Sequence record: NC_028822.1
DNA length: 40,829 nucleotides
Source of the DNA: Escherichia phage P483
Strand: one strand, 5' to 3'
In this document: piece after piece, positions 1 to 40,829 of the stretch
How positions within the stretch are numbered: the first letter of the stretch is position 1
How the letters are laid out: every line of letters starts with the position of its first letter
Position numbers and translations under genes: made by a program
The notes under the pieces: generated by a model
The model's database searches: none
What the model was told of the DNA's origin: nothing
The model's input: only the letters and a program-made list of their open reading frames with translations

Positions 1-150
1 CGCGCAAGCGCTTACCATCGTTACGCAAATCATTAATGACCCTATCAGTGCTGCCCTCCAGCGCCGCAAGGTCTTCTTGGTATTGTCGTGAGATTTCGTT
101 GATAGCAGCTTGTTTATCCTCAGTCGCCTTAACTTTCTTAACGTACTCAT
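1..150 (-). CDS. 18.7: o-spanin Rz1 (T7 gp18.7-like), 5' part of the duplicated copy, embedded in Rz in another frame
   Basis: Same sequence as 40604..40753; see the complete copy at 40499..40753. Confidence 0.6.
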   Translation of the reverse strand, partial: MSTLRKLRRLRINKLLSTKSHDNTKKTLRRWRAALIGSLMICVTMVSACA

Positions 151-265
151 TGTGCACCTCCTGTTCCCATTTAGTGTTAGCTTTGTCATAGCCGTGGTTA
201 TACGCAAGGGTAACACCCAAGGCAAACGCAGCGATTATGGCGTAGCTCTTTAAATTCTTGAGCAT
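1..265 (-). CDS. 18.5: i-spanin Rz (T7 gp18.5-like), 5' part only; the gene continues off the window start and its 3' part is at 40425..40829
   Basis: ATG at 265 (minus) gives MLKNLKSYAIIAAFALGVTLAYNHGYDK..., an N-terminal membrane anchor; positions 1-226 are identical to 40604-40829; full length would be 147 aa. Confidence 0.8.
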   Translation of the reverse strand, partial: MLKNLKSYAIIAAFALGVTLAYNHGYDKANTKWEQEVHNEYVKKVKATEDKQAAINEISRQYQEDLAALEGSTDRVINDLRNDGKRLR

Positions 266-323
266 AACTACCCTCCCATATTTTCAGATTTCACGTAGCG
301 TTACCGTGAGTTGTGTTGAAATA

Positions 324-357
324 TCATAAAGACCACTAGATGTAGCGGCCTTGAGTT
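324..357 (-). other. Putative RNase III processing hairpin (T7 R18.5 position, between gene 18 and Rz)
   Basis: Shares the motif aaaGaCCA...gCgGCCTTGAGTT with five other intergenic sites; forms a hairpin with G-U pairs. Confidence 0.45.
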
Positions 358-363
358 ATTCCA

Positions 364-633
364 TCAGTTTAGCGTGTACTTCTCATCTTCAGTGAGACCA
401 TCAGCACCCACTAGGTTCTGGTACTCTTCGAGTCCATCTGCCAGTCCACCAAGGATGTTACGGTCTGGCTGTAACTTGGAGACTTGGAACTTGTGGCGCT
501 CTAACAGTTTCCCGATAGCGTTATACAGTTGAGGTGTGCGCTTATCGTCATCCTGAAGGTCTTTCAGCATACGTTGAGCCATCTCAGTATCCAGCATCTC
601 AAGGAATTGAATCAAAGATTTATCGTTAGACAT
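364..633 (-). CDS. 18: Terminase small subunit / DNA maturase A (T7 gp18-like)
   Basis: 89 aa, same length as T7 gp18 and similar to its sequence as recalled; position between holin and Rz. Confidence 0.9.
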   Translation of the reverse strand: MSNDKSLIQFLEMLDTEMAQRMLKDLQDDDKRTPQLYNAIGKLLERHKFQVSKLQPDRNILGGLADGLEEYQNLVGADGLTEDEKYTLN

Positions 634-832
634 CTTTGCCCTCCTTCTTCCATTTGATAATCACATCGACTACCTTGGCACCAATTTGAGCCACTGTGTA
701 GGCAATTGCGGCTACATAGAACCACTCGTTGAGGGACAGGCCGAAGAACAGTCTGGCAGCACCATCAGCAACCCCTGTCCCTACAATCGGAGCAGCCTTC
801 ACTACCTCGTTGTTAAAGTCTAAAGACAACAT
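626..832 (-). CDS. 17.5: Class II holin (T7 gp17.5-like)
   Basis: 68 aa; MLSLDFNNE...FFGLSLNEWFYVAAIAYTV closely matches T7 holin as recalled; hydrophobic core. Confidence 0.9.
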   Translation of the reverse strand: MLSLDFNNEVVKAAPIVGTGVADGAARLFFGLSLNEWFYVAAIAYTVAQIGAKVVDVIIKWKKEGKDV

Positions 833-879
833 TGTGTCCTCCTTATTGTTGAGACCATCCGTGGTCGTAGTGTTGTCCG

Positions 880-2904
880 TTATTGGTTTTGAACTAAGAT
901 TCGCGTAGGGACTGAACGGTTGTCTTGGTCGTTACGGAAAGTTCGCCCGTTGTTAGAGATTGTAAAGGTCAACCAGCCGCCCATAGACGAGATATAGTAA
1001 GCCCCATTATCCCCAATCTGAACAGGGTTCCAGCGACCGTTGGTTTGAATCCAGATGGTTCTCCATCGGACATCCTGTGAGAGACCTACGGAAACACCGC
1101 CACCAGCAGAGCCTTTCCAGACCTCAGCCCACCCAGCGTTCTTGCGGACATAGCGACCATCGCCTTGGGCTTGTGTCAATCGACCATTCACTAGGTTGTT
1201 CGTCTCGCTCTTGTTGTAGGCATGTTCGCCAAGGCGTTTGTTTACCCAAGCGTCGATATAAGACCCATACTTCTTGATGTATAAGTTACCATCAGGCGGG
1301 ATATACCACCCCTTATTACTAGATAGCAGTCCATCAATCGTCATGGTCAGTGTGTGGTCATGACCCCCGTCTCCCTTAAGTTGGATGATACCCTCATGAA
1401 AGTTGTTGCTACCTTTCGATACCATGCCAATAGAGAATGCCGCCGGATAACCATTAGAGCGTCTACCATATTGTTTAATCATAGGGTAATACACGTTGCC
1501 ATCCTGATTTCCGGGGAGGCTTTGCGAGTAAGGGGCATTGTTATTCAACTGGCTTGCAAACCCTCCTGACCCAAAAGTTGACTCAGTGTAGAATCTCTCG
1601 TCAGCCCTAATATACTTAGAGACTCGAAGATACCCATCCATAGAGACGTTCTGGTAGAATCGAGAGTCATGGTGAGCGTGGAATCCCCCATAGAAGTCAT
1701 GACGACCGTGCCCATTGGAGCGACCATCAGGCCACGTAGAAGGGTCTGTATTTCCAAACACATAGAAGTCCATGCGTTTTGTACCAGCCTGAATCCACTG
1801 TTCCCATACGGTATCCTTAGCGCCCTGTCCACGCCACTGATTCCATACTAAATCAACTGGTTGTGTGTCATCGCCTCTAGCATCATTGTGGAGCGTTAAA
1901 ACACTAGAGCCTACCTTGCCTTTAAAGTAAACATCACTATCCTCAACCCTGTCAATGGCCTCTGCAAGTGCATTCATGCTGCCTAACTTGTCGGCCTCAG
2001 TCTTAGCACGGTCAGCTTCACTCTTAGAGCGGTTAGCCTCAGTGTTAGCACGGTCTGCATGTCCTTTAGCGGTCTCAACATGTGCAGCAGCCTTGGCAAC
2101 CTCAGCAGCAGCTTTAGTCACTTCTCCGGCAGCACGATTGGCCTCATCACGGGCACGATTGGCCTCAGAGTTGGAACGGTCAGCTTGCTTCTTGGCCTCA
2201 GCGACACTTGCGGTCATACTATCAGCATAACCTTTAGCTCGGTTGGCCTCAGAGTTGGAACGGTCAGCTTGCTTCTTGGACTCAACTGCTTGTTGCGTTG
2301 AGACACCTGCCTGTTGCGTTGAGCGGTCAGCTTCACGTTTAGCACGGTCAGCTTCATCACGTGAGCGGTTAGCTTCCTTGTTAGAACGGTTAGCATGTTC
2401 ATCAGCTTTGGTCACAGCGTTCCAAGCAGACGACTCGCGCTCTTTTACTTGCTTCAGTGGGACAGCATCATAGTCACCAGTAGCGAACGCTAGGTTCACA
2501 ATCTTACGACCACGGGCATCCAAGTGACCATCATTGTTGACACCAATGGTATCCGCAGTTAGGTCTCGTGCCTCTTCAGCTACGTGCAGCGTCTGAATCT
2601 GTGAGATGTTAAGGTCATACGCACGAAGGATTGAGCCATCAGCAAAGTCAACCAGACGGTCGGTTGCAGAAGTGAATCTACGAATCTCAATCATCTGATA
2701 ACCATCGGCAGCAGTCCACGAACGGGAGGTTGTGATTTGGGTCTTAGTGGTAAAGCGATAGTCCTGATTAAGAACCAACTCTTTACGGTCTTTCCCGATG
2801 AGTGTCACTTGGACGAACTTACGTGCTAAATACTCAAAGGTAATCGTGAAGTTCACGGCACCGTTCAGCGGGTAAGTACGTACAGTGGAAATTTTGTTAG
2901 CCAT
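880..2904 (-). CDS. 17: Tail fiber protein (T7 gp17-like) with an expanded repetitive coiled-coil shaft
   Basis: Start moved to internal ATG at 2904 (MANKISTVRTYPLNG..., SD AGGAGG upstream); N-terminal 150 aa and C-terminal tip resemble T7 gp17 as recalled; 674 aa versus 553 in T7. Confidence 0.9.
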   Translation of the reverse strand: MANKISTVRTYPLNGAVNFTITFEYLARKFVQVTLIGKDRKELVLNQDYRFTTKTQITTSRSWTAADGYQMIEIRRFTSATDRLVDFADGSILRAYDLNISQIQTLHVAEEARDLTADTIGVNNDGHLDARGRKIVNLAFATGDYDAVPLKQVKERESSAWNAVTKADEHANRSNKEANRSRDEADRAKREADRSTQQAGVSTQQAVESKKQADRSNSEANRAKGYADSMTASVAEAKKQADRSNSEANRARDEANRAAGEVTKAAAEVAKAAAHVETAKGHADRANTEANRSKSEADRAKTEADKLGSMNALAEAIDRVEDSDVYFKGKVGSSVLTLHNDARGDDTQPVDLVWNQWRGQGAKDTVWEQWIQAGTKRMDFYVFGNTDPSTWPDGRSNGHGRHDFYGGFHAHHDSRFYQNVSMDGYLRVSKYIRADERFYTESTFGSGGFASQLNNNAPYSQSLPGNQDGNVYYPMIKQYGRRSNGYPAAFSIGMVSKGSNNFHEGIIQLKGDGGHDHTLTMTIDGLLSSNKGWYIPPDGNLYIKKYGSYIDAWVNKRLGEHAYNKSETNNLVNGRLTQAQGDGRYVRKNAGWAEVWKGSAGGGVSVGLSQDVRWRTIWIQTNGRWNPVQIGDNGAYYISSMGGWLTFTISNNGRTFRNDQDNRSVPTRILVQNQ
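2161..2279 (-). repeat. Two perfect 35-bp direct repeats inside the tail-fiber shaft coding region
   Basis: ggcctcagagttggaacggtcagcttgcttcttgg at 2161-2195 and 2245-2279; encodes KKQADRSNSEANRA twice. Confidence 0.85.
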
Positions 2905-2953
2905 CTGTAGCCTCCTTTCGGTTAGGTATAATAGGAGGGAAGCTGTGAGAGCC

Positions 2954-2976
2954 TTCCCCAATAGTGAGTCGTATTG
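2954..2976 (-). promoter_or_regulatory. Phage RNAP promoter phi17
   Basis: Minus strand reads CAATACGACTCACTATTGGGGAA. Confidence 0.85.
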
Positions 2977-2977
2977 T

Positions 2978-5900
2978 TTACTTCTTGTCAGCCTTAATGT
3001 GAACACCGTTGGCCTCATAGAACTTAATGAGCATCTGTTGAGAGATTGGGTCGTTAGGAATCATCTCTCGGTGAGCATTCATTAAGCCAGTCATCATCTC
3101 ACGCTCGGTCGGTTTGTTAGGAGCCGTAAGGACACCATAAGCATTTCGACCAGTAGCTAGAGCAGCACCAGCGAAGCCAAGAGCAGGAACCTGTTCACCA
3201 ATAGCGCCCATAATGGAATCACCCATGTCACGAGAAGTCACCGCCTTATTGCGTTCACGCTTGTCATCACCTTTCGGTAGAATCGTAGAGCGAACCATAA
3301 GACCTTGGTCGTAACCAGCAGCACCCATAGCGAAGTTAGCGATACTCAGAGGCGACCCAAGGTGTGAACTTCGGGAGGCCGCTGCGTAGGCAATCATCTT
3401 CGGGTCGAGAGCTTTCTTCAAGTAATCCTTCTGTTGCTCTTTAGGAAGACCAGCAGCTTTCAAGTGAGCCTGTGCCACGTAGTAGGAACCGGCAAGACCA
3501 CCAGAGATAGCATAGGTCAGAGCCATGTCCATAGCGCGATGGTTCTTAAAGGCTTCGTTGCCAGAGCGGATAAACTTAGAGTTCATCGACTTGATGACAA
3601 ACGATTTAAACTGAAGGACTAACTTAGCGGTAGCACCAAACGCATGGGAATCCTGTAAGGAAACCTTATGAGGTCTGAGCATCGTTTCATCAGCAACCTT
3701 ATCAGCTAAACGCCATAAGTCCATAGCACGAGGGTCATTAGCCAGAGCCTTCTTATCCTTGAAGGTGAACTTACCATCTTCACCACGAGTCACGTTCTCC
3801 CGGATGAGAGACTGAATGCCTTCCCACTGTTCCTTAGAGATACTCGCCGACTTCAGCATGTCACCTTTAATCCACTTGTTGGCACCCTTACCAGTGATAG
3901 CATGAGTTACCACATCGCCCATAACACCCTGACGGGCCATGTCCAGAAGGTAGTTTGACGTACCATTGAGGAACTTGGTTAGAGGTGAGCGAGCAGCCAG
4001 TTCTTGAGTTGTGTGCTTAATGGTCCCAACAACCTTTGCTGCAACATCAGGTGTATCAGTTGACTCACGGAGTCGCTGAATGATGTCTTGACGAGTCGGT
4101 CGGATTAACTGGTCGAACTCTTTACCGAACACCATAGAGTGGAGTTCTTTGAGTTCCTTACCGGAGACTGGCTTGTTGCGGAACGCTAAGTCACGCAGTG
4201 CCGGAATGCCATGAAGCATCGCACGGATATTACCCTTCGCCAACATACCGGAGATTTCAGTTAGGTTCTGCAAGCCCATGTATGCGTTCTTCGTAAAGAA
4301 GGACATATCGGACAGAGCACGAACCATAGTGTCACCTACAGTATCCTGATTACGTCGAGCACGACCAGTGAGAATCTTAACGGTATCCTTAAGTGCTTCC
4401 ACTTCACCTTTCATTGTGCCTTTACCTTCAGACTTCTTATCAAGAGCCATGATAGCGTCCTTGAGTTCAGCAGTAGTCTTGCCTGTACCTCCCATGATAG
4501 CAATATCACCATCAACACGGCGGTCATATGCTGGCATCACATGCTTCATATCGAAGTCACGGAGGTCATTCACAGAGAACTGTTGTCCATTCGGTAGAGT
4601 GACTGGCATGTCAGAATCAAACAGGTTACGGGCTTCAAGGAATGAGTTGTTCTCAATCCCAACGAGACCCTCAATGTTATCGTCAATGACACTTGAAGAG
4701 TTGAACTCATCGGTCTTCGCAATACCATAAGCCTTGTCCATAGCGTACTTCTCAGCCATCTGACTAAGCATAGCCTCTTCGTCTACCTTTGGTTCCACCT
4801 TCTCGTCTGTGCCAAACTTCTGGCGCTCTGAAGGTTTAGCCGGAGCAGCTTGTGCACCTTTGGCAGCAGAGGCGGCTTCTTCAGCTTCGGCGGTGGCTCT
4901 GGTGATTCTGTCTTGGACCTTAGTAGCCTGTCCTTTCATGTATTCGAGACGCTCTGTGTTAACACGGACGTGAGACTTCTGGGTCTCAATCATCTGCTTC
5001 CGGCTCTCAATCTTAACAGGAATGGTTTTGCTATTAGGTTTAGCAGCTAGTTTTTCTTCCAACTCCTTCAGCTTAGCCTCATGCGAAGCCAGTCTGTCCT
5101 TGGAGTTCTGGAGTTTCCTTTCACGGTCCGCAACTCGCTTCTCAGCGTTGGTCAGGACGTCTTTTAGTTCTGCTACCTTATCACTTGCCTGTGTAGCTGC
5201 ATCGTCCAGTTTCATCTGGTAACTGGCTGTGTCGACAGACTCTTGGCTTCTGAGGAAGTTCTCAGTGTCAGCCGCAAGTTTGGCATCAGCTTCAGCTTTG
5301 GAGAAAACGTCACTGTTAACCTGTTTAAGGTATTCATCAACACGGGCCTTAACTTCAGGACGTGAATGATAGGATGTCATCCAGCTTGCAGCAATCGCTT
5401 CCTGTAAACCATCAGAACCCCCAAGAGCCTGTGAGTACAACTGCTTGGCTTCCCGTGAGTACACATGAGGAACGTAAGTCCCTTTGTGACGACTGTTAGG
5501 GAAGATAGAGTTGGCCTTGTTACCGAACATCGACGGGTTCTCCATCATCTCACGCTTGAGGTCAAAGTGTTCCTTCATGATGTCCATCACCTTACGTTCT
5601 GCCTTTGTCAAGTTGGCCTGAAGTTCAGGTCTCTCGATAGCCACAGCAGCACGACGATAGATTTCTTGACGGGCACCTTGAGCACCACTCTTGAACATAC
5701 CCACAGACCACTCAGGGTCAGCCATCGCTTCCTTCATTGCACCATAGAGGTCATTGTAGGTTCGCTGGTTGTTACTGTGTAGGCGCTCTTTGATGTCTGA
5801 GGCGGTAGCCCCAAACTTACCATGTGAGCCAGACTCCATACCTGTAGGTGAGCGCACTAAGTCCTTAGCTAGTCCACGGATTTCAGCGTGTTCAGAACGT

Positions 5901-7450
5901 AGAGTTCTCAAGCCGATTTCACTCAGGCCACGCATAGGCAATCCCCAAGCAGCACGTTCAGGGTCTACCTCGGCAAACTCTCTGGCTGTCATAGGGTTCG
6001 CTAGGTTAGTATCACTAATAATGGAACCATCACGCAGCACTACAGCACCCGGTTCAGTTTCCAGTGGTGCATACTCAACGCCGTTGTGCTGTGAGAACAC
6101 TCGGTCTTCACTAGGAGGCATACGGCTTGCGTCATAACCACCAGTGTTACGTGCAGTCTCACGAGCCTCAAAGCGCATCTGTGCAGCAGCAAAGGGGTTC
6201 TCAATCTGTTCAGCACCAGACTTACGGAGACCAGCGGCAACACCATCTGCCACAGCAGTCAGTCCACCAGCCAGTAACATCCCAGCAAGGGCAGCTTCAG
6301 CATAGTGTGCATTGCCACCTGCAACCGATGTACGCAGACCTTCAGAGGCAACGTTAAGTGCACCAGCTTGAGCACCCACCATCAATGCCTTGTTCACCAG
6401 TTTGAATCCCTTGGCTGTACTCCCTGCGAGTGGGACGTAGGTCAACGGGTCCACACCAGCACCAATCAGGCCAGCAGACAGCTTGGCACCAAGTCCAGCA
6501 TCAGCAGCCTTAGCATCAGCCTCGAAGTTCTCGTTAGCCATTTTGATTAGCTCGTCAAGGTTCTCAGCGGAACCACCGAGTACAACGTTCATGTACGCAG
6601 GGTTCTTTACTTCAGTCCGAATCTTCTCCAGTTCTTCAGGCGACCATATGTGGCTATTAAACCGTGTCGGTTGAAGTACATCAGTGAGCACATCAAAACC
6701 ATTGTCACGCTTACCAGCACGGAAGGCAACACCCAAGGTTGAGTTGGAGAGTTCTGCTTCAGCAGCACTACCGAATCCGAAGAAGGTTGAACGCTCATTG
6801 GCTTCGTCAAGAGTTGTTCCTTTTGCTTCCCAATAGTCTTTACCGAACGGCTGATTGGGAGCGGCCTGTTCTTTACCTTGAAAGGACATTGAGTGAGACT
6901 CAGGGAGTTCTGTAGTTACCTTTCCTTTCTTCCCGATACCACTCATAGCAGCATCGAACGGAATCCCTTTACCCTTTGGGGTGATACCACCGAAGGACTC
7001 AATGTCACCACTCTTAGGAGACTTAGCGACATCCAGAAGTGAGCGAAGATAGTTACGCCCTTCGTCACCGATACCAGCAAAGTTACCGGAGTCATAGGCT
7101 TCCAATTGAGGTTTACCAGTACGTCCCTCGCCTTGGTTGTACGCTAGTGCAGCTTTAAGTTCATCCCCATTGTATTTCTTAACGAGGTCTGCAAGGTAAC
7201 GAGCACCTGCATCGATTGACTTAGCCGGGTCGTTGAAGTCCTCATCAGACTGTAGGCCGTAAGCCTGACCAGTTGCCTTAGTGAACTGCATGACACCTCG
7301 TGGCCCTGTTGGTGATTGGGCCGTAGGTTTGAATCGGGACTCTACCCAACCGACCTTCCGAAGAAGGCCATAGGAGACTCCATGTGTGTCAGCAGCTTGT
7401 TGAAATAACGCATCATATTCATGCGGTTCGTTCGGGTTATACTTATCCAC
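2978..7450 (-). CDS. 16: Internal virion protein D (T7 gp16-like) with N-terminal lytic transglycosylase domain
   Basis: 1490 aa; GTG start with SD TAGGAGGT; N-terminus MDKYNPNEP...MQFTKAT and much of the body align with T7 gp16 as recalled; about 180 extra residues inserted. Confidence 0.9.
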   Translation of the reverse strand: MDKYNPNEPHEYDALFQQAADTHGVSYGLLRKVGWVESRFKPTAQSPTGPRGVMQFTKATGQAYGLQSDEDFNDPAKSIDAGARYLADLVKKYNGDELKAALAYNQGEGRTGKPQLEAYDSGNFAGIGDEGRNYLRSLLDVAKSPKSGDIESFGGITPKGKGIPFDAAMSGIGKKGKVTTELPESHSMSFQGKEQAAPNQPFGKDYWEAKGTTLDEANERSTFFGFGSAAEAELSNSTLGVAFRAGKRDNGFDVLTDVLQPTRFNSHIWSPEELEKIRTEVKNPAYMNVVLGGSAENLDELIKMANENFEADAKAADAGLGAKLSAGLIGAGVDPLTYVPLAGSTAKGFKLVNKALMVGAQAGALNVASEGLRTSVAGGNAHYAEAALAGMLLAGGLTAVADGVAAGLRKSGAEQIENPFAAAQMRFEARETARNTGGYDASRMPPSEDRVFSQHNGVEYAPLETEPGAVVLRDGSIISDTNLANPMTAREFAEVDPERAAWGLPMRGLSEIGLRTLRSEHAEIRGLAKDLVRSPTGMESGSHGKFGATASDIKERLHSNNQRTYNDLYGAMKEAMADPEWSVGMFKSGAQGARQEIYRRAAVAIERPELQANLTKAERKVMDIMKEHFDLKREMMENPSMFGNKANSIFPNSRHKGTYVPHVYSREAKQLYSQALGGSDGLQEAIAASWMTSYHSRPEVKARVDEYLKQVNSDVFSKAEADAKLAADTENFLRSQESVDTASYQMKLDDAATQASDKVAELKDVLTNAEKRVADRERKLQNSKDRLASHEAKLKELEEKLAAKPNSKTIPVKIESRKQMIETQKSHVRVNTERLEYMKGQATKVQDRITRATAEAEEAASAAKGAQAAPAKPSERQKFGTDEKVEPKVDEEAMLSQMAEKYAMDKAYGIAKTDEFNSSSVIDDNIEGLVGIENNSFLEARNLFDSDMPVTLPNGQQFSVNDLRDFDMKHVMPAYDRRVDGDIAIMGGTGKTTAELKDAIMALDKKSEGKGTMKGEVEALKDTVKILTGRARRNQDTVGDTMVRALSDMSFFTKNAYMGLQNLTEISGMLAKGNIRAMLHGIPALRDLAFRNKPVSGKELKELHSMVFGKEFDQLIRPTRQDIIQRLRESTDTPDVAAKVVGTIKHTTQELAARSPLTKFLNGTSNYLLDMARQGVMGDVVTHAITGKGANKWIKGDMLKSASISKEQWEGIQSLIRENVTRGEDGKFTFKDKKALANDPRAMDLWRLADKVADETMLRPHKVSLQDSHAFGATAKLVLQFKSFVIKSMNSKFIRSGNEAFKNHRAMDMALTYAISGGLAGSYYVAQAHLKAAGLPKEQQKDYLKKALDPKMIAYAAASRSSHLGSPLSIANFAMGAAGYDQGLMVRSTILPKGDDKRERNKAVTSRDMGDSIMGAIGEQVPALGFAGAALATGRNAYGVLTAPNKPTEREMMTGLMNAHREMIPNDPISQQMLIKFYEANGVHIKADKK

Positions 7451-7473
7451 TTGGAACCTCCTATCGTGGTCTG

Positions 7474-9753
7474 TTAGTCTTTACCAGTCAGCGTATCCAG
7501 AATACCTTTGCCACTCACGCTATCGTACATGCTGCCAGAGCGCTTAGGCTTCTTAGCTTCACGTTCACGCTTGCGGTTCATAGCTCGTGTATGTATGGTT
7601 CGCTTGTTGGCATCTTTGAGTGCCTTGTTACGGGCTTCCTCGTCCAGCTTCGCTTGGTTCTCTTGGTACATCTTAGAGAGCAACTTCTTGTCATACCGAA
7701 TGTTAATCTGTCCGGTTGTATCCATCAGGTAGATAGAGTCACCACGCTCAAACACAGTGAGTTGCTTGTTAGTCACCCAAGGGTTAGTCTCAGCGAGTTT
7801 CTTAGCGGCTGTGTCGATAATGTCCTTACCTTGTTTCCAAGAGTCCGGGTCATCCGTCACACGCAAAGAGTTTATCGTTAAGACACCAATGGTATCACCA
7901 TCAACATCACCAGCAGTTAGAGTTGTTGTGTTCTCTTTGAGATACTTATCGACCTGTTGCATCGCCATATCAGCATTGCCAGTACGGTACTTCACAGAGT
8001 CATAAATCTTACGAGCACCAGCGTCCAAGGTTGCTGGCATACGGGACAGTTCGGGAGACTCGGAGTTGTTCTTCAGCGAAGCCCAAGCCTTGTCATCCTC
8101 GTACTGCATCTCTTTGGTAAGAGACTGTCGAGCCTTATCTGCATCCAGCAGGATTTGCGGGTCAATCCCTTGGTTGTCCATCATGTCCATAGTGAGGAAC
8201 ATCTCGGCCTTATCAGGATACAGCGCAGCGAACAACTCAGGGTCAGCATTACGAACACGGCGTAGGGCATTAAGTGCCACTCCACCATCTTCGGGCATCT
8301 TCCCGTTAATCACAGCGGATGTCCATTCCTTCTCAGCGTCACCAATCAGTTCACCAACCGCAGTACGGAAGGCACCCTTCTCGGAGTCAGCCTTTAGGTA
8401 GTCCAACTTCATGCGGTCTTTCTGTTCATCAGGGATGTTCATAGCATCAATGTCAGCCAGCTTCTTGTTAGCGTAGTTAACCATATCACTATGAGTAAAC
8501 TCACCAGTGTTCTCGTTGGTTGGCATATCGCCATACGCAGTAGACACGTACTGACCATTGAGTCGCTTCTGGAACTGTGCGTCAATGACGTTCATCTTGT
8601 TCATGGACTTCTGTTGCTTATCCATTTCCTTGGCTAACTCAGCGGTCTCTCGCTTCATGCGGTCCTGCATCTGCGTCTGTGCGTTGATTAGAGTCTGACG
8701 TTCAGGTGTCATCTCTTCGCCCGGTTGCAGTGTATCCAGTTCTGCCTTGATAGACTGAAGCTGTTCCCAGCCAGTATTGACGTTCTCTTGGTTCAACGCT
8801 GAGTTCACATTAAGTTGGAACGCCTCTGTCTTCTTGGCATTCAACTGGAACTCATTATGTTGAGCCTTGACCATCAAGTTGTTCCACTGTTCGGCACCCA
8901 TCAGTTCCTTGAAGGTAGTCTCCTTGCCGTGAAGTTTGACCTTACGGTTCTCAATTTGTTGGAGGAACTGACCACCACCCTCACGGTTAACCACGTCAGA
9001 GAGACCTTGGCTAATCATGGTGAACGCTTGGTCATCACTAGGGATACTCCCTGTCGTCAATCCAGCGGTGAAGTAGTTCTCAAAGAACTCACCAGCATAT
9101 GGGGAACGTAGGGTTTCCGGGTCGTTCAACACAGAGTTCAACTCTACGCGACTGTTGATGACAGCACCCTTCTTAGCTTGGTCACTCAGGAAGTTATCGT
9201 GAGCACCATAGAGGGCGATGTTACGTTCAGTGATGTCGGAGTTGAAACCTTTCTGATAGTGCTCATCAGTCTCGTCGATGCCGAACTGTTCCGCATAGTT
9301 CTTAGCGGCTTCTTGTAGGCGATTGTGACGGAACTCTTCCAACTCTTGACGAGTACGGAACTCACCGTTCTTCACCTTCTGTGCCACTTCATCATCTACG
9401 AGATACGCAGCGTTACGACCAGTCTTAATCTTAAGTGCTTCCATCGCATATGGGTCATCCTGATATAACAGTGTCCCATTCTTAATGGCCTCTCGACGTT
9501 GCTCAGGAGTCAGCTTACGAATAATCTCGTTAGAGCGTTCGTCTGCCTTGTCCTTCTGGTGCTGGTCATACTTCATATAGGCATCCGCACCCATCTCAGC
9601 AAGTTTACCCACAGTCCCAATCAGTGCGGACTTCTTGGCATACTTAGGGTCTTCATAGACTGTTGCGGCCTTAACTTCCATACGACCAGTGCCGCGCAGA
9701 CGACTAGCAGCCGGAGAGTTCATGCTACCCAATGCTTGCGCTAACTTACTCAT
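7474..9753 (-). CDS. 15: Internal virion protein C (T7 gp15-like)
   Basis: 759 aa (T7 gp15 is 747 aa); position between gp14 and gp16. Confidence 0.85.
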   Translation of the reverse strand: MSKLAQALGSMNSPAASRLRGTGRMEVKAATVYEDPKYAKKSALIGTVGKLAEMGADAYMKYDQHQKDKADERSNEIIRKLTPEQRREAIKNGTLLYQDDPYAMEALKIKTGRNAAYLVDDEVAQKVKNGEFRTRQELEEFRHNRLQEAAKNYAEQFGIDETDEHYQKGFNSDITERNIALYGAHDNFLSDQAKKGAVINSRVELNSVLNDPETLRSPYAGEFFENYFTAGLTTGSIPSDDQAFTMISQGLSDVVNREGGGQFLQQIENRKVKLHGKETTFKELMGAEQWNNLMVKAQHNEFQLNAKKTEAFQLNVNSALNQENVNTGWEQLQSIKAELDTLQPGEEMTPERQTLINAQTQMQDRMKRETAELAKEMDKQQKSMNKMNVIDAQFQKRLNGQYVSTAYGDMPTNENTGEFTHSDMVNYANKKLADIDAMNIPDEQKDRMKLDYLKADSEKGAFRTAVGELIGDAEKEWTSAVINGKMPEDGGVALNALRRVRNADPELFAALYPDKAEMFLTMDMMDNQGIDPQILLDADKARQSLTKEMQYEDDKAWASLKNNSESPELSRMPATLDAGARKIYDSVKYRTGNADMAMQQVDKYLKENTTTLTAGDVDGDTIGVLTINSLRVTDDPDSWKQGKDIIDTAAKKLAETNPWVTNKQLTVFERGDSIYLMDTTGQINIRYDKKLLSKMYQENQAKLDEEARNKALKDANKRTIHTRAMNRKREREAKKPKRSGSMYDSVSGKGILDTLTGKD

Positions 9754-9767
9754 AAACCGTACCTCCT

Positions 9768-10373
9768 TTATTTGCCTTGGCCTGTTGACTTAGCATCCGA
9801 AGCCTTAACCTTAGCGGTAGCCTTCTTAGCCAGCTTGCCCTCGAAGAGTCCACCAGCGGTTGCGATGCCAGCCAGCTTACCCATGCCCAAACCTAATGGG
9901 TCGATGATTTGCTCTAAACGGCCTTTGAGTTTTGGCTCGGACTTGTTGATTTCTTTAATCTGACTCACGGTGTTCTCATGGTTAGCTAAACGCTTCCCTA
10001 AGATGACACTATAGTCACGTTGGTAGTTCTCAGTGAGACCTTGAGACTCTCGAAGGAAGTCACCCTCGGTAACGCGGGTTACACGTTCCATAGAGTTACC
10101 TTCAAGCATCCCTTCACCGATTGCCGCGCGGATAGTCCCCATGTTTCTCACACGGTTCATATTCGATTGGGTCATCTCTTGCACGGTGGAGTCAATGAGG
10201 TCACGAGATTCTAACTTAAGGTTAGCTTCGTTGTAGTTCATCTCCTTCAGCATCTGCATACTTTGACGACGACCTTGGTCAATCTGTGCGGCCTTTGCCT
10301 GTTCACCCTGCATACCTCCCATAATCATGGAAGCGCCTTGCATAGCGATAGGGATTGCAGCCATCCAGCACAT
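9768..10373 (-). CDS. 14: Internal virion protein B (T7 gp14-like)
   Basis: 201 aa (T7 gp14 is 196 aa); position. Confidence 0.8.
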   Translation of the reverse strand: MCWMAAIPIAMQGASMIMGGMQGEQAKAAQIDQGRRQSMQMLKEMNYNEANLKLESRDLIDSTVQEMTQSNMNRVRNMGTIRAAIGEGMLEGNSMERVTRVTEGDFLRESQGLTENYQRDYSVILGKRLANHENTVSQIKEINKSEPKLKGRLEQIIDPLGLGMGKLAGIATAGGLFEGKLAKKATAKVKASDAKSTGQGK

Positions 10374-10375
10374 AG

Positions 10376-10789
10376 TTAACCTCCTATTGTGAATAGTTGG
10401 AATTGATTACTGTCACCAGTAAACTCATTGTGGAATACTGCGCCGATAGACTTCAAGAACCTAATGTGGGACTTATTGCCTATCCAGACATAGTTCCAGA
10501 TTATTGGATACTGTTTTAGCATCGTATCGCGGTACTCTAGAATGAGCTTGCGGAACTCTCTTCGTGTCTTCATGCTCAGTTTCCACACACGGGCAGACGT
10601 TACGAACCACACTTGGTCTCCACAGTTACCACCAATAGCCACAGGCATCCCATGAAGAGACATAGTGACACACTCAGAGGCTGGTGGAAATGAGGGTTCA
10701 ATGCCATAGGCTTTTGCCTCAGCGATGTCTTCAGGTGACGGTGTGAATCTCTCGAAGTCTGATTCTTTGGCAGGTCTGATTATTAACAT
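10376..10789 (-). CDS. 13: Internal virion / assembly protein (T7 gp13-like)
   Basis: 137 aa (T7 gp13 is 138 aa); preceded by promoter phi13. Confidence 0.8.
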   Translation of the reverse strand: MLIIRPAKESDFERFTPSPEDIAEAKAYGIEPSFPPASECVTMSLHGMPVAIGGNCGDQVWFVTSARVWKLSMKTRREFRKLILEYRDTMLKQYPIIWNYVWIGNKSHIRFLKSIGAVFHNEFTGDSNQFQLFTIGG

Positions 10790-10817
10790 AGAGTTTCTCT
10801 CCTATAGTATAAAACCC

Positions 10818-10840
10818 CTTCCCAATAGTGAGTCGTATTG
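10818..10840 (-). promoter_or_regulatory. Phage RNAP promoter phi13
   Basis: Minus strand reads CAATACGACTCACTATTGGGAAG. Confidence 0.85.
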
Positions 10841-10868
10841 TTCACTTATTGAGTCGGGGTGTTTCTAT

Positions 10869-13256
10869 TTAGATACCAGAAGTACGACGTAGGTAGTTAC
10901 CTTCCCAGCCACATCCAATCACGTTTAGTGGTGTAGTGTGGTCAGAGATAATACGGACCTCATTCAACTGTGCGTTGCCAGCAACCGGGAAGCGGAACTG
11001 ACCTGTACCAACGTTAAGTCCACCAGAGCGTAACGCATTGGAACCCAAGCGAGCACCCGCCATGTCATAGCTGAACAGTCGAGAGGTGTTCTCCACTTCC
11101 ACAACGAATGCGCCAGAGTCCTCATAGTTAACCCATGCGCGTCGAAGCTGCAAGCGACCAATGTCCTCGGTAGCCGTAGACCCATCGTCAGCGGTCTTCT
11201 TGATGAGGAACTTAGAGAACACGTAGCGGAAGTCAATTGCCATCCCAATGTAGATGGTCTCACCTTCTCGGTTCCCATTCATAGACAGGACAGGAACACC
11301 ATCAGGCCACCCACCACGCGGCTGGTCGAACCACGAGACTAAACCATCAGAGGCCACGATGTAGAACTTACCCAACCAATACTTCATCCCGTAGATGTCC
11401 ACAGGCTTGATAGTGGTCGTGTAGGTATCATCATTATAGGAACCTGTAGGAATCACGTACTTCATCTTGTTGTCAATGTACAGACGATAAGGCTCATCAG
11501 GGAAGTCAATGCTGTTCTTCGTAAAGTGAGCGCGGCACATCCAAGTGTGGGACTGGTTGCGCAGCACAAGGTACATGGTGGACCCGATAGAGTCACAAGC
11601 CAGAACCGTTACGTTACTTCCAAGTTCCCAATGTGACCACGACTGTTGAGCAATCTCTTCGTTGAGGTACAGGAATTTGTACAGGAAGATTTTACTCGGA
11701 GCGTTCGCAGAGAGCACGGAGATGAAGTTCTCAGTACCGGAGCCACGAATGGAGAACACACCGTTCGGAATGTAACTTGGAACGTGAGCACTCATATCCT
11801 CAGCAGACTTCACGGAGCTAACATCCTGTACCGCATAGTAACGGTTCAGTGACGTGTAGGAAGCACGAGGTGACGCAAAATAAACACCACGTCCAACACC
11901 AAAAGGTCTCGCTCGGTCTGACACATCGAACTCGGTCGTGAGGTTCAACTCTACGGACTTCGGAGAGAGGATACCTTGAGCAGACAACACGAACTGTGCT
12001 TGGTCTGACCATAGGAGTAACTCTTCGGAGAACGGTACAGCGTACTTCAGGATAGAGATACGGTTGTGGGACACTGCTACGTCAATCGGGTCATCGTCGG
12101 ATAGGTTAGCCACGGACGCAGGGAACAATGAGAAATACTTGGATGTACGGGACATCACAATGTTCTCACCAGCAAGGAACCCTAAGCGGTTACGGAAGAA
12201 GAACACATCGTTAATCGTCTGGTCAACAATAGACGGAGTAGGGTTAGTATCCATGTCGCCACAGGTACGCTGTGACCACGGAAGGGCTTGCATCTGGAAT
12301 GAACCATCAGACTGACGCACAAGAGCATGAGGCATCGTGTCACCATTGAGTCCCTTCTGTACTCCCCAACCAGCCACCTCTTTCCACACCTTCTTCACGT
12401 TGTCGTACTGAACGTAGAACTGGTCGGAAGTCTTAGAGGTGTCACCTACAATCTTCACTGTGTATCCATTAGGAGCCTCAAGGGGCAACTTACTGAATGA
12501 CTGGCTGGTGTGCATCACTGCGTTCATCAACTGGTTGGCGTAGCCATCTTCAGTGGACAGTGAGTTAATCTGGCTGTTACCCGGAGCAATCACATGGATG
12601 AACCCCGGCCCTTCGTCGAACTTCCAGTCCTTAAAGGAACCGTGAGCACGAGCAAGGCCAGCTAGTTTCTTAACGAGCCACTGTGCGTCTGTCTCCTGTA
12701 CAGCCTGTTCAGCACCATCACCGACACCGTTGTGAATCTTGTATGAGATACGTACACCGTTGATAGTGAATGCCAGTGTACGCCCATACTGACCACCACG
12801 GACGTTAATCAAACAGTCTCCATTCTCCTTTAGGCTATACAGAGGGGCAGTGTCAGCGCGTACCACCATGTTACGGTTTACGATAAACGTATAGTCAGCC
12901 ACAGTGACCATCCTTAAGTCATCTCGTGGATTCCCTACCTTCACGTAGGACAAGTCACCCTTCACAGTATACTCTTTACCATTGAGGTCGAACACTCGAA
13001 CACCCTGTCCGGTAAACACTACGTAATACTGTTCGACACTATCTCGGTTGATGAGGTGAACGAGAGGTTTGGCACCAAGGGCATTCTGGTCTCCAATGGT
13101 CTTAGTGAAGACAAAAGGTGGACGCTTCTGAAGACCCTCAGTCTCAGACGACCAAGCGTTAATCTGTTCGGCACCCTGTTCGGGGAACCTTAAGATGTCT
13201 GGCTGTTGACTGATACCGCCTTTCAGGTTCTTGACGGATTGTGAAATAAGAGCCAT
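10869..13256 (-). CDS. 12: Tail tubular protein B (T7 gp12-like)
   Basis: Start moved to internal ATG at 13256 (MALISQSVKNLKGGISQQPDILR...), matching the T7 gp12 N-terminus as recalled; 795 aa. Confidence 0.9.
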   Translation of the reverse strand: MALISQSVKNLKGGISQQPDILRFPEQGAEQINAWSSETEGLQKRPPFVFTKTIGDQNALGAKPLVHLINRDSVEQYYVVFTGQGVRVFDLNGKEYTVKGDLSYVKVGNPRDDLRMVTVADYTFIVNRNMVVRADTAPLYSLKENGDCLINVRGGQYGRTLAFTINGVRISYKIHNGVGDGAEQAVQETDAQWLVKKLAGLARAHGSFKDWKFDEGPGFIHVIAPGNSQINSLSTEDGYANQLMNAVMHTSQSFSKLPLEAPNGYTVKIVGDTSKTSDQFYVQYDNVKKVWKEVAGWGVQKGLNGDTMPHALVRQSDGSFQMQALPWSQRTCGDMDTNPTPSIVDQTINDVFFFRNRLGFLAGENIVMSRTSKYFSLFPASVANLSDDDPIDVAVSHNRISILKYAVPFSEELLLWSDQAQFVLSAQGILSPKSVELNLTTEFDVSDRARPFGVGRGVYFASPRASYTSLNRYYAVQDVSSVKSAEDMSAHVPSYIPNGVFSIRGSGTENFISVLSANAPSKIFLYKFLYLNEEIAQQSWSHWELGSNVTVLACDSIGSTMYLVLRNQSHTWMCRAHFTKNSIDFPDEPYRLYIDNKMKYVIPTGSYNDDTYTTTIKPVDIYGMKYWLGKFYIVASDGLVSWFDQPRGGWPDGVPVLSMNGNREGETIYIGMAIDFRYVFSKFLIKKTADDGSTATEDIGRLQLRRAWVNYEDSGAFVVEVENTSRLFSYDMAGARLGSNALRSGGLNVGTGQFRFPVAGNAQLNEVRIISDHTTPLNVIGCGWEGNYLRRTSGI

Positions 13257-13281
13257 TAGAGACCTCCTTAAATTATTATCA

Positions 13282-13872
13282 TTAACGAGACAGCAGACCA
13301 CCAGTGAAGGCATCACCATCAAGCATGTTGAAGTTACCGAAGTCCAGTTCGTACTCGGCACACTGCATCTTCGCTTCCTGTTCCTCTTCAGCCAACACAG
13401 CGTCAATCTCAGGTGCACCGAAGAACCTGTTGTTAAACTGACGGGCAGCTTTAGTGACAATCCAGGAGCGGAAGCATTCAGGCATCTCGTAGAACTCTCT
13501 CAGTTTAATGATGGTCACAGTGATAGGGTTCTGGAACACATCGGTTCCTGTAGTCCGGTCATAGACGTAACCACCACGGTTAACGTAAGCGGTCGCGCCT
13601 CCTTCAGACAGTACGGACAGGTAGTCAGACATATAGGGAATCAATCCGTTGAACACATCAGGCAGCAACTGTTGGCCTTCCTCAATGTTGAACGTCCAGC
13701 CCTTCGACTGAATCTGACGGTTAATCTTATTGAGAACTCGACGTGCGTTAGCGACATCGGCGTTAGCATCACCTTCCAAAGTGGAGACTGGCGGTTCACC
13801 GATAGAGGACAAGATGTCATTGACCGCAGCTAACTCTTCCCCAGTCTCTAGGGTTGTTTCATAGGAACGCAT
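13282..13872 (-). CDS. 11: Tail tubular protein A (T7 gp11-like)
   Basis: 196 aa, same length as T7 gp11 and highly similar as recalled. Confidence 0.9.
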
Positions 13873-13895
13873 GTTGGTATCCTCCTGTTGTAGCG

Positions 13896-13936
13896 AAAAA
13901 ACCCCTCAAGCACCCGCGAAGGCACCCAAGGGGTTT
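13896..13936 (-). terminator. Tphi-like intrinsic terminator downstream of capsid gene
   Basis: Minus-strand RNA CCCCUUGGGUGCC-UUCGC-GGGUGCUUGAGGGG followed by UUUUUU; G-U rich stem as in T7 Tphi. Confidence 0.8.
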
Positions 13937-13948
13937 CATATAGTTTAC

Positions 13949-15117
13949 TTACTGTGCAGCAGCCAGTTTCGCCGCCTTGTTAGCAGCACGGGTACGAGCG
14001 GCTTTCTGTTGTGGCGTTAGCTCTTGCTCAACTTCAGTAGGAGACTCAGTGTCCCCTACGAGTTTGCGAGAAGTTAAGCCGTTTTGAAAACCAGCGCGCC
14101 TACTGCTTCAGGACGCAGACCACCGTGACCCATCGCGTACTTAGCGATAATCTGGTCAGCCTGATAGTTAGCACGACGAGCACGTTCCAGCGCCATGTCT
14201 TTCAGCTTAACAGTACCAACGGCAGAGCGGTGGCAGAACAGGCCAACAACGTTATCCAGAGCAACTTTGGTATCACCAGAAGCGGTCTCAGGGAATGCGT
14301 GTTTCTGACCAGTCGGGTTCACACCCTCTTCCGGACGGTCATCACCAGCACCACCAACGGTCAGATGCGGAACTTCAATAACTTCGAAGCCCATGACGTT
14401 GCGGATAGAACCAGTAGACGGGTCAATCAGAGCCTGATAGTTTGCAGCGTTAGGCATCAGAGCAGCCAGAATCGCAGAGTAGTTATCAGGAGTGGTGTAG
14501 AAGGTACGGTCCGCAGACGGAACATAGTTCTTAGTCAGACGGGCACGAGCCAGAGTCAACTGTGCAATGATAGCCTGACCCAGCTTAACTTGGTCACCTT
14601 GCAGGTCAGCCGCAGCGCCTACTTCCAGAACACTTGCAGTACCCAAGCCAGCGATGTTCTCGTTGCTTGCAGCCGGAAGGTTACACAGTTTAGCCATTTC
14701 AGCCAGAACCGCGCCGTCAGCAGCCAGAGCCAGAGACTCACCCAACTGAGCGGTATATTCGGAACGCACGTCATAGTGGTTCATTGCGTCTTCGATGTCG
14801 TAAATCAGAACGTCAGCAGTCAGCAGACCGTCAATGTTAATGGTCTTCTCAGTATGCTTCATGTCTTTACGTTTGTCATCAAGGTTCTCACCCGGTTGCA
14901 GATAAGCAGCTTTGGTACGACCCAGCACAGGGAACTGCGCGGACTTACCGGACTGAATAGAACGCACGAGGTGTTTGTTCATAGTTACTGAGGTACGGGT
15001 AAATGCAGTCAGAACTTCACCGCCGAAGACCTTCAGGAACAGAGCCAGTTTATCACCAGCGCTCATGCCTTTACCTTGGTCCTTACCAATCTGTTGTCCA
15101 CCAGTCATGTTAGCCAT
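13949..15117 (-). CDS. 10: Minor capsid protein 10B, predicted by -1 ribosomal frameshift near the end of 10A
   Basis: The -1 frame is open for about 45 codons after the GGTTTTC heptamer (minus strand, about 14080-14090) and ends at TAA (13949-13951) just before the terminator, mirroring T7 10B. Confidence 0.5.
14074..15117 (-). CDS. 10: Major capsid protein 10A
   Basis: 347 aa; MANMTGGQQIGKDQGKG... closely matches T7 gp10A as recalled. Confidence 0.95.
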   Translation of the reverse strand: MANMTGGQQIGKDQGKGMSAGDKLALFLKVFGGEVLTAFTRTSVTMNKHLVRSIQSGKSAQFPVLGRTKAAYLQPGENLDDKRKDMKHTEKTINIDGLLTADVLIYDIEDAMNHYDVRSEYTAQLGESLALAADGAVLAEMAKLCNLPAASNENIAGLGTASVLEVGAAADLQGDQVKLGQAIIAQLTLARARLTKNYVPSADRTFYTTPDNYSAILAALMPNAANYQALIDPSTGSIRNVMGFEVIEVPHLTVGGAGDDRPEEGVNPTGQKHAFPETASGDTKVALDNVVGLFCHRSAVGTVKLKDMALERARRANYQADQIIAKYAMGHGGLRPEAVGALVFKTA

Positions 15118-15258
15118 GTTGAATCTCCTTCTGTTGATTTATGATAAAAGTTTAAATGTGAGGTACTACTTGAAACGAGTTGGTTCTCATTGTGTATCAC
15201 TCAAAGGAAACACGAAGGACTCGAACCTTCAGACCAGACCTCACTCAATCTGGATGTG

Positions 15259-15281
15259 TCTCCCAATAGTGAGTCGTATTA
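15259..15281 (-). promoter_or_regulatory. Phage RNAP promoter phi10
   Basis: Minus strand reads TAATACGACTCACTATTGGGAGA. Confidence 0.9.
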
Positions 15282-15284
15282 ATT

Positions 15285-16232
15285 TTAGAACTGACTGTAC
15301 ATCATCTTGCGCTCAACTTCCGCACGGAACTTACTGTCGTGACGATAGCGAGGGTCGGACATTGCAGCAATCATTTCAGCCTGTGACTCAAAGCCAGACT
15401 GTTTGGTGCGTACAGGTGCAGCAGGTACAGCACGTTTAGAGATACTACGGGCAGCAGGTTTACCGAAAGTCTTTGCACGGCTTGCACCAGCGAGATTAAC
15501 GATAGCTTTAACTGTTGCGAGGTCACGGTTCTCCAAGGCACTAATCAGAGACTCGGCAGCATCCGGGTTGGACACTTCGAGATGATTGTAGATTGCTTGG
15601 AACTGTGCTTCACCGCCAGCATACTCCATAACGGACTGAACATACTGTTCTACCAGTGCTTCCTGACCACGAATGTAAGAGTCAACAAAAGACTTGGAGT
15701 AACCAGCTTTGGCTAACTCTTCGTAAGACTCTTCGGACAGACCGTCCTCTCCGTATTCCTGTTGGATACGAACAATGGTTTCTTCTGACAGACCACGTTC
15801 AGCAGCCTGATTGACCATCTCTTCGAAACCTGCTTCGTGCTCTTCGAGTTGACTTGAGGCTTCATTCAGTTCGTCTGGAACGTCACCCACAGGTTCAAAC
15901 TCTTCGGAACCTTCTTCGTTGCCTTCGGAGTAATCAACCTCACCCTCTTCGGTCTCTTCAGATTCACCATCAGTGGAGATACGAATCTCAGTACGATTCT
16001 CATCCTCTTCACCAAACGGGTCTGGATTACCATAAGGGTCATCATTGCCAACTAACTCGATTGCATCATCGCCATCACGGGCAGCAACATCGAGTTCAAG
16101 CATAGCCTGTTCGTGGTCAGTAGGAGTAGACCCACCGACAACCGCAGAGTTCACACCGAAAGATGCGTAAACGTCAGCATTAGATTCACCGGACATATTG
16201 TATCTCCTTTGATAATAAAGTTTAGAACTCAA
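15285..16232 (-). CDS. 9: Capsid assembly scaffolding protein (T7 gp9-like)
   Basis: 315 aa, very acidic with Glu/Asp-rich stretches; position between portal and capsid. Confidence 0.85.
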   Translation of the reverse strand: MSSKLYYQRRYNMSGESNADVYASFGVNSAVVGGSTPTDHEQAMLELDVAARDGDDAIELVGNDDPYGNPDPFGEEDENRTEIRISTDGESEETEEGEVDYSEGNEEGSEEFEPVGDVPDELNEASSQLEEHEAGFEEMVNQAAERGLSEETIVRIQQEYGEDGLSEESYEELAKAGYSKSFVDSYIRGQEALVEQYVQSVMEYAGGEAQFQAIYNHLEVSNPDAAESLISALENRDLATVKAIVNLAGASRAKTFGKPAARSISKRAVPAAPVRTKQSGFESQAEMIAAMSDPRYRHDSKFRAEVERKMMYSQF

Positions 16233-16249
16233 AGGGAGGACGTAGTGTC

Positions 16250-16272
16250 TCTCCCATTAGTGAGTCGTATTA
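16250..16272 (-). promoter_or_regulatory. Phage RNAP promoter phi9
   Basis: Minus strand reads TAATACGACTCACTAATGGGAGA. Confidence 0.85.
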
Positions 16273-17877
16273 ATTAGGAACCATACCAGCCTGTGCAGCA
16301 GCAGCTTCCATGTTCTCAGGACTTGCAGTAGCCAGCGCACCAGCACCAGCACCAGCAGACGCAGCAGCGTTCTCCAGAGCAGTACCTTGAGCGGACTCAG
16401 CCATTTCCTGTTGTTTCTCTTCAGGTGTCTTAAGGATACCAGAAGTGTCGATGCCGATAGCGTTCGCAATGCGCAACTTAATGGTCGCAATGTTGATGTC
16501 CGGGTCTTGCTGCATAGGAGCCAGAGCAGACCATGCGGCGATACAACGTTCCAGCTTATCGAGGTCTTGACCGCGACCCAATGCTTCCATCCCGGTACTG
16601 ATAGTAGGCTCAACGGCCTCTTTCGGTAACTCAGGAATCTGATTGGTTGCTTGAAGTTGCTTCAGAAGGACACGAACCATCGGTAATTGAAGTTCCTGTG
16701 AGAGAATCGAATAGACGCCACCAAGGGTATCTTCGAGTTCAGATGCAACATAACGAATCTCTTCGGCAGTCACACGCTCACCAGTACGTTGCACAGCGGA
16801 GTTCAACATAAAGGCATAGGATAGTCGGCCCTCAATCTGTTCACTCACAGCTTTCGCTACAGAGAAGTCTGCGGCCTTTTCAAGCTGAAGGAACGAGATG
16901 TCTTCTGGACGACCGGACACGAAGTCACCTGTCTGTGCTTTGGTCAAACGACGAACCTGTGTGATACCAGCAGGGTTAACCAAGCCGATAACTTTTGCAC
17001 TAATCATTGACATCTTAACGATAGCTTCTTGGAGGTTCTCAAGGGACCGTAAGTCACCTAAGTATTCCTCACAGTAAGAACGACCATATGATTCTCCATC
17101 AATGCGTACCATGCGAACCGGGATATAAGGACAAGCGTCCACCGGGTAAGAAGCATCTGTACCATCGACTTCAACACCATCAATCTCTTCGTACTTGAGG
17201 TACTCACCAGATTCTTCGTCAAGATAAATGTGAGTGTACACATCAATCATCTCGTCACCCTTATGTTCCTGACCGGAGTCCATAGAGTTCCTTACGTCTT
17301 CGGGTAGTGCTGCATAGGCAGTCTTATCCAAGGTCACAATCTGTAGTACCGTGCCGAATGCGTCTCGTTGGACAACATAAGAAGACAGGCGGTATAACTT
17401 CATGGGATTGTAAGTACCTTCAGGTTCAGGAATGTACAGCAGAGCGTTACCTGCTACGACTAACTGCTTTAGGGTCTCAAAGAGTGTCACACGGTATGAG
17501 TTTGACTCGATGTAGTTCATCAAGATTCGCTCGACCATAGAGAGACCTTCTTCGACCTTCGCCAGTTCAGCAGGTTGTGCTACCAATTGTTTCGCTTCGA
17601 ACTCAGATATGGTCAACTTCATCCAAGTCTGCATAGGGAACAGAGCAAGCATGAGCTTAGAGGCCAAGTTGTTCAGACCACGAGCGCCCACTGCTTGCCA
17701 CGGAGTCGTGTAGTCAGTAGAGGCGTTGTCGGAGTCTTTAGGGAACAACGAAGGGATGGTGTACTTCGCACAGTTTTCCGCACGGGTCTCATAGGAGTTC
17801 CGGTCGTTCTTCAATGAGTCATACACCGCCTTGGCACCATTCTCAGCGAAGCCTTCACGTTTCTGTGAGCTTGCCAT
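16270..17877 (-). CDS. 8: Head-to-tail connector / portal protein (T7 gp8-like)
   Basis: 535 aa (T7 gp8 is 536 aa); position. Confidence 0.9.
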   Translation of the reverse strand: MASSQKREGFAENGAKAVYDSLKNDRNSYETRAENCAKYTIPSLFPKDSDNASTDYTTPWQAVGARGLNNLASKLMLALFPMQTWMKLTISEFEAKQLVAQPAELAKVEEGLSMVERILMNYIESNSYRVTLFETLKQLVVAGNALLYIPEPEGTYNPMKLYRLSSYVVQRDAFGTVLQIVTLDKTAYAALPEDVRNSMDSGQEHKGDEMIDVYTHIYLDEESGEYLKYEEIDGVEVDGTDASYPVDACPYIPVRMVRIDGESYGRSYCEEYLGDLRSLENLQEAIVKMSMISAKVIGLVNPAGITQVRRLTKAQTGDFVSGRPEDISFLQLEKAADFSVAKAVSEQIEGRLSYAFMLNSAVQRTGERVTAEEIRYVASELEDTLGGVYSILSQELQLPMVRVLLKQLQATNQIPELPKEAVEPTISTGMEALGRGQDLDKLERCIAAWSALAPMQQDPDINIATIKLRIANAIGIDTSGILKTPEEKQQEMAESAQGTALENAAASAGAGAGALATASPENMEAAAAQAGMVPN

Positions 17878-17891
17878 TTAGCGCCTCCTTG

Positions 17892-18257
17892 TTAGATATT
17901 AAGACCACCGCCAGAACTACGAGCGACACTAAGTGATTTCTTACCACCAGCACGAGCTTTCTTCTTGCCAGATTCGGTCTGTGCATCATCATCTGTGTCC
18001 ACATCGTCTTTACTCGGCGGCTCGATAATCTGTGCAGCAGCAGGAGCCGGAGCAGCTACAGGAGCAGCTTGTTCAACTACCTGTACATCAGGCTTACCAC
18101 CAGTAAGAGCACCAGCAACGCCACCTACAGCTTTACCAGCTTCCTTACCGACCTTCTCGACTACCTTACCAGTTTCCTTGACTACCTTCTCGATAGGCTT
18201 AGTTACTTTCTTGATAGTCTTTTTGATTTTCTTACGAATCTTTTTACCCCAACCCAT
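17892..18257 (-). CDS. 7.3: Tail assembly / host-range protein (T7 gp7.3-like)
   Basis: C-terminus ...TESGKKKARAGGKKSLSVARSSGGGLNI matches T7 gp7.3 as recalled; Lys-rich N-terminus; SD AGGAGG. Confidence 0.75.
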   Translation of the reverse strand: MGWGKKIRKKIKKTIKKVTKPIEKVVKETGKVVEKVGKEAGKAVGGVAGALTGGKPDVQVVEQAAPVAAPAPAAAQIIEPPSKDDVDTDDDAQTESGKKKARAGGKKSLSVARSSGGGLNI

Positions 18258-18271
18258 GATAAACCTCCTAA

Positions 18272-18547
18272 TTATTTCTTCTTAAAGACACTGGTACGGA
18301 TACCAGACTTGGACTTCTTCTTGGCAGCAGCGGAGTCTGCCTTCTTGGATTTCTCAACGGAGTCATCCAGTTTCACCTTCAGGGACTTCTTACCACCCGT
18401 TGGTACCTCAGAAGAGGTTCCGCTATCGTTGTCCTCTTCGCCACCAAAGAGAATACCTTTCGGTTCCTCAGTCAGTGGAGCAGGGTCGATAGCTCGGATG
18501 GATTCAGTCTTTACTTTAGGTGTCTTAATCTTTGGTGAAAAGCACAT
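18272..18547 (-). CDS. 6.7: Small virion protein (T7 gp6.7-like)
   Basis: N-terminus MCFSPKIKTPK matches T7 gp6.7 as recalled; SD GGAGGT. Confidence 0.7.
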   Translation of the reverse strand: MCFSPKIKTPKVKTESIRAIDPAPLTEEPKGILFGGEEDNDSGTSSEVPTGGKKSLKVKLDDSVEKSKKADSAAAKKKSKSGIRTSVFKKK

Positions 18548-18562
18548 AAGACCTCCATAACA

Positions 18563-18808
18563 CTAGGACTCAGCCTGTTCCTTACGGATTGCCTCCATGT
18601 CATCCAGAGTTTGAGACGCATAGTTGAGACCCGCGAGGAACCCAGCGATGTAGCTTTCAGACCATCCAGCCTGTTTCAATCGGTTGATTAGTCCTGACTG
18701 AATAGCATATCCAGCATTGTATTGAACCTGTAGGTACTCCATAGTTGCACGAGGCACATTAGGAATATCTTGTGGGTTCTCCATATACTTCTTGATAGGG
18801 GTTAACAT
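18563..18808 (-). CDS. Hypothetical protein (T7 gene 6.5 position)
   Basis: Start at internal ATG 18808 with SD AAGGAGA; 81 aa; follows promoter phi6.5. Confidence 0.7.
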   Translation of the reverse strand: MLTPIKKYMENPQDIPNVPRATMEYLQVQYNAGYAIQSGLINRLKQAGWSESYIAGFLAGLNYASQTLDDMEAIRKEQAES

Positions 18809-18859
18809 AATTAATGTTCTCCTTAAAGTTAAACTTAAAGTAGGTATCATATAGGCACC

Positions 18860-18882
18860 CCTCTCAATAGTGAGTCGTATTG
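18860..18882 (-). promoter_or_regulatory. Phage RNAP promoter phi6.5
   Basis: Minus strand reads CAATACGACTCACTATTGAGAGG. Confidence 0.8.
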
Positions 18883-18910
18883 ATTTCACTGTCGAGAAGA
18901 ATGCCTAGAG

Positions 18911-18997
18911 TTACACACTCTTAGCTATAAATGCAGCCCACACCATAGCGAAGGCTACGATTGCGAACATTACGAACGCAACTGTTCCGGCGACCAT
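18911..18997 (-). CDS. Small hydrophobic peptide (T7 gene 6.3 position)
   Basis: 28 codons, MVAGTVAFVMFAIVAFAMVWAAFIAKSV, SD AGGAGA 7 nt upstream; not in the ORF track (under 60 aa). Confidence 0.5.
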   Translation of the reverse strand: MVAGTVAFVMFAIVAFAMVWAAFIAKSV

Positions 18998-19884
18998 AGG
19001 TAAATCTCCTTGTCGATAAAGTTGTACTCTTCGAAACGAAGGATGCGAGCCATCTGGCCTTGCTTAATTATTTCCTCTTCGGTCATCCCAGCTTTGGCAC
19101 CAAGGGTCACAATCGCTTCCCACAAGGTTCGGTCTCCCATGTCAACCTTCTTCCATTCGAGGACTGTCTGACCCTTACGGGCACCAGACTTAAAGGTTTT
19201 CTCAACCTGTTCAAAGGCATATGGGTTCTCCAGCCACTCAGCGGTAGTCTCACCCCAGCCCGGAATGCCACTATAGCCATCTGTCAAGTCACCTTTAATG
19301 GTCTGATAGATGTGCCAGTAGTCAGCAGTAGTCTGGTCTTGAGTCAAGATGTTACCAGTTGTGCACCACAAGAAGTCACAATCAGGGATGGTCTTAAAGT
19401 CCTTATCACAGGAGATCAACACAGCCTTCTTGAAACCAAAATGTTTAGCACCAGACCCAATGATTCCCATTACGTCATCACCCTCAAGTCGGTCCTCAAG
19501 GATAGACGTCCAGTCCTCACAGGCTTGAACACGCTCGACGAACGCACGGTAGCCTACAGGCTTACGGGATGCCTTACGGTTCTCCTTGTAGGTTGGGTCC
19601 ACCAGTTCCTTACGCCAGTTCACAGAGTCAGTAAAGGCCAACACGATAGGTGCATCACACCAAGCCTTCTTACGACCAGCGTAGGACTTAATGGAGTCTA
19701 CCAGAATATTCCACGCTTTCCCGTGGTCACACTCTAAGGTCCATGTGTCATCTCCCCAATCGGTCTCGACCTCACTTGCTGCCATCGCTTGGAATACCAG
19801 CCAGTCACCATCCATTACGAGAACACCCTTATCGGATTTACCTTGGCGAATCTCATAGAACTCCTTCAGTGTAATGGCGCTCAT
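18970..19884 (-). CDS. 6: 5'-3' exonuclease (T7 gp6-like)
   Basis: Start at internal ATG 19884 (MSAITLKEFYEIRQG..., SD GGGAGGT); strong similarity to T7 gp6 as recalled (DGDWLVFQAM, FLWCTTGNILTQ, IIKQGQMARILRF). Confidence 0.9.
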   Translation of the reverse strand: MSAITLKEFYEIRQGKSDKGVLVMDGDWLVFQAMAASEVETDWGDDTWTLECDHGKAWNILVDSIKSYAGRKKAWCDAPIVLAFTDSVNWRKELVDPTYKENRKASRKPVGYRAFVERVQACEDWTSILEDRLEGDDVMGIIGSGAKHFGFKKAVLISCDKDFKTIPDCDFLWCTTGNILTQDQTTADYWHIYQTIKGDLTDGYSGIPGWGETTAEWLENPYAFEQVEKTFKSGARKGQTVLEWKKVDMGDRTLWEAIVTLGAKAGMTEEEIIKQGQMARILRFEEYNFIDKEIYLWSPEQLRS

Positions 19885-20090
19885 ACGCAACCTCCCATCT
19901 TCTTCAGGAAACGGACACCAGCGCCTGTTACTTCCCAAGCGCCAGCATTACGCCCATCAACCGATAGGCAAGAGATATGGCCACGACTCGCAGCCTCAGC
20001 CACCAGTGACGCATTGTTGCGCACATAGTTCGACTGAAAGGTCTTAGGGCAGCTTTTAATAGCCGCCAGTACACGTAGATAATCACCCAT
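19881..20090 (-). CDS. 5.7: Hypothetical protein (T7 gp5.7-like)
   Basis: 69 aa; AAIKSCPKTFQSNYVRNNASLVAEAASRGHISCL matches T7 gp5.7 as recalled. Confidence 0.85.
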   Translation of the reverse strand: MGDYLRVLAAIKSCPKTFQSNYVRNNASLVAEAASRGHISCLSVDGRNAGAWEVTGAGVRFLKKMGGCV

Positions 20091-20383
20091 TACTTCACCT
20101 CACGAATAGTTGCAGGTGCAAACTTAATGCCCTCTCCGTGGTGCTCAATGCCCATCTCACGGATTTCATTACGAATGCCCTGCTTAACAGCAAAGGCAAC
20201 AACACCATCGGCACCATGAGTAAGAGCCTGTACGAGTAACTCTTTGTCCTGCGCACTTACGGACTCACCATCACGAACGCTGCGAGCCAAATCCAAGATG
20301 CGTTCCTTAATCATATCTTCAGTCTCAGAGTCAACCTTTACGGTCATTTCGAATGATACTTTAAAACGTTTAGTAATAGCCAT
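20090..20383 (-). CDS. 5.5: Probable host H-NS-binding protein (T7 gene 5.5 position)
   Basis: Start at internal ATG 20383 with SD AAGGAGA; MAITKRFKVSFEM...; 97 aa. Confidence 0.7.
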   Translation of the reverse strand: MAITKRFKVSFEMTVKVDSETEDMIKERILDLARSVRDGESVSAQDKELLVQALTHGADGVVAFAVKQGIRNEIREMGIEHHGEGIKFAPATIREVK

Positions 20384-20396
20384 GATACATTTCTCC

Positions 20397-20624
20397 TTAA
20401 AGATAGTGATTCTTGACAACCTGTTTTACTTCAGGTTCATCAGTTGATTTAGACTCGTTGACGAACTCAAGTGCCTCACTGTAATAAGTGAATGACACCT
20501 TACGTTCTTCCGGGTAGTCCTTAAAGTGGCACCAGAACGGGAACCACTCATGACGGAACTGCGGGTAATATAAAGTCTCACCTGTAGTCATTCGGACTTC
20601 TCGAATCCTGTATCGCCATGCCAT
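20397..20624 (-). CDS. Hypothetical protein (T7 gene 5.3 position)
   Basis: 75 aa ORF with SD GGAGG, between DNA polymerase and 5.5. Confidence 0.6.
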   Translation of the reverse strand: MAWRYRIREVRMTTGETLYYPQFRHEWFPFWCHFKDYPEERKVSFTYYSEALEFVNESKSTDEPEVKQVVKNHYL

Positions 20625-20637
20625 AAGTGGCCTCCTA

Positions 20638-22752
20638 TTAGTGACAATCTTTCCAGTTTGCGCCAGTCTTACCTTCGGTATCTAACTGACATCTAAAGTT
20701 AAAGTGGTCTCCCACATTACGCATTGCTTGCTGTGCCAACTCGACAATCTTATCGGCAATCTCTTGAGTACGTGCAGCTACCTGAATTTCATCATGAACC
20801 CAAGCCATATAAGCAAAGTCACCATCCCAGCCATGCTTAAGGCCAGCTTCCAGTAACAGACGTTCAGTCTCAACAATCCACAGTTTACAAATCAGAGCAC
20901 CAGCAGACTGCAACAAGGTGTTCAACGCAGCGTGAGGACTACGGACGTGTACTTTACGACCGTCCAAGCCTCGAACCCAACGACGTTTCCAAGTTACTTT
21001 CTGTTCACCGCCAACCCACTTGGAGTCCTTGACGAGTGTCCCTGTGATTGCTTCACGTAACGCAGCGATAGCCGGAGTTTGCTCAAGGAAGTTCTTGATG
21101 AGTCGCTTACCATCTTCGGCAGTACCACCAACAATCTGTCCAATCTTCGCAGCACCAGCACCATAGAGGAACCCATAGATAAACGTCTTAGCGTTATCAC
21201 GAGTAGGCAGACCAGCAGCCAATTGGTTCTTAGTATGGATGTCACCAGTGAGGATAGTCTCAACGTACTCACCCTCATCATAACGATACATGAAGTGGCC
21301 CAAGCAACGTAGCTCAAGGCCGGACGCATCCACACCAACTTGAATCCAAGGGTCTGGCTTACCGTCTTTCAGGTTGTGCTCAGCACCGAAAGCAGCACGG
21401 CAAGGTTCACCATATGCAGCACGGATTGAAGGCACCTGTGCCACGTTAGGGAAGCTATGAGTTGCACGACCAGTTACCGCACCGTTCGGGTTAACGCTTC
21501 CGTGAATACGACCATCGTCTCCAATCATTCGGAGCCAGCCGTTATCACCTTCAGCAACCTGACCGATACGCTTCTGAATCATAAGGTATTCTTTAATCAA
21601 CTCAATGCAACGCTGTGCATCCGGGTCGTCTACCTTAACGTGCTCTAAGACCTCATCGTCTACCTTTGGTGCACCACTAGGAGTGAACTCAACGGGCACC
21701 CAGCCAGCTTTGGTAAGCACACGGGTGATGTGGTCACGGCTAGCAGGGTTAAACACAACGTGCTCTACAGGCGTATATGGTGCGCCCTCCACATAATCAC
21801 GAGTGTCCAGTTCACAAGGTTCCAGGCCTTCGCGTTGCTTCTTGTTCTTCGGCTTCTTAAAGATGCCACCCTGTTTCGGATACTTCACACGAGGGTACTT
21901 AGTGAGAGGCTTACCAGTTCTCGGATGACGGAATGCTTCAACGCCACCCTTGGCCTGATACCATGATCCGAAAGTGTTGGTCAGTTCGACCAGCAGTTCA
22001 CCACGGCGACCAGACAGTTCAGCGTAGAGGTTCTCTAAGGACTTGATGTCAATAGGAAAACCGTTACGTTCCATCTTAGCTAACAACCATGCAGCATCAT
22101 GTTCCAGTTTGACAGCCTCAATGCTACCATTCCAGAAACGGTCTGCTTCTGTGCTTCCAGCGGGTGTCTCGTTAGGGAAATAGAAAGTGTTACTACACAG
22201 TTTCTCAAAGAGTGCCTTGGTGACTACAACGTCTTGAACGTTATATTCCATCATGTCTTCGTTGAAGAACATCCACTCCATCCCGTCTTCGTATTCATCA
22301 CCAGACTCTTCCAGTGACTTCTTAAAGTCGTCCTTGTACTCACCCTTCATTTCGCCTAAGCGGTAGCCCCATGCTTCCAGAGCGTGAGACCCAAAGCGAC
22401 TACCCGGTAGCTTGCCAGCACGGAGCAGACCAGCATCGGTGTCTTTGATGTTAGAGTAAATCAGTCGGGACATCACTAAGGTGTCCAATACGTTCTCTTT
22501 CGGGAACTTAACGTCACGATTCAGAATCAGCTTTGCCAGCTTCTCAATAACCGGAATGTCATACTTGTGCCCGTTGTGAAACACAATGAGACCACCGCGA
22601 GCAACCTCAGCTTCGAGTGCATCAATGTATGCCCCAAAGTCATCAGGTCGATAACGGATGTACTGGTCAGTTGTGTAGTCGTAAGTCACCGCACAGTGAA
22701 ATTGACTAACGTTGTGCAGCAACCCGTTTGTTTCGATGTCGGATAGTAACAT
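20638..22752 (-). CDS. 5: DNA polymerase (T7 gp5-like, family A)
   Basis: 704 aa, identical in length to T7 gp5; 3'-5' exonuclease and polymerase regions recognisable. Confidence 0.95.
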   Translation of the reverse strand: MLLSDIETNGLLHNVSQFHCAVTYDYTTDQYIRYRPDDFGAYIDALEAEVARGGLIVFHNGHKYDIPVIEKLAKLILNRDVKFPKENVLDTLVMSRLIYSNIKDTDAGLLRAGKLPGSRFGSHALEAWGYRLGEMKGEYKDDFKKSLEESGDEYEDGMEWMFFNEDMMEYNVQDVVVTKALFEKLCSNTFYFPNETPAGSTEADRFWNGSIEAVKLEHDAAWLLAKMERNGFPIDIKSLENLYAELSGRRGELLVELTNTFGSWYQAKGGVEAFRHPRTGKPLTKYPRVKYPKQGGIFKKPKNKKQREGLEPCELDTRDYVEGAPYTPVEHVVFNPASRDHITRVLTKAGWVPVEFTPSGAPKVDDEVLEHVKVDDPDAQRCIELIKEYLMIQKRIGQVAEGDNGWLRMIGDDGRIHGSVNPNGAVTGRATHSFPNVAQVPSIRAAYGEPCRAAFGAEHNLKDGKPDPWIQVGVDASGLELRCLGHFMYRYDEGEYVETILTGDIHTKNQLAAGLPTRDNAKTFIYGFLYGAGAAKIGQIVGGTAEDGKRLIKNFLEQTPAIAALREAITGTLVKDSKWVGGEQKVTWKRRWVRGLDGRKVHVRSPHAALNTLLQSAGALICKLWIVETERLLLEAGLKHGWDGDFAYMAWVHDEIQVAARTQEIADKIVELAQQAMRNVGDHFNFRCQLDTEGKTGANWKDCH

Positions 22753-22764
22753 TGTGTTTACTCC

Positions 22765-23181
22765 TTAAAATGTAGATTTGCGGTAGCCCATGAAGTTCTT
22801 CGGGTCAATCACACGCAGGTTCTTGTGGTTCATCTTGTGGTACTGAATACCAGCGACTGTACCCATTGCGTCAATACGTGTCACACGGGAACACCAAATG
22901 TCAGTCCCTTCGACCTTACGGTCATACCAAATGTTTGCGTTGCTGGTGGAGGTACAGAAGTCCCCAACCTTGATGTGGGTCATCTTGTCTGCATCGAAAG
23001 TCTGCATACCAACGCTACCACACTTGGCTACTGGTTTGACCCATTTACCGTACTTGCGGGTCCACCCTAAGTTCTTCAGGATGTGGACAGCGGAGTCACG
23101 AGCACATTCATGCTCTTTAACGTCTGCCAGTTCTGCTTCCAGTTTAGCGATTTCAGCTTCGATTACGGTACGATTACGCAT
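22765..23181 (-). CDS. Hypothetical protein (T7 gene 4.7 position)
   Basis: 138 aa (T7 gp4.7 is 135 aa); ATG 14 nt after the phi4.7 start site. Confidence 0.7.
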   Translation of the reverse strand: MRNRTVIEAEIAKLEAELADVKEHECARDSAVHILKNLGWTRKYGKWVKPVAKCGSVGMQTFDADKMTHIKVGDFCTSTSNANIWYDRKVEGTDIWCSRVTRIDAMGTVAGIQYHKMNHKNLRVIDPKNFMGYRKSTF

Positions 23182-23189
23182 AGTATTGT

Positions 23190-23212
23190 TCTCCCATTAG
23201 TGAGTTGAATAG
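23190..23212 (-). promoter_or_regulatory. Phage RNAP promoter phi4.7 (divergent class II type)
   Basis: Minus strand reads CTATTCAACTCACTAATGGGAGA; A instead of G at -11. Confidence 0.65.
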
Positions 23213-23227
23213 ATTTCATACAAAAGT

Positions 23228-23268
23228 TAATCATGAAGGCCATCCGTTAAGATGACCTTTAGTTTAAC
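23228..23268 (-). other. Putative RNase III processing hairpin (R4.7 position)
   Basis: atcatGAAGGCCAtccgttaagaTGACCTTtAGTTtaac motif shared with five other sites. Confidence 0.45.
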
Positions 23269-23272
23269 TCTT

Positions 23273-23575
23273 TTAGATTCCAGATTTCGCAGCCAGAATC
23301 ATGCCCTCTTCGCCAGTCACTTTGGACATCAGGAGTTCACGAGTCTTGTCTTCACCTACAGCCACAGTAGCAGCTACAGCAACGGAAGCCAGCAGACGAC
23401 CTGCCTGTGTATCGTCAAGAGTCACACGCTGTGTGTGCGCCTTGGTGGACTTATGGTCCTTCCAACGGTAGACCAAAGTGACCTTGCCATTACGGACGTT
23501 AATATGTACTCGACGAGCATACTGGTCGATGGTGTCGGACAGACGGATCGTGTTGCCGGGGAATTTAATAGCCAT
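23273..23575 (-). CDS. Hypothetical protein (T7 gene 4.5 position)
   Basis: 100 aa, SD AAGGAGTGA. Confidence 0.65.
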   Translation of the reverse strand: MAIKFPGNTIRLSDTIDQYARRVHINVRNGKVTLVYRWKDHKSTKAHTQRVTLDDTQAGRLLASVAVAATVAVGEDKTRELLMSKVTGEEGMILAAKSGI

Positions 23576-23588
23576 AATGTGTCACTCC

Positions 23589-23801
23589 TTACAGAAAGAA
23601 TTTGTTGAGGTCGGTTGCTTTAGCTGCAATCTTAGCAGCAGACGTTACGCCAGCACTTGCATCTTCAGACAGCAGACGCGCCTGTTTAGCCAAGCGTTGA
23701 GCCTGTGCAGCGTCCTTACGTGCCTTGTCGTTCAGACGTTTAGCTTCACGGAAGTACATTTTAACTACCAGCTTACCAAGAGTATTGATGAATTTAAACA
23801 T
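23589..23801 (-). CDS. 4.3: Hypothetical protein (T7 gp4.3-like)
   Basis: 70 aa; MFKFINTLGKLVVKMYFREAKRLNDKARK... resembles T7 gp4.3 as recalled. Confidence 0.8.
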   Translation of the reverse strand: MFKFINTLGKLVVKMYFREAKRLNDKARKDAAQAQRLAKQARLLSEDASAGVTSAAKIAAKATDLNKFFL

Positions 23802-23845
23802 TGTGATTCTCCTTAAGCGGATTGATAAGTGGGAACAGAGTGTCT

Positions 23846-23868
23846 GTCCCCTTAGTGAGTTGTATAGA
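23846..23868 (-). promoter_or_regulatory. Phage RNAP promoter phi4.3 (divergent class II type)
   Basis: Minus strand reads TCTATACAACTCACTAAGGGGAC. Confidence 0.6.
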
Positions 23869-23872
23869 TTGC

Positions 23873-25682
<1,810 letters not shown>

Positions 25683-25732
25683 AGTGGTTACTCCTTATAC
25701 AATTTTAGCGAACAAAGGGAGAAACCTTTCGG

Positions 25733-25755
25733 TCCTCCCATAGTGAGTTCTATTA
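25733..25755 (-). promoter_or_regulatory. Phage RNAP promoter upstream of gene 4 (T7 phi3.8 position)
   Basis: Minus strand reads TAATAGAACTCACTATGGGAGGA. Confidence 0.7.
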
Positions 25756-26208
25756 ACCCCAATCGCTTGTAACCAGTTCTCCAGTCTTCAGCCAGCGGCT
25801 CAAGTTGAAGGACGGACAGGCTTTAGGTGCAACGTCATGGTGAGCTTTCACTTCAGCATCTGGATACATGTCCAGCAGGTCTGCAAGTTTCTCTTTAAGA
25901 GACTGCATCTGTGCTGGCGTAAAGTTAGCTTCGAACTTACCTTTATCGTCAATGCCACCAACGAGGCACACACCGACTGACTTACTGTTCCAGTCCTTAA
26001 CGTGAGACCCTACGACATCGACAGGGCGGCCTTCTTCGATTGTACCATCACGGCGGATAATGAAGTGGTAGCCTACATCAAGCCAGCCCTGTTCTTTATG
26101 CCACTGACGGATTTCACGCAGACCAACATTCATGGTCGCCTTAGTTGCGCTACAGTGGACAAAGATTGCTTCTGTCACAGCGCGTGGTTTGAATTGTACC
26201 TTACTCAT
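25753..26208 (-). CDS. 3.5: Lysozyme / N-acetylmuramoyl-L-alanine amidase (T7 gp3.5-like)
   Basis: 151 aa, same length as T7 lysozyme; IFVHCSATK, EIRQWHKEQGWLDVGYHFII, APKACPSF match T7 as recalled. Confidence 0.95.
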   Translation of the reverse strand: MSKVQFKPRAVTEAIFVHCSATKATMNVGLREIRQWHKEQGWLDVGYHFIIRRDGTIEEGRPVDVVGSHVKDWNSKSVGVCLVGGIDDKGKFEANFTPAQMQSLKEKLADLLDMYPDAEVKAHHDVAPKACPSFNLSRWLKTGELVTSDWG

Positions 26209-26651
26209 TTCTTCTTCACCTCTTTAAATTTATCGAATGGAACATCCTTAGAAGGCTCTTTCAGCCAATCAACTGGAATTAACTTGTCAGCAAACAGAAT
26301 GCCATGCTTCTCGCACCACTCACCGTAACTGGTCGGAGACCCTTTGTACAGCTTGGAGCGGCTTGAAGAGAACACGATGCGAACATCAAGTTCAGGATAC
26401 TGTTCACGAATCAGCAAGTGTTTCTTACGGTCCTCACTATCCCACAGACCTTTGGTTTCCACAAAGATTCCATTAGGTAACAGGAAGTCCGGGCAATATG
26501 TATGGTTGCTTGCAGGTATAACATAGGGTACTCGCCAGCGCTCATAGTCGAACTTAATGTTCTTCCCTTCGAGTTGCTTGCTTACCTTATCCTCCAAGCC
26601 AGAGCGAAAGGCACCCACACGAGTGCCTCGACCTGCATAGCCCTTAGCCAT
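26205..26651 (-). CDS. 3: Endonuclease I, Holliday junction resolvase (T7 gp3-like)
   Basis: 148 aa; VPYVIPASNHTYCPDFLLPNGIFVETKG matches T7 gp3 as recalled. Confidence 0.95.
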   Translation of the reverse strand: MAKGYAGRGTRVGAFRSGLEDKVSKQLEGKNIKFDYERWRVPYVIPASNHTYCPDFLLPNGIFVETKGLWDSEDRKKHLLIREQYPELDVRIVFSSSRSKLYKGSPTSYGEWCEKHGILFADKLIPVDWLKEPSKDVPFDKFKEVKKK

Positions 26652-27358
26652 TAGAAGTCACCGTCTTCGTCTTCATCGTCCTCTTCTTCTTCTTCTGGTT
26701 CTTCATTCCAGCCAGAGTCGTTTTGCGGCTTGCGGGTCTGTGCTTCATCAGCTTCGTACCCGTCTTCTTCGACTTCATCCGCCCAGTCATCCTCACCACC
26801 ACCGAACTCGACCAGCTTAATCAGCATCACGGAATCCAGTTGCAGCTTAACGGAAGCACCTGCCACAGCAGACCAACCATAAGGGAACAGGGTGTATTTA
26901 ATCTTCAGTTCAGAGCCACCGGAGATAGCCGGACGCTCACCACGAATGCGCTTACCTTTGGAGTCCACAATAGCCAAGTCGATTGGTTTGTTCTCACCAG
27001 TCTTCTTGTCAGTGAACGAGCCGTAGCACTTGAAGTTGAACGTAGTGGTTCCATCTTCGTTATCCATGAAAGGCATGTCGCCAACGTATGGCTTCAGTGG
27101 TTTCTTACCCTTGACAACTTTCGGCGGGTTCGCTTCGTACTCTTCGAGACGTGCAGCGTAGTCCGTTTCGTGGGCTTCGACAATCTCGTCAATCATTTTC
27201 TGACAGCGAGGGTCGTCGTTGGATACAGTCAGTGACACTTTGTAGACACCACGTTCGTTCTTGAAGTCACCGCTACCGAAGTCTGGTTTAGCCAGATAGC
27301 AGTAAGGTTCAGCAACGCCACGAGCGGAAGTGAATACTTTACGTTTATTGAAAGCCAT
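26651..27358 (-). CDS. 2.5: Single-stranded DNA-binding protein (T7 gp2.5-like)
   Basis: Start at internal ATG 27358 with SD AAGGAGA; acidic C-terminal tail ending ...EEEEEDDEDEDGDF as in T7 gp2.5. Confidence 0.9.
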   Translation of the reverse strand: MAFNKRKVFTSARGVAEPYCYLAKPDFGSGDFKNERGVYKVSLTVSNDDPRCQKMIDEIVEAHETDYAARLEEYEANPPKVVKGKKPLKPYVGDMPFMDNEDGTTTFNFKCYGSFTDKKTGENKPIDLAIVDSKGKRIRGERPAISGGSELKIKYTLFPYGWSAVAGASVKLQLDSVMLIKLVEFGGGEDDWADEVEEDGYEADEAQTRKPQNDSGWNEEPEEEEEDDEDEDGDF

Positions 27359-27407
27359 GATGTTTCTCCTTTGAGGTTTCTGAAAGTTAAAAGTGGGAAA
27401 CGATGTG

Positions 27408-27430
27408 TCTCCCAATAGTGAGTCCTATTA
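27408..27430 (-). promoter_or_regulatory. Phage RNAP promoter phi2.5
   Basis: Minus strand reads TAATAGGACTCACTATTGGGAGA. Confidence 0.85.
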
Positions 27431-27619
27431 AACCTTTCGGTCTGGACGAATGCGTGTCACTGCGAAGCCAGCCGGGACATATTGCCACTCAGCTAACTCG
27501 TTGGCCTCTTCAAGAGACACAGCAAACACAGGGACTTCGAACGATTGGCCTTGGCCTTCTACCGTTGCGAAGAACTTCTTGTCACCGTTGACCAGTGACC
27601 CTTTGTTTAAATTGCTCAT
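27428..27619 (-). CDS. 2: Inhibitor of host RNA polymerase (T7 gp2-like)
   Basis: Start at ATG 27619 (MSNLNKGSL...FEVPVFA...[10 protein letters not shown]), matching T7 gp2 as recalled; SD AAGGAGAGAGG. Confidence 0.85.
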
Positions 27620-27706
27620 TGTCCTCTCTCCTTCCACTGATTGTATAATTCGAGGTAGTCAGCGTTTCCCGTCTTTTCGAACATACGCTCACACCACTCA
27701 CTCGGT

Positions 27707-27880
27707 TTAAGAATCGTCATATTCAATCACCTCGTTACGTGAAAGATATACTTCTTCGTCATGCTTGTTCATGATCTTATAGAACTTACCGTCCCATGTT
27801 CGCTCTGCAAAGAATATGTCATGGCGTTTAACTAGTGCCATCATATCATCTTCACCCACATACTCGACCTTAATAATCAT
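27707..27880 (-). CDS. Hypothetical protein (T7 gene 1.8 position)
   Basis: ATG at 27880 overlapping the end of the upstream gene; 57 aa. Confidence 0.5.
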   Translation of the reverse strand: MIIKVEYVGEDDMMALVKRHDIFFAERTWDGKFYKIMNKHDEEVYLSRNEVIEYDDS

Positions 27881-28163
27881 AGCACTTGTCCTTATGTTTC
27901 TCGAACAGTTCACCATAGAACCCAGCTTTCGCCATGTCCTTCTCTAAGAATGCCAGTTCAGATTTCTTACCAGCACGTAGGCGATACTTAAGGATGTTCC
28001 CGTAGCAATACCCTTTGAACTGTTCACGGGTCATCGACCGGGCAATCACTTCGATAGCCTCAATGTCGTCAAACAACATATAGTGGCTCGGAGTCCGAAC
28101 GCCCTCTATATCTTGTGGTTGTTTGTGGTCTTTCTCCCACGCATCACCATCTAGCAGTCCCAT
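27870..28163 (-). CDS. Hypothetical protein (T7 gene 1.7 position)
   Basis: 97 aa, SD AAGGAGG; start overlaps the stop of the upstream gene (TAATG). Confidence 0.6.
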   Translation of the reverse strand: MGLLDGDAWEKDHKQPQDIEGVRTPSHYMLFDDIEAIEVIARSMTREQFKGYCYGNILKYRLRAGKKSELAFLEKDMAKAGFYGELFEKHKDKCYDY

Positions 28164-28426
28164 TAGAACACCTCCTTGATACGTGCAATGACCAGACGGA
28201 CTTTAGGGAAACGCGTGACGAGAACCGGGATGAAAGGCCGGGAGCCAGTGGTCGCTTCTTTATATAAGCCAGTGGTGATTACAGCGTGAACACGGGGTGC
28301 TAACTCAATGGTCGAACCAAGCACTTTAGGGATGACTGCGTGTTTCTCAGAGGCCAGAACCGTCGAGCGGTCAGCACCACGAGCCGAAAAGATACCATTA
28401 GATTTGTTGAAGTGAAGTCTTAACAT
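28163..28426 (-). CDS. Hypothetical protein (T7 gene 1.6 position)
   Basis: Start assigned to the second ATG (28426) because the phi1.6 start site falls inside the first ATG (28441) and the transcript 5' end GGAGGA provides the SD. Confidence 0.6.
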   Translation of the reverse strand: MLRLHFNKSNGIFSARGADRSTVLASEKHAVIPKVLGSTIELAPRVHAVITTGLYKEATTGSRPFIPVLVTRFPKVRLVIARIKEVF

Positions 28427-28433
28427 AGTTGTG

Positions 28434-28456
28434 TCCTCCATAGGTGAGTCGTATTA
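28434..28456 (-). promoter_or_regulatory. Phage RNAP promoter phi1.6
   Basis: Minus strand reads TAATACGACTCACCTATGGAGGA. Confidence 0.75.
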
Positions 28457-28534
28457 ACAATCAGGCCAGCAGTTGTCATCAATGATAACGAGAGCAAAGG
28501 TGGCAACAATGATAGCAACAATTAGAAATAGCAT
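28454..28534 (-). CDS. Small hydrophobic peptide (T7 gene 1.5 position)
   Basis: 26 codons, MLFLIVAIIVATFALVIIDDNCWPDC; its SD GGAGGA is the 5' end of the phi1.5 transcript. Confidence 0.45.
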   Translation of the reverse strand: MLFLIVAIIVATFALVIIDDNCWPDC

Positions 28535-28541
28535 GAGGTTG

Positions 28542-28564
28542 TTCCTCCATAGTGAGTCGTATAG
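28542..28564 (-). promoter_or_regulatory. Phage RNAP promoter phi1.5
   Basis: Minus strand reads CTATACGACTCACTATGGAGGAA. Confidence 0.75.
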
Positions 28565-28598
28565 AAACGCAAAAAGGCCAGCCCACGAAGGACTGACC
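28565..28598 (-). terminator. TE-like intrinsic terminator for host RNAP at the end of the early operon
   Basis: Minus-strand RNA GGUCAGUCC-UUCGU-GGGCUGGCC (9-bp stem, two G-U) followed by UUUUUGCGUUU. Confidence 0.7.
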
Positions 28599-28604
28599 GT
28601 TTGT

Positions 28605-29093
28605 TTATGATAGTGCTTCATCACGGGCGGCTATCGCCTCGTCAAGCGTTTTGTGGTAGGAAACATGCCTAGCACCATTCCTCCTGATACAGACAGTATA
28701 TAGTTCCCTGTCATTCCTCTTAGAGATGTGCTTCAATCCCAGCTTGTTGGTCGTGAATGTACCTTTGTTCTGGTTGTTAACAGCACAAGTAACCACCCTA
28801 AGATTCTCTATGAGGTTGTTACCTTTGTTTCGGTCTATGTGGTCAACTTGTAGTCCTTCAGGTATTGCACCATTTATTAGTTCCCAAATTACCCGATGGA
28901 CTCGTAGGTGATGTGCCACTCCGTTGACCCTCACACATAATACCCAATAGCCAGCCTTATTCAAGTATCCTACTGGCTTACCGTTGGGCTTGGAGAGGCC
29001 ACTAGGAGCCTCCCTGTTTACTTTAAATCTTTTCTTTAGGATTGTCCTCAGTTCCTCGGAAGCAGGAGAATGAGGGATGCCGCAATGACCCAT
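28605..29093 (-). CDS. HNH homing endonuclease with AP2-like DNA-binding domain
   Basis: 162 aa; HNH motif region VDHIDRNKGNNLIENLRVVTCAVNNQNKG and AP2-like YTVCIRRNGARHVSYHKTLDEAIAARDEA; start overlaps the last 70 nt of ligase. Confidence 0.75.
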   Translation of the reverse strand: MGHCGIPHSPASEELRTILKKRFKVNREAPSGLSKPNGKPVGYLNKAGYWVLCVRVNGVAHHLRVHRVIWELINGAIPEGLQVDHIDRNKGNNLIENLRVVTCAVNNQNKGTFTTNKLGLKHISKRNDRELYTVCIRRNGARHVSYHKTLDEAIAARDEALS

Positions 29094-30105
29094 CGCTTGT
29101 TTCCTCCATGTAGTTTACTTGACACTGCCAGCCCTGATAAGGGTTAACCCAATCACTCTCAGTTCTTACATTTAGGATGTTTGTAGCATCAAAAACGTTA
29201 TTGGTAAACTCATCCATCAACGCTTGGCTAATGTTGTTGGCAGAGACTACGCGACCGGACTCAAGGAGAACCTCGAAGCCAATCACTTTACCTTCGTTAG
29301 CCAGACCCGGAGTACCCCAATTGAGTCCCACAATGACACCATCAGCTTCACACTCAGGCTTCATCTTCCAGTAGCCAGACTTCTTGCCACGCATGTAGAA
29401 GCCCAGAGGGTCTTTGACTACCAGACCTTCATGACCATCGGCACGGGCTTTCTCATAGAGGGCATTCAGTTCTACCATATCGTAGACCTCGTAGCTCTCA
29501 GAGATGTCCCATTCGATTTCAGGGAAGTGCTCACGCAGCACTGGCAGCATAGCCTTAACGTGCTCGCGCATCAGTAGGTTCATCACTTCGTAGGTCTCAC
29601 CGGAGACCATAGAGTCAAACGGCATGACACCATAGAGGATAACCTTTAGTTTCTCAGTGTCTAGGTGGAATGGAATCTTACCATCAACCGTGAAGTCACC
29701 ATTCTTGTTCTTCTTGAGAGGGACACCAGCCACATCATTGTGAGCCAGTAGGTTGTCCGTCTTGACCCACTTGGTACGCAGGAGGCCAGACCCTGTGTTA
29801 AAGTCCACGCCTTTGACCATCAGTTCACCATCAAGCATGAAGCCATCAGGGAAGATACAGCGGTCGTCTTTCAGGAGCATCTCCCAGCGCTTGTCGTACC
29901 CGTTGAGATGTGACAGAGCAGGAATCTCTTTAGAGACACGAGAGAGCCACAATGAGTCAGCCGTATTGTCAACTACAATGTTACCACGAACGCCATCATA
30001 TTTAATGTCAGCAATCAGGTAGCCAGCTTTGTCGAGAGCTTTATTAACGGCAGACTCAACGAATGATACAGCTTTATGTGGATTTGTCTTGAATGTGATT
30101 TCCAT
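29023..30105 (-). CDS. 1.3: ATP-dependent DNA ligase (T7 gp1.3-like)
   Basis: Start at internal ATG 30105 with SD TAGGAGT; KYDGVRG adenylation motif; 360 aa; strong similarity to T7 ligase as recalled. Confidence 0.95.
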   Translation of the reverse strand: MEITFKTNPHKAVSFVESAVNKALDKAGYLIADIKYDGVRGNIVVDNTADSLWLSRVSKEIPALSHLNGYDKRWEMLLKDDRCIFPDGFMLDGELMVKGVDFNTGSGLLRTKWVKTDNLLAHNDVAGVPLKKNKNGDFTVDGKIPFHLDTEKLKVILYGVMPFDSMVSGETYEVMNLLMREHVKAMLPVLREHFPEIEWDISESYEVYDMVELNALYEKARADGHEGLVVKDPLGFYMRGKKSGYWKMKPECEADGVIVGLNWGTPGLANEGKVIGFEVLLESGRVVSANNISQALMDEFTNNVFDATNILNVRTESDWVNPYQGWQCQVNYMEETSDGSLRHPSFSCFRGTEDNPKEKI

Positions 30106-30156
30106 GATGGAACTCCTATATGTGTGTGTGTTATGGTTAATGTTTAAACAAAAGTT

Positions 30157-30194
30157 AATCACAAAGGCCAACCTTTCGGATGACCTTGAGTCTA
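30157..30194 (-). other. Putative RNase III processing hairpin (R1.3 position)
   Basis: aatcacAAAGGCCAacctttcggaTGACCTTGAGTcta motif. Confidence 0.45.
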
Positions 30195-30196
30195 CC

Positions 30197-30219
30197 TCTC
30201 GCAATAGTGAGTCGTATTA
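30197..30219 (-). promoter_or_regulatory. Phage RNAP promoter phi1.3
   Basis: Minus strand reads TAATACGACTCACTATTGCGAGA. Confidence 0.8.
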
Positions 30220-30489
30220 TTTCCAGTGCTTCATATCACTGTGAACCTTGCGGAGCCATTCAGTCTGTGCATTACAGCGAACGTCTGCATCATCCTGTTC
30301 GAAACACTTAGCGGTCAGCATTAAGCCATCCCGTAAGACCACTCGAAGTGTCTCTCCTGCGACCATCCGGCGCTGTGCGAAGTCCTCATAGCGATAAGTC
30401 TCAACGACCACATTTGCATCATGGTCTTCTTTAAGTCGTTCGATAGCGTCTTTGTATGCTATTAAGTTACCACTGTATAAGCGACCCAT
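30217..30489 (-). CDS. 1.2: Inhibitor of host dGTPase (T7 gp1.2-like)
   Basis: 90 aa; N-terminus MGRLYSGNL and C-terminus ...KHWK resemble T7 gp1.2 as recalled. Confidence 0.8.
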   Translation of the reverse strand: MGRLYSGNLIAYKDAIERLKEDHDANVVVETYRYEDFAQRRMVAGETLRVVLRDGLMLTAKCFEQDDADVRCNAQTEWLRKVHSDMKHWK

Positions 30490-30638
30490 TAGAGTGCCTC
30501 CTTCCAGTTGCGTTTCTCAGAGTTTCCACGTTGTGTCTTGTGGCGTTTCTTCATGCGGTCTTTACGTTCCTGCCATTCAGCACCATGTTCATTGATGATG
30601 TTGTTGCGCTTAGTGGTTGGTTCAAAGTTGGTACGCAT
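30489..30638 (-). CDS. 1.1: Small basic protein (T7 gp1.1-like)
   Basis: 49 codons, MRTNFEPTTKRNNIINEHGAEWQERKDRMKKRHKTQRGNSEKRNWKEAL; SD AGAGGA; not in the ORF track. Confidence 0.7.
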   Translation of the reverse strand: MRTNFEPTTKRNNIINEHGAEWQERKDRMKKRHKTQRGNSEKRNWKEAL

Positions 30639-30673
30639 AATGTTATTTCCTCTTGGTAGTATCGTTGACAGTT

Positions 30674-30712
30674 AATAATGAAGGCCACCATGTAGATGAC
30701 CTTGAGTTTAAC
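30674..30712 (-). other. Putative RNase III processing hairpin (R1.1 position)
   Basis: aataatGAAGGCCAccatgtagaTGACCTTGAGTTtaac motif. Confidence 0.45.
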
Positions 30713-30720
30713 TTTCAGTG

Positions 30721-30743
30721 TTTCCCATTAGTGAGTCGTATTG
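30721..30743 (-). promoter_or_regulatory. Phage RNAP promoter phi1.1
   Basis: Minus strand reads CAATACGACTCACTAATGGGAAA. Confidence 0.8.
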
Positions 30744-31285
30744 TCTGCAACCTTACGTGCAATCTCAATGCGACCAGCTACGTCTTTCTTATAATAGGTG
30801 AACTCTTTGCGCTCACCATCAGTGCACGTCTGTGTCAGCAGGTAGCGGTCCGACTGTTCTTTCCAGTGCAAACATGTAACCTCTTTGCCGCAAGACCCTA
30901 TACCTAGCTTGAACTCAGTGCGCTTCCATCCAGCATCCGGGATGTGAGCAGTAAACTTGATAGACGTGATGTCACTGTGAGTGTACTCACGGATGGTACT
31001 CTTTGCCTCTTTAAGTTCCTTGCGGTACTCCACTGCCTCACCACGTAGACGCTCAATGAGTTCTCGTTGGTTCGACATGTCATATCGTTGTTCGAACTCT
31101 AAGGTACGGATTCGACCAGCTAGTTCCTGCTTCTCTCGCCATCCATCTTCAAGTCTCTCTTTGAGTGCATGAGAGTTCTTCTCTTCTTTGATTAGCTTAG
31201 TGAGAAATACATTTGAACGATTATAGTATGTTGCTGCAAGAATGGTTGATACGAGAACACCTACTGAAGTGATGAAAGTAAACAT
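30728..31285 (-). CDS. Hypothetical membrane-anchored coiled-coil protein (T3 gene 1.05 slot; no T7 counterpart)
   Basis: 185 aa; N-terminal TM helix MFTFITSVGVLVSTILAATYY, central charged coiled coil, C-terminal Cys-containing region; SD AAGAGGAAA; preceded by its own phage promoter. Confidence 0.7.
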   Translation of the reverse strand: MFTFITSVGVLVSTILAATYYNRSNVFLTKLIKEEKNSHALKERLEDGWREKQELAGRIRTLEFEQRYDMSNQRELIERLRGEAVEYRKELKEAKSTIREYTHSDITSIKFTAHIPDAGWKRTEFKLGIGSCGKEVTCLHWKEQSDRYLLTQTCTDGERKEFTYYKKDVAGRIEIARKVADNTTH

Positions 31286-31344
31286 GATTATGTTTCCTCT
31301 TAAAGTTAAACTTAAAGTTATCTTAAAGTAGGGAAACCCAAGGG

Positions 31345-31367
31345 TCTCCCAATAGTGAGTCGTATTA
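31345..31367 (-). promoter_or_regulatory. Phage RNAP promoter immediately downstream of gene 1 (T7 phi1.1A equivalent)
   Basis: Minus strand reads TAATACGACTCACTATTGGGAGA; the transcript starts with a 9-bp 5' stem-loop GGGAGACCC-UU-GGGUUUCCC. Confidence 0.9.
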
Positions 31368-31375
31368 GATTACCA

Positions 31376-34027
31376 TCAGGCAAAAGCGAAGTCTGACTTG
31401 AGGATTTCTTGGAGGTCGAGAGCACCTTTAGCTGGCATCTCAGGCATCTTGTCAAGCTGTGACTCGTGCAACTGCTCGGCAAATTGCTCATAGAAGTCTG
31501 CGAGTACATCGTTTTCTTCGTAAGTGTTGACCATCGTTTCACGCACTGCTTTAAACAGGTTGCCAGCATCAGCAGGGATAGTACCAAATGAGTCGTGAAT
31601 AAGTGCAAAGGATTCCACACCGTATACCTCATTGGAGCGCACTACAGTCATTCGCAGGTGGCTACCGTCCATTGAGTGAACAAAGTTAGGTGCGATGCCT
31701 GACTCCTGCTTACGTGCGTCAATTCCGCTATCCTTGTTGGTGTTCACGGTAGGCTGCAAACGAATCTGCCCCAAGAACATCAGGTTCAAACGAGTCTGTA
31801 CTGGCTTCTTGTATTCCTGCCAGACCGGGAAGCCATCAGGAGTTACCCAATGTACCGCGCAGCGCTTGCGGAGAACCTCTTTAGTCTTCTTGTCCTTGAC
31901 TTCAGCAGCTAGGAGTTTAGCCGCAGACTTCAGCCAGTTCATTGCTTCAACCGCAGCGACCACAGTCACTGTTACCGATTCCCAAATCAGTTTAGCCATA
32001 TAGCCAGCCGCTTGGTTCGGTTGAGTGAACATCAAGCCTTTACCATCGTCGATAGCTGGCTGAATGGTGTCCTCTAGCACTTGGTCACGGAAGCCGTACT
32101 CCTTGGACCCGTAAGCCAACGTCATGACCGAACGCTTAGTGACCTTGCGAGTCACACCGTAGGCCAGCCACTGACCAGCTAACTCTTTCGTTCCCAGCTT
32201 GAGCTTCTCAGTGATTTCACCAGTGTCCTTGTTTGTCACTGTTTCCACTTCGTTATCAGTGCCGTTGATTACCGCTTCGCGGAGCATCTCGTTCACACGT
32301 TCGGCAACGATGCGGTAGATGTCCTGTACTTCCTTGCTTGGCAGCAGGTTAACAGCGCGTCCACCTACTTCATCACGAAGCATTGCAGAGAAGTGTTGAA
32401 TACCAGAGCAAGAGCCATCGAACGCCAGCGGCAGAGAGCAGTTGTAGTTCATACCGTGGTGTTGCACACCTGCATACTCAAAGCAGAATGCGAGGAAGCA
32501 GAACGGAGAGTCTTGTTCAGCCCACCAAGTGTTAGCAATAGGGTCAGCCGCAACGCTCATGATGTTCTCGTGGTTGTCCTCAATGAACTTGATGCGTTCT
32601 GCAAAGTCCACCTTGTCCACACCAGCAGTGTTTGCACCGTGAATCTTCAGCCAGTAGTATCCATCAACACCGATTGGTTTACCTTTAGCGAGCGTTAACA
32701 GACCCTTGGTCATGTCGTTGCCTTGCGGGTTAAACATCGGTACAGCGTAGACACGACCGCGCCAGTCCATGTTCATAGGGAACCAGATAGCTTTAAACTG
32801 TGCGAACTTGTTGGCTTGCCCTAACATGAACTCCATGCTCATACGACGAGACACGCGAGCCTTCTCCTTGCGGTAGATTGCGGAGGCCGCTTTCTTCCAT
32901 GCTTTGAGTGCCGCTTCGTTCGTGTCGATGTCTTCAGGTTTAACCGGAAGTTCACCACGTTCGAGAGCAGGTACATCTTCAACCGGGCAATGCTTCCAGT
33001 TCACAATCTCGTTGACCACTGCCAGAACCTTCTTGTTAATCTTCCAAGGAGTATTCTGTGCGATGTTAACCGCCTTGTAAACTTCAGGCATATGCACGTC
33101 GTTGTAACGCTCAAGTCCCTTCTTGGAACCAGTGCGAACCAGAGAGAGAGGCTTGCGACCAGCAGCCCAATAGCCACCACCAACCGGAGAAGTCCAAGGC
33201 TTCGGAGGGACCACACAAGGTTGATACATTGGAGCGATTGCAGCCAGTGCACCAGCACGTTTAGATAACAGGTCAACGTATTGTTCGGTTAACTGGATGT
33301 ACTCACCATCCTTCTCAACGTTACCAGCAAACGGTCGGTGTAACTCAACGAGACCAGTAGACCCAATGAGCAGTTCCAACATACGTACACCAACGTGGAT
33401 TGCTTCTTCAGGTGTCCATGTGGTCCACTTGGTTTGCAGTTGACCAGCATCTAACATCTTGCCTTCTACTGCTTGCATGAATGCCTTCTTGTAGACGATA
33501 CCTACGCGCTTGTTTAGTGCTTCCTGTACGTGATTCTTAAAGTGCTTCGCTTCTTCGTCACGAATGCGACCGAAACGCAGTTCATCTTCAATGCTGCGAC
33601 CAATCTTAGTTGCGACCGCTTGCAGGTTGGTGTATTCCTCTTTGGTTAAACAAGCCAGTGTGACCTTCAGTGTGATGAAAGCAGCCGCTTCAGGTGCAAC
33701 CTTCTGTACCAGATTATAGGCCACTGGACGCTTACCGCGCTTAGATTCCACTTCAGTGAACCAAGTGTTCCACGCCTCGATAAACTTCGGTGCGAGGGAT
33801 GACAGGAGAGGTTTAGCCACTGCGTTGTCACCGAACTCACCCGCTTTGATTTGACGCTCCATTGCCTTAAGGAAACGCTTCTCGCCCTCAGTGTGCGCTT
33901 CGTGTTCTAACTCAAGCTGAGTAGCAGCAAGCTGTGCGCCGTAATGGTCAGCCAGAATGTTGTACGGCTGGATTGCGTTAGCGATGTCAGAGAAGTCATT
34001 CTTTGGTGCATTGATTACGTTAGTCAT
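31376..34027 (-). CDS. 1: DNA-directed RNA polymerase, single subunit (T7 gp1-like)
   Basis: 883 aa, identical in length to T7 RNAP; long stretches match as recalled, including the specificity-loop region RKRCAVHWVTPDGFPVWQEYKKP and QPTVNTNKDSGIDARKQESGIAPNFVHS. Confidence 0.97.
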   Translation of the reverse strand: MTNVINAPKNDFSDIANAIQPYNILADHYGAQLAATQLELEHEAHTEGEKRFLKAMERQIKAGEFGDNAVAKPLLSSLAPKFIEAWNTWFTEVESKRGKRPVAYNLVQKVAPEAAAFITLKVTLACLTKEEYTNLQAVATKIGRSIEDELRFGRIRDEEAKHFKNHVQEALNKRVGIVYKKAFMQAVEGKMLDAGQLQTKWTTWTPEEAIHVGVRMLELLIGSTGLVELHRPFAGNVEKDGEYIQLTEQYVDLLSKRAGALAAIAPMYQPCVVPPKPWTSPVGGGYWAAGRKPLSLVRTGSKKGLERYNDVHMPEVYKAVNIAQNTPWKINKKVLAVVNEIVNWKHCPVEDVPALERGELPVKPEDIDTNEAALKAWKKAASAIYRKEKARVSRRMSMEFMLGQANKFAQFKAIWFPMNMDWRGRVYAVPMFNPQGNDMTKGLLTLAKGKPIGVDGYYWLKIHGANTAGVDKVDFAERIKFIEDNHENIMSVAADPIANTWWAEQDSPFCFLAFCFEYAGVQHHGMNYNCSLPLAFDGSCSGIQHFSAMLRDEVGGRAVNLLPSKEVQDIYRIVAERVNEMLREAVINGTDNEVETVTNKDTGEITEKLKLGTKELAGQWLAYGVTRKVTKRSVMTLAYGSKEYGFRDQVLEDTIQPAIDDGKGLMFTQPNQAAGYMAKLIWESVTVTVVAAVEAMNWLKSAAKLLAAEVKDKKTKEVLRKRCAVHWVTPDGFPVWQEYKKPVQTRLNLMFLGQIRLQPTVNTNKDSGIDARKQESGIAPNFVHSMDGSHLRMTVVRSNEVYGVESFALIHDSFGTIPADAGNLFKAVRETMVNTYEENDVLADFYEQFAEQLHESQLDKMPEMPAKGALDLQEILKSDFAFA

Positions 34028-34057
34028 TGTTGCCTCACGTTGTTGAGAAAGTTTATC

Positions 34058-34093
34058 TATAAAGGCCAGCAGTCAGTGCCGACCTTGAAGATA
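34058..34093 (-). other. Putative RNase III processing hairpin (R1 position)
   Basis: ctatAAAGGCCAgcagtcagtgccGACCTTGAAGata motif between kinase and RNAP genes. Confidence 0.45.
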
Positions 34094-34100
34094 CACCTTA

Positions 34101-35198
34101 TCAGCCCATGAACAATACGTCCATCATTTTGTCAATCATCAGTGGTGCGCCAGCTTGGATAGCCAGACCGTCAGCCACTTGCCACTTGAAGCCGTTCACT
34201 TGGTCAATCTTGCGGACCGTTGCGTTACCATTACGCAGCCAGAAGTCATGCCATGCAGACCCCATGAGCATCTCAGCACGGCGTTCGTTGCGCTCAATCA
34301 CACCGCGTTCCCTACGGATTGCCATAAAGTGTAAGCGGTCACGTTCAGCCACCTTGGCACGTAACTTACGGTTACGCTTGCGGCGTTTCATGTTGGCTTT
34401 CTTGTTCATCCAGTAAGTGCCATTAGGGTCACGCTTGGCCTTGCGGTTGCGGCAACGTTCAATCATACGTTCTTGCGCTACAGCCTCGACCTCGGCCAGC
34501 AGTGCTTCAGGGTCCAGAGGAAAACCGTCCTCACGTTCACGGTCATGTGAGAAACTCACCGGGTCAGTGATGTACGGAACATCGTTATCGTCGAACATAA
34601 TGTTCCCACTGTGCATGTCGAAGGATGCAATGCCTTTGAAGAACTCACGAATCATTTTGCAGGTTTCGATGAACTCGTAGTCACCCGGTGCAAAGTCGCT
34701 TGCGTCATGGCAATCCGACTCCACAAAGTAACGTGCGAGGTCAGCGTATACCTCATGGTCATAATTATTGCGGTCGCAACTGTTCAAGTGGTCCAATACA
34801 ACCGTATAGCAACCTGCATGACGTGCTACGTGATAGACGTTAGGGATACCCGCTCGGCCTTGGTGCATCCTACAGAATGCAGTGTATGCAGCGCCTGAAT
34901 CCTCTTTCTTAAAGCCAACCTTGATGACTCGACCCGGTAACAATTCGTGCGAGTAGGCCGCGCTGAAGTGACCATTGCCTAACATGCGGAATCCTGCATC
35001 ACGCATCAGTGCGCCCAAGGTGTTCCACCAGTCCTGATACTCCAAGCCGTTCGAGCCATCGGTGTCGTTTCCGTCACATGTTTCACCGTTCACGATGTCA
35101 GCAGCCAGTTCGACCAAAAGAGGCTGGCGCTTGTCCAAGTCGCTAATCGGGAGAGACTTGATGATTGCCAGACGTGCCTGAATGTCGGTGTAATTCAT
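34101..35198 (-). CDS. 0.7: Serine/threonine protein kinase, host shut-off (T7 gp0.7-like)
   Basis: 365 aa; GNGHFSAAYSH, VIKVGFKKEDSGAAYTAFCRM, FDMHSGNIMF, VPYITDPVSFS match T7 gp0.7 as recalled. Confidence 0.9.
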   Translation of the reverse strand: MNYTDIQARLAIIKSLPISDLDKRQPLLVELAADIVNGETCDGNDTDGSNGLEYQDWWNTLGALMRDAGFRMLGNGHFSAAYSHELLPGRVIKVGFKKEDSGAAYTAFCRMHQGRAGIPNVYHVARHAGCYTVVLDHLNSCDRNNYDHEVYADLARYFVESDCHDASDFAPGDYEFIETCKMIREFFKGIASFDMHSGNIMFDDNDVPYITDPVSFSHDREREDGFPLDPEALLAEVEAVAQERMIERCRNRKAKRDPNGTYWMNKKANMKRRKRNRKLRAKVAERDRLHFMAIRRERGVIERNERRAEMLMGSAWHDFWLRNGNATVRKIDQVNGFKWQVADGLAIQAGAPLMIDKMMDVLFMG

Positions 35199-35232
35199 TA
35201 GATTGTGTCCTATTTAAGAAAGAAGATTAATG

Positions 35233-35433
35233 TTATTTGTGCGTTGCGATGTAAAAGATTCCCACCTTGTTAGCCTTAAAGCGTCCATTGCGTTCACGGA
35301 CAGTGAAGCGCGGCAGGAAGCCATACTTTAGGTGCGAGAAGTTAGCTTTGTGTACCTTGAGACCCTTGCGGAAGTCTCGAAGGAAGTACAGCGCGATTAG
35401 AGTGTAAACGAGTGCAACAAGTGTATATAACAT
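35233..35433 (-). CDS. Hypothetical small membrane protein (early region)
   Basis: 66 aa with N-terminal hydrophobic helix; weak SD. Confidence 0.45.
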   Translation of the reverse strand: MLYTLVALVYTLIALYFLRDFRKGLKVHKANFSHLKYGFLPRFTVRERNGRFKANKVGIFYIATHK

Positions 35434-35466
35434 GTGGTGTTACCTTATAGAGTTCAAATAGCGTTA

Positions 35467-35667
35467 TCAGTCATTCCAGCCCGCACATGTTGCTTGGTGT
35501 ATCACGCAGGCTTGGTATTCTTCTTGTGCCAAAACCTCGTTCACCCAATGTGTGACCTGTTTACCGTATCGCACAACGTAGGTGCTACCCATTGCCCCGT
35601 GATCATACTCTCGTAGTGTTACAGTGCATTGGCCTTTGATTTTAGATGTTGCCAGAAGTTTACTCAT
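35467..35667 (-). CDS. Hypothetical early protein
   Basis: First in-frame ATG at 35667 (MSKLLATSKIKGQ...); 66 aa; the ORF-track start at 35712 is a GTG. Confidence 0.5.
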   Translation of the reverse strand: MSKLLATSKIKGQCTVTLREYDHGAMGSTYVVRYGKQVTHWVNEVLAQEEYQACVIHQATCAGWND

Positions 35668-35696
35668 GGTGTTAGTCCTATTGCATGTTAAATGAT

Positions 35697-35738
35697 AATC
35701 ATGAAAGGCCACTCACAAGGAGCGACCTTGAGTTTATC
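35697..35738 (-). other. Putative RNase III processing hairpin (R0.5 position)
   Basis: aatcatGAAAGGCCActcacaaggagcGACCTTGAGTTtatc motif. Confidence 0.45.
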
Positions 35739-35740
35739 AC

Positions 35741-36199
35741 TTACTGTACTTGCCAGCGGCGACCGAACTCATCAATCGTGAAGCAACCTTGAAGCGGTGC
35801 GCCTTTAGGCACTTCTTGGAAGCTACCCGGTAAACGTTCAGCTTTATAGCCGTCAATGCCTTTAGCATACACTAAGCCAGCCGTGTGAGTCTGTGACTTA
35901 TAGACCAGTACGCAGTCCTGTTCAAACTCATTACATGCCAGACGTGCGACCGCTATTGCTTGAGCTTTGTTGGCACAGCGTACACGAACAGTCAGTTCCT
36001 CAGTCGGTGCACTTGCGATAGCCTCCCGATAACAACCAGTCAAATCTGTAGACTCAACGCTACCGTATTCAAGCGGTGCATTACGCAGTGAGTTAACCAT
36101 GTGACGATGACGACTCATATTTACTTCGTCGCAGAGGTTAGAGCGGAACGCTGATACCAGTACATAGAATACGTTTGCAGGTTCGTTAGTGTAAATCAT
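35741..36199 (-). CDS. 0.3: S-adenosyl-L-methionine hydrolase/lyase (T3 gp0.3 SAMase-like anti-restriction protein)
   Basis: 152 aa; MIYTNEPANVFYVLVSAFRSNLCDEVNMSRHRHMV...GCFTIDEFGRRWQVQ is near-identical to T3 SAMase as recalled. Confidence 0.9.
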   Translation of the reverse strand: MIYTNEPANVFYVLVSAFRSNLCDEVNMSRHRHMVNSLRNAPLEYGSVESTDLTGCYREAIASAPTEELTVRVRCANKAQAIAVARLACNEFEQDCVLVYKSQTHTAGLVYAKGIDGYKAERLPGSFQEVPKGAPLQGCFTIDEFGRRWQVQ

Positions 36200-36465
36200 G
36201 ATAGTGCCTCATTATGTGTGTGTTAGTGATTATCATTAAAGAGCACACGTTGTTACTTAATGTATGCCCTTGAGTTAATCGCTATCGGCGTTATCACTGT
36301 TTAAACGCTTGTGCGTTCACGTCATCCCCGTAGTTCTTGACTACCTGTCTCGCAGTAAGGGAATTACACGACCAAATTGTTAAAGAGCTTTAAGTGCAGG
36401 TTTGTTAGCACCGAGTCACTTTCAGTGTGTGACCTCACAAGAACGTTATGTAGTGCATGTGGTAC

Positions 36466-36494
36466 AGCTTACAGTTTTTAAAGGAGACTGTCAA
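36466..36494 (-). promoter_or_regulatory. Sigma70-type early promoter (A3-like)
   Basis: Minus strand -35 TTGACA (36489-36494), 17-bp spacer, -10 TAAGCT (36466-36471). Confidence 0.55.
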
Positions 36495-36613
36495 CCTGTT
36501 ATTCTTTTATGCGATGAGTGACCGAATTCGACTCATGGCTAGTGCCTTATCCGTTGGCGGGTCACGGGCAGGTTTCTCGGTTCCTATCCCTACACCCTTA
36601 CTGCATGTCGTGC

Positions 36614-36643
36614 ATCTTACATCTTATCTTTACTGCTTGTCAA
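36614..36643 (-). promoter_or_regulatory. Sigma70-type early promoter (A2-like)
   Basis: Minus strand -35 TTGACA (36638-36643), 18-bp spacer, -10 TAAGAT (36614-36619). Confidence 0.55.
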
Positions 36644-36705
36644 CACCTTTCTTACCGTGACACCTCATGTTGTTTCAGAGGGTAGTCGTTGTGTTGACGT
36701 TGTGT

Positions 36706-36734
36706 AGCTTACTGCTTTGTTACCGTTGAGTCAA
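36706..36734 (-). promoter_or_regulatory. Sigma70-type early promoter
   Basis: Minus strand -35 TTGACT (36729-36734), 17-bp spacer, -10 TAAGCT (36706-36711). Confidence 0.5.
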
Positions 36735-36840
36735 CCACTTTCATATGTCTGGTTGATGACTACTTGAGACTCTTCAGCTTTACTAGATAACTCGCGGTAT
36801 TGTCTAGTAGTTGGTAGCGTTGTGTCTCTCAACGGTTGCT

Positions 36841-36869
36841 ATAGTCTCATAAGCCATTATCAATGTCAA
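36841..36869 (-). promoter_or_regulatory. Sigma70-type early promoter (A1-like)
   Basis: Minus strand -35 TTGACA (36864-36869), 17-bp spacer, -10 GACTAT (36841-36846). Confidence 0.6.
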
Positions 36870-36961
36870 CACTCAATCTTAAAGAATCTTAAAGCCTCTC
36901 TTTAAGTTGTCTTATAGTCTCTTATAGTGGACATAAAGAGAGAATGACCATTATTAGTGTT

Positions 36962-36979
36962 TCTCTCTCTCTCTCTCTC
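36962..36979 (-). repeat. (TC)9 / (GA)9 dinucleotide microsatellite at the phiOL transcription start
   Basis: tctctctctctctctctc read directly; the transcript would begin GAGAGAGAGAGAGAGAGA. Confidence 0.9.
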
Positions 36980-36996
36980 AATAGTGAGTCATATTA
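36974..36996 (-). promoter_or_regulatory. Phage RNAP promoter phiOL
   Basis: Minus strand reads TAATATGACTCACTATTGAGAGA. Confidence 0.75.
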
Positions 36997-37135
36997 AAGG
37001 CTATTGACTCTAAGCCATCTTTAAGGCACTATAAACACTCAGTCGATTCTACTTGTCTCTCTCATTACTCAGAGACTGCTAAACAGAGTAAGATAGTGAT
37101 TCCCCTTTGTGACGAAGCCTATTGTCACTGATAAA

Positions 37136-37210
37136 CATAAGGCACTGACTGAAGGTTAACATAAGGATAGGCATGGTCATAAGGTGATAACTCAAGGTGA
37201 TGACATAAGG
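37136..37210 (-). repeat. Four CCTTATG heptamer repeats between the predicted terminal repeat and phiOL (analogous to T7 CCTAAAG repeats)
   Basis: cataagg at 37136, 37160, 37178, 37204; three more at 37464, 37490, 37568 on the other side of the predicted end. Confidence 0.6.
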
Positions 37211-37412
37211 AGATACTCAATGGTCACTTACAGATAGGGACACAGAGACACTAAGTTATCCACAGAGTTACCAACAGTCTCACCTAAAGTTATCCACACA
37301 GCCTCTAACCTAGAGTTATCCACAGAGTTATCCATAGGTTATCCACAAGTTATCCACAAGTTATCTACAGGGTTACCCACAGGGGGGAAACCACTATGTA
37401 TGAACTATGAGA
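37190..37412 (-). repeat. Predicted terminal direct repeat with the left physical genome end at about 37412 (boundaries approximate)
   Basis: Minus strand from 37412 reads TCTCATAGTTCATACATAGTGG...CCCCCC, like the T3/T7 left end (TCTCA...) as recalled; GTGTCTCTGTGTCCCTATCTGT (37225-37250) matches the end of the T7 terminal repeat. Confidence 0.4.
37246..37381 (+). repeat. Array of eight DnaA-box-like 9-mers (five exact TTATCCACA) in the predicted terminal-repeat region
   Basis: TTATCCACA at 37246, 37290, 37316, 37339, 37350; TTATCCATA at 37328; TTATCTACA at 37361; TTACCCACA at 37373; all same orientation. Confidence 0.8.
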
Positions 37413-37667
37413 TACCCACTCAGATTTTTCTGTAGGATTCTTAAAGGGGTACATCAAGTCTCTCATAAGGTTATCCTTGGAGTGGCTATCATAAGGTGCT
37501 ACGTAGGGAGCATAGCGGTGAGACTACGTGAGAGACCCTAAGAGACCTTGTAGACCATTAAGGAATACATAAGGCTACCTCTTAGAGTTGACTTCTTACA
37601 GTGATTATAGGGAAGATGTATATCGACCATAATCACTAAGAGCGCGCACTAAGCGCCAATGAGCAGT

Positions 37668-37823
37668 CTAAGGAACACAAGTGAGTAGAGAACAAAGCAG
37701 AGTCTCCAGTTCACCGATGTGTTCAGCACTAGATGCGAGACCAATGGAAGCAGCAAGTACAACGAGAAATTTATAGGTCACTCGATGCGTTGCCAGTGTC
37801 TTGAGCACGGTTAGTAAGCGCAT
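37668..37823 (-). CDS. 19.5: Small protein (T7 gp19.5-like)
   Basis: 51 codons, MRLLTVLKTLATHRVTYKFLVVLAASIGLASSAEHIGELETLLCSLLTCVP; resembles T7 gp19.5 (HRVTYRFLVVL) as recalled; SD AAGGAGGA. Confidence 0.7.
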   Translation of the reverse strand: MRLLTVLKTLATHRVTYKFLVVLAASIGLASSAEHIGELETLLCSLLTCVP

Positions 37824-37981
37824 AGAGCGTCCTCCTTGTTATACTTGATGGTTACACTGATAGTTAGGGATGTAATTACTATTACTATCATCCCTCACTG
37901 TAAGGGTCTCTAAGAGTTAGTCACTAAGTATGCACTTTGCATATGCAGTCTTTAAGTGTCTTTAAGTTGTCTTAGGGTGCC

Positions 37982-38004
37982 CTTCCCAATAGTGAGTCGT
38001 ATTA
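37982..38004 (-). promoter_or_regulatory. Phage RNAP promoter phiOR
   Basis: Minus strand reads TAATACGACTCACTATTGGGAAG, downstream of the terminase gene. Confidence 0.85.
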
Positions 38005-38091
38005 ATTTCTTCATGTATATCAGTAAGTTACTTAATGGTAACATAGCGGTACTAAGTGCTTACCTATGCACCTTTCCCGCATACTTATCTA

Positions 38092-39849
38092 TTACCACTC
38101 AATGAAGCAGCTAGAATCTCCATCGTCCTCGTAGTAGATGTCCACGCCACCAACATCGTAGCTATGGATAGCATCACCACCAACGGTCTGTTTCTCCATG
38201 TGGTGTTCAAGGAACTCAAGGGTCATCTCTTCTTCACCTACACGGCTGTCCACAAGCATCCCTTCACGCAGGAACTCGATACCCAATGCGATAGCATCAA
38301 GTCGGTCATCGTGTGCCACAGCGCCTCGCTCACGGGTCATACGGGTCATCTGATAGAACGCACTGTAGCGAACATCATGTTTCCCATCAAGGTCACGAGC
38401 AGTCTGGTAGTCCTCACGGATAACCTCATCACGAATGACCAGCTTGTGCGCACCCATCAACGGTTCGATAGTATCGCAGATTCGCATCTCCTTCATGCCT
38501 TTAGCACGGATTTCCTCTAAGGCACACTTGTGATGCTTCAGGAGAATCGGAGAGAAAATCTTACCGAACATACCGTCACCGAAGTTGGACTCGTGGACTA
38601 CTGTCTGTACATTCCACTGCTTGGCCTTCTTAGCGAGCTTCTCTAGGGTAGCATCATCGTAACCACCACGGAACCCACCGACTTCCATCAAGTAGATATA
38701 ACCGTTAAGTGAGTAGAGGACTGCGTACCCGGTCTCATCCTTACCACGACCACTTGGGTCAATGACCAGAATCTTAGACTGATACTCAGCGGTACGAGAA
38801 GAGCACGTATGGAACGCATGGATGTCATCACCCTTCAGACCAACGTTAGGGAGTTCCTCATTGCGGTTCTGACGGTTCGGCAACCACTGGTAAGACAATG
38901 GGGCACGTTCAGGGTCCACAGCGCACACGATAGCGTCACGGAGTCGTAGCGGGTACTTCTCGGCATCACTAAGGTTCGGGTTAAGCATGAACTGAAGCGT
39001 GTAGCCAGCTTTGCCATATTCGAGTTCACGTTCACGGAGGTCATCCATGTCGAATCGAATAGGGTCAGTAGGTTGACCACGAAGTAACTCGAAGCCTTCA
39101 TCGTATTCAGCCTTAAGCATCGGAGCCAAGCGGTCCCCATAGTAGAGAGCCTCAGCATCATTACGTGGATACTGTGCAGGCCAGATTACCGTACTGTACC
39201 CTTTGTTATCCTCAAGTTCCTTGTAGAGCGTCATCTCGGTTTGAGGTGTGCCAAGGTAGATAACACGAGAGGTAGGCAGCGGCTTAAGTAATGCAGCGAA
39301 CTCAGTTACCAACGTCCAGAGCTTCTCACGAGCAGAACTCGTAGAGCTATTACCGGGAACCTCAACGTCATCTGCGATAATAATGTCAGCACGGCTACCA
39401 GTTAACTGACCAGTAATACCTACAGACTTCACAGAGGGTGAGTGGTCGGGTTTCGCCAAGCCAACGTCAAAGCTAATAACAGAGTCACGCTGTCCCGGTC
39501 GAGGTTTCAACTCAGAGAGGAACGGAAGGAGGTCGATGATGTTCTTAATGAAGATGGAGTTAGCGTCCGCACGTTCCTTAGAGGCAGACACGATGAGAAC
39601 CTTAAGTTGAGGGTCACGCCATAAGACCCACACGACGAACGCACAGGTGATAAAGGACTTGCCGATACCACGGAACGCCTGAAGGATAAACTTCTTGTGG
39701 TCGCCGTTAGCGAGTGTACGTGCCATATCAATCTGACACTTGGTTGGTTTAGGTAAGTTCAGAGCCTTCCATAAGACGAACAGGAAGGCCACGAAGTCAC
39801 CCTTAAGTTGCGCCACGATGAGCGCATTCTTGTTTGCTTGAGTAGACAT
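38092..39849 (-). CDS. 19: Terminase large subunit / DNA maturase B (T7 gp19-like)
   Basis: 585 aa (T7 gp19 is 586 aa); Walker-type ATPase and nuclease regions; SD TAGGAGG. Confidence 0.95.
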
Positions 39850-39864
39850 TGTGGCCTCCTATTG

Positions 39865-40422
39865 TTACTCGGCAGGTTTCTCTAAGGCAGCAATGCGCTT
39901 CTCAAGAGCCTTGATAGTGTCGGTCTTAGATACAGCCCCGTCGATGTTACTAGGTTGGAACATAACGGAAACGCTCTTCCCTTCGCTATCCACGAACTGT
40001 GTACCAAATTCACTATCAGACGCAGAAAGCGTTGCACTAACTAAGGAAGCCATACCACCTTCAGGTTCAGGGTCAGCACCAGTCCACTCTTTGTATACGT
40101 CGATTCGAACCATACCGAGTCGCTCAGTGCTTTGCTCATTCAGGAACACCGTCATGAACCCGCTACCCGGTTTAGACTCGACGGAGCCACCCCAAGTGGA
40201 CATAAGGGTCTCGAACGTAGCGTGTTGCTCAGTGGTGCCATCACTCAGTTGGATAACGTATTCAACCTTAGAGTAGCCCTCAACCTTAACCATCTCCGAA
40301 GCTGGGATGTCGATACGCCCAACACGAAGACCAATATTGTTGCGGTCGTACACATCACGACTGTCTGGTGAGCGACCATTGATGGTCCATAGTGTGCGGG
40401 TTCTTGAGTTTGTAGTAGCCAT
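39865..40422 (-). CDS. Hypothetical late protein inserted between Rz/Rz1 and terminase large subunit (no T7/T3 counterpart recognised)
   Basis: 185 aa ORF, ATG 40422 preceded by SD GAAGGAGAAG at optimal spacing; starts 3 nt after the Rz stop and ends 16 nt before the gene 19 start; no TM segment, no Cys, C-terminal amphipathic helix. Confidence 0.75.
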   Translation of the reverse strand: MATTNSRTRTLWTINGRSPDSRDVYDRNNIGLRVGRIDIPASEMVKVEGYSKVEYVIQLSDGTTEQHATFETLMSTWGGSVESKPGSGFMTVFLNEQSTERLGMVRIDVYKEWTGADPEPEGGMASLVSATLSASDSEFGTQFVDSEGKSVSVMFQPSNIDGAVSKTDTIKALEKRIAALEKPAE

Positions 40423-40424
40423 AA

Positions 40425-40829
40425 TTACTTCTCCTTCTTAGCTTGCATTTCAGTTATTGTATTTTGGAGCGCCTTAATCCACGCATCCCCTCTTTGAGTT
40501 ACTCCGATAAGACGCTTACTAAACTCTTCGTCAAGTTCGGCTCGACCATCAACGAGGCATCCACCATTAGCTTGGAGTTCTCGTGTGGTGGCTGATAGTT
40601 TGACGCGCAAGCGCTTACCATCGTTACGCAAATCATTAATGACCCTATCAGTGCTGCCCTCCAGCGCCGCAAGGTCTTCTTGGTATTGTCGTGAGATTTC
40701 GTTGATAGCAGCTTGTTTATCCTCAGTCGCCTTAACTTTCTTAACGTACTCATTGTGCACCTCCTGTTCCCATTTAGTGTTAGCTTTGTCATAGCCGTGG
40801 TTATACGCAAGGGTAACACCCAAGGCAAA
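40425..40829 (-). CDS. 18.5: i-spanin Rz (T7 gp18.5-like), 3' part; the 5' end lies beyond the window end (equivalent to 1..265)
   Basis: Continuous with the copy at the window start; resembles T7 gp18.5 as recalled. Confidence 0.8.
   Translation of the reverse strand, partial: FALGVTLAYNHGYDKANTKWEQEVHNEYVKKVKATEDKQAAINEISRQYQEDLAALEGSTDRVINDLRNDGKRLRVKLSATTRELQANGGCLVDGRAELDEEFSKRLIGVTQRGDAWIKALQNTITEMQAKKEK
40499..40753 (-). CDS. 18.7: o-spanin Rz1 (T7 gp18.7-like), embedded in Rz in the +1 frame
   Basis: ATG 40753 with SD GGAGGTG; MSTLRKLRRLRINK...LIGSLMICVTMVSACAS (lipoprotein signal and Cys) ...SLMVEPNLT resembles T7 gp18.7 as recalled. Confidence 0.8.
   Translation of the reverse strand: MSTLRKLRRLRINKLLSTKSHDNTKKTLRRWRAALIGSLMICVTMVSACASNYQPPHENSKLMVDASLMVEPNLTKSLVSVLSE
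40604..40829. repeat. 226-bp exact duplication of window positions 1-226 (circular-permutation overlap, not a biological repeat)
   Basis: Direct comparison of window start and end. Confidence 0.95.

What the first reader, a model, noticed from the sequence alone, without database searches (positions are those of the whole stretch)
880..2904. Tail fiber with an expanded, internally duplicated coiled-coil shaft
The N-terminal tail-attachment domain and the C-terminal tip resemble T7 gp17, but the protein is about 120 residues longer. The extra length is a low-complexity A/E/R/N/K/S-rich coiled coil (ADRSNSEANRAK-type units). At DNA level there are two perfect 35-bp direct repeats (2161-2195 and 2245-2279) and a duplicated GTTGCGTTGAG unit at 2291-2323, which points to recent slippage or recombination. 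Shaft length changes may tune reach to the receptor or give a recombination hot spot for host-range change.
Basis: seen in the sequence. Interest (0 to 1): 0.5.

Follow-up and report, generated by a model that had tools for sequence, protein, structure and literature searches.

The report
Ordinary Berlinvirus-type T7-like tail fiber
This is the normal tail-fibre gene (gp17) of a T7-like phage of the Berlinvirus group: its long, repetitive coiled-coil shaft and the internal DNA repeats are inherited, fixed-length features shared with many published relatives, not a recent expansion.

Summary
The minus-strand ORF 880-2904 encodes a 674-aa gp17 tail fibre. It lies between gp16 and the gp17.5 holin, behind a phi17 phage promoter. 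The window is a complete Berlinvirus-like genome, about 93% nt identical to PZJ0206 and BA14.

The repeats are real. There is a 37-nt exact repeat (2159-2195 = 2243-2279, 84 nt apart) and TGTTGCGTTGAG occurs twice, 21 nt apart.

- Only 42 of the 121 residues by which it exceeds T7 gp17 lie in the coiled coil (exactly 6 heptads). The other ~81 lie in the distal beta-rich part.
- The long shaft is not a private or recent expansion. Thirteen published relatives have no indel in it.
- 29 of 104 measurable homologue clusters have exactly the same 165-residue anchor-to-anchor span, attached to very different distal domains.
- The near-perfect repeat is shared (34 nt exact) with BA14, FE44 and S523.

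It is best read as an in-register patch between heptad blocks that predates these phages and changes no length. One natural one-heptad deletion, at a 15-nt repeat, shows that slippage can occur but is rare.

The gene is mosaic, with a breakpoint at the end of the shaft. Extended Berlinvirus-type fibres are already published (Sxt1, 2024). Ordinary; low interest.

The parts
880..2904 (-). gp17 tail-fibre CDS (674 aa plus stop at 880-882)
   Evidence: ORF list. phrog_4242 'tail fiber protein' matches end to end at E=6.5e-247. 90% aa identity to S523 gp17 over the full length. Flanked by gp16 (2978-7450, minus strand) and by a holin 100% identical to BA14 gp17.5 (626-832, minus strand).
2953..2976 (-). 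phi17 phage-RNA-polymerase promoter (CAATACGACTCACTATTGGGGAAG), followed by the RBS AAGGAGG at 2911-2917
   Evidence: Aligns with the annotated phi17 promoters of BA14 and FE44 and with T7 phi17. The window has GGGG where BA14 and FE44 have GGG.
2443..2904 (-). N-terminal tail-attachment domain (aa 1-154)
   Evidence: Pfam PF03906 E=6.3e-49, residues 1-154. PDB T7 gp17 N-terminus 7boz/8e4g/8dsp. Foldseek hits.
1957..2457 (-). Alpha-helical heptad shaft (aa 150-316; about 24 heptads in unbroken register aa 158-325); 42 aa (6 heptads) longer than T7's
   Evidence: AF2 predicts one continuous helix 150-316. Hydropathy has a 3.5-residue period with power 125 against a shuffle 95th percentile of 49. 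Heptad position 7 is Ala/Val and position 3 is Ala/Ser. Heptad layout. Comparison with T7.
2239..2283 (-). Heptad block A (ESKKQADRSNSEANR, aa 208-222); contains the exact repeat 2243-2279
2155..2199 (-). Heptad block B (EAKKQADRSNSEANR, aa 236-250); contains the exact repeat 2159-2195. This is the 'A-like' allele of the block
   Evidence: Relatives carry either an A-like or a C-like allele here.
2029..2073 (-). Heptad block C (TAKGHADRANTEANR, aa 278-292), which the alternative allele of block B resembles in PYps50T, Sxt1 and Berlin
2287..2322 (-). STQQAGVSTQQA: two adjacent heptads sharing the 12-nt repeat TGTTGCGTTGAG (plus-strand 2291-2302 and 2312-2323)
   Evidence: Also present in S523, FE44, Carena and Sxt1.
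2132..2167 (-). Two 15-nt exact direct repeats (2132-2146 and 2153-2167; GAGGCCAATCGTGC on the sense strand) flanking one heptad (RDEANRA). This is the site of a natural 21-nt deletion in a metagenomic relative
   Evidence: Repeat family D3. The deletion in contig L015 / protein P0032 maps exactly between the two copies.
1945..1998 (-). Conserved shaft-end junction EADKLGSMNALAEAIDRV (aa 303-320); the main mosaic breakpoint
   Evidence: A300, E303, K306, L307 and N311 are invariant in 61 homologues. Megablast matches to BA14, BSP161 and vB_SEqdws-315 end at gene nt 934-962. Identity profile. P0033-type proteins switch to a different distal domain right here.
1270..1944 (-). Distal beta-rich variable module (aa 321-545), S523/EG1-type. 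It carries most of the extra length relative to T7
   Evidence: 85-96% nt identity to EG1 and 83-97% to S523, but 27-54% to FE44, BA14 and PZJ0206 over aa 391-540. AF2 predicts beta strands, with pLDDT high only for aa ~470-560. No Pfam hit.
883..1161 (-). C-terminal tip (receptor-binding) domain, aa 582-674
   Evidence: phmmer vs PDB 4a0t/4a0u (T7 gp17 371-553), E=1e-24, residues 581-674. Foldseek 4a0u E=1.8e-13. pLDDT 90-95.

Best explanation
The region is the ordinary gp17 tail-fibre gene of a Berlinvirus-like T7-family podophage.

The protein has four parts:
- a T7-type N-terminal domain that plugs into the tail;
- a ~165-residue alpha-helical heptad shaft, inferred to be the trimeric coiled-coil proximal half-fibre, with an Ala/Ser/Val core;
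- a conserved junction (EADKLG.MN);
- a mosaic beta-rich distal half ending in a T7-like receptor-binding tip.

The shaft is a fixed-length cassette, 6 heptads (about 6 nm) longer than T7's. It is shared nearly unchanged by many Berlinvirus fibres and by some Teseptimavirus and Teetrevirus fibres.

The DNA repeats arise because the shaft is built from diverged 21-nt heptad units. The one near-perfect 37-nt repeat is a short in-register patch in which block B carries the sequence of block A, four heptads upstream. The most likely cause is old non-reciprocal recombination (gene conversion) between heptad blocks, inherited by a whole group of phages. It does not alter length.

Host-range variation comes from swapping distal modules by homologous recombination at the conserved shaft and junction, not from changes in shaft length.

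Shown here: gene identity, domain layout, helix and heptad periodicity, conservation of length, sharing of the repeat, and mosaicism.

Inferred: the trimeric coiled-coil state, the gene-conversion origin of the patch, and the functional role of length.
For: Identity and context:
- Synteny gp16, phi17 promoter, gp17, holin.
- The genome is ~93% identical to PZJ0206, BA14 and PYPS50.
- phrog_4242 matches end to end. PF03906. PDB T7 gp17 N-terminus, shaft and tip. Foldseek.

Shaft:
- AF2 predicts a continuous helix 150-316.
- Hydropathy has a 3.5-residue period well above shuffles, and Ala/Ser/Val occupy heptad positions 3 and 7.
- The T7 proximal region is described as a triple coiled coil (bioRxiv 10.1101/2025.10.22.683886).

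Fixed length:
- There are no indels across aa ~165-322 in 13 relatives of 569-674 aa.
- The anchor-to-anchor distance is exactly 165 in 29 of 104 measurable homologue clusters. T7-type is 123 in 30 clusters.
- The 165 class is attached to several distal domains: gp37_trimer, Gp34_trimer and Peptidase_S74. A collar-domain fibre (P0035) has a diverged, differently terminated shaft.
- It occurs with both T7-type and Berlin-type N-termini.

Repeat is inherited:
- A~B identity is 39-42/45 in window, S523, FE44, Carena, PZJ0206, 285P, PhiV-1 and BA14.
- An alternative C-like allele of block B occurs in Sxt1, PYps50T and Berlin.
- KKQ/KKQ/KGH is the commonest configuration, in 10 of 33 rows (32 clusters plus the window).

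Mosaic:
- Identity profile and megablast end points.
- The same distal module occurs on a T7-length shaft in P0017.
- Against S523, synonymous-difference codons are 3.7% in the shaft core versus 32% in the N-terminal domain.

Against: - The trimeric coiled-coil state was not modelled; only a monomer was predicted, with shaft pLDDT about 60-70.
- An Ala/Ser core is unusually weak for a stable coiled coil.
- The direction and mechanism of the A-to-B homogenisation are not proven. The outgroup PcCB251 gives no clear ancestral state. Inheritance of an old 4-heptad duplication with patchy conservation, or import of alternative alleles from other phages, would give the same pattern.
- Low synonymous divergence in the shaft core could also reflect nucleotide-level constraint rather than recombination.
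- The homologue survey is of 90%-identity cluster representatives and used regex anchors. 16 of 120 proteins could not be measured.
Confidence: 0.85

Rival explanations
1. One reading: the shaft has been expanded recently in this phage by replication slippage or unequal recombination between the repeats. Shaft length is then a fast-evolving trait that tunes reach to the receptor.
For: - In-register direct repeats exist: 37 nt at an 84-nt offset, 15 nt and 12 nt at 21-nt offsets, and 18 nt at a 336-nt offset.
- One metagenomic relative (P0032, contig L015) has lost exactly one heptad (21 nt) between the two 15-nt repeats.
- Across the wider gp17 family the shaft span takes many values: 123, 130, 135, 137, 140-143, 147, 149, 154, 158, 159, 165 and 194.
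- P0042 carries two shafts in tandem.
Against: - The shaft length is identical in 13 sequenced relatives and in 29 clusters.
- The repeat itself is shared with BA14, FE44 and S523, so nothing is recent or private.
- Flanks of the 37-nt repeat do not match at offset 84, so it is not a fresh tandem duplication.
- No protein with a 28-aa deletion or duplication of this shaft was found. The one class-137 protein is an unrelated sequence.
- No junction sequence was found in IMG/VR, although that test had only 3 positive controls.
- Both shaft classes occur on both virion backbones: EG1 and PHB20 have the long shaft on a Teseptimavirus, and VB_Ship_A7 has the short one on a Berlinvirus-like genome. 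Length classes are therefore swapped as cassettes rather than grown stepwise.
Confidence: 0.07
2. The repeats are an assembly artefact (collapsed or expanded reads in a low-complexity region).
For: None directly. The region is repetitive, and short-read assemblers can err in such regions.
Against: - The reading frame is intact and the heptad register is unbroken.
- The same block order, spacing and length are present in independently sequenced genomes: BA14, FE44, S523, 285P, PZJ0206, Carena and PhiV-1.
- A 37-nt repeat 84 nt apart is shorter than typical read lengths.
Confidence: 0.02
3. The paired repeats are a template/variable-repeat pair of a diversity-generating retroelement acting on the tail fibre.
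For: There are two near-identical repeats inside a phage receptor-binding-protein gene.
Against: - The repeats are only 37-48 nt long.
- Both lie in the structural shaft, not in the C-terminal ligand-binding end.
- The three mismatches (sense strand T/G, C/T, A/T) are not adenine-specific.
- Both copies are conserved across phages.
- The aligned part of the genome (window 3000-27000) is collinear with BA14-type genomes, whose listed gene products include no reverse transcriptase.
Confidence: 0.01

Closest known systems
Escherichia phage vB_EcoP_S523 gp17 (AWY04277.1) and the metagenomic cluster P0001
   Same: Same length (674 aa) and 90% aa identity end to end. Same N-terminal domain, shaft, distal module and tip.
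   Different: 86% nt identity overall. The N-terminal third of the window gene is FE44/BA14/PZJ0206-like (93-100% nt), whereas S523 is 82-88% there. The window gene is therefore a different mosaic of the same modules.
Bacteriophage T7 gp17 (NP_042005; PDB 7boz, 7ey9, 8dsp, 4a0t/4a0u)
   Same: N-terminal tail-attachment domain (about 70% identity in the structural alignment). A heptad shaft ending in (Q/E)ADRA..EADKL. A C-terminal tip (E=1e-24). The same genomic position and promoter.
   Different: 121 aa longer: +42 aa (6 heptads) in the shaft and about +81 aa between shaft and tip. The shaft core position that is Phe in T7 is Ala/Ser here. The Pfam gp37_trimer and gp37_C models that hit T7 do not reach E<=1 here.
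Sxt1 / Sekstaphage-1 gp17, the 'extended lateral tail fiber' (PMC11680406)
   Same: 71% aa identity. The same 165-class shaft, junction and tip type. Published as an elongated, Berlinvirus-derived fibre.
   Different: A different distal module (FE44/Carena-type; 35-57% nt over aa 391-540). Block B carries the C-like allele (KGHADRSNKEADR) instead of the A-like one, so Sxt1 lacks the long exact repeat (A~B 30/45; longest exact run 14 nt).
Yersinia phage Berlin / Yep-phi gp17 (569 aa), type members of Berlinvirus
   Same: Same N-terminal domain and a shaft of the same length.
   Different: A much shorter distal part (569 aa in total). Block B is C-like or diverged. 53% aa identity overall.

Membership tests
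T7 gp17-type podophage tail fibre | N-terminal Phage_T7_tail (PF03906) tail-attachment domain | tested here: met
   PF03906 E=6.3e-49, 166 bits against a cutoff of 25.2, residues 1-154. phmmer vs PDB 7boz E=2.7e-98. Foldseek 8dsp/7ey9/7boz.
T7 gp17-type podophage tail fibre | Gene located between gp16 (internal virion protein D) and gp17.5 holin, behind a phage-RNAP promoter | tested here: met
   The ORF upstream in the direction of transcription (2978-7450, minus strand) is the gp16 position (annotations). The next ORF in the direction of transcription is 100% identical to BA14 gp17.5. The phi17 promoter aligns with the BA14, FE44 and T7 promoters.
T7 gp17-type podophage tail fibre | Alpha-helical heptad-repeat proximal shaft following the N-terminal domain | tested here: met
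   AF2 helix 150-316. 3.5-residue hydropathy periodicity with power 125 against a shuffle 95th percentile of 49. Homology to T7 residues 176-292.
T7 gp17-type podophage tail fibre | C-terminal tip domain homologous to T7 gp17 residues ~465-553 | tested here: met
   phmmer vs 4a0t/4a0u E=1e-24, query 581-674. Foldseek E=1.8e-13. pLDDT >90.
T7 gp17-type podophage tail fibre | Pyramid / gp37_trimer domain (PF20744) preceding the tip | tested here: inconclusive
   No Pfam hit at E<=1 for aa 317-674, while T7 gives PF20744 at E=1.6e-40. The Foldseek alignment to 4a0u nevertheless spans 222 columns, more than the tip alone.
T7 gp17-type podophage tail fibre | Homotrimer, six fibres per virion | not testable with these tools
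   Only monomer prediction was available. Inferred from homology to T7 gp17.
Berlinvirus-type long-shaft ('165-class') gp17 | Exactly 165 residues between the DARGRxIVN anchor and the EADKL junction, containing the GYADSM landmark and the A/B/C K..ADRS blocks | tested here: met
   The window protein aligns without any indel to 13 such fibres. The class has 29 clusters. The block table places the window in the commonest KKQ/KKQ/KGH configuration.
Slippage-prone contingency repeat / hypervariable tandem array | Head-to-tail tandem array of near-identical units | tested here: not met
   TRF finds only one weak array (1990-2055, period 21, 3.1 copies, 73% matches). The 37-nt repeats are 84 nt apart with non-matching sequence between them and after them.
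Slippage-prone contingency repeat / hypervariable tandem array | Unit-number polymorphism among close relatives | tested here: not met
   0 of 13 genomes. 1 of the 32 homologue clusters of this shaft family differs, by one heptad.
Diversity-generating retroelement target | TR/VR pair with adenine-specific differences, plus a reverse transcriptase | tested here: not met
   The mismatches are T/G, C/T and A/T. Both copies are conserved across phages. The aligned part of the genome (window 3000-27000) is collinear with BA14-type genomes whose listed gene products include no RT. The window was not searched specifically for an RT.

The most novel reading that the evidence does not exclude
The 165-class shaft behaves as a fixed-length, nucleotide-conserved 'adaptor cassette'. 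It is passed between Berlinvirus, Teseptimavirus and Teetrevirus fibres. It provides the homology for swapping distal receptor-binding modules. Internally it undergoes in-register gene conversion between heptad blocks A, B and C, giving two alleles of block B, while heptad-number changes are selected against. On this reading, the repeats record concerted evolution under a length constraint rather than expansion.
Probability: 0.35. Interest if true: 0.3.

Novelty: new member of a known kind. Interest (0 to 1): 0.15.

Why it matters
It matters little for discovery. The gene is a new mosaic allele (at most 90% aa identity to anything in the databases searched) of a tail-fibre type that is already sequenced many times and already described as 'extended' (Sxt1).

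The useful outcome is a corrected picture for anyone engineering T7-family fibres:
- The long shaft is a conserved 6-heptad-longer cassette that tolerates many distal modules and both N-terminal types.
- The natural crossover point is the EADKLG.MN junction.
- Shaft length is not what varies with host range among relatives.

Tried and rejected
- **Overlapping gene in the shaft.** All five alternative frames contain stops in the window and in 13 relatives. The antisense ORFs listed are compositional. Rejected.
- **DGR.** Rejected; see rival explanations.
- **A/B recombinant junctions in IMG/VR.** I searched for both the 84-nt deletion and the 84-nt duplication junction. Neither was found. The positive-control pattern found only 3 contigs, so this test has almost no power.
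- **Shaft class 137 (165 minus 28).** I checked it as a candidate A/B deletion. The single protein (P0119) has an unrelated shaft sequence.
- **Pfam on the distal half.** No significant family.
- **AF2 full-length monomer.** Mean pLDDT was 66.6. Only aa ~470-560 and the tip were confident. The N-terminal domain was partly poor (aa 81-141 below 50). The model was used only for secondary structure and for the Foldseek hits to T7 structures.
- **BASEL paper (PMC11990801).** It contains nothing specific on Berlinvirus fibres.
- **One paper search** failed on a short term.
Full report
**What is there.**
- The only long ORF covering 880-2904 is on the minus strand. With the ATG at 2904 it encodes 674 aa plus a stop.
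- It is preceded by AAGGAGG (2911-2917). Upstream of that is a 24-nt sequence (2953-2976, minus strand) that aligns with the annotated phi17 promoters of BA14 and FE44 and with T7 phi17.
- The gene upstream in the direction of transcription is the 1490-aa gp16 homologue. The next gene in the direction of transcription is 100% identical to the BA14 gp17.5 holin.
- The window has a 226-bp terminal direct repeat. Its central 24 kb is ~93% identical over 96-97% of its length to Enterobacter phage PZJ0206, Yersinia phage PYPS50 and coliphage BA14. It is therefore a complete genome of a Berlinvirus-like member of the Studiervirinae, written in reverse orientation.
- The protein matches phrog_4242 'tail fiber protein' end to end (E=6.5e-247). 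It has the Pfam Phage_T7_tail N-terminal domain (E=6e-49).
- It matches solved T7 gp17 structures at the N-terminus (7boz and others, residues 1-193), weakly through the shaft (217-333), and at the tip (4a0t/4a0u, residues 581-674, E=1e-24). Foldseek on the AF2 model finds the same T7 structures.

**Check of the observation.**
- The two 35-nt strings are identical. The exact match is actually 37 nt (2159-2195 and 2243-2279) inside a 45/48 match, with an offset of 84 nt, i.e. 28 codons or four heptads.
- GTTGCGTTGAG occurs at 2292 and 2313 (offset 21 nt) and encodes the two STQQ motifs.
- Outside the terminal repeat, this is the longest exact direct repeat in the window.
- The shaft is itself a heptad repeat, so the fair background is in-register 45-nt pairs within the shaft. 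Their mean is 20.0 identical nt (SD 5.5), and the best pair that does not involve blocks A and B scores 35/45. The A/B pair scores 42. The repeat is real and above background.
- The size comparison with T7 is right: 674 vs 553 aa.

**Where the extra length is.**
- Aligned anchor points give window 163 = T7 164, window 318 = T7 277, and window 582 = T7 460 (alignment A1).
- The shaft therefore contributes +42 residues, exactly six heptads.
- The region between shaft and tip contributes about +81 residues. This region is beta-rich in the AF2 model and has no Pfam match.

**The shaft.**
- From about aa 158 to 325 the sequence can be written as 24 heptads in one unbroken register.
- Position 7 is Ala (16) or Val (6). 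Position 3 is Ala (13) or Ser (8). Position 2 is Arg or Lys. Position 6 is Glu or Gln.
- Hydropathy shows a 3.5-residue period with power 125, against a 95th percentile of 49 for shuffles. The distal part shows none.
- AF2 (monomer, 61-sequence alignment) predicts a single helix 150-316 with pLDDT about 60-70.
- The equivalent T7 region is described from AFM, SAXS and modelling as a dynamic triple-helical coiled coil, residues ~160-250, followed by a hinge (bioRxiv 10.1101/2025.10.22.683886).
- By inference, six extra heptads add about 6 nm (0.148 nm per residue, a textbook coiled-coil rise) to the proximal half-fibre.

**Is it an expansion, and is it recent? No.**
- Thirteen published fibres were aligned: S523, EG1, FE44, Carena, Sxt1, PZJ0206, 285P, PhiV-1, PYps50T, BA14, PHB20, PcCB251 and Berlin. 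They range from 569 to 674 aa. They align to the window through aa ~165-322 without a single indel. All their length differences lie distal to the shaft.
- In a search of 5.8 billion clustered proteins I measured the span between the DARGRxIVN anchor and the EADKL junction in the top 120 hits.
- The two dominant classes are 123 residues (T7-type, 30 clusters) and 165 residues (this type, 29 clusters). Minor classes are 130, 135, 137, 140-143, 147, 149, 154, 158, 159 and 194.
- The 165 class is joined to unrelated distal parts: gp37_trimer, Gp34_trimer and Peptidase_S74 chaperone domains. A collar-domain fibre (P0035) has a diverged, differently terminated shaft.
- It is joined to both Berlin-type (MANKISTVRTYPLNGA) and T7-type (MANVIKTVLTYQLDGS) N-termini.
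- Conversely, the window's own distal module occurs on a T7-length shaft in P0017. The Berlinvirus-like phage VB_Ship_A7 has a 123-class shaft.
- Shaft classes are therefore cassettes that assort with other modules, not a length that drifts.

**The 37-nt repeat is inherited.**
- Blocks A (aa 208-222) and B (aa 236-250) are 39-42/45 nt identical in the window, S523, FE44, Carena, PZJ0206, 285P, PhiV-1 and BA14.
- Exact runs are 34 nt in S523, FE44 and BA14. The window's 37 results from one further synonymous identity, GCC vs GCT.
- At offset 84 the sequences on either side of the patch do not match. This is therefore not a fresh 84-nt tandem duplication.
- In Sxt1, PYps50T and Berlin, block B instead reads KGHADRS... 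and resembles block C (aa 278-292), up to 37/45 in PYps50T. In the P0032 contig it is block A that carries KGH.
- Across the 33 rows tabulated (32 homologue clusters plus the window), KKQ/KKQ/KGH is the commonest configuration (10) and KKQ/KGH/KGH occurs in 3.
- The simplest reading is in-register, non-reciprocal exchange between heptad blocks, or import of alternative alleles. This happened before these phages diverged and left length unchanged.
- The direction cannot be settled with the outgroup available.

**Can slippage happen? Yes, rarely.**
- One metagenomic relative (P0032, contig L015) has a 158-residue span.
- The DNA alignment shows a clean 21-nt deletion of the heptad RDEANRA. It lies exactly between the two 15-nt direct repeats at window 2132-2146 and 2153-2167.
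- P0042 carries a T7-type shaft followed by a complete Berlin-type shaft.
- No 28-residue deletion or duplication of this shaft was found. Junction searches in IMG/VR were negative but underpowered.

**Mosaicism and recombination.**
- In 90-nt windows, the first ~300 codons are 92-100% identical to FE44 and 85-100% to BA14 and PZJ0206.
- Codons ~330-510 are 85-96% identical to EG1 and 83-97% to S523, but only ~30-50% to BA14 and PZJ0206.
- The last ~130 codons are 75-91% identical to many phages.
- Megablast matches to BA14, BSP161 and vB_SEqdws-315 stop at gene nt 934-962, which is the EADKLG.MN junction.
- Against S523, Carena and EG1, 30-34% of N-terminal-domain codons differ synonymously. 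Only 3.7-9.9% do so in the shaft core, aa 195-275.
- The shaft core therefore has its own, more recent, shared history.
The conserved shaft and junction supply homology for exchanging distal modules between phages.

**Comparison with what is known.**
- The closest protein is S523 gp17, together with cluster P0001: 90% aa identity and the same length.
- Elongated Berlinvirus-type fibres have already been described for Sxt1. That fibre is 71% identical and has the same shaft. Its authors attribute its length to insertions relative to T3 and T7, and its origin to recombination with a Berlinvirus (PMC11680406).
- The window gene is thus a new mosaic allele of a known fibre type.

**Verdict.** The DNA observation is correct. 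It is an ordinary feature of low interest.

Noticed in passing
window 1-226 and 40604-40829: Exact 226-bp terminal direct repeat. The window is a complete T7-like linear genome with its genes on the minus strand.
   Followed up: partly
window 2953-2976 (-) and about 10 other sites (plus-strand starts 10821, 15262, 16252, 18865, 27402, 30202, 30723, 31348, 37985): Repeated phage-RNA-polymerase promoter cores (AATACGACTCACTAT[T/A]GGG on the minus strand). The phi17 copy has GGGG at the start site where BA14 and FE44 have GGG.
   Followed up: partly
window 1654-1713 (-), gp17 aa 398-417: His-rich motif GHGRHDFYGGFHAHHDSRFY in the distal module. It is conserved (GRHDFYGGFHSHH) in the S523-like cluster P0001, in EG1 and in P0017. 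From memory, it is reminiscent of the HxH metal-binding motifs of other trimeric phage fibres. Not tested.
   Followed up: no
L015:1560-1840 (Logan ERR15093691 contig, protein P0032): A natural one-heptad (21-nt) deletion in the same shaft, exactly between two 15-nt direct repeats. In this relative, block A rather than block B carries the KGH variant.
   Followed up: yes
protein P0042 (758 aa, NCBI source): A gp17 homologue with a T7-type shaft followed in tandem by a complete Berlin-type shaft, and then a different distal domain. This is a fusion that lengthens the rod.
   Followed up: partly
window gp17 aa 195-275 (window ~2080-2322): The shaft core has far fewer synonymous differences from S523, Carena and EG1 (3.7-9.9% of codons) than the N-terminal domain of the same gene (30-34%). 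This points to a separate recombination history or to nucleotide-level constraint.
   Followed up: partly
window 36899-37360; also 18822 and 31299: A cluster of short repeats near one genome end: a TC run at 36962, several copies of GTTATCCACA, and 17-nt repeats at 37254/37314 and 37338/37349. Separately, the 20-nt repeat CTTAAAGTTAAACTTAAAGT occurs at two distant sites.
   Followed up: no
window 1955-2473 (+) and 2214-2402 (-): Several 62-91-aa ORFs antisense to, or out of frame with, the shaft. Every alternative frame has stops across the shaft in the window and in 13 relatives, so these are compositional artefacts.
   Followed up: yes

Follow-up and report, generated by a model that had tools for sequence, protein, structure and literature searches.

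What does the internal virion protein gp16 of Escherichia phage P483 owe to a long, heptad-patterned segment in the middle of its chain: a changed ejection channel or an added function? The question was raised by an earlier note on this DNA, which offered both possibilities. The window, that is, the whole stretch of 40,829 nucleotides analyzed here (NC_028822.1), carries gene 16 on the minus strand at positions 2978-7450, an open reading frame for an internal virion (ejectosome) protein of 1490 amino acids, which shows 100% identity to the NCBI entry for P483. Its N-terminal residues 15-121 (7088-7408, minus strand) comprise a lytic transglycosylase (SLT) domain, which is matched by the Pfam family PF01464 with E = 2.7e-26 (91.9 bits against a cut-off of 21.3), and the protein is collinear with T7 gp16 along the full length, at 64-66% identity. 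The T7 protein, also called internal virion protein D, is a peptidoglycan transglycosylase and part of the ejectosome, with structures 7EYB, 7K5C, 9JYY and 6YT5 in the PDB. The gene is flanked by the gp15 homologue (7474-9753) on one side and the tail fiber gene (880-3018) on the other; PHROG matches assign these two reading frames to the internal virion protein gp15 and the tail fiber, respectively, and that at 9768-10373 to gp14, so that P483 and T7 have the gene order gp14-gp15-gp16-gp17 in common. By its SLT domain, its collinear homology and its gene position, the P483 protein is a T7-type gp16, as the earlier note had named it.

The segment first flagged, at positions 4760-5314 of the minus strand, corresponds exactly to gp16 residues 713-897. 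In MAFFT alignments with the gp16 proteins of T7, Berlin and P151, the extra residues form a single discrete block between the motifs EVKARVDEYLKQ and AEKYAMDKAYG. A phmmer comparison with the solved T7 gp16 (7eyb_I, 1827 bits) splits the P483 protein into two stretches, residues 1-712, which match T7 residues 1-717, and residues 887-1486. The distance between the anchors RPEVKARVDE and DKAYGI, measured over 121 related proteins, is 198 residues in P483 compared to 23 in the insertion-free Berlinvirus-type gp16 (n = 104). Because these three independent methods agree, we consider the insertion to be discrete, as originally described, rather than scattered along the protein. Its net length, however, is 172 amino acids when T7 is the reference and 175 with Berlin or P151; the earlier figure of about 185 is too large since it counts flanking residues. 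Such a length is not typical of the family: gp16 consists of 1318 residues in both T7 and T3 and of 1315 in both Berlin and P151, and all four proteins have a short stretch at the site where P483 carries a module of about 175 residues that consists of a linker, a hairpin and another linker.

In the order of the chain, the module starts with a left linker (residues ~710-740, KQVNSDVFSKAEADAKLAADTENFLRSQESVD; 5231-5323, minus strand), which was delineated by alignment and by comparison of DNA junctions and contains the motif ENFLR, which several related phages have in front of each cassette; two types of this linker are seen among the aligned carriers of the module. The linker is followed by two heptad-patterned helices, residues 741-803 (5042-5230, minus strand) and 809-865 (4856-5026, minus strand), which are predicted with pLDDT above 90 (mostly so in the first helix) in both the single-sequence and the alignment-based AlphaFold runs. 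Both models break the helix at residues 804-808 (KPNSK; 5027-5041, minus strand), a tip turn that lies inside the basic tip segment AAKPNSKTIPVKIESRK and is nearly invariant among the 31 unique module sequences. The second linker (residues 866-890, AQAAPAKPSERQKFGTDEKVEPKVD; 4781-4855, minus strand), delimited by pLDDT and junction alignment, is predicted to be disordered, with AlphaFold pLDDT below 50. The structure of the left linker is uncertain, with pLDDT of 54-73 in the single-sequence model and yet a helical conformation in the alignment-based one. The loop that accommodates the module appears to be surface-exposed, judging from its tolerance of gaps and the variability of its sequence.

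The heptad-like, coiled-coil character attributed to the insertion holds up, given the two long predicted helices and a hydrophobic periodicity that peaks at 3.5 residues, a value reached by a fraction of 0.0002 of the shuffled sequences for helix 1 and 0.046 for helix 2. The heptad "a" positions of helix 1 are occupied by Q, A, V, L, V, L, L, L and L; polar residues (R, S, H, Q, N) take up several of the "d" positions. A charge count on the sequence gives about +8 for the distal half of the hairpin, which is thus net basic; the base is acidic. In the models, the two helices most likely form an antiparallel hairpin about 9 nm long; the short turn suggests the antiparallel packing, and the helical hairpins that top the Foldseek matches of the model, such as YscO, AhlC and colicin E3/E9, are consistent with it. 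These matches against the PDB are generic, none of them reaching E <=0.001, and hairpins of the GreA and DksA type are absent from them. In the alignment-based AlphaFold model, which spans residues 400-1300 (901 residues, 44-sequence alignment), the hairpin is confident but the overall fold is unreliable (mean pLDDT 61.6; TM-score 0.36 to 9jyy, the solved T7 gp16). The long antiparallel coiled-coil hairpins of the type III secretion proteins YscO/FliJ, the receptor-binding region of colicins E3/E9, EnvC and the SMC arms are likewise two-helix rods of comparable length, but they show no sequence relationship to the P483 module; the fold is generic, and therefore no function can be inferred from these similarities.

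Sequence searches yielded no homologue of the module outside gp16 by word-indexed search, HMMER, IMG/VR, Pfam or PHROGs. A word-indexed search with the insertion alone as the query retrieved a single gp16 fragment (P0001), which gives no hint of its origin; HMMER, run against 1.84 billion representative proteins, added only P0122, which we rejected as a homologue given that it is a repetitive, low-complexity coiled coil with 40% identity over 53 residues. The IMG/VR scan detected three module loci, all in isolates already counted (NC-A, A7 and ST31), and Pfam and PHROGs produced only weak coiled-coil noise on the hairpin, with E of 0.0016 or worse. For want of such homologues, homology offers no route to the function of the module. 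An intein or homing element was also considered and rejected: the insertion contains no splicing or nuclease motifs and no Pfam or PHROG domain. Only two open reading frames of at least 60 codons overlap it in other frames, both of 66 amino acids and on the reverse strand, and no promoter was found inside it in searches for T3-type promoters and for the promoter-repeat family. The GC and GC3 content of the insertion resembles that of the rest of the gene and gives no clue to a foreign origin.

The module is rare and patchily distributed. It is present in 18 of the approximately 1266 phage records that cover this part of gp16 (1.4%), and in a spread sample of 60 of these records, 57 have a short loop at the site (about 15-22 residues in the sampled rows that span the whole query) and three have the insertion. 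Among the 120 closest gp16 clusters, 104 lack the module, at 96-99% identity across the half of the query that aligns; the P151 protein, also without it, is 98% identical to that of P483 in both flanks. Two further proteins (P0132 and P0137) have lost the hairpin and kept both linkers, which now meet at the junction ...SSVEAAS|AAKRQK..., and two others (P0014 and P0016) retain only linker remnants. Taken together, backbones that are 98% identical but devoid of the hairpin and naturally occurring hairpin-deleted variants indicate that the module is optional. The carriers include Shigella phage A7, Escherichia phages Carena, JacobBurckhardt (Bas65), ST31, CY1, ZH4 and NC-A, Enterobacter phage PZJ0206, Yersinia phage vB_Yep_9, Kosakonia phage Kc166A and Klebsiella phage phi1_146017. 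In all of these phages, the hairpin occupies the same site as in P483, and its core is 82-96% identical at the protein level, whereas the gp16 backbones of carriers outside Berlinvirus are only 45-66% identical to that of P483 and the linker types differ.

The discordance between core and backbone is equally pronounced in the DNA. In windows of 10 codons, the nucleotide identity to other genera is 0.87-1.00 in the core, up to residue 849, and 0.2-0.7 on both sides; together with the comparisons below, this delineates an exchanged tract of residues ~740-859 (4874-5233, minus strand). With the two most diverged modules, those of Kc166A and Bas105, left out of the ranges, genus-crossing pairs show nucleotide identity of 0.91-0.97 in the core compared to 0.53-0.66 in the flanks, and fractions of differing fourfold-degenerate sites of 0.02-0.27 compared to 0.51-0.68. 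These patterns indicate that the hairpin core is horizontally exchanged across Berlinvirus, Teseptimavirus and Kayfunavirus. The dN/dS of the module is 0.07-0.11 at dS of about 1; by part, the tip half has a ratio of 0.04-0.07 (about 0.05), the basal half 0.06-0.21 and, for comparison, the backbone 0.04-0.18. Such values imply that the module is under purifying selection and that its function is maintained, the strong conservation being partly attributable to the recent common ancestry of many copies. Even with a modest function, the module would be a clear instance of horizontal transfer at the level of a single domain inside an essential virion gene.

The same site accommodates a second type of cassette. 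The module of A7 and of Escherichia phage pO103 matches the Pfam acetyltransferase family GNAT (PF00583) with 23.8 bits against a cut-off of 20.7 and is accordingly a predicted GNAT acetyltransferase domain, a globular enzyme domain rather than a coiled coil. This cassette was found in 14 phage records, always within gp16 wherever the match is annotated, and its distribution is as patchy as that of the hairpin; besides pO103, the phages concerned include Pectobacterium phages PP74 and LET1, Yersinia phage WX2, Enterobacter phage EcpYZU01 and Klebsiella phages P7246, FOPMU1 and VAC71. In the aligned proteins of pO103, PP74 and A7, the insertion site is the same as in P483, and the ENFLR and PAKPSERQKF-type linkers are related. 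Unlike P483, A7 carries both domains in tandem, with the GNAT cassette following the hairpin. The cassette junctions have linker DNA in common: the first part of the P483 right linker matches both junctions of the A7 GNAT cassette, and the linker as a whole equals the A7 junctions minus GNAT. The right linker thus resembles what the deletion of a GNAT cassette would leave behind, a scar that is the only apparent trace of that domain in P483. Our literature search found no description of either the insertion or the GNAT cassette.

The location of the module within gp16 bears directly on its possible role. In the composite model of the T7 ejectosome, the periplasmic tunnel consists of gp15 and gp16 residues 1-228, and gp16-C (T7 residues 411-1118), which binds DNA, is a cytoplasmic hub (PMC8954989). 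Residue mapping onto this published model places the insertion site in gp16-C, outside the periplasmic tunnel and the putative membrane segments; the module site would be cytoplasmic, as far as a composite built from low-resolution data on T7, not P483, can tell (PMC8954989). The proposal that the insertion alters the length of the channel finds no support in this location, nor in the predicted fold, in which a turn of five residues most likely returns the chain to near its exit point. Moreover, the hairpin is absent from 98%-identical gp16 proteins and deleted variants exist; therefore, the channel works without it. Of the two possibilities raised initially, an added function is the better reading, given that the slot elsewhere holds a GNAT domain.

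On balance, the insertion probably is a self-contained accessory interaction domain that resides in a permissive loop of gp16-C and is delivered during infection, and not a modification of the channel. Under this hypothesis, a heptad-patterned, two-helix arm is tethered by linkers in the central loop of gp16. This loop behaves as a cassette slot that, across the T7-like phages, is empty or holds the hairpin, GNAT or both in tandem. The cassettes are gained and lost in frame, several times via short repeats in the Ala-rich linkers, and the hairpin core has moved from one phage genus to another. As a T7-type gp16, the P483 protein would be packaged in the capsid, as the A7 homologue detected in virions also suggests, and would leave it ahead of the DNA, so that the module would reach the cell before any phage gene expression. 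There, it could function as a protein-interaction arm whose conserved, basic, tip-proximal half binds a partner that is common to Enterobacterales or belongs to the entering complex, with a host factor, a defense component or a DNA end as candidates; the hairpin would neither lengthen nor rebuild the channel. Both the delivery to the cytoplasm and the binding function are what we infer from these observations.

An alternative that we regard as unlikely is that the hairpin regulates DNA entry by altering how gp16 grips or meters the incoming genome, either as a basic arm that touches the DNA next to the clamp segment or by recruiting the host RNA polymerase to the entering end; the outcome would be a changed speed or transcription dependence of genome internalization. 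The T7 mutations G737D, I754T and E761K permit transcription-independent genome entry (PMC8954989, a review), and the insertion lies close to the corresponding segment (4652-4726, minus strand): the equivalents of G737, I754 and E761 in P483 are G909, I926 and E933, all three conserved, the first of them lying 20 residues downstream of the insertion and the other two following within 45 residues. This proximity, the DNA binding of gp16-C, the net positive charge of the distal half of the hairpin and the position of the strongest conservation in its tip half all favor such a role, and the neighboring clamp-control segment and the basic tip would fit DNA handling equally well. Against it, the slot elsewhere holds a GNAT domain with no obvious clamp role, most T7-like phages, including the 98% identical relatives, enter their hosts without the module, and the GreA- and DksA-type hairpins do not appear among the structural matches.

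Quite improbable, in our assessment, is a role confined to the virion, where the hairpins of a gp16 tetramer would reach from the uppermost part of the core stack into the spooled DNA and stabilize the core or organize the packaged DNA, with no part to play after ejection. In mature T7, the distal ring of the internal core consists of gp16 (PMC11784390), the basic tip could touch DNA, and mass spectrometry has identified the long A7 homologue (1644 residues) in virions from 111 unique peptides (PMC8427288). Nevertheless, near-identical phages dispense with the module, its alternative occupant is an enzyme domain and as such an implausible packing element, and transfer onto different backbones across genera argues for independence from local core contacts. 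The patchy distribution, frequent loss with scar variants, 1.4% prevalence and spread across genera would also be expected of a neutral or selfish passenger, in-frame DNA that recombination would spread into a loop that tolerates it, with no benefit to the phage. This we deem very unlikely, considering the low dN/dS (0.04-0.11, comparable to that of the essential backbone) at a synonymous divergence that has reached saturation, a gradation of constraint toward the tip that mere tolerance would not predict, and the lack of any nuclease, intein or other mobility function in the insertion according to Pfam, PHROGs and the list of open reading frames. Finally, an extension of the channel, in which the coiled coil would make the conduit across the envelope longer or wider, for instance as an adaptation to another type of envelope, hardly deserves credence: gp16 is a channel component, long helices are frequent in such conduits and the carrier phages infect several genera, but the predicted topology brings the chain back to its origin, the site belongs neither to the periplasmic gp16-N region nor to the putative membrane segments, the linkers appear flexible, the presence of the module varies among near-identical phages with overlapping hosts (E. 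coli, Yersinia, Enterobacter), and a globular GNAT domain can take the place of the hairpin.

The accessory-domain reading lends itself to a generalization that we put forward tentatively, as possible but rather doubtful: the central loop of gp16 may be a cargo slot, and the ejectosome protein a vehicle for interchangeable effector domains. The coiled-coil arm, the GNAT domain or the tandem would then enter ahead of the genome and act on host defenses or physiology prior to any phage transcription, and phage genera would shuffle the cassettes by recombination in shared linkers.

The protein gp16 is among the best-studied phage ejection proteins, and its central region has been treated as a fixed structural unit. 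A naturally variable, tolerated slot shows where an ejected protein accepts foreign domains and could be useful for engineering phages that inject reporters or enzymes, and natural variants with the module, without it or with its scar are controls that already exist. Should the hairpin or the GNAT domain counter host defense or tune genome entry, this would be a new kind of first-minute countermeasure. Several phages package in the capsid proteins that are injected with the DNA, such as Alt and IPI* of T4, DarA and DarB of P1, the virion RNA polymerase of N4 and the cargo of crassviruses. The concept is similar, activities being delivered before phage gene expression, and our observations suggest that T7-like phages, too, may pre-load accessory activities in the manner of T4 and P1, but as domains of a channel protein. 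In T4, P1, N4 and the crassviruses, the cargo consists of separate proteins or of the main body of an ejection protein, whereas the candidate cargo of P483 is a swappable loop domain.

The internal virion protein gp16 of phage P483 contains a discrete insertion, placed by the earlier note at 4760-5314 of the window (minus strand; residues 713-897) between two parts matching T7 gp16, and three lines of evidence agree on this arrangement. In MAFFT alignments with gp16 of T7 (1318 aa) and of the insertion-free phages Berlin and P151 (both 1315 aa), all the extra residues fall into one block rather than being scattered along the protein; the block starts after ...RPEVKARVDEYL and stops before ...MAEKYAMDKAYG. 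A phmmer comparison with solved structures splits P483 gp16 into residues 1-712 (T7 1-717) and 887-1486, and the spacing between the RPEVKARVDE and DKAYGI anchors, 198 residues in P483, is 23 residues in the 104 Berlinvirus-type gp16 clusters that have no insertion. The single extra block thus stands, whereas its size, initially estimated at about 185 residues, is slightly smaller, with a net gain of 175 aa (172 aa relative to T7). Such a length is not typical of T3-type proteins: T3 gp16 consists of 1318 aa and, when the two 80-residue flanks of the insertion site were joined and searched against a phage collection (1266 records matched), 57 of the 60 records sampled evenly among the matches contained a short loop (about 15-22 aa where the match covers the whole query), and the remaining three contained the insertion.

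Gene 16 (2978..7450, minus strand; an ORF of 1490 aa) is preceded by homologues of the gp14 and gp15 genes and followed by a tail fibre gene, and its product, 100% identical to the P483 protein at NCBI, clearly belongs to the T7 gp16 family, every testable defining feature of which it displays. The genome is that of a Berlinvirus-like relative of T7; a perfect direct terminal repeat of 226 bp (1-226 and 40604-40829) indicates that the window is the complete linear T7-like genome in reverse orientation. Fourteen phage-promoter-like sequences of one family, approximately the reverse complement of AATACGACTCACTATTGGGAGA, were detected (e.g., at 10818, 15259, 16250, 18860 and 37982); the copy at 2954-2979 overlaps the gene 16 stop codon, the position of T7 promoter phi17, and none of the 14 lies within the insertion. 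The tail fibre ORF (880-3018, minus strand; 712 aa) contains imperfect repeats at 1990-2410 whose period is 21 nt (7 aa), with wider spacings of 42, 84 and 126 nt as well, a pattern that fits a repetitive, elongated shaft; the T7 tail fibre consists of 553 aa. The PHROG match of this ORF to tail fibre families begins at residue 39, the mechanical start being 38 codons further upstream (2904-3018); the true start is probably near 2904, and with that start the ORF no longer runs into the end of gene 16. A cluster of short direct repeats at 37254-37381 (AGTTATCCACA-like units; families of 45 nt at spacings of 23-60 nt) falls in what is, in conventional orientation, the early, left-end region of the genome.

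The insertion is predicted to consist of two linkers flanking a coiled-coil hairpin, most likely antiparallel, that is about 9 nm long and has arms of about 60 residues. A single-sequence AlphaFold run on residues 673-937 yielded two long helices (741-803 and 809-865; pLDDT mostly >90) with the 5-residue turn KPNSK between them; confidence in the right linker was low. A larger, alignment-based run (901 residues; globally poor, with a TM-score of 0.36 to 9jyy) gave the same two helices and extended helix 1 backwards through the left linker, so that the structure of this linker is uncertain. The coiled-coil character suggested by the heptad-like sequence is borne out by these helices and by a hydrophobic periodicity of 3.5 residues (fraction of shuffles reaching it: helix 1, 0.0002; helix 2, 0.046). 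Nearly every heptad 'a' position is filled by V or L, and polar residues occur at several 'd' positions; as counted from the sequence, the distal half of the hairpin is net basic and the base acidic. The base composition of the insertion resembles that of the remainder of the gene.

The insertion maps between T7 residues ~712 and 717-722, 20 residues upstream of T7 G737, the glycine of the DKAYGI anchor. In T7 gp16, residues 1-228 belong to the periplasmic tunnel, two stretches (243-410 and 1119-1290) are assigned as putative membrane segments, and gp16-C (residues 411-1118) is modelled as a cytoplasmic DNA-binding hub; the substitutions G737D, I754T and E761K permit genome entry without transcription (PMC8954989). 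The three wild-type residues are conserved in P483 as G909, I926 and E933. This mapping places the insertion beside the clamp-control segment, in the part of gp16 modelled as cytoplasmic and outside the conduit. No residue-level description of this region was found in the accessible literature.

The hairpin module is rare and optional. A tblastn search detected it in 18 of 50,697 phage records, every time inside gp16; no homologues outside gp16 emerged from an exhaustive HMMER comparison with 1.84 billion proteins, Pfam and PHROGs returned only weak noise, and a scan of IMG/VR recovered already-known isolates and no others. It is absent from 104 of the 120 closest protein clusters and from P151 gp16, which is 98% identical in both flanks. 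In two metagenomic variants (P0132, 1369 aa; P0137, 1370 aa), the hairpin is cleanly gone and both linkers are kept, with ...SSVEAAS joined to AAKRQK..., and in two others (P0014, 1324 aa; P0016, 1347 aa), linker remnants alone are left. These four variants are natural scars that document repeated loss of the hairpin or cargo, and could serve as ready-made deletion designs.

Phages with gp16 backbones of only 45-66% identity share the 114-residue core of the module at 82-96% identity; they include Teseptimavirus Yep_9 and Bas65, Kayfunavirus ST31, CY1, Kc166A and Bas105, and a Klebsiella phage. In cross-genus comparisons without the most diverged Kc166A and Bas105, nucleotide identity is 0.91-0.97 in the core versus 0.53-0.66 in the flanks, and differences at fourfold-degenerate sites amount to 0.02-0.27 versus 0.51-0.68; the high-identity tract spans residues ~740-859 (4874-5233, minus strand). 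These values show that the module has moved horizontally. It is also maintained by selection: relative to the two most diverged copies (Bas105 and Kc166A; dS ~0.9-1.4), dN/dS is 0.07-0.11 for the module. With the hairpin divided in two, the values are 0.04-0.07 for the tip half (771-835) and 0.06-0.21 for the basal half, compared with 0.04-0.18 for the gp16 backbone. Residues 747-835 hardly vary across the 31 unique module sequences, and the positions that do vary cluster at the base.

Alignment revealed an unrelated second module at the same gp16 site in pO103 and PP74, and both modules in tandem in Shigella phage A7 (1644 aa) and the metagenomic P0009 (1640 aa). The second module is a predicted GNAT acetyltransferase domain that matches PF00583 (23.8 bits; curated cut-off 20.7) and contains an RRKGIA motif; it occupies positions 3138-3566 of the A7 locus (L001) and is also present in pO103 (L006), PP74 and others. 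It was found in 14 phage records, inside gp16 in every record with an annotated match. In several phages, an Ala-rich linker with an ENFLR motif precedes each cassette, and the left linker of pO103 and the inter-module linker of A7 are nearly identical in DNA. The right junction segment of P483, KGAQAAPAKPSERQKF (4814-4861, minus strand; residues 864-879), matches the DNA of the A7 cassette junctions. The junction reads AAAGGTGCACAAGCTGCTCCGGCTAAACCT, which is the A7 sequence lacking two stretches: the ENFLR linker segment GAAGCTGAGAACTTCCTGAGAGGTGCTGAG, located after CAAGCT, and, bounded by two short CCG repeats, the GNAT cassette. Loss of the cassette would leave AAP joined to AKPSERQKF, and P483 accordingly looks like a former hairpin-GNAT arrangement that may have lost the second module, with gain in A7 being the possible opposite direction. 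Overall, this gp16 loop behaves like an accordion, a hot spot that gains, loses and swaps domains in frame.

Several properties fit an autonomous accessory domain rather than a structural change of the channel. The hairpin most likely leads the chain back to its starting point and is tethered by linkers; it is dispensable; no more than ~360 nt has passed between gp16 backbones that differ greatly; constraint is strong and focused on the tip; and an enzyme domain can take its place or sit beside it. Beyond the supported architecture and evolutionary pattern, we infer, with a modest preference over the other explanations, a delivered interaction arm: gp16 would be packaged with the module and ejected, and the conserved basic distal half would bind a partner common to enterobacterial hosts or to the entry complex. 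Given that gp16 is packaged and ejected and that its long A7 version occurs in virions (PMC8427288), the module would reach the cell ahead of any phage gene expression. The main rival, that the hairpin tunes DNA entry or the clamp, is suited by the insertion position and the basic tip, and seems a rather less probable explanation. A role inside the virion appears improbable, and a neutral passenger still more so, being contradicted by the low dN/dS and the tip-weighted constraint. The proposal that the coiled coil alters channel length is very unlikely to hold, the site being outside the conduit and the hairpin both dispensable and most likely bringing the chain back to where it left. T7 mutants that escape a recently described defence system, one that targets the DNA entry step, are mutated in gp15 and gp16 (PMC13128918); this indicates that ejectosome proteins are under host pressure but does not bear on the hairpin module.

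The module-bearing sequences are already public under generic gp16 names; we found no paper noting the insertion, the GNAT cassette or the slot, and no description in the searchable literature of an acetyltransferase inside an ejected channel protein. That the loop is a cargo slot is a tentative idea which, if true, would raise the interest of swappable gp16 domains. The hairpin fold is similar to helical hairpins of a generic kind, among them YscO and the R-domain of colicin E3/E9, a likeness that carries no functional information; rather than a new system, P483 gp16 offers a clean example, open to testing, of an ejected channel protein with swappable domains.

Follow-up and report, generated by a model that had tools for sequence, protein, structure and literature searches.

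Escherichia phage P483 (sequence record NC_028822.1) was analyzed as one stretch of 40,829 nucleotides, called the window below, to which the feature coordinates refer. The window seems to represent the whole genome of this phage, written in reverse orientation. The region of interest, on the minus strand, has the layout of a T7-like late operon, in which a promoter is followed by a 347-aa open reading frame (ORF), a strong hairpin with a T run, and a homologue of gene 11. Megablast places the region in the genus Berlinvirus, with the best matches (~95%) to Shigella phage A7, Escherichia phage P151, and Yersinia phage WW1, followed by ErnstBeyeler, P694, FE44, BA14, 285P, Kvp1, and Berlin. The genes and signals that frame the locus are the following.

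15259-15281, minus strand: phi10-type phage RNA polymerase promoter, TAATACGACTCACTATTGGGAGA, upstream of gene 10.
14074-15117, minus strand: gene 10A, major capsid protein, 347 aa, 36.85 kDa, with its stop codon TAA at 14076-14074.
13898-13937, minus strand: Tphi-like intrinsic terminator, with an 18-bp stem and then a U run.
13282-13872, minus strand: gene 11, tail tubular protein A, the next gene, which bounds the element and is annotated as gene 11 in relatives.

The 347-aa product is a Gp10A-like capsid protein (Pfam PF21703, E 1.9e-107, residues 61-343; also PHROG 267), and an identical protein is on record for Escherichia phage P483 (AJF40445.1). Its stop codon, a TAA on the minus strand at 14074-14076, lies exactly where the original prediction had placed it. 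The T7-like promoter is present in 11 near-identical copies, all on the minus strand between window positions 2954 and 38004, versus 0 expected. The promoter consensus, TAATACGACTCACTATTGGGAGA, carries T at -1 instead of A, and a promoter of identical sequence is annotated as phi10 in BA14. Between promoter and gene, the gene 10 leader can form a hairpin (GAAGGTTCGAGTCCTTC, 15206-15263, minus strand) similar to a tRNA T-arm; in BA14 this stretch of the leader is different. A tRNA at this position was considered and rejected, as a weak Rfam match to tRNA-Sec (E 0.44) is accompanied by no ARAGORN call. The stability of the leader fold is unremarkable (z -0.44).

Near the end of gene 10A, the sequence also holds the elements of a possible -1 extension.

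14108-14110, minus strand: TGA that closes the -1 frame, 5 codons upstream of the heptamer.
14086-14092, minus strand: slippery heptamer G_GTT_TTC, covering zero-frame Val343 and Phe344 and identical to the T7 gene 10 shift site.
13949-14086, minus strand: 10B-specific coding sequence, read in the -1 frame; its 45 codons begin with CAA at 14086-14084 and are followed by TAA at 13951-13949.

The zero frame ends with ...GCG CTG GTT TTC AAA ACG GCT TAA, which puts the heptamer three codons before the stop. Reading in the -1 frame from the GGT at 14092 yields GF-QNGLTSRKLVGDTESPTEVEQELTPQQKAARTRAANKAAKLAAAQ* (in full, GFQNGLTSRKLVGDTESPTEVEQELTPQQKAARTRAANKAAKLAAAQ), with the stop at 13951-13949. 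The original prediction gave this extension peptide exactly and described about 45 open codons past the 10A stop, but the count of 45 runs from the shift site, and 42 codons start at or after the one that overlaps the stop. It had also named GGTTTTC near the stop as a plausible slip site. The heptamer matches the T7 site in sequence and register, but it occupies 14092-14086 and thus reaches two bases beyond the end (14090) of the interval originally assigned. The expectation that the -1 frame would stop just before the Tphi-like hairpin was borne out, with a gap of 11 nt.

The -1 open frame spans 52 codons and includes no ATG, GTG, or TTG. Because this frame lacks a start codon and is bounded by the upstream TGA and the 10A stop, it can be expressed only via a shift inside an 11-codon window. 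By direct reading, the UUC preceded by U is the sole codon in this 11-codon stretch whose tRNA can re-pair at -1. The heptamer departs from the strict X_XXY_YYZ pattern, given that X_XX is G_GU and that only the A-site tRNA re-pairs fully. G_GU heptamers are a recognised intermediate class or variant of X_XXY_YYZ (PMC5009743).

Neither the heptamer nor the open frame stands out statistically. GGTTTTC occurs 4 times in the window versus 5.2 expected, and a 42-codon open frame has an estimated probability of ~0.14 in random sequence, computed as (61/64)^41. Likewise, at least 41 sense codons lie ahead at 26% of all positions in the genome. Since both elements are within chance, the significance of the arrangement comes from comparative evidence.

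A further element begins just downstream of the heptamer. Its parts are as follows.

14026-14079, minus strand: two-tier RNA hairpin, a candidate frameshift stimulator, starting 6 nt 3' of the heptamer.
14079-14070 with 14035-14026, minus strand: outer helix, 10 bp, GCUUAACUUC with GAAGUUGAGC, whose 5' arm holds the 10A stop.
5' internal loop of the same hairpin: 10 nt, UCGCAAACUC.
14059-14051 with 14045-14037, minus strand: inner helix, 9 bp, GUAGGGGAC with GUCUCCUAC, closed by the loop ACUGA.

When the RNA from heptamer to terminator was folded, the hairpin had a free energy of -23.6 kcal/mol and the 86-nt segment a z score of -3.0. Canonical -1 programmed frameshifting (PRF) sites have a stable structure 5-9 nt past the heptamer, and here such a structure is present with a 6-nt spacer, making it a candidate stimulator. 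Covariation was assessed with 13 distinct gap-free sequences from the Berlinvirus group, Yersinia phage fPS-59, Pectobacterium phage DU_PP_II, and Morganella phage MmP1. In this alignment, 98.8% of cells are paired, and 10 of the 19 pairs have changed on both sides, compared to 1-3 when the partner columns are slid. None of 500 shuffles reached the observed values, and RNAalifold returned the same two-tier structure unaided. The peptide encoded over the hairpin drifts among relatives (TSRKLVGDTESPT, MSRNLGADSTLAP, and MPRNLGVTSMVAS). The pairing is thus kept while the encoded peptide changes, which indicates that the constraint acts on the RNA.

At the equivalent position, the other lineages that bear a T7-type tail each form a strong hairpin of their own (z -1.4 to -3.6). 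Most T3-type phages likewise carry a hairpin after CCCAAAG, and some lineages with Ig-type extensions have no clear hairpin. Within the T7 clade an analogous fold is possible (91.8% paired), but it does no better than shuffles, as variation is too low. A scan of 13700-15400 found no Rfam 15 family for the hairpin. No description of it was found in the accessible literature, which on T7 stimulators consisted of a 2016 recoding review and a 2006 study by Slootweg, and it may be new. Inspection by eye found no pseudoknot partner for the internal loop UCGCA that is conserved across lineages, and pairing of the terminator CCCC with the G-run of the inner stem is not conserved across lineages either.

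How the RNA 3' of the slip site contributes can be framed by what is known for T7. There, 10B is made by a -1 shift at GGTTTTC in about 10% of translations, and the heptamer alone in a foreign context yields <1% shifting versus about 10% natively (PMC1635266); thus, 3' context matters. The CCCC of the T7 terminator, >200 nt downstream, is reportedly involved in gene 10 frameshifting, an effect listed as unexplained (PMC5009743). In P483 the terminator CCCC is at 13933-13930, 152 nt after the heptamer, and by analogy it possibly plays a part here as well. We give even odds to the proposal that the two-tier hairpin stimulates the slip in this phage. With somewhat less confidence, we extend this role to the T7 group, with the covarying hairpin as the nearby 3' element that promotes gene 10 frameshifting. 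Such a role would account for the <1% shifting that the heptamer supports by itself.

A competing proposal, to which we assign somewhat less than an even chance, accepts the frameshift but gives the hairpin another role, in mRNA stability or processing or in pacing 10A termination, with the terminator region alone acting as stimulator. It agrees with the reviewed T7 data, which name the terminator CCCC only (PMC5009743), with the missing covariation signal in the T7 clade, and with those Ig-type lineages that lack a clear hairpin. However, the 6-nt spacing is that of known -1 stimulators, compensatory changes maintain the helix while the encoded peptide drifts, and comparable hairpins are found after the distinct slip sites that other lineages use. 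The comparative set shows that the RNA just past the slip site is constrained as a structure and not as a peptide, and this makes it a testable candidate for the poorly understood 3' stimulation of the T7 type.

The predicted 10B protein has 389 aa and a mass of 41.31 kDa, versus 347 aa and 36.85 kDa for 10A. A larger capsid form had been anticipated from the sequence, and the extension is indeed there, but the gain amounts to 42 aa and 4.46 kDa instead of ~5 kDa. Peptides that would distinguish 10B are YAMGHGGLRPEAVGALVFQNGLTSR, which spans the junction, and LVGDTESPTEVEQELTPQQK. Its tail matches PHROG 12582 (E 8.6e-14), and Pfam assigns Gp10A-like alone to the predicted protein, with no Big_2 domain. 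The most conserved part of the tail is encoded as follows.

13967-14020, minus strand: codons for the conserved tail core, LTPQQKAARTRAANKAAK.

We compared the locus with 80 capsid loci (from IMG/VR, GenBank relatives, and T7) and with 34 further loci found via the tail peptide. In each of the 33 loci that have a T7-type tail, the tail is encoded in the -1 frame after xGTTTTC or a comparable slip site. The core LTPxQKAARTRAANKA is unchanged in 25 distinct relatives. Of the 45 third-position columns in the alignment of the extension, 43 are variable, compared to 31 first-position and 27 second-position columns. The pooled pN/pS is 0.46 for the -1 frame versus 1.23 and 1.69 for the other two frames, values that somewhat favor the -1 frame because the alignment was guided by the -1 peptide. 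Furthermore, among the 80 loci, long homologous extensions in the -1 frame go together with a slip motif (xGTTTTC, CCCAAAG, GGTAAAG, or AAAAAAG), and relatives that end 10A with GTC TTC or other non-slippery codons have short, unrelated -1 frames only. Relatives with CCCAAAG, and some with GGTTTTC, carry an 83-92 aa Big_2 domain in place of the T7-type tail. A tblastn search with the tail counted 81 Berlinvirus-type records, a search in which the conserved C-terminal half was lost to the low-complexity filter. A pattern scan of viral contigs with TGGTTTTCNNNNNNGCTTAA was set aside, as the matches listed were mostly due to chance. Failure of the -1 frame to be conserved in relatives had been named as grounds for rejecting the prediction; the frame is conserved and under purifying selection.

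Motifs like the tail core were also seen outside the capsid gene. A 108-kb viral contig (L236:64-729) encodes LTPQQKAAxTRAxNKAAK near the C-terminus of a 221-aa CxxC...CxxC protein, and in another contig (L237:517-972) the motif is close to the N-terminus of a 151-aa ORF located after one that is terminase-like. The motif may be a portable basic helix module.

These comparisons bear on whether the -1 open frame is translated at all. It could be a remnant that is never translated, or an ORF present by chance in the spacer that separates gene 10 from the terminator, with 10A as the only product. The length of the frame and the occurrence of one GGTTTTC are both within chance, as noted above, and 10B is unannotated in P483 and A7. 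In Yep-phi (L012), moreover, a GAG-to-TAG change 19 codons past the shift site truncates the tail before the conserved core. This change also breaks an outer-helix pair of the hairpin, and it represents either a genuine loss of the tail or a sequencing error; a stop within the extension is consistent with a dispensable tail. Against the leftover explanation stand the purifying selection, the invariance of a 16-residue core across genera, and the way in which the extension tracks slip sites over 80 loci. In addition, a 93%-identical product of phage Kvp1 has been observed by mass spectrometry (MS) (PMC2579914). We therefore regard a silent frame as very unlikely.

Equally improbable is that the same protein arises by transcriptional slippage, in which the phage RNA polymerase would drop one U in the T4 run and the -1 mRNA would be translated normally. 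The TTTT at the site is indeed a short homopolymer, and either route would give the same protein. However, a run of four residues is far below the length usual for polymerase slippage, which counts against this route. Relatives use CCCAAAG, GGTAAAG, and AAAAAAG, which are classic tRNA-Lys ribosomal slip sites, and the conserved hairpin 6 nt downstream fits a ribosomal mechanism. The recoding literature also treats the T7 site as a ribosomal one of the X_XXY_YYZ type (PMC5009743). Finally, a separate small "head protein" made by internal initiation or by termination-reinitiation after 10A would agree with the small ORF annotated in databases (PHROG 12582 and 20538 "head protein"; the 4.3-kDa "10B" of AP5), but its chances are negligible given the 52-codon frame free of ATG, GTG, and TTG and the recovery of Kvp1 extension peptides from a 43.6-kDa band (PMC2579914).

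We put the probability at about 90% that gene 10 of P483 yields 10A plus a minor 10B product through a T7-type -1 ribosomal frameshift at G_GUU_UUC, on the grounds of the observed site, frame geometry, homology, and selection on the tail. Under this frameshifting model, most ribosomes would read GTT TTC AAA ACG GCT TAA and release 10A. A minority would slip back by one base with tRNA-Val and tRNA-Phe on G_GUU_UUC (14092-14086), where tRNA-Phe would re-pair perfectly (UUC to UUU) and tRNA-Val partly (GUU to GGU). The slipped ribosomes would then read 45 further codons in the -1 frame to complete 10B (389 aa, 41.3 kDa). The slip would probably be stimulated by the two-tier hairpin, which would sequester the 10A stop, possibly together with the Tphi-like terminator. 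The longer protein would co-assemble into the capsid and place its basic C-terminal tail on the surface. By analogy with T7 and Kvp1, 10B may be made at roughly 5-10% and built into virions. The MS table for A7 virions has no entry for the 10B tail, and because the database searched consisted of called ORFs alone, this absence is uninformative.

Several relatives depart from the P483 arrangement in ways that deserve mention. In BA14 (L001:1536-1554), the T7 heptamer has been lost (GGTTTTA), a dnaX-type A_AAA_AAG has been gained in frame one codon downstream, and the first outer-helix pair is broken (G to U); one slip site seems to have been exchanged naturally for another. In a further lineage, whose tail is of the T7 type (L023:2205-2211), G_GTA_AAG, a tRNA-Lys slip site, takes the place of G_GTT_TTC, again followed by its own strong hairpin. 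Elsewhere the extension itself differs. In IMGVR_UViG_3300034349_000001 (L240:241-2681; also L041, L060, and L239), the capsid gene ends with CTG GTT TTT ACT ... TAA, which includes a zero-frame G_GTT_TTT, and the -1 frame stays open for ~478 codons to just before gene 11. This extension contains a Big_2 domain (Pfam E 5e-11) that begins upstream of any start codon. Its distal ~383 aa have no Pfam, PHROG, or PDB match, and by eye they include GDSL/SGNH-like motifs (FEGDSLT, HCGTNNY, and DGTHSN). If made by frameshifting, the product would be an ~820-aa capsid fusion, perhaps one that displays an enzyme. Another two kinds of -1 extension (84-90 aa) are found behind xGTTTTC in L006, L017, L018, and L078, for example ...TDWSTLEVSYGTSG...TNTLYFKGIAVGETLVTV...; they have no Pfam match and are probably another beta-rich decoration domain.

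Annotation of 10B is uneven among these phages. Relatives that already annotate it are FE44 (as a joined CDS), BA14 (as a misc_feature that "may be translated via slippery sequence"), 285P, BSP161, and BP12A (with a "potential frame slippage site"). Among about 15 billion proteins in the collection searched, none is identical to the 389-aa 10B, which is thus unannotated for P483. It is likewise missing from the record of A7, the closest relative. A joined CDS for 10B should be added. The feature is an ordinary one for the T7-like group, of which the hairpin is the sole possibly new detail, and nothing new is learned about capsid frameshifting as such. Control of the 10B/10A ratio is nonetheless of practical value, since display vectors of the T7 family and engineered phages exploit the slip site.

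The closest parallel in overall design is T7 itself, whose 10A/10B arrangement the locus had been predicted to mirror. It does so in having the identical G_GUU_UUC, in the same register and likewise three codons ahead of the 10A stop, a PF21703 capsid protein, and a homologous tail. The predicted 10B is 73% identical to T7 10B, and the tail core LTPxQ(K/E)AARTRAANKA is homologous (22 of 33 residues identical, BLASTP E 3e-11). Both phages also have a Tphi-type terminator with CCCC directly after the extension, followed by gene 11. In T7 virions, 10B accounts for 5-10% and its C-terminus is an unstructured surface extension (PMC8923235). The P483 locus differs in that the tail after the shift has 45 residues versus 56 in T7, the linker sequences of the two tails are unrelated, and the distance from heptamer to CCCC is 152 nt versus 179 nt. 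The local hairpin differs in sequence as well and has covariation support here, whereas there is none within the T7 clade.

Kluyvera phage Kvp1, of the Berlinvirus group, is nearer in sequence. The predicted 10B of P483 is 93% identical to that of Kvp1 over 386 aa, through the junction ALVFQ, and the two phages share the GGTTTTC site, the hairpin architecture, and the terminator. In that phage, 10B was demonstrated by MALDI MS/MS as a 43.6-kDa band with extension-specific peptides, and the authors concluded that programmed -1 frameshifting occurs at TTTTCA (PMC2579914). They described no typical slip site, and the only structure they reported was a possible pseudoknot located 144 bp beyond the capsid gene; the local hairpin is not mentioned (PMC2579914). 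The authors of the AP5 study found no evidence of a pseudoknot. The C-terminus reads ...NKAAKLAAAQ in P483 and ...NKARKEAELAATE in Kvp1, and the variant shorter by 3 codons is common to A7, P694, and BP12A-type phages.

Phages of the T3 and phiYeO3-12 type also shift by -1 close to the 3' end of this capsid gene, the site being mostly followed by a hairpin that holds the 10A stop. They differ in using the slip site C_CCA_AAG (tRNA-Lys) and in having an 83-92 aa Big_2 Ig-like extension (Pfam E 1e-15 to 8e-20) that is unrelated to the basic tail described here. More distantly, E. coli dnaX likewise shows a -1 shift on the bacterial ribosome with a stem-loop a few nucleotides downstream of its site, A_AAA_AAG. 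In P483, by contrast, no obvious Shine-Dalgarno-like element is seen by eye upstream, and the heptamer is non-canonical, with G_GU instead of X_XX. The two systems also differ in outcome, as the dnaX shift leads to the shorter protein whereas the predicted shifted product of gene 10 is the longer one.

Follow-up and report, generated by a model that had tools for sequence, protein, structure and literature searches.

Sixteen predicted T7-type promoters in a Berlinvirus genome and the base at their position -1

The closest described counterparts of the promoters analysed here lie in phage BA14 (EU734171 / NC_011040). Its record carries 16 'regulatory promoter' features, namely OL, 1.05, 1.1, 1.3, 1.5, 1.6, 2.5, a 'phi' before gene 4, 4.3, 4.7, 6.5, 9, 10, 13, 17 and OR, which share one consensus with T at position -1. 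The same consensus and layout recur in a Berlin-like Yersinia phage, Kvp1, PP74 and P1338, and the consensus is also found in the Helsettvirus fPS-64. Promoter logos of Kvp1 and Berlin were published in 2008 and their similarity was remarked upon (PMC2579914), and promoters are annotated in the GenBank records of BA14, Kvp1, FE44, Yepe2 and fPS-64. For PP74 ('R6'), a 2024 screen predicted TAATACGACTCACTATTGGGAA as the promoter and showed in vitro transcription from TAATACGACTCACTATTGGGAA by the PP74 polymerase. This enzyme outdid T7 polymerase in the coupled assay of that screen, which put forward a Berlinvirus enzyme as an alternative to T7 that gives high yields (PMC11475235). PP74, like Kvp1 and Berlin, is another member of the genus, and its gene 1 is about 85% identical at the DNA level to the one described below.

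The more distant reference is T7 (NC_001604). Here we show how the genome of Escherichia phage P483 compares with both systems. The window, by which we mean the whole stretch of DNA analysed (40,829 bases), shares with T7 the 23-bp promoter architecture, the consensus from -17 to -2, the GGGAGA start, the contact residues of the polymerase specificity loop and most of the promoter positions. It also differs from T7. Of the 17 T7 promoters, 16 have A at -1, whereas none of the 16 sites in the window does. T7 carries a phi1.1A/phi1.1B tandem, 75 nt apart, together with phi4c, and the window has neither. The six class III promoters of T7 are identical 23-mers, while those of the window differ among themselves at -17, -2 and +2 to +6. 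Finally, T7 phi2.5 is the only T7 promoter with CACTATT and therefore T at -1, but its +1 is A (TATT-AGGGAA; here and below a hyphen separates -1 from +1), whereas all 16 sites here start with G. The promoter set is an ordinary feature of a known genus, already annotated in relatives and, in the case of PP74, partly tested in the 2024 screen.

Genome layout and promoter map

The window is a complete, circularly permuted T7-like phage genome belonging to Berlinvirus (the BA14/Berlin/Kvp1/PP74 group of the Studiervirinae), with its genes on the minus strand. In a megablast comparison with GenBank phages, it is 92-95% identical at the DNA level, over nearly its full length, to BA14 (about 93%), 285P, FE44, PYPS50, BSP161, Shigella phage A7 and others, and when the BA14 proteins are mapped onto it, the complete order of T7-type genes, 0.3 to 19.5, appears on its minus strand. 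The ends of the window are an exact 226-nt duplication (1-226 and 40604-40829). We considered this as the terminal repeat of the phage and rejected it: the duplication falls within genes 18/18.5 and is an overlap left by circularisation of the assembly. The unique genome measures about 40,603 bp, in which the terminal repeat is collapsed. The sequence homologous to the terminal repeat of BA14 is found instead between phiOR and phiOL, the two outermost promoters.

A sequence-only reading of this genome had listed sixteen promoters for a T7-type phage polymerase and proposed a weight-matrix scan of both strands as a check. The count stands, but the consensus printed there, TAATACGACTCACTAT(T/A)T, contains one base too many. 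That 18-mer returned 11 matches with at most three mismatches, against 0.01 expected in shuffled sequence, and missed the others because of its additional T. A search with the corrected 23-mer, together with a 23-bp weight matrix (-17 to +6) built from the sites themselves and scanned over both strands, gave 16 sites, all on the minus strand, which is the coding strand. The sites score 27.4-40.2 bits (19.6-39.8 when each is left out of its own matrix), and all other positions on either strand reach at most 8 bits, with no seventeenth site among them. This gap between at least 27 bits and less than 8 bits lies far beyond chance and indicates that the set is complete. The consensus reads TAATACGACTCACTA(T/A)T-GGGAGA, of which TAATACGACTCACTATT-GGGAGA is the form shared by the clade, and only phi10 and phi1.05 match it in full. 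Positions -15, -14, -10 to -5 (ACTCAC) and the G at +1 are invariant in 16/16. All of them are found at, or shortly beyond, the stop codon that ends the preceding gene, with 8-150 nt left before the next gene. A repeated element of about 23 bp whose core is of the CACTA type and whose start is rich in G, within the range of about 10-20 copies usual for genomes of this kind, a cognate polymerase gene, co-orientation with the genes and gene-junction positions syntenic with T7, T3 and BA14 together identify these as promoters of the T7 group (Studiervirinae). The consensus, never with A at -1, is of the Berlinvirus type; with 0/16 sites carrying that A, and with neither the phi1.1A/phi1.1B tandem nor phi4c, the set is distinct from that of T7 proper (Teseptimavirus).

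The 16 BA14 features map one-to-one onto these sites, often with identical flanks. The 23-mers of phi1.05, phi1.1, phi1.6, phi4.7, phi9, phi10, phi13 and phiOR are identical in the two phages, while others differ by single bases: at phi1.3 and phi2.5, TATT in the window corresponds to TAAT in BA14, and at phi4.3 the -1 base is G in the window but T in BA14.

All coordinates below are on the minus strand. Since the genome is circularly permuted and lies on that strand, phiOR (37982-38004; TAATACGACTCACTATT-GGGAAG, 37.2 bits, identical to BA14 phiOR) comes before phiOL (36974-36996; TAATATGACTCACTATT-GAGAGA, 34.6 bits) in genome order. The former is located after gene 19 and before 19.5; the latter, the counterpart of BA14 phiOL, marks the left end upstream of the early region. 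Between the two, in or beside the predicted terminal repeat, eight copies of TGTGGATAA are packed into 126 bp (37256-37381), five of them perfect and three with one mismatch, and every perfect copy in the window falls here. Read on the opposite strand, this element is the E. coli DnaA-box consensus, TTATCCACA. The genomes of BA14 and P1338 contain zero perfect copies; a homologous stretch is present in Shigella phage A7 (92% identical) and in phages nasanit and SEqdws-315. The cluster could be the usual short-repeat array of T7-like termini that matches DnaA boxes by chance, or it could reflect real DnaA binding.

Downstream of the polymerase gene, phi1.05 (31345-31367) is a perfect consensus (40.2 bits) 9 nt past the gene 1 stop and corresponds to phi1.05 of both BA14 and T3. 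It is followed by phi1.1 (30721-30743; CAATACGACTCACTAAT-GGGAAA), which overlaps the 3' end of gene 1.05. The names 1.1A and 1.1B given to these two promoters in the sequence-only reading are wrong, as the sites are separated by 624 nt and by gene 1.05, and T3 and BA14 share this phi1.05 - gene 1.05 - phi1.1 layout with the window. Ahead of the ligase gene lies phi1.3 (30197-30219; TAATACGACTCACTATT-GCGAGA). Next come phi1.5 (28542-28564; CTATACGACTCACTATG-GAGGAA, G at -1, 31.3 bits), directly after TE, and phi1.6 (28434-28456; TAATACGACTCACCTAT-GGAGGA), the most divergent site of all (27.4 bits), whose CCTAT form is also present in BA14, Kvp1 and P1338. The TE-like intrinsic terminator itself (28576-28598), just upstream of phi1.5, occupies the position of TE in BA14. 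Between this terminator and the ligase gene 1.3, the window holds an ORF of 162 aa (28605-29093) encoding a homing-endonuclease domain of the HNH_3 type (Pfam E = 7e-18), at a site where BA14 has no gene.

In the class II region, phi2.5 (27408-27430) reads TAATAGGACTCACTATT-GGGAGA. Its predicted transcript starts at +1 with a hairpin, GGGAGACACATCGTTTCCC (27394-27414), flagged by the terminator scan, which resembles the stem-loop at the 5' end of the T7 phi10 leader. The three sites that follow have A at -11, namely phi3.8, or phi4A (25733-25755; TAATAGAACTCACTATG-GGAGGA, G at -1, 29.2 bits), phi4.3 (23845-23867; CTATACAACTCACTAAG-GGGACA, G at -1, 29.5 bits) and phi4.7 (23190-23212; CTATTCAACTCACTAAT-GGGAGA, 30.9 bits). 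Like this last site, T7 phi4.7 begins CTATTC.

The remaining promoters are close to consensus: phi6.5 (18860-18882; CAATACGACTCACTATT-GAGAGG), phi9 (16250-16272; TAATACGACTCACTAAT-GGGAGA), phi10 (15259-15281), phi13 (10818-10840; CAATACGACTCACTATT-GGGAAG) and phi17 (2954-2976; CAATACGACTCACTATT-GGGGAA). The phi10 interval reads TAATACGACTCACTATTGGGAGA on the minus strand, a perfect consensus (40.2 bits) in which +1 is assigned to the G at 15264 and -1 to the T at 15265. A Tphi-like terminator hairpin (13903-13922) lies between genes 10 and 11, where a terminator is annotated at the same position in BA14.

Two structural genes flanking phi17 differ from their BA14 counterparts. The internal virion protein gp16 (2978-7450), with an SLT transglycosylase domain at its N-terminus, has 1490 aa against 1315 aa in BA14, where residues 1-711 are covered by the single tblastn HSP requested per query; PP74 gp16 is similarly long to that of the window. 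The tail fibre gp17 (880-2904) has 674 aa against 655 aa in BA14. Its residues 1-154 form the Pfam T7 tail-fibre N-terminal domain and the first 331 BA14 residues align with 94% identity, while the C-terminal receptor-binding part is unlike that of BA14, as expected for host-range modules.

The gene 1 polymerase

Gene 1 (31376-34027) encodes a single-subunit RNA polymerase of 883 aa, which we propose as the reader of the 16 promoters. It is 76% identical to T7 RNA polymerase, 97.7% to BA14 gp1 and 99% to that of phage P1338. Its specificity loop (T7 residues 739-770) matches that of T7 at 28 of 32 positions, including R746, N748, R756 and Q758. The AT-rich recognition loop also keeps R96, K98 and R99, the intercalating hairpin keeps V237, and W422 is conserved as well. 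In T7, N748 reads -10/-11, R756 reads -9 and Q758 reads -8, and -5 marks where the binding region meets the initiation region (PMC5937735). The T7-type specificity loop thus fits the T7-type CGACTCAC block of the promoters, which supports the link between this loop and the -12 to -5 block that the sequence-only reading had drawn.

Together with the synteny, these observations make it very likely that the 16 sites are the full promoter set for the phage's own gene 1 polymerase, with start sites placed by T7 analogy. Transcription from the assigned +1 of each site by the phage polymerase is a prediction for this genome. By the same analogy, the AT-rich recognition loop (R96, K98) would read -17 to -13, the specificity loop (R746, N748, R756, Q758) would read -11 to -7 in the major groove, opening of the duplex from about -4 would fall to the intercalating hairpin (V237), and GTP would be the initiating nucleotide, at the first G of GGGAGA. 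The strong, near-consensus promoters phi1.05, phi6.5, phi9, phi10, phi13, phi17 and phiOR would drive the replication origin and the late structural genes, and the divergent class II sites at 1.5, 1.6, 3.8, 4.3 and 4.7 would drive the DNA-metabolism genes more weakly. We infer both these relative strengths and the role of -1 discussed below. The map makes the transcription programme of the phage readable by analogy with T7, T3 and BA14, and has little import beyond correct annotation. The one point of wider use is that A is strictly avoided at -1.

The base at position -1

The sequence-only reading had stated that -1 is T in every copy where T7 has A. In fact 13 of the 16 sites have T and three (phi1.5, phi3.8 and phi4.3) have G; the part of the claim that holds is that the A of T7 never occurs. 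The same pattern is found in the relatives: 14 T and 2 G in BA14, 13 T and 2 G in the Berlin-like Yersinia pestis phage, 12 T and 2 G in PP74, and only T or G in Kvp1 and P1338. All 12 annotated promoters of the Helsettvirus fPS-64 (LT961846) read ACTCACTATT-G, that is, CACTATT before the initiating G. This phage belongs to another genus with other gene content, differs by having A at -11 in 6 of its 12 promoters, and encodes a polymerase only 83% identical, so that T at -1 reaches beyond Berlinvirus. Over the seven genomes, A at -1 occurs in 0 of 102 sites, a count in which PP74, fPS-64, P1338 and Kvp1 were scanned by sequence pattern and sites departing from the invariant core or from G at +1 could be missed.

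The adjacent position behaves differently, as -2 swaps between T and A among orthologous promoters, for example in phi1.3 and phi2.5 between the window and BA14. Beyond annotated genomes, IMG/VR contigs containing ATACGACTCACTATTGGGA are almost all Berlinvirus-sized genomes. Among the Berlinvirus-sized contigs that carry TATT-GGGA, none contains the T7-type ATACGACTCACTATAGGGA (TATA-GGGA), while three T7-type contigs have one TATT-GGGA site beside five or six TATA sites. This distribution suggests that A is selected against in this clade and that T7-type genomes are more permissive.

How far this reflects the polymerase itself can be weighed from several sides. The strongest version would make T at -1 a true specificity determinant: the enzyme would need a non-A base, preferably T, and would reject T7 promoters, giving orthogonality in at least one direction. 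We regard this as possible but rather doubtful. The absence of A from all 102 sites while -2 flips freely, and the absence of TATA-GGGA from the Berlinvirus-sized contigs, are what it predicts. It also draws on the 2024 screen, whose text speaks of a 'single nucleotide change' with respect to a promoter that it leaves unnamed (PMC11475235). We take that promoter to be the T7 promoter, differing only at -1, because it is the only identifiable promoter one base away; the statement comes from a coupled reticulocyte assay, which together with the unnamed promoter weakens it as an argument. Against strict specificity, three natural promoters of the window have G at -1, which means that T is not strictly required, and T7's own phi2.5 has T at this position. 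T7 polymerase, moreover, tolerates the reverse change: in a barcoded library of T7 promoters, it gave on TAATACGACTCACTATTGG 73 (RNA/DNA reads) versus 142-188 for the wild type, or about 40-50% activity, a value from a single barcode (PMC5937735, S2 File).

The polymerases offer candidate positions for such a preference. A search for residues that co-vary with -1 returned 68 positions that are invariant in the clade with T at -1 and absent from T7, T3 and K11. They include 232, 238, 239 and 243 in the intercalating hairpin, 133/134 beside Q135, and H300G, H772R and Q786M, all of which would be compatible with altered specificity. These columns are however too many and too confounded with phylogeny to pinpoint a residue, and we keep them as a candidate list only.

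A narrower proposal is that the base at -1, and not the specificity-loop contacts, bars Berlinvirus and Helsettvirus polymerases from T7 promoters, with T7 polymerase using Berlinvirus promoters at about 40%. We consider this unlikely. If true, it would amount to a one-way orthogonality switch outside the canonical -12 to -8 specificity region; changes to the intercalating hairpin or close to H784 might account for it. Discrimination at -1 would also provide a near-T7 pair of polymerase and promoter, differing by one promoter base, for orthogonal expression and in vitro transcription.

At the other end, T at -1 may be a neutral inherited quirk, fixed as TATT in the common ancestor of Berlinvirus and Helsettvirus and kept by descent or homogenisation with no preference on the part of the polymerase. 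Such neutrality would agree with the location of -1 outside the duplex-binding region, with the G tolerated in three sites, and with the behaviour of T7 polymerase, for which -1 was retained in 84.8% of high-activity promoter variants versus at least 98.8% for -9 to -7 (PMC5937735). It is harder to reconcile with sixteen independent sites per genome that show no drift to A, across genera whose polymerases are only 83% identical, while -2 alternates between T and A even when the window is compared with BA14, for example at phi1.3 and phi2.5. That A is missing from -1 despite the variation at -2 argues for purifying selection against A rather than inheritance alone, and we hold the neutral explanation to be improbable.

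The reading we prefer for the promoters as a whole is that of a full cognate set, in which T in place of A at -1 is a lineage-wide consensus of the clade, located in the melted initiation region, and would leave duplex-binding specificity unchanged.

Divergent class II promoters

In the sequence-only reading, phi4.3 and phi4.7 formed a special divergent pair, held to be weaker or differently regulated. The two do share an upstream half, CTAT(A/T)CAACTCACTAA, with A at -11, and their leave-one-out scores are low (24.4 and 26.3 bits). They are not alone in this, as phi1.6 (19.6), phi3.8 (26.0) and phi1.5 (29.1) also diverge, while the other sites score 30.7-39.8 bits. A at -11 occurs in phi3.8 as well, and in T7 phiOL and T7 phi3.8. 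The CTATT half is present in T7 phi4.7, which starts CTATTCGACTCAC, and is therefore an inherited trait of that particular promoter. In T7, -11 is read by N748 and was retained in 93% of active variants (PMC5937735). That phi4.3 and phi4.7 would be weaker is a reasonable inference from T7 biology; we found no support for their being differently regulated. The sequence-only reading had also failed to find an equivalent of T7 phi4c, and we agree: the weight-matrix scan of both strands is empty within gene 4, and the codons orthologous to T7 phi4c read CAGGACAAAGAACTCAAGATGCAA.

In the Berlin-like Yersinia phage AKS2022HT54F_phi, the phi4.7 orthologue (12467-12489) reads CTATTCAACTAACTAAT-GGAGTA, with the otherwise invariant C at -7 changed to A (core ACTAAC). 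In that lineage the promoter is probably losing or has lost its function, and its mutated core indicates that individual class II sites can decay.

It is quite unlikely that some of the sixteen sites in the window, notably phi1.6, phi4.3 and phi3.8, are likewise decayed relics and not working promoters: these three have the lowest leave-one-out scores and depart from the consensus at -4 to -1 and at -11/-12, the Berlin-like phi4.7 orthologue has lost its core and Kvp1 is wholly without phi4.3, but all three retain the invariant ACTCAC and the G at +1, the odd CACCTAT of phi1.6 is kept in BA14, Kvp1 and P1338, and the A at -11 of phi3.8 is also kept in T7 phi3.8. Within the full cognate set that we favour, transcription at phi1.6 and at phi1.5, phi3.8 and phi4.3, which have G at -1, could begin one base off the assumed +1, or these sites could be very weak.

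Follow-up and report, generated by a model that had tools for sequence, protein, structure and literature searches.

Probable RNase III processing hairpins of the T7 family in Escherichia phage P483

The conserved intergenic hairpins of Escherichia phage P483 are, with high confidence on comparative grounds, RNase III processing signals of a T7-family phage (Studiervirinae, Berlinvirus-like). Hairpins of this kind, at which host RNase III divides the long T7-family transcripts into stable mRNAs, are already a textbook feature of the T7 group, and the finding is in that sense an ordinary one. The window analyzed is the whole stretch of 40,829 nt, a T7-like podophage genome of the Berlinvirus/BA14 type. 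The six hairpins proposed in the initial annotation (324–357, 23228–23268, 30157–30194, 30674–30712, 34058–34093 and 35697–35738) are all present at these coordinates and are indeed the counterparts of T7 R18.5, R4.7, R1.3, R1.1, R1 and R0.5, as established by pattern matches in T7, the annotation of T3, a colinear and covarying 21-sequence alignment and the same flanking genes. Each of the proposed spans corresponds to just the upper stem; the whole element is ~55 nt long and also includes an internal loop and a lower stem that covaries. The family, given as six, has eight members in P483, since R0.3 (36220–36285) and R6.5 (18838–18926) had been overlooked. Together with two hairpins of another architecture, the phage appears, from sequence comparison, to hold the full T7 set of ten sites.

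Every long ORF in the window, like each of the 13 matches to the promoter core (CTCACTAWTGSGARA), is on the minus strand, so that relative to the conventional T7 map the sequence is shown as its reverse complement. Megablast relatives at 90–97% identity include Yersinia phage WW1, Shigella phage A7, E. coli phages P151, P694 and BA14 and related Salmonella phages, with E. coli, Shigella, Yersinia and Salmonella as hosts; BA14 is classified in Studiervirinae, Berlinvirus. The genes around the R sites were identified with Pfam and PHROGs as those for SAM lyase gp0.3, gp0.7 kinase, RNA polymerase, gp1.05, gp1.2, gp4.5, gp18 and terminase. P483 and T3 are alike in gene order (SAM lyase gene 0.3, gene 1.05) but differ in their promoters, the P483 consensus ACGACTCACTAWTGGGAGA (13 sites, 2954–37996, minus strand) being T7-like and not T3-like. 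The first and last 226 nt of the window (1–226 and 40604–40829) are 100% identical and lie inside gene 18.5, so that the assembly is circularly permuted, its ends overlap and its unique length is ~40,603 nt; this identity is not the true terminal repeat of the phage. Between gene 18.5 and the terminase gene there is a 185-aa ORF (39865–40422, minus strand), at a place where T7 has no gene; it gave no match in a Pfam search and its PHROG matches are only to families of unknown function (phrog_20446). Within a 712-aa ORF (880–3018), presumably the tail fibre gene, there is a 48-nt direct repeat with 94% identity (2153–2200 and 2237–2284).

The hairpins had been described by a shared literal pattern, GGCCA, a spacer of 10–14 nt and GACCTTGAGT. 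The pattern is exact at three of the six sites (30166, 30683 and 35707; 0.01 expected by chance) and the other three deviate by one to three bases: the sequence at 23254 is GACCTTTAGTT, that at 34058–34093 ends in GACCTTGAAGAT, and at 324–357 the half-boxes are exchanged (GACCA...GGCCTTGAGTT). The observed spacers of 10–12 nt fall within the proposed range. The halves pair with G-U wobbles, as had been claimed, only in the minus-strand RNA; the motif had been written on the antisense (plus) strand, where the wobbles become C-A mismatches. In the sense RNA the motif reads (U)AAACUC-AAGGUC, a variable stem and loop, and GGCCUU-YAUGAUUA. The core AAGGYC-N6–20-GRYCTT matches exactly the six loci in P483 and no others, with 11 strand-matches against 0.48 expected, a number reached by none of 100 shuffles. 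An unfiltered search of the window with a covariance model derived from the 21-sequence alignment (the P483 sites, seven from T7 and seven from T3) found seven matches, all on the minus strand and with 49–67 bits; the next best match has 13.7 bits. The search of P483 against Rfam 15 returned no match at gathering thresholds or at E≤1, and the T7 R sites appear to be without any Rfam model.

The ~55-nt element has a lower stem of ~9 bp rich in A and U, an asymmetric internal loop (5' ACUC, 3' YAUGA) and an upper stem of ~10 bp, in total about two helical turns, with the box AAGGUC/GGCCUU forming the base of the upper stem. This irregular hairpin on the transcribed strand is found in the minimum-energy folds of all six sites as well as of R0.3 and R6.5; the lower stem of R1.3 is irregular in its fold. 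Folding of each of the six gave −16.5 to −21.6 kcal/mol for the minus-strand RNA versus −7.5 to −14.4 kcal/mol for the plus strand, the minus strand being better by 5–10 kcal/mol at the P483 sites. Across the 21-site alignment of P483, T7 and T3, 93.3% of cells are paired versus 75.3% in shuffles and 32–48% in slid registers, and both sides have changed in 14 of the 20 pairs. The 114 distinct matches from relatives have 95.7% of cells paired, with covariation at each of the ten lower-stem pairs.

The fold also bears on whether the hairpins could be intrinsic terminators or attenuators for host or phage RNA polymerase, as intergenic stem-loops that contain G+C and are followed by a U-rich stretch (CCUUUAUGAUU) might suggest. 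Such a function is highly improbable, given that the conserved internal loop and the lower stem would have no role in a terminator and that the T7 homologs sit within polycistronic transcripts that are read through (PMC4858673). An intrinsic terminator was rejected on another count as well: a scan for a stem plus T-run reports none of the R sites, and the early terminator TE was found separately at 28598–28576.

All ten sites are on the minus strand, and the cuts given for eight of them are predicted by alignment with the T7 cut positions. The focal R4.7-type site (23218–23273) lies between the stop of gene 4.5 (23273) and the promoter before gene 4.7. It consists of the lower stem AAGAGUUAA/UUAACUUUU, the internal loop and the upper stem AAGGUCAUCU/GGAUGGCCUU, scores 65.4 bits with the covariance model (E 2.5e-13) and folds at −19.1 kcal/mol (z −5.28); cleavage is predicted at RNA nucleotides 23233|23232 (CCUUCAU^GAUU). 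The phi4.7 promoter core (23190–23204, minus strand), an exact match to the promoter core, is directly downstream; transcripts that start there are without R4.7. The R1.1-type site (30663–30717; 59.8 bits; predicted cut 30678|30677) is downstream of phi1.1 and upstream of gene 1.1. The phi1.1 promoter core (30721–30735, minus strand; exact match) is directly upstream of R1.1, and the whole site is contained in its transcripts; outside the core the site is 74% identical to R1.1 of T3. The R1.3-type site (30146–30201; 59.7 bits; predicted cut 30161|30160) is upstream of the ligase gene, and its first base is the second nucleotide of the phi1.3 transcript; the first bases transcribed from the phi1.3 promoter core (30197–30211, minus strand; exact match) make up the 5' strand of the lower stem of R1.3.

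In the early region, the R0.3-type site (36220–36285; predicted cut 36235|36234) precedes gene 0.3; its box has diverged to AAGGGC/GCUCUU and its loop is larger. It aligns with R0.3 of T7 and T3, scores 48.9 bits (E 3e-9) and folds at −16.7 kcal/mol (z −4.3). The R0.5-type site (35686–35743; 66.6 bits; predicted cut 35701|35700) is between gene 0.3 (SAM lyase) and gene 0.6, folds at −21.6 kcal/mol versus −11.5 kcal/mol on the plus strand and, outside the core, is 83% identical to T7 R0.5. The R1-type site (34044–34100; 55.7 bits; predicted cut 34059|34058) separates the stop of the gene 0.7 kinase from the start of RNA polymerase. The kinase gene itself (34101–35198, minus strand) matches the serine/threonine kinase family phrog_2828 (E 2.6e-180) and phrog_15752, annotated 'positively regulates RNaseIII'. 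At the other end of the map, the R18.5-type site (311–366; 54.0 bits; predicted cut 326|325) is between gene 18 (stop codon 364–366) and gene 18.5. Its wobble has moved by one pair (AAGGCC/GGUCUU), and the same variant occurs in T7 at 36830–36853.

Three further sites are recognized in other ways. The R6.5-type site (18838–18926) keeps the AACUC...UAUGAU frame and, like its T7 and T3 counterparts, has an upper stem and loop enlarged to take in the phi6.5 promoter; it was recognized by comparison with T7 18490–18610 and with R6.5 as annotated in T3, where it also overlaps phi6.5. It folds at −33.8 kcal/mol (z −4.65), is weakly matched by the covariance model (11.9 bits) because of the insertion, and would be cut at about 18849|18848. 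The R3.8-like and R13-like hairpins are assigned by homology alone. The former (25700–25752; −15.5 kcal/mol, z −2.64) has another architecture, lacks the AAGGUC box and resembles T7 R3.8 (…GGGAG.ACC…GGUUUC.CCCUUU^GUUCGC; T7 11177–11203 plus flank). The latter (10806–10862; −20.4 kcal/mol, z −5.39) encloses phi13, with the promoter 15-mer at 10818–10832, and has another architecture like R13 of T7 and T3, the T3 R13 annotation also overlapping phi13. A promoter-like sequence, AACTCACTATGGGAGGA (25715–25745, minus strand), overlaps the R3.8-like hairpin; it is one base short of the P483 promoter consensus and is unmatched by the promoter pattern.

The correspondence with T7 and T3 extends to details. 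The same core pattern matches T7 at 1441, 5861, 6421, 13867 and 36830, which are R0.5, R1.1, R1.3, R4.7 and R18.5. The T7 cleavage coordinates reported by Dunn and Studier (1983), namely 890, 1468, 3138, 5887, 6448, 13892, 18563 and 36856, all land at one place in the motif, ...UUUAU^GAU. T7 R0.3, R0.5, R1, R1.1, R1.3, R4.7, R6.5 and R18.5 share with the P483 sites a common three-part architecture, the core AACUC-AAGGUC...GGCCUU-UAUGAUU, the gene junctions and the strand; the P483 sites occupy the intergenic positions syntenic with the T7 group before genes 0.3, 0.5/0.6, 1, 1.1, 1.3, 4.7, 6.5 and 18.5. The relation of the sites to the phi1.1, phi1.3, phi4.7 and phi6.5 promoters is also the same in both phages, whereas the apical and lower stems differ by compensatory changes. 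The T3 record AJ318471 has ten annotated 'RNase III recognition site' stem-loops at homologous junctions, seven of them colinear with P483 sites. RNase III sites are not listed in the T7 records NC_001604 and V01146 or in the BA14 record. Some differences are local: the R1 box is canonical in P483 (AAGG/CCUU) but CAGG/CCUG in T7 and T3, the lower stem of P483 R4.7 is of the R1.1/R1.3 type, unlike that of T7 R4.7, and R1.1 comes after gene 1.05 in P483 and T3 but directly after gene 1 in T7.

Related loci, 49 in number, were fetched through the RNA polymerase gene and searched with the covariance model and nhmmer. The model found 195 matches in them, every one (195/195) on the sense strand, as are all seven in P483. 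The positions found by nhmmer in 42 relatives are regular: R1 is ~47 nt before the RNA polymerase start, R1.1 just after the RNA polymerase gene or gene 1.05, R1.3 ~0.5 kb beyond R1.1 and R4.7 ~7–8.5 kb downstream. R4.7 is present in nearly every relative with 64–99% RNA polymerase identity whose locus extends that far. Its orthologs in 36 distinct related loci have kept the core while the flanks have diverged, and between subgroups the flanks are unalignable and the lower stem has changed by compensation. Neither the model nor nhmmer found an R site in the seven loci with 35–39% RNA polymerase identity. At the R1 position of seven loci with 72–74% polymerase identity (L023, L024, L026, L028, L029, L030 and L044; within the ~110 nt upstream of the RNA polymerase gene), the shape of lower stem, loop and upper stem is kept, but the box is of the GGUG/CACC type in place of AAGGUC/GGCCUU. 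Strand specificity, the retained G-U wobbles and the compensatory changes show that selection acts at the level of RNA.

Beyond these loci, a motif search of IMG/VR found at least 120 stretches, nearly all from contigs of 38–45 kb. In 596 Gb of bacterial genomes, 99 motif stretches were found, close to a chance expectation of ~40, the latter a rough figure that assumes uniform base composition. The bacterial scan contains no host-chromosome family, save two short multi-copy contigs that look like phage, and the motif is phage-specific. Contigs of ~44–45 kb (L061, 754–807; L125, 6874–6927 and 2933–3008; L084, L092, L123, L106 and L122) have one or two near-identical copies at 50–69 bits. At least some of them are K1-5-like: L061, the one that was checked, matches Escherichia phage AAPEc6 with full identity and K1-5 (Vectrevirus, SP6 group) with 97%, its copy being near the DNA polymerase gene. 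The element family is therefore not confined to Studiervirinae. The K1-5/K1E-like phages (Vectrevirus) have a near-identical core, ACUCAAGGUCACU...AGUGGCCUUUAUGAAUAAC, which scores 55–69 bits with the same model, but they belong to another subfamily and differ from P483 in having only one or two copies per ~44-kb genome, at another gene junction. General RNase III substrates of E. coli (pre-rRNA stems, rncO, the lambda N leader and sib), for which a model of proximal, middle and distal boxes is used, are like the P483 sites in having a helix of about two turns, a proximal box of the preferred pairs G-C, A-U and A-U and no G-C pair beside the scissile bond. In the cellular substrates, however, the boxes are degenerate and both strands are usually cut (PMC3867540), in contrast to the near-invariant box of the phage R-site family and its conserved asymmetric loop that limits cuts to one strand.

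The T7 literature provides the basis for a processing mechanism. R1.1 of T7 is the standard model substrate. Five sites are cut by RNase III in the ~7-kb early transcript of T7, and later transcripts are processed as well (PMC4858673), the total in T7 being ten sites (PMC6938266), and the T7 homologs of the P483 hairpins are cut both in vivo and in vitro (PMC6121014, PMC4858673). In R1.1 the internal loop is asymmetric (4/5 nt) and cleavage occurs at a single primary position (PMC6121014); the distal box UA/UG of R1.1 is not conserved in the P483 sites. Internal loops confine cutting to one strand, and the remaining 3' hairpin guards against 3'–5' exonucleases (PMC1540722, PMC3867540). By analogy, we infer for P483 both cleavage and its exact position, as well as effects on mRNA stability and translation. 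Long minus-strand transcripts would come from host RNA polymerase at first and from the phage polymerase later on, and at each gene junction the transcript would fold into the ~55-nt irregular hairpin. Host RNase III would bind the helix of about two turns, its dsRNA-binding domain reading the A-U, A-U and G-C pairs of the proximal box, and the internal loop would distort the helix such that only the 3' strand is cut, after ...CCUUYAU. The upstream mRNA would thus keep a 3' hairpin that may protect it from 3' exonucleases, and the downstream mRNA would receive a new 5' end near its ribosome-binding site. The T7 gp0.7 kinase phosphorylates RNase III and raises its kcat about five-fold (PMC4858673), and gp0.7 of P483 probably also increases RNase III turnover. 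T7 grows in hosts without RNase III (PMC6938266), and processing is therefore not essential, its role in fitness being modest or conditional.

Conservation of the sites exceeds what pairing needs, an excess that the initial annotation had read as suggesting sequence-specific recognition. No variation is seen among the 114 distinct sequences at A17-U125 or G18-C124, and the adjoining A-U pair is 93% conserved, whereas the lower-stem and apical pairs occur as three to five pair types. When the alignment is mapped onto the R1.1 numbering, by deduction from U12:G27 and position 9:30 (PMC1540722), the invariant pairs are positions 1–3 of the proximal box on that mapping. Pertzev and Nicholson (2006) showed that the proximal box is a positive recognition determinant with preferences for G-C, A-U/U-A and A-U at positions 1–3, and that a G-C at position 2 is a minor-groove antideterminant, recognized through a conserved glutamine in the dsRNA-binding domain (PMC1540722). 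The invariant pairs match these preferences, and the suggestion of sequence recognition is therefore right for the box. It is only partly right overall and does not hold for the whole motif: T7 R3.8 and R13 are without it, and the box is absent from R3.8, R13 and the R1 of some relatives. A conserved element, the CUU/GAA box, was reportedly found to be dispensable in vitro (Chelladurai et al., 1991).

Near-invariance also extends to U14 and U130 in the loop and to the ACUC/AUGA beside them, which exceeds the published RNase III determinants; the matches were chosen by a model of the same motif, and this apparent invariance is therefore somewhat inflated, in part an ascertainment effect of the search. 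A U-G wobble is conserved in 95 of the 114 sequences even though it is not optimal for cleavage, since G-U or G-C substitution raised the reactivity of a minimal substrate (PMC1540722). The near-invariant loop bases, like the growth of T7 without the enzyme, would fit hairpins that work independently of RNase III, as mRNA-stabilizing or translation-modulating elements or as binding sites of a phage protein, the loop bases being read by that factor. The cleavage of the T7 homologs by RNase III and the known part of the loop in enforcing single-strand cleavage make this improbable. To our knowledge there is no candidate for such a factor. The remaining conservation of the loop bases and the U-G wobble, which the published determinants leave unexplained, may reflect the enforcement of single-strand cleavage or recombination among the copies.

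Recombination among the sites deserves separate consideration. The ~55-nt elements might act, mainly or additionally, as blocks of DNA homology at which cassettes of early genes are gained, lost, permuted or converted, the copies being kept alike by recombination; we regard this as possible but doubtful. In relatives, an R0.5-type site comes after the SAM lyase cassette and another after the ocr-like/0.4-like cassette, and either cassette may come first; P483 has one cassette. A P694-like locus (L025, 5157–6265) has SAM lyase, a first site (A), the ocr-like and 0.4-like genes, a second site (B) and gene 0.6, whereas P483 has only SAM lyase, R0.5 and gene 0.6; a Shigella A7-like locus (L005, 987–2001) has the cassettes in the order opposite to L025. 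R0.5 of P483 (35686–35743) combines the 5' flank of site A with the 3' flank of site B, and the cassette pattern looks as if recombination at the sites had added, removed or reordered cassettes. R4.7 of P483 is, outside the core, closest to its own R1.3 (74%) and not to R4.7 of T7 or T3, and R4.7 of T3 is closest to sites of the R0.5 type. R4.7 (23218–23273) and R1.3 (30146–30201) of P483 have the 3' flank GAUUAACUUUUGU in common. Each of the two is nearer to the other than to its T7 or T3 ortholog, and their likeness hints at conversion or replacement among paralogous sites. Several BLAST breakpoints between P483 and its relatives are in or next to R0.3, R0.5, R1.1 and R1.3, but most other gene boundaries have breakpoints too, as do promoters and the terminator TE; enrichment at the R sites is therefore not established, and recombination is a lead rather than a result.

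As a replacement for RNA processing, homology-driven maintenance is opposed by the strict strand specificity, the conserved wobbles and the compensatory changes, all signs of RNA-level selection, and by the single conserved position of R4.7 in all relatives with 64–99% RNA polymerase identity. Recombination is thus best seen as a secondary consequence and not as an alternative. It is conceivable, although we hold it only tentatively, that the R sites do double duty as RNase III processing signals and as recombination joints at which anti-defence cassettes (SAM lyase, Ocr) are swapped, duplicated, permuted and deleted. If so, gene conversion (concerted evolution) would help to explain conservation beyond the needs of RNase III. 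Studier and Dunn are said to have described T7 deletions between short repeats, and the idea may be partly anticipated; a literature search on R sites in Kvp1/BA14-type phages and on T7 deletions between R sites found nothing useful.

The sites matter mainly for annotation. P483 can now be labelled with ten RNase III sites and with predicted cuts, while BA14, the closest annotated relative checked, has none in its record. The covariance model separates true sites cleanly in P483 (at least 49 versus at most 14 bits), for a textbook element that appears to be without an Rfam model. The comparative data also sharpen an old question, the pairs that do not vary being exactly the proximal-box pairs that the enzyme reads.

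Follow-up and report, generated by a model that had tools for sequence, protein, structure and literature searches.

Three promoters of Escherichia phage P483 (NC_028822.1; the window, i.e., the whole stretch of DNA analysed, comprises 40,829 nt) lie so close to the genes behind them that the bases predicted to be transcribed first are also the Shine-Dalgarno (SD) sequence of the next gene. These sites, phi1.5, phi1.6 and phi4.7, located before genes 1.5, 1.6 and 4.7, are probably functional class II (middle) promoters of the phage's own T7-type single-subunit RNA polymerase, packed in minimal intergenic gaps, with a transcript start that doubles as the SD. The overlap of promoter and SD is already known and is neither novel nor surprising, since T7 has the identical layout and the same three promoters are annotated in BA14. 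This prior knowledge rests on the GenBank annotations of T7, T3 and BA14, and the layout of T7 promoters and gene starts was reportedly presented by Dunn and Studier in 1983. In the literature searched, no explicit wording was found that T7 phi1.5 and phi1.6 overlap their ribosome-binding sites.

Megablast searches with the region and with a 24-kb stretch placed P483 in the genus Berlinvirus (Autographiviridae, Studiervirinae), among T7-like/BA14-like phages; BA14, PYPS50 and 285P are ~92-93% identical to it across ~95% of the query. All long ORFs of P483 are encoded on the minus strand, including one for the RNA polymerase, covered by matches whose annotation in BA14 and PYPS50 is DNA-directed RNA polymerase or gp1. 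Bases 1-226 are identical to bases 40604-40829, thus the P483 sequence is circularly permuted or circularised and comprises 40,603 unique bases; this 226-nt duplication falls among the late genes and not at the physical ends of the genome. The features discussed below are collected in Table 1.

Table 1. Positions of promoters, SD sequences, genes and neighbouring elements in P483 (window coordinates) and of the corresponding promoters in T7 (NC_001604 coordinates).
Feature	Position	Strand	Details
RNA polymerase ORF	31376-34027	minus	883 aa
Intrinsic terminator in TE position (early, host RNA polymerase)	28576-28598	minus	9-bp stem GGTCAGTCC...GGGCTGGCC, then TTTTTGCGTT
phi1.5-position promoter	28542-28564	minus	CTATACGACTCACTATGGAGGAA (-17 to +6); homologue annotated in BA14, Kvp1 and ETEP21B
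SD of gene 1.5	28544-28548	minus	GGAGG, -1 to +4 of phi1.5; 9 nt, then ATG
Gene 1.5	28454-28534	minus	26-aa hydrophobic peptide MLFLIVAIIVATFALVIIDDNCWPDC; residues 1-26 match PHROG 10145 profile positions 1-26 of 26, E = 2e-17
phi1.6-position promoter	28434-28456	minus	TAATACGACTCACCTATGGAGGA; +1 = G28439
Upstream in-frame ATG (start of longest ORF)	28439-28441	minus	-2 to +1 of phi1.6; not the real start
SD of gene 1.6	28435-28439	minus	GGAGG, +1 to +5 of phi1.6; 8 nt, then ATG 28426
Gene 1.6	28163-28426	minus	87 aa, BC10 family; starts at second ATG
phi4.7-position promoter	23190-23212	minus	CTATTCAACTCACTAATGGGAGA; +1 = G23195; 23-mer identical in BA14 phi4.7
Gene 4.7 homologue	22765-23181	minus	138 aa; ATG at +15; residues 1-134 match PHROG 4023 profile positions 1-134 of 134, E = 1.5e-54
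TAA stop/promoter overlaps	30219-30217 (phi1.3), 28456-28454 (phi1.6), 27430-27428 (phi2.5), 25755-25753 (post-gene-3.5), 16272-16270 (phi9)	minus	TAA at -17 to -15
T7 phi1.5	+1 7778, ATG 7791		GGAGGT start; +1 to ATG GGAGGTACACACCATG
T7 phi1.6	+1 7895, ATG 7906		GGAGAC start; +1 to ATG GGAGACACTATATG
T7 phi4.3	+1 13341, ATG 13352		GGAGAC start; +1 to ATG GGAGACACACCATG
T7 phi4.7	+1 13915, ATG 13927		promoter CTATTCGACTCACTATAGGAGAT; GGAGAT start; +1 to ATG GGAGATATTACCATG

A mismatch scan with the T7 consensus revealed 16 phage-RNA-polymerase promoters in P483 (consensus TAATACGACTCACTATTGGGAGA), all of them on the coding (minus) strand. The weight matrix was trained on 13 of these, with phi1.5, phi1.6 and phi4.7 held out, and a promoter match covered 23 bp, from -17 to +6, including the specificity core at -12 to -5. 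The held-out promoters scored 28.9, 19.9 and 26.1 bits, respectively, compared with -2.8 bits for the top non-promoter site of the coding strand and 4.4 bits for that of the opposite strand; the gap to the background exceeded 20 bits for each of the 16 matches. The matches at phi1.5, phi1.6 and phi4.7 are far beyond chance. The core CGACTCAC is intact in phi1.5 and phi1.6, and phi4.7 carries CAACTCAC. Each of the three sites not only fits the consensus but is also co-directed with its gene, in a phage that has an ORF for the cognate polymerase, and occupies the position of a promoter of T7 and BA14.

What sets these three promoters apart is the distance to the start codon, which is found at +14 (phi1.5), +14 (phi1.6) and +15 (phi4.7); no other of the 16 promoters has a gene beginning 16 nt or less from +1, and in the remaining 13 the leader measures 35 nt or more and includes an SD of its own. 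With ~55 genes in 40.6 kb, i.e., one start per ~740 nt, and a window of 5 nt, we estimate that ~0.1 such coincidences would be expected by chance, against three observed (Poisson P ~2e-4). At the phi6.5 position (18882-18850, minus) an in-frame ATG at +16, opening a 95-aa ORF, precedes a likelier start at +58 that has an AAGGAG SD and gives 81 aa; this ATG may be another trap for annotation by the longest ORF. The upstream ends of the promoters can be shared as well, as in 5 of the 16 the TAA at -17 to -15 doubles as the stop codon of the upstream gene (Table 1), and the annotations of BA14 and T3 show this 3-nt overlap too.

Behind the 23-mer of phi1.5 follow caacctc and ATG 28534 (whole stretch CTATACGACTCACTATGGAGGAAcaacctcATG), behind that of phi1.6 cacaact and ATG 28426 (TAATACGACTCACCTATGGAGGAcacaactATG), and behind that of phi4.7 acaatact and ATG 23181 (CTATTCAACTCACTAATGGGAGAacaatactATG). 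The GGAGG or GGAG at the predicted transcript start is the only SD available for the three genes. An SD was taken to be at least 4-5 nt complementary to the 3′ end of 16S rRNA (CCUCC) and placed 5-10 nt upstream of a real gene start; GGAGG precedes the ATG by 9 nt at gene 1.5 and by 8 nt at gene 1.6. For gene 4.7 the SD is the GGAG at +2 to +5 of phi4.7 (23194-23191), 9 nt before the ATG. GGAGG is the customary strong SD of P483 and such spacing is usual in this genome, as 23 of the 37 GGAGG on the coding strand have an ATG 4-11 nt later, and at strong genes elsewhere in P483 the gap from GGAGG to ATG is roughly 5-9 nt. The sequence-only reading had proposed that the 5′ end of these transcripts is itself the ribosome-binding site, and the start codons at +14, +14 and +15, the SD located 8-9 nt before each ATG and the lack of any other SD bear this out for the predicted 5′ ends. 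Its extension to the promoter at 23190-23212, which was called similar to those at the 1.5 and 1.6 positions, also held, with GGAG of the transcript start as SD and the ATG at +15. The distance of 8-10 nt that it gave between the initiating hexamer and the ATG has to be corrected, since the actual gap behind GGAGGA or GGGAGA is 7-8 nt.

The proposed mechanism would begin with the halt of host transcription at the terminator in the TE position, which ends 11 nt upstream of phi1.5 and is annotated at the equivalent place in BA14, Kvp1, ETEP21B and T3. The phage polymerase would then initiate at phi1.5, phi1.6 and phi4.7, and would also read through from phi1.1 and phi1.3, the upstream phage promoters at 30743 and 30219. 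According to the two-domain view, a T7-type promoter has one element for binding (-17 to -5) and one for initiation (PMC11617373), and a gapless +1 register was used because the distance from the binding element to the start is fixed for T7-type polymerases (PMC11617373). The P483 polymerase would thus bind from -17 to -5, melt the DNA from -4 to about +3 and initiate with GTP at that fixed distance. The first transcribed purine run (GGAGGA or GGGAGA) would serve as the SD of the next gene, its first 5-6 bases pairing with the 3′ end of 16S rRNA, and translation would initiate 8-9 nt beyond the SD. Primary transcripts would carry a 13-14-nt leader that consists of SD and spacer and nothing else, and the same SD would serve the longer read-through transcripts from upstream phage promoters. 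Promoter and SD make naturally compatible demands, since a G-rich purine start is what the polymerase favours and GGAG is already part of the consensus GGGAGA. At phi1.6 the packing is complete, the TAA of gene 1.5 supplying -17 to -15 and +1 to +5 coinciding with the SD of gene 1.6; the ATG at the TAT/G junction (-2 to +1) would be an accident of the promoter sequence. A search of 28100-29200 for host sigma-70 promoters gave three weak 9/12 matches against 1.6 expected, none of them usefully upstream of gene 1.5 or 1.6, and this candidate was rejected.

The layout is not peculiar to P483. In T7, phi1.5, phi1.6 and phi4.7 precede the same genes as the three P483 promoters, the binding element TAATACGACTCAC is common to both phages, and both phi4.7 promoters have the unusual upstream CTATTC. 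The annotated transcripts of T7 phi1.5, phi1.6, phi4.3 and phi4.7 start with GGAG and reach the ATG at +12 to +14, so that the initiating bases are the SD as in P483. The two phages differ at -4 to -1, where T7 has TAAA or TATA and P483 has the consensus TATT, just TAT at phi1.5 and CTAT at phi1.6; furthermore, T7 phi4.3 adjoins its gene, whereas the promoter at the phi4.3 position of P483 (23867) has a 49-nt leader. In BA14 (EU734171) phi1.5, phi1.6 and phi4.7 are annotated 7-8 nt before genes 1.5, 1.6 and 4.7, at the same distances from the start codons as in P483; the 23-mers of phi1.6 and phi4.7 are identical in both phages, and that of phi1.5 differs at -13 and -12 alone. The P483 genome is ~93% identical to that of BA14 overall and has an extra HNH gene beside the ligase gene, and no difference touches the feature. 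In T7 gene 1.4 is located between TE and phi1.5; in P483 an HNH endonuclease gene instead precedes TE. This ORF (162 aa, 28605-29093, minus; Pfam HNH_3, E = 7e-18; PHROG 99), flanked by the DNA ligase gene and the early terminator, has no counterpart in most relatives, in which 50-64% of a 1.5-kb query was covered, and probably represents the insertion of a mobile homing endonuclease.

T3 (NC_003298) resembles P483 in that its phi1.5 directly follows TE; it starts with AGGAGA, and the ATG comes 8 nt after +6. Unlike in P483, T3 phi1.5 (CATTAACCCTCACTAACAGGAGA) has a binding element of T3 specificity (ATTAACCCTCAC). The promoter at the 1.5 position thus tracks the polymerase specificity of each phage, which argues for its function. 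T3 has no phi1.6, and its gene 1.6 is preceded by TAAGGAGACAACATCATG alone, which suggests that the SD is the older of the two, with the promoter lying between the stop codon and the SD. Of 69 IMG/VR loci that encode gp1.6 relatives, 13 are Berlinvirus-type (L014-L026) and 53 K11-type. Promoter and SD precede gene 1.6 in 12 of the 13 Berlinvirus-type loci, the exception, L025, having kept the SD and lost the phi1.6 core, and in the 53 K11-type loci the SD alone (AAAGGAGC) is found at the same distance before gene 1.6. Judged by these sequences, the SD is the constant element, and in T7- and BA14-type phages the promoter fits precisely between the preceding stop codon and this SD. Contig L025 (IMG/VR UViG_3300034358_000001) also has, at about 440-600, part of the phi1.5 core duplicated in tandem (CTATACGACTCT-ATACGACTCAC).

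The same distribution can be read in another way, which we consider unlikely, yet the strongest of the competing explanations: the promoters fire, but an SD at the very 5′ end is a poor entry site for ribosomes, and the overlap reflects genome compaction and not functional coupling. The promoter-proximal RNAs would then mainly serve downstream genes (1.7, 2, 2.5 and further), and read-through RNAs, in which this SD is internal, would account for most of the translation of genes 1.5, 1.6 and 4.7. It speaks for this explanation that T3, the K11-type loci and L025 retain the SD of gene 1.6 with no promoter, so the role of the SD is independent of the promoter, and that phi1.1 and phi1.3 are present; since read-through from these two covers genes 1.5 and 1.6, the main template for them is not necessarily the promoter-proximal transcript. 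In addition, a 4-bp GAGG/CCUC hairpin (-4.9 kcal/mol) is possible in the phi1.5 leader. This hairpin, however, is weak, is not significant against shuffled sequences and is broken in Berlin and L023. A 13-nt leader is long enough for the SD/anti-SD duplex, and model mRNAs in structural work on the 30S subunit have 2-4 nt between the 5′ end and the SD. It also speaks against this explanation that T7, BA14-type phages and T3 have kept the layout, which occurs at several independent positions. A regulatory RNA structure in the short leaders was considered as well and rejected, as the hairpin of the phi1.5 leader was the only one found; the first 60 nt of each of the three predicted transcripts were no more structured than shuffled controls (z-scores of +0.5 to +1.3), and no Rfam family matched anywhere in the P483 sequence.

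At phi1.5 only 3 nt (TAT) separate CTCAC from GGAGGA, and in the gapless register +1 is the second G (28547), with -1 (28548) also a G. Given this spacing and a rigid register, the RNA would begin with GAGGAA unless the polymerase starts at -1. The 3-nt spacing occurs in 17 of 19 distinct Berlinvirus sequences, and the other two (L008 and L009) have 4 nt. Annotators place the register 1 nt apart, gapless in BA14 and Kvp1 and shifted in ETEP21B. The phi1.5 transcript may accordingly start at 28548 or 28547, a predicted position that is ambiguous by 1 nt. GGAGGA had been named as the initiating hexamer of both promoters; this stands for phi1.6, where it occupies +1 to +6, while phi1.5 contains the hexamer but has its rigid +1 on the second G. 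One may ask if the one-base-shorter spacer that phi1.5 has in BA14-type phages (TAT, not TATT) has a consequence of its own, the primary RNA beginning with GAGGAA, or with GGAGGAA on a slip to -1, so that the 5′ end trims or exposes the SD and translation depends on the promoter of origin. We regard this as doubtful; if true, promoter-proximal and read-through RNAs would not be translated alike in their first cistron, and weak class II initiation would be tied to a trade-off with SD strength. A G at -1, just 3 nt from CTCAC to the G run, is also seen in the class II promoters at 25755-25733 (CACTATGGGAGGA) and 23867-23845 (CACTAAGGGGACA), both on the minus strand, and for the former the annotators of BA14 moved the register by 1 nt.

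Departures from the consensus raise the question whether phi1.5 and phi1.6 could be non-functional or vestigial promoter copies, whose proximity to start codons has no effect on expression. Both are off-consensus in the initiation region: the initiation element of phi1.6 is the poorest of the 16 (-4.2 bits; CTAT at -4 to -1, GGAGGA at +1 to +6) and that of phi1.5 contributes 8.6 bits; the former and the G at -1 of phi1.5 imply that both promoters may be weak. The annotations are uneven too, as Kvp1 and FE44 list just one of the two promoters each, and a note in the FE44 record doubts the relevance of the phi1.6 site owing to its proximity to the downstream gene. Nevertheless, the phi1.6 binding element (-17 to -5) reaches the maximum of 24.1 bits with a perfect 13/13, that of phi1.5 scores 20.3 bits, and the T7 homologues are recorded as T7 promoters with a defined +1. 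The phi1.6 23-mer is identical in the annotated promoters of BA14, FE44 and ETEP21B, and the ACTCAC core of phi1.5 is retained in all 19 distinct Berlinvirus sequences. Their alignment shows conservation of the promoter cores, SD and ATG, whereas the adjacent coding sequence, in the middle of gene 1.5, is variable. Finally, in T7 evolved with a polymerase of altered specificity phi1.5 was changed in four of four lines (PMC6171733), which indicates strong selection on this promoter and argues that it matters. Loss of function is therefore very improbable. Within gene 1.5 itself, the hydrophobic N-terminal part varies freely across Berlinvirus, and the 3′ end (28454-28480, minus; GATGACAACTGCTGGCCTGATTGTTAA, encoding DDNCWPDC) is near-invariant in nucleotides and still recognisable in T3.

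At the 1.6 position the overlap also bears on which protein is made. The longest ORF encodes 92 aa (MEDTT followed by MLRLHF...) from the ATG at 28441-28439, and, as had been predicted, +1 of phi1.6 falls inside this codon, G28439 being its last base in the gapless register. No SD is present upstream of ATG 28441, the MEDTT extension has no counterpart among the gp1.6 homologues compared, and the upstream ATG is missing wherever -4 to -1 is not xTAT, i.e., in T7, T3, pEa57, LPST144 and K11-type phages. The 87-aa product of ATG 28426, on the other hand, is matched from its first residue by Pfam BC10 (residues 1-68 against profile positions 1-64 of 65) and PHROG 1777 (residues 1-87 against 1-86 of 86), is 100% identical to the annotated gp1.6 of BA14 and aligns from residue 1 with gp1.6 of T7, T3, K11 and Berlin. 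Taken together, the profile starts, the identity to BA14, the alignments, the missing SD and the missing upstream ATG in relatives imply that ATG 28426 starts gp1.6 on any transcript, in line with the register of +1 and with the earlier choice of the second ATG, which had been limited to the promoter-proximal transcript. That the phi1.6 transcript is instead leaderless and begins at the A of ATG 28441, giving the 92-aa form, as the in-frame ATG at -2 to +1 and the long 279-nt annotation in ETEP21B might suggest, can be dismissed as wholly improbable, since it requires a start 2 nt upstream of normal and with ATP, against a +1 on G and a true start codon at +14, from which the family profiles and homologues begin.

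The overlap described here is a textbook property of T7-group class II promoters, could be seen for decades in the sequence and annotation of T7 and opens no new question; what it offers is of use for reading the genomes of this group. In annotation, the start of gp1.6 should be taken as ATG 28426 and not as the longest-ORF ATG 28441, the long form being annotated in ETEP21B at least. Promoters that touch start codons are not to be dismissed as spurious, contrary to the note in the FE44 record. In T7-group phages three codes are overlaid in ~27 nt, as the promoter has the stop codon of one gene at -17 to -15 and its first transcribed bases are the SD of the next gene.

Follow-up and report, generated by a model that had tools for sequence, protein, structure and literature searches.

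Downstream of DNA ligase and ahead of the early terminator, Escherichia phage P483 carries a free-standing gene for a nuclease of the HNN-AP2 class, which by sequence comparison is a new allele of the known gene 1.45 family. We consider it a probable homing endonuclease gene, with homing that is active or was so recently. We analyzed the whole 40,829-nucleotide sequence (NC_028822.1), referred to here as the window. The observations that support this reading are the domain architecture of the protein, its catalytic residues, purifying selection on the gene, patchy presence at one site, and a foreign segment with sharp edges into which the tail of the ligase gene falls. From these we infer cleavage, a cut site, either a nick or a double-strand cut, immunity of the carrier and homing. 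Members of the gene 1.45 family have been annotated at the ligase junction since the phiYeO3-12 genome and the HNN-AP2 class is well known. The finding is real but ordinary, and it leaves current understanding unchanged.

The window is a T7-like phage genome in circularly permuted form, and its genes lie on the minus strand. The closest database relatives are the Berlinvirus-type phages PYps50T, BA14, WW1 and FE44, which match about 90% of the first 25 kb at about 93% nucleotide identity. Read along the minus strand, the neighborhood runs from gene 1.2 through ligase (1.3), the HNH ORF, the early terminator TE and a promoter to gene 1.5, followed by a further promoter and gene 1.6. This is the order of the carefully annotated BA14 record apart from the added HNH ORF. 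That TE follows ligase directly in T7, as a sequence-only reading of this DNA had stated, was confirmed. The features that matter for the argument are the following.

29023 to 30105, minus strand: gene 1.3 for the ATP-dependent DNA ligase (360 aa), which hosts the insertion (Pfam DNA_ligase_A_M and DNA_ligase_C).
29103 to 29107, minus strand: GGAGG, the Shine-Dalgarno sequence of the HNH gene; it is spelled by ligase codons M-E-E and precedes the ATG by 9 nt (direct reading).
29023 to 29093, minus strand: dual-coding overlap of 71 nt, encoding both the C-terminal tail of ligase (DGSLRHPSFSCFRGTEDNPKEKI, then stop) and HNH residues 1-24 (ORF comparison).
28605 to 29093, minus strand: free-standing HNH (HNN)-AP2 endonuclease gene, 162 aa, positional orthologue of phiYeO3-12 gene 1.45 (ORF and domain matches).
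28608 to 28760, minus strand: C-terminal AP2-like DNA-binding domain, residues about 112-162 (profiles and predicted fold).
About 28605 to 29118, minus strand: foreign, horizontally acquired segment made up of the recoded ligase 3' end and the HNH gene (identity profile against P694).
28564 to 28598, minus strand: early terminator TE, with a 9-bp stem and 5-nt loop (28598-28576) and then the U tract TTTTTGCGTTTC (terminator scan and BA14 alignment).
28541 to 28565, bounds approximate, minus strand: promoter for the phage RNA polymerase, equivalent to phi1.5, TATACGACTCACTATGGAGGAAC (aligned with the annotated phi1.5 of BA14).
28454 to 28534, minus strand: gene 1.5, 26 aa (MLFLIVAIIVATFALVIIDDNCWPDC), the first gene past TE (aligned with the annotated gene 1.5 of BA14).

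The 162-aa ORF had been placed at 28605-29093 with its start inside the last 70 or so nucleotides of ligase, and this holds. The ATG at 29093 is the sole start that yields the full ORF, and each alternative in-frame start was rejected as losing a conserved N-terminal hairpin. The overlap measures 71 nt because ligase ends at 29023. Both start signals, the Shine-Dalgarno sequence and the ATG, sit within the region that encodes conserved motif VI of ligase. At the other end, the stop codon occupies 28605-28607. A terminator-like hairpin had been reported 7 nt beyond it; the hairpin stands, folding at -18.6 kcal/mol (z = -3.8) and aligning with the annotated TE of BA14, while the distance needs correcting to 6 nt since the stem begins at 28598 and the stop codon ends at 28605. 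In some T4 endonuclease genes the ribosome-binding site is hidden by a regulatory hairpin. A masking hairpin of this type was considered for the HNH gene and dropped, the region folding no better than shuffled sequences (z +1.36).

The ligase gene has been left intact beside its neighbor, as a continuous ORF with both ligase domains present, and its product is 65% identical to T7 gp1.3. An intron was likewise rejected, as the ligase ORF is uninterrupted and Rfam, intron models included, gave zero matches for the whole window at gathering thresholds and for 28300-29400 at E <= 1. The description of the gene as free-standing is thus borne out. Just past the ligase stop, inside the HNH ORF, a 5-bp GC-rich hairpin (GAGGC...GCCTC, 28995-29012) lies on the conserved REAPSG codons. 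This is the position at which the authors of the phiYeO3-12 record, differently from the arrangement in the window, put a 'putative early terminator TE' inside gene 1.45. In the window the hairpin has no coding-strand U tract, and a BA14-type TE follows the gene instead.

The nuclease assignment is secure. Pfam HNH_3 (PF13392) matches residues 64-107 with E = 7e-18 and 64.4 bits against a cut-off of 24.8, and PHROG 99 matches with E = 7e-39, which substantiates the HNH motif proposed earlier. The only significant solved relative is I-HmuI (phmmer E = 5.5e-7), the nicking enzyme of Bacillus phage SPO1 (PDB 1U3E). Residues D84-H85, N97 and N106 align with D74-H75, N87 and N96 of that enzyme and are invariant or nearly so across 108 homologues. 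The window ORF is full length and keeps every catalytic and nearly invariant residue. The alignment identifies the motif as the 'HNN' variant, with an intact I-HmuI-type core. The predicted model has a confident fold (pLDDT 90), in which the core adopts the beta-beta-alpha-metal arrangement. I-HmuI shares this core fold and the order Asp-His...Asn...Asn, but it is intron-encoded, carries a C-terminal helix-turn-helix rather than an AP2 domain, and is only about 26-30% identical over about 90-100 residues.

The AP2-type region named in the sequence-only reading found support in profile comparison and in the predicted fold, but not in the Pfam model. Pfam AP2 (PF00847) does not match the whole protein at E <= 0.1, nor does it match the isolated C-terminal 56 aa or T7 gp3.8 even at E <= 10; the domain in the window is too divergent for this model. 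Among the 108 aligned full-length homologues, 50 do match PF00847 (best E 1.5e-8), and a C-terminal profile of the ligase-junction subfamily aligned by hhalign to the AP2-positive homologues with 95.9% probability (E 5.9e-9, 46 columns). Three strands (123-126, 131-138 and 141-147) and a helix (150-161) are predicted, giving the three-stranded antiparallel sheet packed on one helix that characterizes the AP2 fold. As the Pfam AP2 model is unmatched, the assignment rests on profiles and fold, and we accept the predicted domain as 'AP2-like', below the Pfam threshold.

HNN-AP2 enzymes are an established class of homing-type endonucleases in phages (PMC2248197; PMC10448857), and the class has been described from phages, cyanobacteria and protists (Magnani et al. 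2004, as relayed in PMC2248197 and PMC10448857). The HNN-AP2 proteins of the Xanthomonas phages Xp10, OP1 and Xop411 combine the same two domains and have the boxes HR..W, P, DH, DN, NLR and N in common with the window ORF (PMC2248197). Their genes are scattered with no fixed site, whereas the family of the window gene keeps one site.

Within the window the gene has no paralogues (phmmer against all six-frame ORFs). T7 genes 3.8 and 7.7 had been called absent, and this proved right: the interval between genes 3.5 and 4 is only about 130 nt, gene 7.3 lies directly upstream of gene 8, and the window holds no homologues of T7 gp2.8, 5.3 or 7.7. T7 gp3.8 matches solely the HNH ORF (36% over 92 aa, E 2e-14). 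Because it is thus a distant homologue of that ORF, 'absent' has to be read as absent at the 3.8 position. The two proteins share the HNN core and a C-terminal region; gp3.8 differs in its location between genes 3.5 and 4, in its length of 121 aa and in lacking the N-terminal helix and hairpin region.

We examined eight carriers (the window, P1338, pO111, PVN09, JacobBurckhardt, RDN8.1, phiYeO3-12 and KP32) and five non-carriers (BA14, WW1, P694, T7 and T3). Amino acid identities of the homologues to the window ORF are as follows.

P1338 HNH homologue: 75%.
pO111 HNH homologue: 73%.
PVN09 HNH homologue: 66%.
JacobBurckhardt HNH homologue: 58%.
RDN8.1 HNH homologue: 52%.
phiYeO3-12 gp1.45: 48%, residues 1-161.
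KP32 HNH homologue: 45%.

The phiYeO3-12 protein (CAB63597) is annotated as 'homologous to HNH endonuclease'. Together with KP32 gp9 and the 'putative homing endonuclease' of Bas65 JacobBurckhardt it has the same site, length class and HNN plus AP2-like architecture as the window ORF, and the family is 45-75% identical to it in amino acids. All eight carriers have the 71-nt overlap: counted back from the final base of the ligase stop codon, the HNH start is in each case exactly 70 nt away. The right-hand junction varies, with TE lying 3' of the gene in six carriers and the gene abutting a phage promoter instead in phiYeO3-12 and KP32.

At the ligase junction the family spans several Studiervirinae genera, and Berlinvirus-like phages, Teetrevirus and Teseptimavirus each include both carriers and non-carriers. 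The gene is missing from the nearest relatives of the window (BA14, WW1 and P694) and from T3 and T7, and universal presence in the lineage is therefore not what we found. Just one of the 379 megablast records that match the region covers the HNH DNA. A tblastn search returned homologues overlapping the ligase 3' end in many Autographiviridae; judged from a sample spread over the ranking, approximately the top 70-100 of 1985 records are same-site homologues, and the matches sampled further down the ranking are HNH genes located elsewhere in other phages. The exact window protein is absent from a large protein collection, where the best match reaches 70%, and the best identity in IMG/VR is 49%, with no match informative for the ligase-TE junction. 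These comparisons, with at most 75% identity to any database protein, define the window gene as a new allele. The closest homologue, in vB_EcoS_P1338 (2642-3136, 164 aa), is unannotated in GenBank, where the record shows a gap of 600 nt from ligase to the next gene. The pO111 gene is also unannotated, and a spurious opposite-strand ORF is called in its place.

How the gene arrived is recorded in its flanks. Aligned to P694, the minus-strand sequence of the window falls into four stretches.

29131 to 29490: 98-100% identity.
29130 to 29011: 72%, then 60%, then 40% identity.
29010 to 28611: gap, unalignable.
28570 downward: at least 92% identity.

The first clustered differences from the relatives fall on the ligase codons V-N (29118-29113), so the foreign segment extends from about 29118 to 28605, or about 510 bp, and takes the place of about 95 bp in the relatives. 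It takes in the last 24-32 codons of ligase (about 95 nt), where the protein motif DGSLRHPSF is retained though the DNA is recoded. The tail is of the type FRGTEDNPKEKI in the window as against FRGVESDPTVKM in Berlinvirus relatives. In its final 72 nt, the ligase gene shares 86% identity with phiYeO3-12 and 83% with KP32, as against only 58-60% with P694, WW1 and BA14; immediately upstream of the recoded tail, the relatives of the window are 97-100% identical to it. The tail signature PSF(T/S)CF...EK(I/V)-stop occurs in seven of the eight carriers, and RDN8.1 has PSFDQW with the I ending retained. All five non-carriers end in KM-stop and have other residues at the signature positions. The overlapping HNH frame dictates some of the signature, so that the evidence for co-transfer is not fully independent: TCC TGC read one base on gives S-P-A-S in the HNH frame, where GTA ATG of T7 would make a stop.

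Taken as a sequence comparison, the lineage switch of the whole tail still shows joint movement of the nuclease gene and the ligase end, the flanking sequence having been transferred as in a co-conversion tract. The proposal of a mobile insertion into the end of the early operon therefore holds in part. Alignment of the ligase-TE junction with insert-less relatives reveals a sharply bounded foreign segment that close relatives lack, but the event was not a simple insertion since about 95 nt of ligase came along.

The HNH gene is itself a mosaic, its first 20 or so codons resembling phiYeO3-12 and KP32 (MxHCGxPHSPASxELRT) and its body being nearest to P1338 and pO111. In the ligase interior, a patch of about 120 nt (29651-29770, minus strand) is 28-52% identical to P694, WW1, BA14 and P1338, with P694 and WW1 at least 90% identical on either side. 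By its sequence, this patch seems to be another mosaic segment of the ligase gene, independent of the first.

Free-standing genes of the T4 Seg and Mob type are also intergenic, next to a conserved gene, patchy in distribution and co-transferred with their flanks (PMC2988022). They differ in nuclease family, Seg being GIY-YIG, or in the second domain, Mob pairing HNH_3 with a zinc finger in place of AP2 (PMC10448857). Their homing has been shown experimentally, whereas that of the window gene is deduced from sequence. For the ligase-junction (gene 1.45-type) enzymes, the literature that we searched contained annotation-level mentions only and no biochemical or genetic experiments, which is why homing is put forward here as a proposal.

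The proposed course of events is as follows. The enzyme would use an I-HmuI-type beta-beta-alpha-metal core, with His85 as general base, Asp84 and Asn106 as metal ligands and Asn97 in a structural role, and the C-terminal AP2-type domain would supply sequence recognition. From its position upstream of TE, the gene is expected to be co-transcribed with ligase. Host RNA polymerase would transcribe it early, and the phage polymerase, which reads through TE, would do so from phi1.1/phi1.3; translation would start from the Shine-Dalgarno sequence and ATG inside the motif VI coding region. In a mixed infection with an HNH-less relative, the enzyme would nick or cut in or near the ligase 3' end or the ligase-TE junction. 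Recombinational repair, with the carrier genome as template, would then install the gene along with the recoded ligase tail beside it, and the many base changes in this tail may make the carrier immune to cleavage by its own enzyme.

Whether the gene is kept for homing or for another reason bears on how its conservation is read. Against P1338, pN is 0.16 and pS 0.74, and dN/dS is 0.06-0.07 in the measurable pairs (P1338-pO111 and phiYeO3-12-KP32). Substitution patterns thus show purifying selection on the family. Synonymous sites are saturated between its members, so the family is old, and part of the patchy distribution could, on these sequences, stem from repeated loss and not from recent homing. 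Strong purifying selection on a family that is old, widely kept and constant in its site would also suit an active nuclease that is kept because it benefits the phage, either by cutting competitor genomes (interference or marker exclusion) or by attacking host or defence-element DNA, with homing incidental or absent. PMC11620839 describes an intron-encoded homing endonuclease that mediates competition between co-infecting phages, and homing and domestication are held to be inseparable by bioinformatics alone (PMC10448857). Yet most close relatives grow without the gene, and homing-type gene conversion would be expected to leave the kind of trace seen here, a foreign segment to which a transferred piece of ligase belongs. 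We regard benefit to the phage as the main reason for retention as a minority possibility, one that overlaps with homing and does not exclude it.

Less likely still is that the gene is a decaying relic, once mobile, now fixed in its lineage, inactive and heading for loss. Homing endonuclease genes often degenerate once fixed, as HNN-AP2 cases in Xanthomonas phages illustrate (PMC2248197), and within the present family PVN09 is substituted at conserved positions and some database homologues (P0005, P0006) are truncated. The window allele itself argues against decay, being full length with intact residues, a confidently predicted fold and pN far below pS. An HNH protein that assists terminase in packaging, of the HK97 gp74 type, we think very improbable. 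Terminase-adjacent HNH proteins do act in this way in some phages (PMC8861465; PMC10448857), but the window gene lies by ligase in the early/class II region, about 9 kb from the large terminase gene (38092-39849), close relatives package their DNA normally without it, and its closest solved relative is a homing enzyme. We rejected a terminase-helper role, both for the location of the gene and because relatives can dispense with it.

Of homing, favored here, a more specific form is conceivable, though we give it rather less than even weight. The mobile unit may be a fixed module of ligase tail plus nuclease, with the signals for starting the nuclease embedded in the motif VI codons of ligase; the recoded tail would be the immunity determinant and the motif VI coding sequence of tail-less alleles the target. 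If true, this would provide a simple model, open to experiment, of homing and of competition among co-infecting phages of the T7 group, and it would account for the clustering of recombination boundaries where the early operon ends.

The value of these results lies mainly in annotation and phage engineering. Since related phages do without the gene, its deletion from a chassis for therapy or synthetic work is probably feasible. Were the nuclease active, it could skew both the result of mixed infections and recombination at the ligase-TE junction. With an overlap of invariably 71 nt and a ligase tail that moves along with the gene, the family is a convenient candidate should a free-standing homing endonuclease of the T7 group be studied by experiment for the first time.

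Two further observations concern other parts of these genomes. P694, whose ligase is the most similar to that of the window, has a tandem duplication of the 1.1/1.2 pair at 1181-2061 and hence two dGTPase-inhibitor genes upstream of ligase; the longer span of its megablast match is due to this duplication and not to the HNH gene. On the minus strand of the window, three ORFs (22765-23181, 39865-40422 and 20397-20624) have no Pfam family, and that at 22765-23181 is homologous to T7 gp4.7, with 47% identity over 113 aa.
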